Positions 1 to 25,211 of a DNA stretch of 25,211 bases are shown piece by piece. The first letter of the stretch is position 1, and the number at the start of each line of letters is the position of its first letter. Where the stretch lies: IMG/VR virus record IMGVR_UViG_3300038829_000067, positions 1 to 25,211 of that record. One strand, 5' to 3'. The translations under genes and the position numbers were made by a program. The stretch comes from a virus (Duplodnaviria > Caudoviricetes). The notes under the pieces were generated by a model that made no database searches, was not told the DNA's origin, and saw nothing but the letters and a program-made list of their open reading frames with translations.

Positions 1-170
1 CCCCTCGCGCGTGGACCGTCAGGCCTCTCGCATCACGCACCGGCGAGTGGACGGACTGATCGTGCTCAGACCCTGGCTCACACGCGGAGCCCGATCGGCA
101 CGGCCCGCTGCGTGCATGATCGAGAGCGCGTCGAGGCGGGGTGATCCAGGTGGGAATTCAGGGAGACCTT

Positions 171-268
171 GGAGAGGGGGGCCGGGGGGAATAGAGTTGG
201 TGAAGGTGTTGATCAGGTGCCACGCGTCTCGTCTGGGTGAAAAAATGCTGTCTGATAAAAAAATCTGG
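171..268. other. Candidate DNA packaging/terminus signal upstream of the terminase gene
   Basis: G6-CC-G6 (176-189) followed by A6 (240-245) and A7 (257-263) tracts in probable non-coding DNA ~430 bp before terL; strong G skew begins here. Function inferred from position and pattern only. Confidence 0.3.
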
Positions 269-349
269 CCTCAGACAAGAGGGTCGTGCGGGCAGGGGTC
301 TCGCATGGTCAGCGTGTGAGCGGTGAGGGGACGCACCAAGGAGGGCATC

Positions 350-685
350 ATGCGAATGGGACTGATGCGGGGGCTGGTGGTGGGGCGTGTGCGGGTCTGT
401 GGACTGGCAGAGGCGCAGCGTCTCAGTGCGCGGGTGGAGGCGGCGCGGCGTGAGTCGAATCAGGCGGTCGCGGAGGCGTGTCCTGACGCGGGGCGACCGT
501 GGCAGGCGCGAGAGGAGCGGATCCAGGCGTGGGGGAGGGATCTGCAGACGCGACCGTGTCACCAGGCGCCCGCGCAGGCCTGGCAGCCGGTGGCCCCGGT
601 CGGGCCTGGGGAGGGAGTGGGCCGTCGGCGACGGACCTGGGTGACGGTGGGCGGGGGGAGTCCCTGGGTGACGCGCGGTGAGTAA
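350..685 (+). CDS. Hypothetical protein (111 aa), Arg/Gly/Trp-rich
   Basis: ATG at 350 preceded by AAGGAGGG Shine-Dalgarno; stop 6 nt before terL start. No recognisable domain; not clearly a TerS. Confidence 0.55.
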   Translation: MRMGLMRGLVVGRVRVCGLAEAQRLSARVEAARRESNQAVAEACPDAGRPWQAREERIQAWGRDLQTRPCHQAPAQAWQPVAPVGPGEGVGRRRRTWVTVGGGSPWVTRGE

Positions 686-691
686 CGCACG

Positions 692-2299
692 ATGAGCCCC
701 CCCCCGAACGCGCAGACCGAGATGCGGCGGTGGGTGCAGGAGCCGCTGTACTGGGCGAAGAAGGTGAGTGGGGAGGGGTTTGATCCCTGGTCGGGGCAGG
801 TCCAGCTCTGGGAGGCGTATGGGCAGGTGCTCAATGCCAAGTTGAAGCGGTATCAGGGGGCGACGCTGACCGAGGCGGAGCAGGTCCTGGCCGGGAAGAT
901 GGGGATTTCGGTGATGGCGGGGCAGGGGTTGGGGAAGGAACGGACCCTGGCCTTGATGCTGCTGCATTATCTGTTTGTGTTGTCGGTGTATCAGGTGAAA
1001 GGGGTGGTGACGGCCCCGGCCGGTCCGACGTTGTTTTCGACGTTGTGGCCGGAGTTTGAAAAGGTGATTCGCAGCAGTCCGGTCCTCGCCGCGTCGTTTG
1101 AGAAGAATGCGAAGCGGATTTACTTGACGGAGGATGGGGCGAAGGGGAATTTCTGCCGGATTGAACCCCGGACGATTCAAGCGAACAGTTCCTCCGACGA
1201 TCAAGCCGTGACCTTGGCGGGGATTCACGCGCTCGGCGTGTTTTACGGGGTGACGGAAGCCTCGGGCGTCCCGGAAGCGGTGTTTAAGCCGCTCCAAGGC
1301 GGGCTCACCGATCCGCTGTCGCTGATTGTGCTGATTTTCAACCCCACGCGCCGCACGGGCTTTGCCGCCGACAGTCAGGCGGCGCATCGACGGGATTGGG
1401 TCTGTCTCCAGTGGTCAGGGCGCACGCTCAAAGCGGAGAAACAGGCCGAGCCGGGGCGGTTCGGCTGGTTCAATGCGGAGGCGCAAGACATCCTCATTCG
1501 GAAGTTCGGGACGGACTCCGACTTTGTGCGGGTGCGGGTGGACGGACTGCCGCCCCGGCAAGCCTCGGATACGCTCATCGGCTATGAAGACGTGCTGGCG
1601 GCGACGGAGCGCGTGGTCGAGACCCACGACGGCGATCCGGTCGAGATTGCGGTCGATGTGGCGGGCGCCGACGGCGGCGATCAGTCGATTGTCCTGACCT
1701 TACGCGGCCCACGCCTCGTCTCCCTCGTGTCCTGGCAGAACAAAAAGACCTACGAACTGGCCGAATTGGTCGCGTCTCAAGTGAAAACCGAAGTGATGAA
1801 CCTGCCGGCCGGCACCCAAGTCGTCGTGGGCGTCGATAGTATCGGCATGGGGCGCGGGGTGTTTGAGAATTTGGCGGATGTGCAGCGCGTGCCGTCGGTG
1901 TCGGGCGTCGATGTGAGTGAACAGGCGCTGGACCCGACCCGCTTTCATCGCCTGCGCGATCAGCTGTATTGGGAACTCCGTGAAGCCTTTGTCGAAACCC
2001 GCACCATTTCGCTGCGCCTGGTGGATCCGCGTGACCCTGACCGGATCGTGCTCGATGACGAACTGATCGGCCAGCTCACGTCCATCAAATGGGCGGAAGT
2101 GGGGGGCAAAATCAAGATCCAAGGCAAGGGCAGCAGCTCCGGCATCCCCAACTGTCCCCCGCTCGCCACCTCGCCCGATAAAATGGACGCCCTCGCCATC
2201 GCCTGGTTCCTGTACCGCCATCGCTGTTCCCGGATGCCCGCGTCCCAGCGCCGACTCCGGTCCCATCGCGCCCGTCCCGTCTCCTGGCGAGCCCTCTAA
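692..2299 (+). CDS. terL: Terminase large subunit
   Basis: Walker A-like MAGQGLGKE, VTAP motif, Walker B-like YGVTEASGV, coupling motif FNPT, RNase H-like nuclease acidic motifs IAVDVAG, GVDSIGMG and SPDKMDALA; directly upstream of portal. Confidence 0.93.
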   Translation: MSPPPNAQTEMRRWVQEPLYWAKKVSGEGFDPWSGQVQLWEAYGQVLNAKLKRYQGATLTEAEQVLAGKMGISVMAGQGLGKERTLALMLLHYLFVLSVYQVKGVVTAPAGPTLFSTLWPEFEKVIRSSPVLAASFEKNAKRIYLTEDGAKGNFCRIEPRTIQANSSSDDQAVTLAGIHALGVFYGVTEASGVPEAVFKPLQGGLTDPLSLIVLIFNPTRRTGFAADSQAAHRRDWVCLQWSGRTLKAEKQAEPGRFGWFNAEAQDILIRKFGTDSDFVRVRVDGLPPRQASDTLIGYEDVLAATERVVETHDGDPVEIAVDVAGADGGDQSIVLTLRGPRLVSLVSWQNKKTYELAELVASQVKTEVMNLPAGTQVVVGVDSIGMGRGVFENLADVQRVPSVSGVDVSEQALDPTRFHRLRDQLYWELREAFVETRTISLRLVDPRDPDRIVLDDELIGQLTSIKWAEVGGKIKIQGKGSSSGIPNCPPLATSPDKMDALAIAWFLYRHRCSRMPASQRRLRSHRARPVSWRAL

Positions 2300-2319
2300 G
2301 ACACATCACGCGACCAATC

Positions 2320-2393
2320 GGTAACACGGTTCTCCTCTTGTTACCTTTTCGTAACAAATATACTTGACACGTCCTCTCTCGGTAGCGTAGATG
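2320..2393 (+). promoter_or_regulatory. Putative promoter (perfect TTGACA -35) with adjacent palindromic operator-like site
   Basis: TTGACA at 2364-2369; weak -10-like TAGATG at 2388-2393; TTGTTAC-N6-GTAACAA palindrome at 2338-2357; extra GGTAACA half-site at 2320-2326; AT-rich 100-bp intergenic gap. Confidence 0.5.
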
Positions 2394-2400
2394 TTCCGTT

Positions 2401-4527
2401 GTGAATACCTACGGCACGGCGTTTCCGGTCACGACCGGCAGTGACGAGCTGGACTTTCTCCTGACCACGGCCCGCCAAGGGGACGAGCAGGAGAATCTGC
2501 GCCGCCTGCAACGCTTCATGATCGAAGCGATCACGCATCCCGTGCGCCAACGGTACGAAGCGGAATCCTCCCTCAACTACCAATATATCGAAAACGAGTT
2601 TTATACCGACGCGGAACTGGCGGAGTTTGCGCAGCGCGGCCAAGCGCCCACGCAGCGGAACGAAATCGCGCCCATTCTCGAACGCCTCGCGGGCCAATTC
2701 ATTCAAACGCGCCAAGTCGCCACCTTCCTCGGTCGCAATACCCCTGCCGATGACGGACTCTCGACGGTCGCGCAAGACTATCTCCGCTGGTCCGATCAAC
2801 AGAACCACTATGAATTTGAGGAACAAGACCTGGCCTGGGATGGCTTAGTCGGCGGCGTGGGCTGGCTGAAATCCTACATCACCACGAACGAGATGGGCCA
2901 GAAGGTCGAGAAGACCCGCCATCTCAATCCCTATCACGTCTTCAAAGATCCGTATAGCGTGCGCTACGACCCGAACGACGATGCCAAGTATGTGGGCGAA
3001 GGCTCCTGGATGGACCTGGAGGACTTGATCGCGCTCTTTCCTGAGAAGGCCGACGCGATTCGGACCTTTCCCGCGGGGCCGATGGGCCACGGCTGGTACG
3101 GGGCCAGTCAGATTGCGCCGTCCTTACAAAACGAAGCCCTCTCGGCGTCGATCTACTCGCTCTCCTACGCGATCACGCAGGCCCGGAAACGCTGCCGCCC
3201 CTTCGAGGTCTGGTACAAGCGCAAGGTGCGCGTCTATCACCTCTTCCGCCCTGATGGGTTGCTCGCCATCCCGGTCCCGCTCGATTCGGTGCAGGCCCAA
3301 GCGATCGTGAAGGAATTGGGCTCGACGCTGATTGCCAAGCCGACCTTTCAGGACCGGATGTATACCGGCGTGTTCCTGGGCGACCTCCTGATTCATCACG
3401 ATGTCTCCGAGCATTGGACCAACCTGTTTCCCTACACGCCCTTCTATTCGGGCCTGCGCAAAAATGGCGGGCCGTTGCCGCTCTCCAGCCGCCTCGTGCC
3501 GATCAATGACGCGATCAATAAGCGGGAGAGTAAAGCCCTCTCGTTGATGACGAATAACAAGATCGTCTATGAAAAGAGCGCGATCGAGGACGTGGACGCG
3601 GCGCAAGAAGAGAACGCCCGACCCGATGGGGCGGTCGAGGTGCGGGACGGGGCGCTCTCCCAAGGGAAGGTGGTGTTTCAACAGAACTTGGAAATGGGGC
3701 AGGCGCAGATGCTCCTGCTCCAAGAAGATAAAGACGCGATCCGGCGCGTGTCGGGGCAAGGGAACGAAGCGATGGGGATGCCGTCGGAAGTCCGGTCCGG
3801 CACCGGCATTGCCCGGAAGCAGATGATGAGCAATCTCATCGTGACGCCCGTCCAAAACAATCTGCGCCGGACGCGCCTGATGAAGGCCCGACTCTCGTTT
3901 GCCTATATGAAGCAGTACTTGACGGAAGAAATGACGTTCCAGATTACCGATGATCCCCGCGCCGTGCAGACGGTGCAGATCACGCAGGGGCATCTGTATG
4001 CGTTGAAGAATTATACCTACGATCTCGTCATTACGGAGATGAAGGACTATGCGGTCTTGCGCGAACAGCAAGCGGAAATGCTGCTGACCGTGCTCCCGCA
4101 GCTCGCCGCGCTCGGTCCTGGCATGGTGAAGCTCGGCATTCAAATGACGGAGTTCCGCGACAAGGAGCAGCTCATGGCGATGGTGGATCAGGCCTCGCAG
4201 AAAGGCCCAGAGCCGCCAAAGATGAGCCTGGCCATGACATGGGCAGACCTGACGCCGGAGATGCAAGCGTACTACGCGCTCACGGCGCTCCAAAGCCCCG
4301 AACTCGCGCAAGCGATTATGCAGAAAGGGGCCGACCCGGCCTATCTGGCGAAACTCAAAGCCGAAGTGGCGCAAACCCATGTGCGAGAAGGCACGCGCGC
4401 CCAAATGGAACGCGGACGGATTGATTTTGACGCCATGGCGACCGCGATGGAGGGACGCCTCATGGCTGCGAAGCTGTTACAACCCTCAACCCCTGTGCCT
4501 CCCGCACAGGAAGGAGCCCCTGTATGA
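2401..4527 (+). CDS. Portal protein (P22-like, podovirus type)
   Basis: 708 aa after terL; motifs RGQAPTQRNEIAPILERLAG, DGLVGGVGW, DPYSVRYDPNDDAKY, FPYTPF, INKRESKAL, SGTGIARKQ and a helical C-terminal barrel region typical of P22-like portals. GTG start uncertain. Confidence 0.9.
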   Translation: MNTYGTAFPVTTGSDELDFLLTTARQGDEQENLRRLQRFMIEAITHPVRQRYEAESSLNYQYIENEFYTDAELAEFAQRGQAPTQRNEIAPILERLAGQFIQTRQVATFLGRNTPADDGLSTVAQDYLRWSDQQNHYEFEEQDLAWDGLVGGVGWLKSYITTNEMGQKVEKTRHLNPYHVFKDPYSVRYDPNDDAKYVGEGSWMDLEDLIALFPEKADAIRTFPAGPMGHGWYGASQIAPSLQNEALSASIYSLSYAITQARKRCRPFEVWYKRKVRVYHLFRPDGLLAIPVPLDSVQAQAIVKELGSTLIAKPTFQDRMYTGVFLGDLLIHHDVSEHWTNLFPYTPFYSGLRKNGGPLPLSSRLVPINDAINKRESKALSLMTNNKIVYEKSAIEDVDAAQEENARPDGAVEVRDGALSQGKVVFQQNLEMGQAQMLLLQEDKDAIRRVSGQGNEAMGMPSEVRSGTGIARKQMMSNLIVTPVQNNLRRTRLMKARLSFAYMKQYLTEEMTFQITDDPRAVQTVQITQGHLYALKNYTYDLVITEMKDYAVLREQQAEMLLTVLPQLAALGPGMVKLGIQMTEFRDKEQLMAMVDQASQKGPEPPKMSLAMTWADLTPEMQAYYALTALQSPELAQAIMQKGADPAYLAKLKAEVAQTHVREGTRAQMERGRIDFDAMATAMEGRLMAAKLLQPSTPVPPAQEGAPV

Positions 4528-5333
4528 GTACGGCAACCATTCCCGCTGGAACGCCTCCCGTGACGCCCATCGCCGCCGATCTGACCTCGATCTTCTATGG
4601 CGCGGACACGACTCAGGCGACTCCGGCACCTGTTCAGCCCCCGGTGGTGTCAGACCCAGGAACTCCCGCCACGCCCCAGGCGTCTGCGGTCTCCCCTGAC
4701 ACGACGAAACCCGTTGAGTCTCCCGTGGGCACGGAGACGAAAGAGAAGCCTGCCGACGACAAAGGCCACGTCGCGGCGGCCCGACGATTGGGGCAGGAAG
4801 TGGCCAGTCTGAAGCAGGAGACCGCTCGCCTCGCGGAAGAGAACCGGATTCTCAAAGCGAAAGCGGACGGCACGTATGAAGAGCCCCAGGCCCCCACGTC
4901 AGAGCAGGTCGAAGCCCGTGCAGAGTTTCGCGGGCGTGAAACGGCCAGCCGTGCGGTGGCTGACGGACTCTTTGGTGCGGAGGTTGTGAAGACCCGTATC
5001 TACGATGAAGGGTCGGAGTATCAGCAGCTCATTACGGAGCAGCCGTGGCTGCATGCCCGTGTGGTGAAAGCGGCGCAACCAGCCGTCGAAGCAATGCGGG
5101 TGTTGAATGAACAGGCGTTTCTGGCCCAGTACGGTACCGATGCCACCCAATGGGTGAGCAAAATCGAAGCCGAGCTGACGCCGAAACTGTTAGAGAAATT
5201 CAAAACACAGGCGGCGACTCCGATGACAGGACACGCCGCGCCCACCGTGACGGAAGCACGGGGCGCAGGCGGGTCGGCACGGGAACGCTCATTGGAAGAG
5301 ACGTTCTACGGGAAGACACGCGCTGCCTCATGA
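4524..5333 (+). CDS. Putative capsid scaffolding protein
   Basis: Between portal and capsid; Pro/Thr-rich disordered N-terminus, coiled coil, C-terminal SLEETFYG; GGAG SD and ATGA overlap with portal. Confidence 0.75.
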   Translation: MSTATIPAGTPPVTPIAADLTSIFYGADTTQATPAPVQPPVVSDPGTPATPQASAVSPDTTKPVESPVGTETKEKPADDKGHVAAARRLGQEVASLKQETARLAEENRILKAKADGTYEEPQAPTSEQVEARAEFRGRETASRAVADGLFGAEVVKTRIYDEGSEYQQLITEQPWLHARVVKAAQPAVEAMRVLNEQAFLAQYGTDATQWVSKIEAELTPKLLEKFKTQAATPMTGHAAPTVTEARGAGGSARERSLEETFYGKTRAAS

Positions 5334-5344
5334 AAGGATAGACC

Positions 5345-6352
5345 ATGGCGACGATAGGCACCACCACGCTCAGTCTGAACGATTGGGCCAAACGCATCGA
5401 TCCGAACGGCAAGACCCCGATGATTGCCGAACTGTTGTCTCAGCACAACGAAATCCTCACCGATATGCAATGGCTCGAAGGCAATTTGCCCACTGGCCAT
5501 CGCACGACCGTTCGCACCGGACTGCCCACGGTGGCCTGGCGGTTATTGAACGGCGGCGTCGCCACCAGCAAGTCCACGACCGCGCAGCTCGATGAGCAAT
5601 GCGGGATGTTGGAAGCCTGGAGCGAAGTCGATCGAGACTTGGCAGAACTCAATGGGAACGTGAGTGCGTTTCGGTTGTCGGAAGCCTCGGCCTTTATCGA
5701 GGCGATGAACCAGGAAATGGCGCAGACGTTGTTCTACGGGAACAGCGGGACCGCGCCGGAGGAGTTTACAGGGCTCGCGCCACGGTACAGCGCCATTGCC
5801 GGGGCCAATAACGGCTCACATGTGCTCACCGGCTCTGGGGCAGGGTCGGACAACAGCTCCGTCTGGCTCGTGGTCTGGGGACCGCAGACCGTCCACGGCA
5901 TCTATCCCAAGGGCAGCACGGCGGGACTGATGCACGAGGATCTCGGCCTCTCCGTCATTGAAAGTGCGAACGGGATCGGCACGGGCACGCGCATGCGGGC
6001 GTATCGGGACCACTGGCAGTGGAAGTGCGGGATTGCGCTCCGCGATTGGCGCTATGCCGTGCGGATCTGCAACATCGACATTTCTAACCTCGTGGCGAAG
6101 AGTTCGGCGGCAGACTTGATCGAATTGATGATTAAGGCCATTCACCGGATTCCCGCGCTCACGATGGGCAAACCCGTGTTCTACATGAATCGCACCGTGT
6201 TCCAAATGCTGGATATTCAGCGCCGGGACGATGTGATTACGGGCGGCGGGTTGACCTATGCCGATGTGGACGGGGTGAGTACCGCGCTATTCCGTGGGAT
6301 TCCCGTGCGGAAGTGCGATGCCCTGTTGGAGACGGAGAGCACTATAAGTTGA
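5345..6352 (+). CDS. Major capsid protein, Bordetella phage BPP-1 Bbp17-like
   Basis: 335 aa; LSLNDWAKRIDPNG, EGNLPTGHRTTVRTGLP, LEAWSEVDRDLA, FIEAMNQ, GIYPKGSTAGL, LRDWRYAVRICNID, FRGIPVRKCDALLETE are characteristic of this HK97-fold family. Confidence 0.93.
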   Translation: MATIGTTTLSLNDWAKRIDPNGKTPMIAELLSQHNEILTDMQWLEGNLPTGHRTTVRTGLPTVAWRLLNGGVATSKSTTAQLDEQCGMLEAWSEVDRDLAELNGNVSAFRLSEASAFIEAMNQEMAQTLFYGNSGTAPEEFTGLAPRYSAIAGANNGSHVLTGSGAGSDNSSVWLVVWGPQTVHGIYPKGSTAGLMHEDLGLSVIESANGIGTGTRMRAYRDHWQWKCGIALRDWRYAVRICNIDISNLVAKSSAADLIELMIKAIHRIPALTMGKPVFYMNRTVFQMLDIQRRDDVITGGGLTYADVDGVSTALFRGIPVRKCDALLETESTIS

Positions 6353-6417
6353 TTCGCTATACTAACGAACTCTAAGTCCTGCATGGACTGGCAACTCATA
6401 ACGAAAGGACGACCATT

Positions 6418-6894
6418 ATGTTTCTGGATGTACAAACACAATTCTCGGATGCGCAGGCCGTGACCGTCGATGCCGTGGGCACGAACGTCATTGATCTGTT
6501 GCAGGATCGGGCCATTGGCGAAGGCGAACCGATGGCGGTGTATTTCCAAGTGGATGTAGCGGCGGACCGAACCACGGGCGACGAAGATTATACCTTCGAC
6601 GTGGAGTTTGCCTCGGATGCCGCGCAGACCACGGCCCGCAAGCTGATTGGGCGGCGAATCTTTGAGTCAGGGACGCCCACGGCCCCGGCGGAAGATGCCA
6701 ACCTCTTGGTGGCGGGGTTTATCTTCGCCATTCCGGTTCCTCCAACGACCACGAGCGAAAGCGAGCGGTTCTTGGGGATTCGGTACGATGTGACCGGCAC
6801 CACGCCGACCATCACCGTGACCGCGTGGCTTGCGCCACGGTCGATGGGCGAAGTGGGCAAGACCAGCTACGCCAAGGGCTATGTTATCAGCTGA
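6418..6894 (+). CDS. Capsid cement/decoration protein, Bbp16-like
   Basis: N-terminus MFLDVQTQFSDAQAVT..STNVIDL-like, RFLGIRYDVTG, position directly after Bbp17-like MCP; AAAGGA SD. Confidence 0.82.
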   Translation: MFLDVQTQFSDAQAVTVDAVGTNVIDLLQDRAIGEGEPMAVYFQVDVAADRTTGDEDYTFDVEFASDAAQTTARKLIGRRIFESGTPTAPAEDANLLVAGFIFAIPVPPTTTSESERFLGIRYDVTGTTPTITVTAWLAPRSMGEVGKTSYAKGYVIS

Positions 6895-6906
6895 GAGTGA
6901 TTAGCA

Positions 6907-6945
6907 GGATGGTGGCGTGGTGAGCGCGCTCGCCACGTCCCATCC
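6907..6945 (+). terminator. GC-rich stem-loop after capsid/cement genes (weak terminator or mRNA stabiliser)
   Basis: GGATGG-T-GGCGTGGTGAG / CTCGCCACGTC-CCATCC pair with two G:U and one bulge; followed only by CAATTT, so no strong U tract. Confidence 0.5.
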
Positions 6946-6984
6946 CAATTTACGAATGGGGACGAACAGAGGAAGGATGAGACT

Positions 6985-7278
6985 ATGGCATTAACCCCAA
7001 AAGTAACAATGGTGCCGGTGCAACGGCAAGCCTATACGCAAACATACAGCACGGCGACCAGGACACATGCCACTCCCACCGCAGCGGCCCTCACCGTCAC
7101 TGACGGCGTTGGCACGAACGACGGGACCATTGGGGCCATTACGGGCGATGCGTCCGTGATTGCGGCGGTACAGGAATTGGCGGCGCAGATCAACAAGTTG
7201 GTCACCGATTTAGCCAATACGAAACAGGTGCTCAATAATGTGATCGACGATCTCCAGGCCATGGGTACGATGCAATAA
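6985..7278 (+). CDS. Putative head fibre/decoration protein
   Basis: 97 aa; C-terminal heptad helix ending LNNVIDDLQAMGTM resembles short trimeric head-fibre proteins; GAGGAAGGA SD. Confidence 0.55.
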   Translation: MALTPKVTMVPVQRQAYTQTYSTATRTHATPTAAALTVTDGVGTNDGTIGAITGDASVIAAVQELAAQINKLVTDLANTKQVLNNVIDDLQAMGTMQ

Positions 7279-7320
7279 TAGGAAGCTGTCGCAACTACTG
7301 ATTTACACCGAGGAGGCTTT

Positions 7321-7587
7321 ATGGGCGTCTTAGTCCGTGCGAAAACACCGAACGGCAAAGTCTTTGGCAGCGACGAGCGCAAGGCGGTGGGCTATTACGA
7401 TCTCAAGCGGCGCTACGACGGCGACGAATTTGAGTTGAGCCAGGAGCAGCATTTCTCCGAGACCTGGATGGAACGGATTGGTCCCATCATCGAGCATGAC
7501 CCCGTAGTTTTGGCCGCAAAGGCGGTGAAGCAGGACCTGGGCCGGGCGCATATGCAGACGATGAAAGCGGTCATAGGTGGCGACTAA
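7321..7587 (+). CDS. Hypothetical phage protein (88 aa)
   Basis: GAGGAGG SD; GYYDLKRRYDGDEF..FSETWME pattern seen in small post-capsid genes. Confidence 0.7.
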   Translation: MGVLVRAKTPNGKVFGSDERKAVGYYDLKRRYDGDEFELSQEQHFSETWMERIGPIIEHDPVVLAAKAVKQDLGRAHMQTMKAVIGGD

Positions 7588-7601
7588 GAGGAGGGGACAT
7601 C

Positions 7602-8060
7602 ATGGCGAGTGTGGTTGAGACGTTAGCACAAGAATTGGAGCGCCTGCTGCCGCTCGCCAAGGCGCTGGCCGAGGTCGAGAAGCGTGAAGCCGTGGCGCAA
7701 CGGGCCTGTCGTGATGCCGAAGCGAAACGGGAGCGTGTTGAGAAGGCGGCGGTGGACGCGCAACGTTCTGCGACAGAGGCGATTACGCAGGCACAGATCG
7801 ACGTGCAGGAGAAAACGATGGCGTTCAAAGCGGAGCTGGTCACACGCCATGCGGAACTCTCAAGAGACTATGAGGCGCTCAAGGCGGAGAGCAAGGCGGC
7901 GCGATTCCGCGAGCAGGAGGACGTGCGAAGCCATAAGGAGACGCTTCGAGATATTCAGTCAGCGATTGGACGAGCACGGACAGAATTCACTGACATACAG
8001 AGTCGTCTCGCACAGGCAAAAGAGGCCTATGCGAAGGCGTTGACTGGCGTGACGGTCTAG
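7602..8060 (+). CDS. Coiled-coil hypothetical protein (152 aa)
   Basis: GAGGAGG SD; almost entirely helical A/E/R/K heptad sequence. Confidence 0.75.
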   Translation: MASVVETLAQELERLLPLAKALAEVEKREAVAQRACRDAEAKRERVEKAAVDAQRSATEAITQAQIDVQEKTMAFKAELVTRHAELSRDYEALKAESKAARFREQEDVRSHKETLRDIQSAIGRARTEFTDIQSRLAQAKEAYAKALTGVTV

Positions 8061-8106
8061 GCGCGCATCGGTTCGTAGTCTCACCATGTAAACGCAGGAG
8101 TTCGCA

Positions 8107-8571
8107 ATGGCCAACCTTACCTTCAACATCGCCCACGGGCAAGTGAAACAGTATTTCATCAATGTCGATACGGGTGCACCGGCCAACTCGCGCATCATCG
8201 TGGTGCCGATTGAAACGACGGGCCTCGAAGCCGACGCGACGATCAGAGACCATAACGATCTCTCCGCCTTGCTGGCTGGCACGTCGAATGAACAAACGAC
8301 GATGGGGCGCAAGACCGTGGCCGCAGCGGATATCACGGTGACGGTGGATGACACGAACGAACGGCTTGATATCGATATCGCGGATATCATCTGGACTGCC
8401 GCCACCGGGAATGCGATCAGCGCCCTGGTATTCTGTTATGACCCTGACAATACGGTGGGGACGGATGCGGACCTGATTCCGCTGCTGAAGGCAGACTTTG
8501 TCGTGACCCCTGATGGAAGTGATATTCAGGCGACGATCAACGCCGCTGGACTCTTTCGGGCGAGCAACTAA
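8107..8571 (+). CDS. Putative virion structural/adaptor protein (154 aa, beta-rich)
   Basis: CAGGAG SD; DDTNERLDIDIADIIWT...LIPLL..DFVVTPDGSDI pattern of a widespread phage structural family. Confidence 0.65.
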   Translation: MANLTFNIAHGQVKQYFINVDTGAPANSRIIVVPIETTGLEADATIRDHNDLSALLAGTSNEQTTMGRKTVAAADITVTVDDTNERLDIDIADIIWTAATGNAISALVFCYDPDNTVGTDADLIPLLKADFVVTPDGSDIQATINAAGLFRASN

Positions 8572-8786
8572 TGCCGGTCCCGAACGCGGTGAGAAAAGAG
8601 CTCAACGCCTTGCTCGATGTCGCCTGGGACGACTGGGTGAGTGGGAAGGCCGTGTCCGTATCGGCACGAGTGGATGACGGGCGGGAGGACAAGGTGAACG
8701 CGCTCCTCGCCTTACGAAAGATTCGGCTCAGCACCACGCCTGATGGTGACACCTTGCGCCTTGAACTGGTTCGACCCAAACGCTGA
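8571..8786 (+). CDS. Hypothetical protein (71 aa), possible assembly chaperone
   Basis: Translationally coupled on both sides (TAATG and TGATG overlaps). Confidence 0.65.
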   Translation: MPVPNAVRKELNALLDVAWDDWVSGKAVSVSARVDDGREDKVNALLALRKIRLSTTPDGDTLRLELVRPKR

Positions 8787-10720
8787 TGGCGACTCGCTCA
8801 AAAACTGTGTGGTACGCGGCGCAACTCGTCGCCGATGTGGTGGATAATACCCTCACGTCTTTAGGGACGATCACCGTCTATACCGAGAACAGCAGCCGCG
8901 TGTTCAAGTCCTGCTTGGTCTGGACGCACTTTGAGGACATCGTGACGGCCACAGGTGGCACCATTACGCAACATGCCTGTTCCGTCAGTGTCAATGCGGC
9001 CACGGCGACCACCACGTCGGAGACGGACGATATCGCCAATACGGGTGAGAATATCAGCGGCGTGCTCGGCCCGTGGGATTTCACCTCGCACTTCACCACG
9101 AACTATCCCGCTGCCGATGCCTCCTCCGTCGCCATCAGTGTCCTCTGGGACCAGAGCACCGGCACCACGTTGAACATGCGAAACTGCTCCGCCTTGCTGT
9201 GTATCACCTACGAATATGACGACACGGCGGCGACCCAGTATCAGACCGCAATCATCCCGCTGGAAAGCACCACGGGAGTCCTCGCGACGACGGAGACGGA
9301 AATCGGGACCAACCAGATCCCGCAACTCACGGGCACGGGCGGCTATTTGGAGAATGTGGCAGGCGTGATCGTGCGGCAGCAGTTCTTCGTGATCGAGAGC
9401 AACGATGAATCGAATGCGAGCGTGACGGACTACACGCTGAACGTGCGCATCGACACGGGCACCACGCATACCTATGGCGTGACGGGAAAGGCCCTGGGGT
9501 CAGATTGTTTCAAGCGTCGCATCCATATCGAAGCCCCAGCCACGACGGCGGTCCATGCGTTCAAGATGTGGACGACGGGCCTCGCGTCGTGTGGCCCACA
9601 CGCGGTCTGCATGTACGTGAGCTATCAGTTCACCGTGAGTGGGACGACGAGCTTTTTGAATTCCGTGCAGATTCCGTTTCAGATGAATGCGTCTCCCATG
9701 CAAGGCACGGCAAGCACCACGGCGGATCGCATCTCATTGGATCTGTACGTCGAGGAGCCGACGACGATCACCTTGCGGCAGAGCGCGTACAAACTGACAT
9801 GGGTGTCTGGGAATGGCGCACAAGTCTCGGTCCTCACACGGGCAGGGGCACAAGCGTTTCGTACCTACACTGGCAATGCGTCTGTGGTCTGTGGGGGGGA
9901 GTGCCTGCAACAGCGCGTGGATTCCGGGTCGGCACAGGGCGCAGGCATGACGCTGGCGCGTGGCAAGAACACCATCACCATTGACCTCTATCGGACTGAT
10001 ACCTCGGACTTAGGATGGATCCCCACCGGGATCGTGTACCTCAATTATACGAGTGGCGTCTCCTCGCAGGGGATTGGGGCGCATAAGCAAACACGGGTGC
10101 ACCTGCTCGCGCCATGGGACGGGCTGGTTGTCGTACAACGGACGGTGAGTGCACCGGCCCTCTCCATCCCAGAGGCGAATGTCTGGATTGATGCGATAGG
10201 TAGCATACTATTTCTATGGGTTGCCGGGGGCCCCGATAGTTTCACTGTGCTGGCACAGGTGAACTCTGGCGAAGCCCAGGGCGACGGGTGGCGAACCCTG
10301 GATACCGCACAGCTAGTCAAAGACGCAGAAATTGGGGTCTACTTTTATCATCTAAACGCGTCGGCGCACTTTTTGCGATACACGGGCGATTCTGATGCGA
10401 CGCGCTTGCCTATCGAAGTCGCACGAGAATATCAAATATCTGGAACGGGTATTAAAGCGATTGGGGCGGTGATCTACCTCACCTACCACGCGATCACCTT
10501 CACGGTGGGGGGCGATATCACGGGCAGCGCAGGCGGGACCGTCAACATTGAGGCGCATCGCAGCGATACGGACGAAAAGATCGGGAGTACGTCGCGGGTG
10601 GGGAACGGGGCCTACACGATCCCCTGGTATGACAATACGATTGCCTGCTACACGCAGGCGCGTGAAGATGGCACGCACATCGGACGGTCCAACGATCTCA
10701 CGCCTACGGGGAGTGCCTAA
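8786..10720 (+). CDS. Multi-domain beta-sandwich virion protein (644 aa), putative spike/adhesin
   Basis: Thr/Gly/Ser-rich; four ~140-aa units ending in a hydrophobic strand plus Tyr (aa 142, 280, 421, 567) and a C-terminal ~75-aa Ig/transthyretin-like domain. Confidence 0.7.
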   Translation: MATRSKTVWYAAQLVADVVDNTLTSLGTITVYTENSSRVFKSCLVWTHFEDIVTATGGTITQHACSVSVNAATATTTSETDDIANTGENISGVLGPWDFTSHFTTNYPAADASSVAISVLWDQSTGTTLNMRNCSALLCITYEYDDTAATQYQTAIIPLESTTGVLATTETEIGTNQIPQLTGTGGYLENVAGVIVRQQFFVIESNDESNASVTDYTLNVRIDTGTTHTYGVTGKALGSDCFKRRIHIEAPATTAVHAFKMWTTGLASCGPHAVCMYVSYQFTVSGTTSFLNSVQIPFQMNASPMQGTASTTADRISLDLYVEEPTTITLRQSAYKLTWVSGNGAQVSVLTRAGAQAFRTYTGNASVVCGGECLQQRVDSGSAQGAGMTLARGKNTITIDLYRTDTSDLGWIPTGIVYLNYTSGVSSQGIGAHKQTRVHLLAPWDGLVVVQRTVSAPALSIPEANVWIDAIGSILFLWVAGGPDSFTVLAQVNSGEAQGDGWRTLDTAQLVKDAEIGVYFYHLNASAHFLRYTGDSDATRLPIEVAREYQISGTGIKAIGAVIYLTYHAITFTVGGDITGSAGGTVNIEAHRSDTDEKIGSTSRVGNGAYTIPWYDNTIACYTQAREDGTHIGRSNDLTPTGSA

Positions 10721-11646
10721 TGGCCGATGGCGATATAGCCCTTAGAGATAACGGGACACCAGACGGAGATATTAAGCTCTCCGCGAGCGGGCAGACGATT
10801 GCTGTGGGGCTGATTACTGAGATCTCCACGGTTCAAGCGCTTACCAAAGTCAAGATTCGCACAGTCGGTCTGATTACCGAGACCAGCATCGTTCAGGCGA
10901 TCACCGTTCGCAAGATCCTTGCGGTCGGGCTCATCATCGAAGTCAGTACCGTGCAGGTGGTCGCTTGGGCGCCGAAGCATCGGCTCGTCAATCAAATCCT
11001 TGAAGTCAGCACGGTCCAGCCACTCACAAAACAAAAAATCAAGGCCGTCGCGCAGATCACGGAAATCAGTGTCGTTCAGAGTCTGACCGTGCTCAAGCAG
11101 AAGTCGCTCACGCAGATCACGGAAATTGAACTCATCCAGGCACTGACCGCACGCAAGATTAAAGCCCTTAGCCAAGTCACCGAACTAAGCGTGGTGCAGG
11201 CGCTCACGGCGATCAAGCGCGTGGCCATCGCGCAGATCGTAGAAACGTCGCTTGTGCAGGCCCTCACGGTACGGAAAATTCGAGCGGTCGGGCCCATCAC
11301 GGAAATCAGCGTCGTCCATCAGATTTCGCAAGGTGCGACGATCGTACCCGTCGGGCAAGTGATCGAGACCAGCCTGGTGCAGGCGTTGACGATCAAAAAG
11401 ATCAAGACACTGGGCGTGGTGCTTGAAACCAGTCTGGTCCACGCCCTGAATCGAACGAAGATCAAAACGGTCGATCAAGTCTTAGAACTCAGTCTTGTGC
11501 ATGGGCTGGCCTGGGCACCGAAACATCGGCTGGTCAATCAAATTACGGAAACCGAGGTTGTTCACGCCATAACAAGAGGCGGAGTTGTTGTGGGGGTGGC
11601 GAGTCGGCATCAAGTTAGTATCGCGCTGGGGATCAGGATCGGCTAA
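10720..11646 (+). CDS. Tandem-repeat fibre protein (308 aa), putative head-spike shaft
   Basis: 13 repeats of 20-21 aa; C-terminal IALGIRIG; directly upstream of the spike base gene. Confidence 0.75.
   Translation: MADGDIALRDNGTPDGDIKLSASGQTIAVGLITEISTVQALTKVKIRTVGLITETSIVQAITVRKILAVGLIIEVSTVQVVAWAPKHRLVNQILEVSTVQPLTKQKIKAVAQITEISVVQSLTVLKQKSLTQITEIELIQALTARKIKALSQVTELSVVQALTAIKRVAIAQIVETSLVQALTVRKIRAVGPITEISVVHQISQGATIVPVGQVIETSLVQALTIKKIKTLGVVLETSLVHALNRTKIKTVDQVLELSLVHGLAWAPKHRLVNQITETEVVHAITRGGVVVGVASRHQVSIALGIRIG
10804..11574 (+). repeat. 13 x ~60-bp degenerate coding tandem repeat (consensus ~VGQITEISxVQALTxxKIKx)
   Basis: Units start at aa 29, 49, 69, 90, 110, 130, 150, 170, 190, 211, 231, 251, 272; AWAPKHRLVNQI occurs twice (10963-10998, 11509-11544). 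Confidence 0.9.
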
Positions 11647-11907
11647 ATGTCATCAAAGATGTACGATAAGGACTATACGGCGGCGTCAGGATCAGCCGAA
11701 GCCGTCACGCCAAACGATGGCACCGATCTTCCGCGTGGGTGTCGAGCGCTCTATGTGGGAGGCGCGGGGACGATTGTGGTCATGCTTGATAAAGATAGCG
11801 CGTCGGTCACGTTGGTTGGAGTCGTCGCAGGATCAGTCCTTCCGATTCGGGCCAAGCGGGTCTTTGCAACGGGCACGACGGCCACCAGTCTTGTGGCCTT
11901 GTATTAA
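11647..11907 (+). CDS. Head spike base protein, RcGTA Rcc01079-like
   Basis: 86 aa; AVTPNDGTDLP..CRALYVGGAG..V......VTLVGVVAGSVLPIRAKRVFATGTTATSLVALY matches the family pattern closely. Confidence 0.85.
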   Translation: MSSKMYDKDYTAASGSAEAVTPNDGTDLPRGCRALYVGGAGTIVVMLDKDSASVTLVGVVAGSVLPIRAKRVFATGTTATSLVALY

Positions 11908-11919
11908 CGGAGTCTGATT

Positions 11920-12789
11920 ATGCCACCAGGCACCACCGCAAATTTCACGATCACACGCGATAAGCTGATCGAGATGGCGCACAAGATGATCGGCGTCCTT
12001 GAGCCAGGGCAAGGCCTCGATAGCGAGCAGCTCCAGGACGGCATTCAAGTGCTCGGCATGATCGTGCGAGAGACGGACGTGTCGGGCAAGTGGCTCTGGA
12101 CGATTGATGCCTCCTCGCCGCTCACGCTCGCCGCCGCGACCCATCGCTATACGTCCACGAACGGACTGCCCTCGACCATCGCCGAACTAGTCACCGTCAA
12201 ATATCGTAATGCGTTGGGGCAGGATGTGCCGGTGAAGATTCTCAAGGCCGAGCAGTATGAAGCGATTGCAGAAAAGATGCGGGTCGGCATTCCTGAATGT
12301 GCGTACCTCACGGAACATCGAGACCTGGCGAGCCGTGTGTTGTTTCTCTATCCCATGCTGGCGACCGTCGCGACGGGTTCGGTGGTCACGGGGACCGATG
12401 CGCTCGTCTACAAGTGCATCTATCCCCATGTGGCCGCTGCCGTCACACAGCCGATTACCGGCGCGAACTATCCGATGTCCTGGGCACTGGGCGGCAGTGG
12501 TCCATCGGCCTGGGCCTCTGGGACCAGCTATACCTGTACCGAGCAGATGCGTCTCACGTTCCGGCGTCCCTTGTTCGACTTCGATACCGCAGCCGATACG
12601 CCAGACTTCCCGCTCGAATGGCCGCGCACCATCGTCTACAAGCTGGCGTTCGATTTAGGCGATCTCTACGGGATTCCACTAGAGGAGCGTCGGCACATGA
12701 TTCAGAAGGCGAAGGGAGCTTTTGACGATTTGTTCGTGAACGTGAAGGCGAAGAGTAAGGATATCCATAACAAGACCTTATTCTATTGA
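11920..12789 (+). CDS. Head-to-tail adaptor (P22 gp4 / tail tubular A-like) with inserted CBM-like domain
   Basis: TRDKLIEMAHKMIGVLEPGQ..DGIQVL N-terminus and PDFPLEWPRTIVYKLAFDLGDLYG C-terminus typical of podovirus adaptors; position before gp10-like gene. Confidence 0.75.
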   Translation: MPPGTTANFTITRDKLIEMAHKMIGVLEPGQGLDSEQLQDGIQVLGMIVRETDVSGKWLWTIDASSPLTLAAATHRYTSTNGLPSTIAELVTVKYRNALGQDVPVKILKAEQYEAIAEKMRVGIPECAYLTEHRDLASRVLFLYPMLATVATGSVVTGTDALVYKCIYPHVAAAVTQPITGANYPMSWALGGSGPSAWASGTSYTCTEQMRLTFRRPLFDFDTAADTPDFPLEWPRTIVYKLAFDLGDLYGIPLEERRHMIQKAKGAFDDLFVNVKAKSKDIHNKTLFY

Positions 12790-12823
12790 ATTATGCGTGG
12801 AGATACATTTGGGAGCGAAATAG

Positions 12824-14251
12824 ATGGCTGACTGGCACAACATTCCGCTGATCCAGCCTCCGAACGAGAGCGTGGAAGACATGGAAGTCGATCAATCAGC
12901 CGCGACGATTGTGGATGCCGTGCCGGTGGTGGTGGAAGGCACCTTGCATCTGATGAAGCGCCCTGGCCTCACGGACTATATCGACTTGAGCACGGCGCTC
13001 CCGCTCGACGGTCTGCACTGGGCTGACCGGCAGCATGTCGCGCTGTCAGTGAGTCAAGGGCGCGTGTGGAAGATCACCGATGCGACCGGCACAAAGACGG
13101 AACTGACCGGCTCAACAGCGCTCCTCCAAGGGGCACCCGTCACGTTTGCGGGGGACGCCACACGCATGGTCATGGCGAACGGCGGCAACATGGTCTACAC
13201 CGATTATTCCACGCTGACCACGATGGCCGATGTGGATGCGCCGAATACGGTGTCGCATGTGGCGCAGGTCGATCAATATCTCTTAGCGAATGATGTGGGC
13301 ACGGGGACGGTGCAGTTCTCGGCCATTAACGATCTCACGAACTGGACGGCGTTGGACTTCTTCTCGGCTGAATCAAATCCTGACGAGTGTGTCGCGATGA
13401 AAGTGGCGTTTCGAGAAATCATTGCGTTAGGCCGCGAATCGGTGGAATTCTGGGTGAATGATGGCGTCACGCCGTTTTCGAGGATTCCAGGATCGGCGCA
13501 GCCGTTCGGCACCTCTGCGCCCTACAGCTTGGCGCTTGCGGGCAAGCTCTGGATGTGGCTGGACCATAACCGGCGCTTTGCCACAATGAACGGGCGAGAA
13601 GTGGTGAACGTCTCGACCCCCTACGATCGTGTGATTCAGCGGTATGTGTCGGTCGATGATGCGGTGGGGTATTCGCTCTCGGTCGATGGCTTGCCGCTCT
13701 ACATTCTGAACTTCCCGACCGCCCGTGAGACCTTGGCGTATAACTACGAAACGCAGCAATGGCATAAGTGGGGCTACTGGGATAGCGCGCGCGGGATTTA
13801 TGAGCGGTATCGTGGGCTCTCCTACTGTTATGCCCGTGCCTGGAACAAGCATCTCGTCGGCGATTACGCCAACGGGAAAATCTACACGGCGAGTCGCACG
13901 GTGTTTACCGATAGCGGCAATCCCATTCGGAGCTTGCTCAGGACCGGCCACATTTCGCACGGGGTGGCGTTTACCAAACGCTCTGACATTGTGCGACTTC
14001 GAGCCAAGCGCGGGGCAGGCAATGCCGCCGTGGCTGATCCGCAAGTGATGCTGCGGCGGCGGATCAATAACAAAGCGACCTGGACCAATGAACGGTGGAA
14101 GAGCCTCGGACAAGTGGGACAGCATGAGCCGTTCATCGACTGGCGGAGGAACGGGATCTATAAAACGTGTCAATATGAATTTTGTCACACAGATGATTCA
14201 GATTTCGTCATCAGTGGGGCATCAGAACTGATCGAACCATTGGGGCGGTAA
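12824..14251 (+). CDS. Tail hub / packaged DNA stabilisation protein (P22 gp10-like)
   Basis: 475 aa beta-propeller-like; KRPGL, DFFSAESNPD, GRESVEFW, FPTARETLAYN, VGDYANGKIY, DPQVMLR, WRRNG motifs. Confidence 0.88.
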   Translation: MADWHNIPLIQPPNESVEDMEVDQSAATIVDAVPVVVEGTLHLMKRPGLTDYIDLSTALPLDGLHWADRQHVALSVSQGRVWKITDATGTKTELTGSTALLQGAPVTFAGDATRMVMANGGNMVYTDYSTLTTMADVDAPNTVSHVAQVDQYLLANDVGTGTVQFSAINDLTNWTALDFFSAESNPDECVAMKVAFREIIALGRESVEFWVNDGVTPFSRIPGSAQPFGTSAPYSLALAGKLWMWLDHNRRFATMNGREVVNVSTPYDRVIQRYVSVDDAVGYSLSVDGLPLYILNFPTARETLAYNYETQQWHKWGYWDSARGIYERYRGLSYCYARAWNKHLVGDYANGKIYTASRTVFTDSGNPIRSLLRTGHISHGVAFTKRSDIVRLRAKRGAGNAAVADPQVMLRRRINNKATWTNERWKSLGQVGQHEPFIDWRRNGIYKTCQYEFCHTDDSDFVISGASELIEPLGR

Positions 14252-14602
14252 ATGTCGAAAGCCGTACGACAACCTCCCGCAGTCAGTGAGCAAAAGGATT
14301 TTCGTGCGCTGGAATCGTTCCATCAGTCGATTGAGGCGCAGTTGAAAATGGTGGGCTCGACCACGGTGGATCTGGCATCGCTGGCCGCAGGGGCCACAGA
14401 TACGGTGACAGTGACAGTCCAGGGGGCCAGGCCGAATGTGGGACAGACCGTGCAAGTGGGGGTCTCGACCACATTGAATACCGGCTTACTGCTGTGGGGG
14501 ATTGTGACGGCCAATGACACGGTGACGGTTTATCGGTACAATCGCACCGGGAGTGCGATTGATTCAGGAAGCGAGGTGTACTCTGTCAGAGTCATGCCAT
14601 AG
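14252..14602 (+). CDS. Putative tail needle/tip protein (gp26 position) with C-terminal knob domain
   Basis: Short helix then DLASLAAGA..TVTVTVQGA...VTANDTVTV knob pattern; synteny after gp10-like gene. Confidence 0.6.
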   Translation: MSKAVRQPPAVSEQKDFRALESFHQSIEAQLKMVGSTTVDLASLAAGATDTVTVTVQGARPNVGQTVQVGVSTTLNTGLLLWGIVTANDTVTVYRYNRTGSAIDSGSEVYSVRVMP

Positions 14603-14630
14603 CCTCACGCAAGAAGTAGACACGGCCACG

Positions 14631-15122
14631 GTGAGTCGTGTGCCGATTGCGCCGATGGTGCGAGACGATGAGGCGCGCGCGGCGATTGTTGGCCTGCAAT
14701 TGATGCTACGGAACATGATACAGGATGGCCTTGCCTCTGAACCGACCTGTCCGCTGGCCCATTGTTTTGCGCCTGGAGCCTATGCACGGTCGATCCTGAT
14801 TCCAAAGGGGACGTTACTGGTAGGGAAAATTCATCGGCATGCCCACTTGAATATGTTGATGCACGGGACGGTGTCACTGGCGACGGAAGAAGGGCCTGCG
14901 GTCTTGCAGTCTCCGAAAGTGATGGTCTCCAAGGCGGGTACGAAACGGGTCGTGTTTGCCCATACGGATGTGATTTGGACCACCGTGCATCTGACGGAGC
15001 AGACCGACTTGGCACGCATTGAGGACGAGATTATCGTGAAGACCTATGAGGATTTTGACGCCATACAGGATGCGGACGTGTTGCAATTACTGCCGCATCT
15101 CAGGCGTGAGGAGGGGTTATGA
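14631..15122 (+). CDS. Cupin-fold protein
   Basis: HCFAPGAYARSILIPKGTLLVGKIHRHAHLN...GTKRV..AHTDVIWTTVH cupin-like His motifs. Start taken at GTG 14631 (ATG 14655 is an alternative) rather than 14553, which overlaps the upstream gene. Confidence 0.75.
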   Translation: MSRVPIAPMVRDDEARAAIVGLQLMLRNMIQDGLASEPTCPLAHCFAPGAYARSILIPKGTLLVGKIHRHAHLNMLMHGTVSLATEEGPAVLQSPKVMVSKAGTKRVVFAHTDVIWTTVHLTEQTDLARIEDEIIVKTYEDFDAIQDADVLQLLPHLRREEGL

Positions 15123-15862
15123 CATGGATGGCTGCTGCAATTGGTGGGAGTGCGGCATTGGGTATGGGGGGATCCATCTTCAGTGGCATCATGGGGGCGT
15201 CTGGGGCGAAAAAGTCAGCGGAGGCCCAGCGATACTCTGCCGATCTCGCGAGGAAAACCGCCCTAGAGTTGGATGAGAAGGCACGGGCCGATATTCAGCC
15301 ATTCCGTGATCTGGGCGTATCGGCTGGTAAAACGCTCGGCTCATTACTATCTGGCAATCGTGGCCTCGACGAGGTGCTCAAGGAAAGCTCGCTGTTTAAG
15401 TTTCAGTCTGAACTCGGCACACGCGGGATCAATCGTGAATTGTCAGCGCGTGGGCTCTATGGGTCTGGCGCGGGGCTCGAATCGCTCTCCCGATTCAATG
15501 CCCAACTGGTCGGCGAAGAAGGGTCACGGCTGTTTGACCGCCTCTTCAACGTCACCGGCTTAGGGGCGAATGCCGCTGCGCATCAAGCCACGAATACGTC
15601 GGCAACGGGACGTGCGGTGGCGCAGAATGAAATCGCGGCAGGGCAAGGGATCGGGCAGGCCTATCTGAATCAAGGGGCCGCGCTGGGCAGTATCGGGACG
15701 GGCGTGGCGAATGCAGCTCAGGGCGGGCTCGGTGATTATCTCGGCTACAAGCTCAATGCGCCGCTGATTCAAAATCTGATGACCTCACGCCCACAGACAA
15801 TTCGTGATCCAGTCTTTGACAGTACCGATACCGGCGGATTTTCGTTGACGAGCAGAGGATAG
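15119..15862 (+). CDS. DNA ejection/pilot protein (P22 gp7-like)
   Basis: Gly/Ala-rich hydrophobic N-terminus, QPFRDLG, SARGLYGSGAGLESL..F motif; GGAGG SD and ATGA overlap. Confidence 0.8.
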   Translation: MTWMAAAIGGSAALGMGGSIFSGIMGASGAKKSAEAQRYSADLARKTALELDEKARADIQPFRDLGVSAGKTLGSLLSGNRGLDEVLKESSLFKFQSELGTRGINRELSARGLYGSGAGLESLSRFNAQLVGEEGSRLFDRLFNVTGLGANAAAHQATNTSATGRAVAQNEIAAGQGIGQAYLNQGAALGSIGTGVANAAQGGLGDYLGYKLNAPLIQNLMTSRPQTIRDPVFDSTDTGGFSLTSRG

Positions 15863-15865
15863 GGC

Positions 15866-17584
15866 ATGGCGAATAAAAGCCTGGGAGACATGTTCAGCGA
15901 TACAGGGCGCTTGGCGCTCGGCATTCGCCATCTCGATGTGCAAGAGGAACAGAACCGGCTCTATCGAGAGCGAAGCCTTATCAATGAGAAGAACGATAAA
16001 CTGAACGTGCTCATGAAACTGGCCGACGATCCCGCGATTCGGGCGAATCCTGACCAGCTCGATGGGGTGTTGACTGTGGCGGGACAACTGGCGGGTGTGC
16101 CATCCATCTCTCGTGAGAGCCTGCGGGTGTCACGCACAGGCATTCAAGACATGCTCGCAGGGCTGGCTTCAAACGATCTGGCGAAGTCGCACGAAGGGCT
16201 CGTCAAAGCCTTTGTGACCTTTAAGCCCGATGACGCCGATCGTGTGATTAAAGCCGTCGAGAACGCGCCGCTCATGCAGGAACGGCTCTTGTCAGTGCAG
16301 GCGATGCGGCAATTGAATGAGCAGAAGTTTGCGCGGGTGCATGAATTGACGGCACAGATCGAAGCCGGGGAACGGCCCTTGACGCAAGCCGTCACGGATT
16401 TTAGCACGATTCTGCACGGCACGGACACGCCTGATTTTCGCTCTGTGGTGAAGGCGGCGAAGGTGTTGCAACGGCCCGATGGCACCTCGCGGGCCGATAT
16501 TAGCGCCCTGGCCCAATCGCCACGCACGAAACTGTTTCAGAGCCAGGCCTTTCAGCAAGATGCGCAGGTGGCGTCTCAAGCCGCTGAACGACTGAATACC
16601 ATTGCAGGTGAGACCGAAGCCGCGCTGGACGCTCATCGTAACGGGGCTGCGCTTCCGAAAGAGACGACGAAACAAGACTTGAACGCCAGGCTGAACGTGG
16701 CGGTGGCGCTCGGCGATGCCTACACCACGCTGGGCCAATGGGCCAACGATCCGTTCAATGGGGAGAAGCTCAAGGCGGCGAAGTCCGCAGAGAAAACGAT
16801 CGTGGCGAAGCGGGCCGAGATTGAAGAACTCAAGAAAACCGAAGCGCGGACGCGCACGGAGATTGCCCAGGATTCGCTGACATTTCGGCAGTCGGAGGCG
16901 GGACAGAAGCATGTACGGCAGCAAGCGGTGGATAAGGCGCAAAACGAATTTGCGCAACTGCCAGCGGGCCAGCAAACACCCCAGCAGGCCGGGGCGATTG
17001 CCGCGAAGTATAGTACGGATAGTGTGAGCGTTGGGGCATCGGACGTGTTGCTCGGTATCAAGAATCCGAACAAGGCCCTGGTAGAAATTTATCAAAACTC
17101 ACCAGGCGAACGGAAGGAGATCGCGGAAAAGCGTTCACAAATAGAATTGCTCACCGATGTTGAAGCGACCTTTAAGCCTGGCTACGTCGGCCCACTGGAT
17201 GCCAAGTTTGGCAGGCTCAAATCGTACACAGGGCTGATTAGCGACGAAGAGGCGGAGTTTCGGTCTAGTGCGAAATTGCTCAGGACAGAACTACGCAAGT
17301 TTTTCTTTGGGCTCGCGCAATCGGGCATTGAAATTAAAGGCTCGCTTGAAGCGATCCCAGACCCTGATACGATGTCTGACAATCAATTTCAGGCGTCATT
17401 GCGTGTAACGAAGAAGAACGTACAAGAAGGACTTAAGCAGCAGCTTGCGGTAATGGAACAGTCTGGCGTGAAATCTCCGAAGCCCAAGCCACTTGACGAA
17501 CGGTATGGAGAATTAAAGAAAACGATGAAAGGGGCGACGGAACGGGATATTTTTAATGCGCTGCGTGACGAGGGGTATCGATAA
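15866..17584 (+). CDS. Putative internal virion/ejection protein (gp20 position)
   Basis: 572 aa, helical, A/Q/K-rich; between gp7-like and gp16-like genes. Confidence 0.65.
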   Translation: MANKSLGDMFSDTGRLALGIRHLDVQEEQNRLYRERSLINEKNDKLNVLMKLADDPAIRANPDQLDGVLTVAGQLAGVPSISRESLRVSRTGIQDMLAGLASNDLAKSHEGLVKAFVTFKPDDADRVIKAVENAPLMQERLLSVQAMRQLNEQKFARVHELTAQIEAGERPLTQAVTDFSTILHGTDTPDFRSVVKAAKVLQRPDGTSRADISALAQSPRTKLFQSQAFQQDAQVASQAAERLNTIAGETEAALDAHRNGAALPKETTKQDLNARLNVAVALGDAYTTLGQWANDPFNGEKLKAAKSAEKTIVAKRAEIEELKKTEARTRTEIAQDSLTFRQSEAGQKHVRQQAVDKAQNEFAQLPAGQQTPQQAGAIAAKYSTDSVSVGASDVLLGIKNPNKALVEIYQNSPGERKEIAEKRSQIELLTDVEATFKPGYVGPLDAKFGRLKSYTGLISDEEAEFRSSAKLLRTELRKFFFGLAQSGIEIKGSLEAIPDPDTMSDNQFQASLRVTKKNVQEGLKQQLAVMEQSGVKSPKPKPLDERYGELKKTMKGATERDIFNALRDEGYR

Positions 17585-19665
17585 TGCCTACGGATCTCGA
17601 ACGGCGCTTTGCTGAGTTCAATGACCAGGCTGCGCGAGAAGGAAAGGCGGCAGACGAACGCTCTGTCGAAGAGCGATTCCGTGCTCATCAGGTAGAACAA
17701 GGACGGGGCGGCGTGATTCGCCAAGGCGAGCCACAGCTAAATTTCCCTGTGGGGGCCACGGTGGGCGGCATAGTTGGAGCGGGAACTGGCTTGGCAGTGA
17801 CAGGTGGGAACCCGGTTGGGGCGATGGTAGGCGGGGCGGCAGGTGTAGCATTAGGAGAAGTGGCCCAACAGGGCTATGAACTCCTTAAAGACCCAGGTGC
17901 CGCGCCGCGTACCATTGGGGAATCAGTGGCTCGCATTGCCGAGCAGGAAGCCTATCAGTTGGCGGCCGAAGGCCTTGGACGACTGGGTGGCAAGCTCTTA
18001 GCGGGACGACGACTCGCGCCTGGGATTCCTGAATCTGTGACAGCGAATGAACGTCAAGCCATGACCTACATGACGCAGCGGGGCTATTCGCCAGGCTATC
18101 TCCCCGCAGAAGTAACCGAATCTCGCGGCCTCGATATTCTCCAAAACATTGCTGAGTACTCGCTCTTTGGTGGCGGGGCCATCAAGAAGTTTCGGGAGAA
18201 GCGCGACGCCGAAGTCTTTACCGATGTGGCGCAGCAACTCATTGGCGATCTGGGGCCAAAGATGACGGCGGATGAAGTGGGGCGGTCAGTGACGCAAGCG
18301 GTGGGGCGTGGTCTCGAAATGGAGAAGATCCCGATCGCGATGGAATACAACATGATTGAGCGTATGGCCGCACCAGATTATGTGCATGTGCCCACACGCA
18401 TGAAAGTGACTAGAGAGACGGCTCCCATTGAGAAAACAGCGATTGACAAAGTGACGGTCCAGAAACGCACGGGCAAAGATGCGAACAAGGATGAGCAGTT
18501 GCAAGGCATGAAAGTACGGGTGACAGAGCAAGTCCTCCAAGTCGGTGAACAGTTGCAGCGGCTCAAGGTGATGACGGATTCCAGCGAATTTCAGATCTCT
18601 GGTGCGCGAATCAATCTGACGCCACTCAAAGAAGAGTTATCTGGTGCGCTCAGAGTGGCCAAGGAGGCTGGAGGGCTGGAAGACAAGGCGATGGGCAGCA
18701 CGATGCTGCGGTTTCTGTCAGAGAAACCTGATGTGGTGAGCTACCCCGTGGCGAAACAGATCCGCACGGAATTGCGCACATTACGCGATGGATTGGCGAA
18801 CAATCCTGAAACCAAGAACGCGCCAGCGATTGGATTAGCCGATAAGGCCTATGCGTCGATGACGAATCGCATCGAAGCGGGGCTCCATGAGTATGATCCA
18901 TTCATTGCAGCACGCTGGAAAGATGTGAATTTCAGGGAAGCTGCTCGACAAGGGACGTTTAACAATGATCTGGTGCGGGCTTTGGTCCAGCATGCTGACA
19001 GGGCTGGCAGCGGAAAGCCGGAGGCCATTGTCGATCAGGTCTTTCAGCATAACAATATCAGCACCATTCAGAACGTGAAGAATGCCGTCGATGTGCCGAC
19101 GTGGGACAAGATGCTGTCGTGGCATTGGCGCGATGTCTACGAGAAAACCGAAGGGAATGCCGCCTCAATGCGTGAAGCGTTCTTCGGGGCCAAGAGTGGG
19201 CTAGGTGAGAAGGAAATGGTGCAAGCGTATGGCCCAGAGCGTGTACAGCAGTACAGGCAATTCCTGAACGCCATGGAAACGGCACAAAAGCATGCTGCAG
19301 ATAAGACGGGCACCATTTTTATCCAGTTGAAACAGCCTGGAGCGGTCATGCAACTCTCTGGCGCGGCCCTGGCTGGTCTTGGTCTGATTCAAGACGAAGT
19401 GGATATGACGCAAACGACTGCAGGCCTGGCCATCGTGATGGCTCCCAAGGTGCTCTCGCATCTCATGACGAATCCCGCGACGGCCAAATGGATTATTGAA
19501 GGCATGAAAATTCCCGCTGGCACGAAAGAGGCTGTCGCGTTGGCCTCGCGGATTCTGCCGCTGGCCTATCCACGCCTAGCGTCCACCATTGCTGAACCAG
19601 AACGGCCCGTCTCGAAAACTGGATTGCCGCCAATGCAACTGCAACCGATGGGGAATCAGCCGTGA
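17584..19665 (+). CDS. Putative internal virion/ejection protein (gp16 position)
   Basis: 693 aa helical protein with Gly-rich hydrophobic hairpin (aa ~55-92) and C-terminal hydrophobic segments; TAATG overlap. Confidence 0.7.
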   Translation: MPTDLERRFAEFNDQAAREGKAADERSVEERFRAHQVEQGRGGVIRQGEPQLNFPVGATVGGIVGAGTGLAVTGGNPVGAMVGGAAGVALGEVAQQGYELLKDPGAAPRTIGESVARIAEQEAYQLAAEGLGRLGGKLLAGRRLAPGIPESVTANERQAMTYMTQRGYSPGYLPAEVTESRGLDILQNIAEYSLFGGGAIKKFREKRDAEVFTDVAQQLIGDLGPKMTADEVGRSVTQAVGRGLEMEKIPIAMEYNMIERMAAPDYVHVPTRMKVTRETAPIEKTAIDKVTVQKRTGKDANKDEQLQGMKVRVTEQVLQVGEQLQRLKVMTDSSEFQISGARINLTPLKEELSGALRVAKEAGGLEDKAMGSTMLRFLSEKPDVVSYPVAKQIRTELRTLRDGLANNPETKNAPAIGLADKAYASMTNRIEAGLHEYDPFIAARWKDVNFREAARQGTFNNDLVRALVQHADRAGSGKPEAIVDQVFQHNNISTIQNVKNAVDVPTWDKMLSWHWRDVYEKTEGNAASMREAFFGAKSGLGEKEMVQAYGPERVQQYRQFLNAMETAQKHAADKTGTIFIQLKQPGAVMQLSGAALAGLGLIQDEVDMTQTTAGLAIVMAPKVLSHLMTNPATAKWIIEGMKIPAGTKEAVALASRILPLAYPRLASTIAEPERPVSKTGLPPMQLQPMGNQP

Positions 19666-21125
19666 GTACGTTTGCTCAGAGAGTTCAACTCGGCCCCCTC
19701 TTCACCACTGGCGTCATTCAAGGCGCGGCGAAGCTCTACCATTACGAGGCAGGCACCTCGACGCTCAAGAATATCTGGTCAGACCGTGGCATGACCACGC
19801 CGTTGGCTCAACCATTCCTGTCTGACGCGGATGGGATATGGAACCTGTTTGCTGATGGATTGTACAAAATTGTCCTATCCGCGTCTGACGACACCGTGCT
19901 GTATACGCTTGACAATTGGCAGCTCATCGACCGCACCGACCCGACGTTTGGAGAAGGCACGGTGATTTCGTCTGCTTCGACGATTGCAGTAGGGCCTGAG
20001 ATTTTTGCCCATATCAGCGGCTCGACGAACATCTCGACTATTACTGGCACGATTCCCTTCTTCTGGGCGGTCTTCGATGGCACGCTTACACTGGTCCATT
20101 CATCCAGCTTGCTGTGTCCTGGCAGTGTGAACATGACGGTCAAGACCGGCGATGTGCTGTTCTTCTTAAATGACGGAAGCGGTGTCTGGCGCGTGGGTGG
20201 ACAACTCGCCTCCTCGCTCCTCGTGGGGTCAGAGACGGTCCAGGTGACGGTCACGGATACGCGGACCAATACGGTCGATGTCCCATTTACCGTCACGTCG
20301 CAAACGACCGGCACGCCAGCGGCAGGCATCGGGACGGGGATTCTTGTGCAAGCAGAGAGCGCCGATGAAGCGCCGAGCAATTTCGGACAGATCGAGTTCG
20401 TGGCGTCGGATGTCGGCAGCGGGACCGAGGATACCTACTTCCAAGTCTGGCTACGGGTGGCTGGGGCAGCCTTGTCCGCTGCCTATCGTTTCGTGGCCAC
20501 AACCGCCTTCAACGCCATCTTCACCCATGCCAATACCGCTGACAGAACGTATACCTTACCAAACGAGTCCACAACATTGGTCGGGACAACTGACACCGCG
20601 ACGCTCACCAATAAAACATTGCAAGCATCGGCGGGTGCCTCACTGGTATGGATTGAGACGCTCGATATGTCGTCGGATAACATCTTTAACAGTCTGGGCT
20701 CCGCCTACGATGAGCATATCTTTCAGCTCATCTCGGTGACACCGGGCACGAACGCGCAAGACCTCCAAGTGACCTTTTCGACGGATAACGGATCGTCCTT
20801 TCTCGCCACGGGCTACTCGCATCATTATGCTGGCGCGGTGGCGGACACGAATGGCGATACGGATATTCCGATCATCGTGGGCATTGCCAGCGACACCATG
20901 ATTGGAGGCGTCTACGGACACGTCCATCTGTACGAACCGCATTCGGCACGGAACAAAAAGATCAACTGGGATGTGGTAGGCCCGTCAGGAGTCAACCTCG
21001 CCTTTCGCGTGGCTGGGGCCGGGATCAATACGGCAAACGGCACGGCGGTGGACGCGATTAAATTTGCGTATGCCTCAGGGACGATTGTGGGCACGATTCG
21101 CCATTACGGGGTGAAAAATGCGTAG
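19662..21125 (+). CDS. Tail fibre/spike protein 1
   Basis: N-terminal virion-attachment domain KLYHYEAGTSTLKNIWSD..PLAQPFLSDADG; TADRTYTLPN..TLVGT..TATLTNKTL shaft; C-terminal AVDAIKFAYASGTIVGTIRHYG knob. Confidence 0.85.
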   Translation: MSTFAQRVQLGPLFTTGVIQGAAKLYHYEAGTSTLKNIWSDRGMTTPLAQPFLSDADGIWNLFADGLYKIVLSASDDTVLYTLDNWQLIDRTDPTFGEGTVISSASTIAVGPEIFAHISGSTNISTITGTIPFFWAVFDGTLTLVHSSSLLCPGSVNMTVKTGDVLFFLNDGSGVWRVGGQLASSLLVGSETVQVTVTDTRTNTVDVPFTVTSQTTGTPAAGIGTGILVQAESADEAPSNFGQIEFVASDVGSGTEDTYFQVWLRVAGAALSAAYRFVATTAFNAIFTHANTADRTYTLPNESTTLVGTTDTATLTNKTLQASAGASLVWIETLDMSSDNIFNSLGSAYDEHIFQLISVTPGTNAQDLQVTFSTDNGSSFLATGYSHHYAGAVADTNGDTDIPIIVGIASDTMIGGVYGHVHLYEPHSARNKKINWDVVGPSGVNLAFRVAGAGINTANGTAVDAIKFAYASGTIVGTIRHYGVKNA

Positions 21126-21603
21126 GCCGCTGATGTTCGCTGGGCTCCTCATGGTTCCCCTCCTGTTCGGTTTTGCGTTTGCCTGGACCTCTATTACCTA
21201 TTGGGGCTTCGACGGCGTGACGCGCGCGAAAGAATGGGTGTCACCGGATGGCCGGATGAGTCTGCAAGGACAACTGCCGAACATCGGCACGGCGGTGGAT
21301 TATTGGCCAACCGCGAGCACCCTCAAGCCAACGGAGCATTCCATTGCGGAGATCACGTTGAATCGTTGCCTGTGGAGTGACCCCTGCGTGGAACGGCTGA
21401 GCCTCTCCGCGATGGTCGATCAGACGGACGGCGGGGCCTACCGTGTCAGTATCGAGAAGGGAGGCACGGGACAGCATCGCCCGCTGCTCGTGTGTTTCGA
21501 TAACGCCATTCCAGGCGGTGCGGCGGTGTGTCCGCTCAAGATCGATCCCACAGGCGTCTATATATGGACCAACGGTGGCTATACCCGCATGGGAGGACCG
21601 TAG
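21118..21603 (+). CDS. Predicted exported protein (161 aa) with tail-fibre-like segment
   Basis: Signal peptide MRRPLMFAGLLMVPLLFGFAFA (A-x-A); mature part has 4 Cys and ERLSL...IEKGGTGQHRPL fibre-like motif. Confidence 0.7.
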   Translation: MRRPLMFAGLLMVPLLFGFAFAWTSITYWGFDGVTRAKEWVSPDGRMSLQGQLPNIGTAVDYWPTASTLKPTEHSIAEITLNRCLWSDPCVERLSLSAMVDQTDGGAYRVSIEKGGTGQHRPLLVCFDNAIPGGAAVCPLKIDPTGVYIWTNGGYTRMGGP

Positions 21604-22587
21604 ATGGCCTCGACCGCCCAATTCAAGTTTTTCGGCCCGTTCTTCCAAGCAGGTGTGCTGGCAGGCTCCATCAAGCTATACCACTATGCCGCAGGGACCA
21701 CGACCCTGAAGGACGCCTGGACGGATCGGGCAAAATCGACGACGGCGGCACAGCCTGTGGTCGGTGATGCGAACGGCATCGTCTCGGCCTACTTCGATGG
21801 CCTCTACAAGCTGGTGGTCAAGGATAGTAGCGACGTGACGTTATACACCTGGGATAACGTGGACTTGGAGGAGGTGATTGAGGCCCTGCCCATCGTAGGC
21901 GGGAATCTGACAGGAGGACTCAATACCGCAAAATCCACGGTGGCCTCTGCGACTAACCCGGATATCTTTGCCGTGACCATCGGCAACACGATTGACTACA
22001 CCGGTACGGCGACCTGTACCGGATTCGCGGCCTCCCCACAAGCGGGAGCGCAACGGACGTTGATCTGTTCTGGCGCGGCTGTTTTTACCGCGAGCGCCAA
22101 TATGCTGATCGATGGCGTGGCCAGTGGCAGCAATTTCACGGCGGCGGCAGGGGCGAAGATATTAGTCGTCGCACTCACCACGACCGTATTTCATTTGGCA
22201 TTGCTCTCCGTGCCGATGTATCAAGAGGGCACCTGGACCCCAAGTGTCGGAGGGACGGCAACCTATACCCTCCAAATAGGTTCATATGTGAAAATTGGCA
22301 ATGTCGTCTATGTCCGATGCGTGATGACGGTGAACGTCTTAGGAACTGGCAGCACGACCACCATTTCTGGTCTGCCATTTATCGCCTACGAGGACACAGG
22401 CGTTATTGTGGGCCAAACGGTTGGGTTAGCCGTGTCTCCAGTCTCTGTGCATGGACTGGTCTTGGCTGTGACATCCACGATTAGTATGCGAGGGAGAACA
22501 GCCGCCGCAAATGCGGATTCTGTGCAAGCGGTGTTTGGTAATGGGGCATCAGTCATCATATCTGGCATGTACAGAATTTTGTCTTAG
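21604..22587 (+). CDS. Tail fibre/spike protein 2 (paralogue of fibre 1 N-terminus)
   Basis: KLYHYAAGTTTLKDAWTD..AQPVVGDANG; C-terminal YQEGTWTP...GSYVKIGNVVYV...ISGLPF receptor-binding domain pattern. Confidence 0.85.
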   Translation: MASTAQFKFFGPFFQAGVLAGSIKLYHYAAGTTTLKDAWTDRAKSTTAAQPVVGDANGIVSAYFDGLYKLVVKDSSDVTLYTWDNVDLEEVIEALPIVGGNLTGGLNTAKSTVASATNPDIFAVTIGNTIDYTGTATCTGFAASPQAGAQRTLICSGAAVFTASANMLIDGVASGSNFTAAAGAKILVVALTTTVFHLALLSVPMYQEGTWTPSVGGTATYTLQIGSYVKIGNVVYVRCVMTVNVLGTGSTTTISGLPFIAYEDTGVIVGQTVGLAVSPVSVHGLVLAVTSTISMRGRTAAANADSVQAVFGNGASVIISGMYRILS

Positions 22588-22614
22588 CCACATTTAAGAA
22601 TTATATTCTTCTCT

Positions 22615-22767
22615 ATGCTGACATGGTTACTCCTCACGATCCTGATTCTCACTGGCTGGACCGGCTTGATGGGCTGGAGTGTAGAGCATGTGGAGAATGT
22701 GTGCCTTGAACGAAACAATCTACTCTTGCAGGAAGAACGAGAGGGGCCGTTGCAGGTCTGTCGATAA
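22615..22767 (+). CDS. Small membrane/exported peptide (50 aa), absent from the ORF track
   Basis: MLTWLLLTILILTGWTGLMGWSVEHVENVCLERNNLLLQEEREGPLQVCR; fills the gap between fibre 2 and the next gene; no clear SD. Confidence 0.45.
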   Translation: MLTWLLLTILILTGWTGLMGWSVEHVENVCLERNNLLLQEEREGPLQVCR

Positions 22768-22786
22768 TGCTTTATAAGGAGAATCC

Positions 22787-23350
22787 ATGATGAACCGATT
22801 GCATACATTCTGTACGATGCTCTTCCTAGTGCTCGCCATCAGTGCGAGTCCGGCCATTGCCACAGATATCACGCTCCAAAACACCGATGGTACGAAAACC
22901 ACGCTCAAAGGCACCAGCGGCGCTGCGGCGGTGACGATGGACACCCTCCTCAACATCGAAATCCCCGCGCCGCCCGTGCGCTACATCAGCGTGGGTGGAG
23001 CCAGTGGCGAGGACAAGCACGCCGTCTGTACCGGCCCGTGCCGCATCGAATCCATCTTAGCAGGCAACGTGGCCGCGACCGTGGCCTTTCTCAAGTGTGA
23101 GAACGATACGGCAGCGAATACCGCGCCGGGTACCGATACGCCAGAGTTCAGTATGCCGATTCCAGGAGCCACGACGGGTGATGGCTTCATGGCGGCATTC
23201 CCTGTGGGCAAGTACTTCTCGAATGCCCTCACTTGCTGGATCGTCACTGGCAAGGCCGATAGCGATGTGGCTGAAGTGGGGGCCAACGACGTGCATCTCA
23301 ACTACGACGCCAAGCTCTGCGCCGTGGGGGCGGTGTATCCACAATGCTAG
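22787..23350 (+). CDS. Predicted exported jelly-roll-like virion-type protein (187 aa)
   Basis: TAAGGAG SD; signal peptide ending SASPAIA; AFLK....PGTDTPEFSMPIP...GKYFSNALTCWIVTGKADSD pattern of phage structural proteins; 6 mature Cys. Confidence 0.75.
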   Translation: MMNRLHTFCTMLFLVLAISASPAIATDITLQNTDGTKTTLKGTSGAAAVTMDTLLNIEIPAPPVRYISVGGASGEDKHAVCTGPCRIESILAGNVAATVAFLKCENDTAANTAPGTDTPEFSMPIPGATTGDGFMAAFPVGKYFSNALTCWIVTGKADSDVAEVGANDVHLNYDAKLCAVGAVYPQC

Positions 23351-24132
23351 GAGGTATGGTGAGACGCACATTCCTGGGGTGCCTACTCGCGCTGCTACTG
23401 TGGCCCGCGCAGGGGTGGGGGGCGTTTCCTCAAACCGCTGCGCCAACGGAAACCAGTGTCAACACCGGGTCCACGACCCATAACATCTCGATGCCCGCTA
23501 CCGTCAATAGTGGGGATCTCTTAGTTGCACTCATTGGGATGAGTTCTGCTGGGGATAATAACGTAGACCCTGTGATTGCAACCCCGTCAGGATGGACTCG
23601 GTTGGACTATGACACAGATTTTCAGGGCAGCGCGAGCGATGGAGCGGGTGGAGTATATGTCAAGATCGCGGCAGGGACAGAGGGGGGGGCGACGGTGGAT
23701 TGGGCCACCACGGCGACAACGAGGGGTGTAGGCCAGGTATATCGTGTGACGGCATGGCAAGGCACGTCGAGCGGGTGGTCTATTGCTAAGTTGTCTGGTT
23801 TTGTTACCACGACTCCGGACCCTGCATCCCTCACGCCATTGTTTGGTTCCTCCGATACGTTATGGCTTGTCATGGGGTTCTGGCTCCAAGAACTTGAACT
23901 AATCACAGTCGCGTCAACCAATTATACAAATCCTGTTGATACGATTACGTCCTTCACGGGTTCTAATGACATGACGATTGGTTCAGAGAGACGAGAATTA
24001 GCAGCGGCGTCAGAAGATCCTGGGACGTTCACCTTGGACGCCCTGGCGCACGGAACCGTGTGGACGGTTGGTATACAAGCTGCGGGTGCCGCTGGTGCAA
24101 GAAGAACGAAGTTGCTGTCATTTGGGGGATGA
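23344..24132 (+). CDS. Predicted exported beta-rich adhesin-like protein, Tat-like signal
   Basis: RRTFLGCLLALLLWPAQGWG signal (true start may be 23356 or 23359 after AGGAGG); mature SMPATVNSGDLLVA...TPSGWTRL pattern of phage minor tail domains; C-terminal RRTKLLSFGG. Confidence 0.75.
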   Translation: MLGGMVRRTFLGCLLALLLWPAQGWGAFPQTAAPTETSVNTGSTTHNISMPATVNSGDLLVALIGMSSAGDNNVDPVIATPSGWTRLDYDTDFQGSASDGAGGVYVKIAAGTEGGATVDWATTATTRGVGQVYRVTAWQGTSSGWSIAKLSGFVTTTPDPASLTPLFGSSDTLWLVMGFWLQELELITVASTNYTNPVDTITSFTGSNDMTIGSERRELAAASEDPGTFTLDALAHGTVWTVGIQAAGAAGARRTKLLSFGG

Positions 24133-24923
24133 ACATGGACATAAGCCGAGCGGTGTTTTCCATCTTATTCTTGCTGATCGCTGGATTGTTTAGTGTGCCG
24201 CTGAGTCATGCGGTCTGCGATCCCCATTGCCAGAATGTCAGTGTGATTGGACAGTTGACCGCGTTTGAAGATGTTTCGATCACAACCAGTGGGGGTAATC
24301 ACATCCTGATCGTGGCCATTCGCAATGGGAATGGCACTGGCGCGATTACATCAACGATCACCAACACGTCGCTGACATGGGTGCTTGATATTCACCGAGG
24401 GAGCAATCAGGGCTGGGGGCACGATCTATACTGTGCGATTGTGCCGGGTGCTGGATTACAAAGTTTCAGGGTCAACACCAATAATGGGGCTGTGGGCATT
24501 CGTATCCTTACTGAAGAATACACGTCTGGGGTTACGTGTCCTGCCTCTCACGTTGCGGGAGCGACTGGTACTGGAACGACTATTGATAGCGGTGGCATTA
24601 CCACGTCAGCCGCAGCTCTTATTATTGCTGCAGGAGCCACGGATGGAGATGCGAATGGCGACAACGCTGGATGGAGTGCTGGGTCTGGCTTCAGCATTCG
24701 TAACCCCGCTTGCAACACAGGTGTTGAACCTGACCAAAAGGTATGCGTGGAAGATAAAGGCATTCAAGCGAGTGGCACGTATAATGGTACGTTTGGGTTG
24801 GTATTTAGTGATTCGTGGGATGGTATTGTCGCGTCATATAATGTTGAAGTGGTGGCTCCCCCAGCCTACGCCCGCCCCGCCGCAGGGTACCGGCCACCCG
24901 CAGGCCAGCGCCCCGTACGGTAA
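24129..24923 (+). CDS. Predicted exported beta-rich adhesin-like protein (264 aa)
   Basis: ATGA overlap with previous stop gives start 24129; signal peptide ending VPLSHA; 6 mature Cys; Pro/Arg-rich tail RPAAGYRPPAGQRPVR. Confidence 0.75.
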   Translation: MNMDISRAVFSILFLLIAGLFSVPLSHAVCDPHCQNVSVIGQLTAFEDVSITTSGGNHILIVAIRNGNGTGAITSTITNTSLTWVLDIHRGSNQGWGHDLYCAIVPGAGLQSFRVNTNNGAVGIRILTEEYTSGVTCPASHVAGATGTGTTIDSGGITTSAAALIIAAGATDGDANGDNAGWSAGSGFSIRNPACNTGVEPDQKVCVEDKGIQASGTYNGTFGLVFSDSWDGIVASYNVEVVAPPAYARPAAGYRPPAGQRPVR

Positions 24924-24934
24924 CAGGAGGCCCC

Positions 24935-25165
24935 ATGTCCCTGTCCTTAGCACAGAAGATCGAGCAGCTCAAGGCGCGGTACCAAGGTGAGCACTATTTG
25001 CCGCCGCATGAGGCCTTGGCGATCGTAGACGCCTTACGGCTCATGCTAGAGATTGAGCAGTCGAGAATCACGGCCATTGCGGAGGCACAGATCCGGCTCG
25101 ATGGGCGGATGCACCAGCTCGAGCGCGTGGTCGCGACGTACAATCTTGATGCGAGGCGTGGCTAA
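24935..25165 (+). CDS. Hypothetical protein (76 aa, coiled coil)
   Basis: CAGGAGG SD; helical C-terminus RLDGRMHQLE. Confidence 0.7.
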   Translation: MSLSLAQKIEQLKARYQGEHYLPPHEALAIVDALRLMLEIEQSRITAIAEAQIRLDGRMHQLERVVATYNLDARRG

Positions 25166-25211
25166 TGCTGACCTTGCTGCGCGTCGGATCGTCAGACCTG
25201 GGCACCTTCGG
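25165..25211 (+). CDS. 5' fragment of a CDS, possibly DUF5675-like putative lysis enzyme
   Basis: TAATG overlap; MLTLLRVGSSDLGTF resembles the LxLxR.....GTFG start of DUF5675 proteins; only 15 codons visible. Confidence 0.4.
   Translation, partial: MLTLLRVGSSDLGTF

Follow-up and report, generated by a model that had tools for sequence, protein, structure and literature searches.

Predicted export signals and conserved end-tags in a swappable gene cassette beside the tail-fibre genes of a tailed phage

To our knowledge, tailed phages build their particles wholly in the cytoplasm. In a stretch of 25,211 nucleotides from an uncultured member of the Caudoviricetes (IMG/VR record IMGVR_UViG_3300038829_000067; hereafter the window), several ORFs among the tail-fibre genes start with apparent signal peptides, which raises the question of what a tailed phage would export and where such proteins would end up. 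The original prediction was a cluster of five ORFs, and the coordinates of all five hold. The swappable cassette, however, comprises three genes (22790-24923) rather than five: 22790, 23356 and 24135 belong to it, whereas 21118 had been over-included and is an orphan without a virion link. The genes concerned are as follows.

19662..21125, plus strand: tail fibre/spike 1, signal-less, context gene
21118..21603, plus strand: orphan protein between two fibre genes, predicted to be exported, 161 aa, 4 Cys
21604..22587, plus strand: tail fibre/spike 2, signal-less, context gene
22615..22767, plus strand: small ORF with a hydrophobic N-terminus, 50 aa, 2 Cys
22790..23350, plus strand: hub gene, 186 aa (alternative ATG 22787)
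23356..24132, plus strand: slot-2 gene, 258 aa (alternative ATG 23344)
24135..24923, plus strand: slot-3 gene, 262 aa (alternative ATG 24129)
24935..25165, plus strand: gene without a signal, end of the cassette in close relatives, 76 aa

Gene 24935 is 80-96% identical across 7 loci of close relatives, and is followed by the start of a DUF5675 gene. The 50-aa ORF 22615 is kept ahead of the hub gene in loci L017 (98%) and L020/L021 (82%), and is absent from the other loci. Translational coupling had been proposed for most of these genes; an overlap with the neighbouring gene is present at 21118, 23344 and 24129, whereas gaps of 27 and 19 bases precede 22615 and 22787, respectively.

Signals were called with our own N-terminal hydrophobicity rule, plus homology. 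N-terminal hydrophobicity was 2.43-3.00 in the five ORFs compared to at most 1.60 in the other 23 of the 28 late genes, and as a control the rule fired on 22 of 870 internal segments of virion proteins from the window. By rule and homology, the signal peptides proposed for the exported ORFs were borne out. Translation starts downstream of the hydrophobic segments were rejected, because AGGAG(G) Shine-Dalgarno sites are present at 22790 and 23356 and 24129 overlaps the preceding stop. A possible Tat motif was observed in 23356 (RRTFL) and internally in L025 (SRRTLL), but close relatives have TRTVL and PRTLL at this place. Across the loci, the Cys count was even in 79 of 94 signal-bearing genes versus 82 of 176 remaining genes, and the signal-bearing genes carry beta-helix, LamG, fn3 and minor-tail domains. 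No signal-bearing form was found among the cultured phages searched, and tblastn against cultured phages was negative for all four exported proteins and for P0077. When 23344 and 22787 were used as single sequences to scan viral contigs, no relative was returned either, so that alignments were needed.

For two cassette proteins, predicted models provide the fold. The hub protein consists of a predicted signal peptide, a variable stalk and a conserved C-terminal domain that is modelled as an 8-stranded jelly roll (pLDDT 83-95 across residues 61-180); predicted model and fold matches thus confirm the jelly-roll motif noticed originally. The stretch after the signal varies even among close relatives. 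Disulfides are predicted for C78-C82 and C102-C148, together with a terminal Cys pair. Both C102 and C148 occur in 153 of 155 hub relatives (one exception is truncated, the other lacks both) and the mature Cys count is even in 153 of 155; patterns containing Cys served as seeds for the majority of hub searches, and the unseeded set gave the same Cys conservation. C78 and C82 are both present in 51 relatives and both absent in 104, a single one never being found, and this state changes 11 times on a fast tree, with 2 changes forced by strong branches. A signal was called in 141 of the 155 relatives, though their leaders diverge. The 14 without a call retain the Cys; several of them resemble mis-called starts, and P0020 starts at the mature N-terminus. 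Homologues from cultured phages (among them Caulobacter phages KSC/S2B, Synechococcus phage S-SRP01 and Arthrobacter phages), on the other hand, lack the signal and both core Cys in 8 of 8 cases. This contrast is a single split of the tree and therefore counts as one evolutionary event. The sequence patterns make oxidative folding of the 22790 family well supported.

Slot-2 protein 23356 has a predicted signal with RRTFL in its n-region, followed by a modelled two-domain beta-sandwich (pLDDT 93.6) that resembles phage minor tail proteins. Minor tail proteins from mycobacteriophages were among the phage proteins that the model matched at TM 0.55-0.74. Foldseek E values against phage proteins were 1e-8 to 7e-5, and these matches included the minor tail proteins from Hawkeye, Shauna1 and Gaia. 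Three neighbouring signal-bearing genes match phrog_553 and the window's own slot-2 gene matches phrog_3329. On the model, the slot-2 body has a beta-sandwich fold like that of phage minor tail proteins (phrog_553-like), and the P...GDLL...PSGW motif singled out earlier is conserved. Signals are absent from 121 of the best 150 slot-2 relatives. Disulfides were rejected for 23356, since its one Cys lies inside the signal and the mature part has none; the Cys content of the family (0.73% versus 0.66%) shows no gain with export. The suggestion that all four exported proteins are disulfide-bonded thus stands for the 22790 family and fails for 23344/23356.

Slot-3 protein 24135 has a predicted signal and 6 mature Cys. 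Its body shows a weak likeness to slot-2 proteins, through a composition-biased HMM match (E 1e-8 in 11 sequences, bias 17); it did not match the 23356 profile and was a singleton among proteins of 144-459 aa. Its Arg-Pro repeat tail is common to unrelated slot-3 proteins in close relatives. When 401 genomes of one candidate host phylum were sampled, 2 contained the hub domain, one of the two matches lying on a contig with a P22-like portal, and the hub Atlas clusters are 97-100% viral. With fold matches to phage proteins as well, this sets the mature domains apart from ordinary periplasmic proteins of a host. The predicted combination of export with virion-type folds is therefore supported for 22790 and 23356 and more weakly for 24135, but not for 21118.

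The end-tags of 23356 and 24135 persist while the bodies are exchanged. The slot-2 protein ends in KLLSFGG (family consensus LLGVG), and of the 25 loci whose downstream sequence is long enough, 18 have a hydrophobic-GVG end-tag behind the hub, compared to 0 of 383 antisense frames. In related contigs, the hub and the downstream gene are kept and 23360-24860 is swapped. The tag is also present on signal-less proteins; in L025, for instance, the hub bears a signal but the tagged body behind it does not, so any tag binding there would require the compartments to mix. The cassette is surrounded by virion genes in phages of P22-like, T7-like, tape-measure and T4-like-baseplate type, and the block spans short-tailed, long-tailed and T4-like phages. 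Neither the conserved end-tags nor the spread across tail types featured in the original prediction.

Gene 21118 had been read as a fibre from an EKGGTG..R motif. This was rejected, because no Pfam, PHROG or cultured-phage match was found, the only lead being a bacterial one in the Atlas (0.83). The nearest relatives have other DNA in its place, and no virion link was detected. It is probably a separate moron outside the cassette, for which a host-surface or decoy role is the best reading. The flanking genes 19662 and 21604, both without signals, share their N-terminus (40% over 160 aa), which also matches the tail spike of Xanthomonas phage PBR31 (E 2e-5 and 1e-8); they were called fibres on these grounds. 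Since the phage has these two signal-less fibres, the cassette is not its only adhesin.

We propose, with a probability of roughly 0.55, that 22790, 23356 and 24135 form an accessory kit for adhesion or decoration, which is exported and joins the virion at lysis. The export signals, paired cysteines and conserved end-tags suggest that the parts likely fold outside the cytoplasm. The cassette genes would be co-expressed late, and their products would be exported by Sec to the host periplasm, where the leaders would be cleaved and host Dsb enzymes could form disulfides in the cysteine-paired proteins. In a way resembling branched receptor-binding systems, the end-tags may bind the jelly roll of the hub, and lysis would mix cytoplasm and periplasm, so that the cassette proteins could attach to particles. 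Attachment of tailspikes in vitro is known. A wider version, to which we give somewhat less than even odds, is a portable second assembly line used across tail types, in which a disulfide-stapled hub and swapped tagged adhesins are clipped on at lysis and the same tag joins exported and cytoplasmic partners.

The main rival to virion docking is a host-surface or decoy role. In this reading, comparable to Llp/Cor beside the receptor-binding gene, the exported cassette is a complex of one-time virion adhesins that stays with the host or in the medium and masks the phage receptor, decoys competing phages or serves as an adhesin of the lysogen or infected cell. We consider this possible but doubtful. 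As far as the available portions of the sources go, the phage lipoprotein Llp of T5 is periplasmic and its gene adjoins that of the receptor-binding protein (PMC9586334) and Bdellovibrio exports phage-like fibres with signal peptides (PMC10769870). In addition, one cassette locus is a provirus, signal-less fibres coexist with the cassette, and the window's exported proteins revealed no virion anchor; for cultured homologues no evidence of presence in particles was found, the PBR31 paper being without mass spectrometry. However, none of the four exported proteins matches a lipobox, and the cassette proteins have no second membrane segment that would retain them at the cell. Signal-less proteins also carry the cassette's tag and domains, and the block sits inside virion gene modules across tail types; the Funsized hub homologue is encoded between minor tail genes. 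Promoter-like sites in the cassette block are not in excess either (4 versus 2.8 expected), promoter and terminator counts being at chance level.

It is highly unlikely that uncleaved leaders anchor the parts at the inner membrane, for assembly on the cytoplasmic side or parking until lysis, with disulfides arising only after release. Cleavage is a prediction, and disulfides can form in virions after lysis, both of which favour anchoring. The leaders nevertheless start with a basic n-region and finish in a motif of A-x-A type; the predicted signals run up to ..SPAIA in 22790, ..AQGWG in 23356 and ..PLSHA in 24135. Many signal-less slot-2 relatives begin with M-AFP, exactly at the predicted cleavage site. 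Moreover, a positive N-terminus would place the body on the non-cytoplasmic side by the established topology rule. Least probable of all is a lysis or envelope-degrading module, with secreted glycan-binding and lyase proteins that help progeny escape from capsule or biofilm: holin-like genes and a DUF5675 gene come just after the cassette in close relatives, and there are slot-3 bodies of beta-helix or lyase-like type, but in other phages the cassette adjoins capsid, portal or baseplate genes, and no enzyme family was found in the window's three bodies.

If virion docking is correct, a periplasmic branch would let tailed phages use disulfide-stabilised adhesins, host range would depend on host Sec and Dsb systems, and many 'secreted hypothetical' genes of uncultured phages would be host-recognition parts. 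Searches of literature that was mostly open-access turned up no account of tailed phages exporting virion proteins. A testable handle is offered by the 115-residue domain, with its signal-less and cysteine-free homologues in cultured Caulobacter, Synechococcus and Arthrobacter phages, and the five-residue tag.

Among known systems, the hub model has the general fold, a single 8-stranded jelly roll, of the cements of KHP40 (7dou), GP4 (8h89) and Pam1 (7eel), with Z scores of 7.3, 6.0 and 5.9 that lie within the generic range (nucleoplasmin 7.4); the 7dou match (rmsd 3.6, 108 aligned) is tied with non-viral folds and has no sequence match. Matches in the PDB are generic jelly rolls only (best Z 7.4 and 6.8), neither tail fibres nor branching domains being prominent among them, and Foldseek against the PDB gave nothing at E 0.001 for the hub; neither the hub nor the slot-2 family matched solved structures in sequence. 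The signal-less S-SRP01 homologue is encoded just ahead of the capsid gene. Unlike cements, the hub has a signal, a stalk and cysteine pairs, and the window carries a Bbp16 cement gene of its own, which lacks a signal.

T5 Llp and T1/phi80 Cor are likewise exported phage proteins encoded beside receptor-binding genes, but in the accessible part of their description (PMC9586334) they are small envelope-retained lipoproteins, whereas the cassette has virion-type folds and tags and lacks a lipobox. By analogy, these superinfection-exclusion lipoproteins offer the best model for 21118. The MAT fibres of Bdellovibrio are, in the sections available, phage-fibre-like, mosaic, signal-bearing adhesins with a conserved module, but they are chromosomal predator surface fibres rather than phage late genes and differ from the cassette in having the conserved domain directly after the signal as well as S74 chaperones (PMC10769870).

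Compared to the gp10-like branching domain of the KP32 type, the hub is a jelly roll with generic PDB matches only and no PHROG or Pfam match. The parts of KP32-type systems assemble in the cytoplasm, and the cassette differs in its predicted export signals and predicted disulfides, the binding of tag to hub being putative. As described in the available part of the source, podophages KP32, K11 and KP34 of Klebsiella possess branched receptor-binding systems with a T4 gp10-like branching domain and a conserved docking peptide (PMC13352976). That peptide is N-terminal and the anchor domain is known, whereas the cassette tags are C-terminal, its N-termini are predicted signal peptides and no anchor was identified in it. 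In the tail gene region, however, both pair a conserved domain with swappable adhesin bodies that carry a short conserved peptide.

The source record is a single virus contig of 25,211 bases, and the window is a short-tailed phage's late operon. It encodes a terminase, a P22-like portal, a GP7 capsid, a Bbp16 cement and proteins for head closure and DNA ejection. The genes considered here follow the DNA-ejection genes:

19662, + strand, signal-less fibre gene
21118..21603, + strand, 161 aa, predicted exported ORF
21604, + strand, signal-less fibre gene
22615..22767, + strand, 50 aa, small ORF
22790..23350, + strand, 186 aa, hub gene (alternative ATG 22787): signal, variable stalk, C-terminal jelly roll
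23356..24132, + strand, 258 aa, slot 2 (alternative ATG 23344)
24135..24923, + strand, 262 aa, slot 3 (alternative ATG 24129)

The two fibres have a common N-terminus, for which the PBR31 phage tail spike is a match. The original prediction placed four genes with signal peptides and a small ORF with a hydrophobic start within this operon, and these five ORFs agree with its description. Their N-termini have hydrophobicities of 2.43–3.00, and those of the other 23 of the 28 late genes reach at most 1.60. Signals were called not by SignalP but by a rule that asks for a hydrophobic core free of charges, a non-negative n-region and a small-residue site; 22 of the 870 control windows taken from protein interiors satisfy it. 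The probable starts are 22790 and 23356, each preceded by a good Shine-Dalgarno site, and 24129 or 24135; starts 3′ of the hydrophobic segments would have counted against the prediction, and no likely start lies there. The proposed translational coupling held for three of the five genes and failed for the other two, and disulfide bonding of the slot-2 protein has to be given up, as its mature part contains no cysteine.

Gene 21118 had no relative in any search (sole lead, 0.83 bacterial Atlas), and its position is occupied by other DNA in the nearest relatives. The best reading, by positional analogy, is a separate, putatively exported moron of the Llp/Cor kind (PMC9586334), without a lipobox. 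ORF 22615 is kept 5′ of the hub in three close loci. A signal-less block after the cement gene (8107-11907; products of 154, 71, 644, 308 and 86 aa) includes a 308-aa protein of ~23-residue repeats, and in two related loci (L025 and L030) the hub gene comes directly after the 644-aa gene and its neighbours. We regard this block as a possible partner and as a candidate for a head-fibre module. Below, the kit stands for hub, slot 2 and slot 3.

A protein search with the hub returned 64 relatives. A domain profile returned 580, and the 120 best of these were taken; the set comprised 156 distinct proteins, 155 with the domain. Among these 155, a signal was called in 141, the mature cysteine count was even in 153, and both core cysteines (C102 and C148) were present in 153, the exceptions being one truncated protein and P0040, which has lost both. 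The second pair, C78/C82, was present in 51 and entirely absent in 104, requiring 11 changes on a fast tree built with that pair's columns removed; strong branches force 2 of the 11. The profile was derived from loci found by cysteine-containing patterns; the unseeded 64 relatives showed the same cysteine behaviour. One relative, P0061, joins the signal and stalk of the window's hub (96% over 30% of length) to a C-terminal domain that differs, so the leader-stalk and the domain are exchanged independently of one another.

The hub model is an 8-stranded jelly roll (residues 60-176), whose topology suggests that the C102 and C148 strands are neighbours. It matches uncharacterised phage proteins (E down to 5e-11), and solved structures only generically, including capsid cements (best Z 7.4). 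Via fold matches the domain was found in eight cultured phages: S-SRP01 (profile-profile probability 93.7), DSL-LC07, KSC, S2B, PBR31, Tweety19 and, as weak links, RSK1 and Funsized. All eight homologues lack a signal and both core cysteines. On the tree a single split sets them apart from the others, so export plus disulfide amounts to one gain and not to many.

For slot 2, 3,090 relatives were found at E 0.001, as proteins without genomic context. Among the best 150, 121 have no signal, and many of these start M-AFP, which aligns with the cleavage predicted between AQGWG and AFPQ; signal-bearing relatives have their predicted cut at the same position. Because signal-less relatives prevail and start at the cut, the leader has been added to a protein that is cytoplasmic as a rule. 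In slot-2 relatives export brings no increase in cysteine content (0.73% vs 0.66%). Phage proteins, among them minor tail proteins of mycobacteriophages, match the model (pLDDT 93.6) at TM 0.55-0.74; matches in the PDB are weak.

Slot-2 proteins with unrelated bodies share a hydrophobic-GVG C-terminal tag, of which KLLSFGG in the window is a degenerate version. Of the 25 loci in which 2.5 kb or more follows the hub, 18 show this pattern, which was fitted to these same proteins; in antisense frames it occurs in 0 of 383. Signal-less relatives carry the tag too (P0074, P0116, P0119, P0136 and P0176), and at L025 a signal-bearing hub is followed by a signal-less tagged body. In that locus a single open frame (L025:10812-13052) encodes this body with its GVG tag and then a slot-3 body behind a second, twin-arginine-like leader; a genuine fusion, the loss of a stop codon or faulty assembly could explain it. 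In L013:10369-11085 it is the mature N-terminus, not the C-terminus, that has a tag-like LLLGAG. The slot-3 proteins of close relatives have Arg-Pro repeats at their ends regardless of their bodies.

Searching with the hub alignment turned up 14 loci in viral, 42 in metagenomic and 3 in genome sequences; two weak genome matches and duplicates were dropped. One to three further signal-bearing genes usually lie 3′ of the hub. With genes from a crude caller, and hub relatives included in the signal-bearing set, mature cysteine counts were even in 79 of 94 complete signal-bearing genes vs 82 of 176 others. When 80 signal-bearing proteins were scanned, 12 matched Pfam families such as beta-helix, LamG, fn3 and lyase, and a few matched minor-tail or virion PHROGs. 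The core genes near the cassette include P22-like portals (L009, L058), T7-like adaptors (L004, L012, L013), tape measures (L007, L051, L052) and a T4-like baseplate (L053). Contigs from three other runs retain 22942-23349 and 24899-25143, with the DNA between replaced.

In seven loci a conserved signal-less protein of ~135-150 aa, a candidate cytoplasmic adaptor, lies between hub and slot 2 (L005:10349-10750, L006:10466-10921, L010:10437-10856, L034:969-1370, L039:471-869, L045:2533-2931, L054:2206-2613). A gene with a predicted signal peptide and paired cysteines directly follows the major capsid gene, a usual cement slot, in three (L007:7889-8353, L009:7950-8777, L052:6772-7263). Two tail-fibre-slot proteins with predicted signal peptides (L038:7638-8801, L003:16390-16710) have no PHROG or Pfam match; their mature N-terminus resembles a fibre anchor.

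A Nitrospira MAG is named as the source of one hub protein, and one hub locus is a portal-bearing contig within a Vicinamibacterales MAG, which suggests two-membrane hosts, binned contigs not being proof. In a sample of 401 genomes of the latter MAG's phylum, 2 have the domain. A 691-aa frame in a cellular genome also matches it weakly (L065, G345:C1:14540-14785; E 3e-5).

We propose, with a probability of about 55%, that the kit docks on virions. Hub, slot 2 and slot 3 would be expressed late and exported, hub and slot 3 would acquire disulfides in the periplasm, the tags would keep the parts assembled on the hub by putative binding, as in KP32-type systems, and the complex would join particles once lysis mixes the compartments. 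P22 spikes attach to finished heads in vitro. Against docking, no particle anchor was found on the kit proteins, the phage also encodes signal-less fibres, no exported form was found in cultured phages, and we found no demonstration of a homologue within particles. The main alternative, at a lower probability, is that the exported kit serves a host-surface or decoy role instead.

In our literature search, which covered material outside subscription papers and supplements, no publication describing the export of virion parts in tailed phages came up. Bdellovibrio MAT fibres are exported and phage-like (PMC10769870), as is proposed for the kit, but their genes are chromosomal. If docking is true, the kit would represent a new assembly route. 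In KP32-type systems a conserved peptide and a branching domain hold the parts together (PMC13352976); the putative counterparts here are the tags and the hub, and we class the kit as a variant of modular phage adhesin systems.
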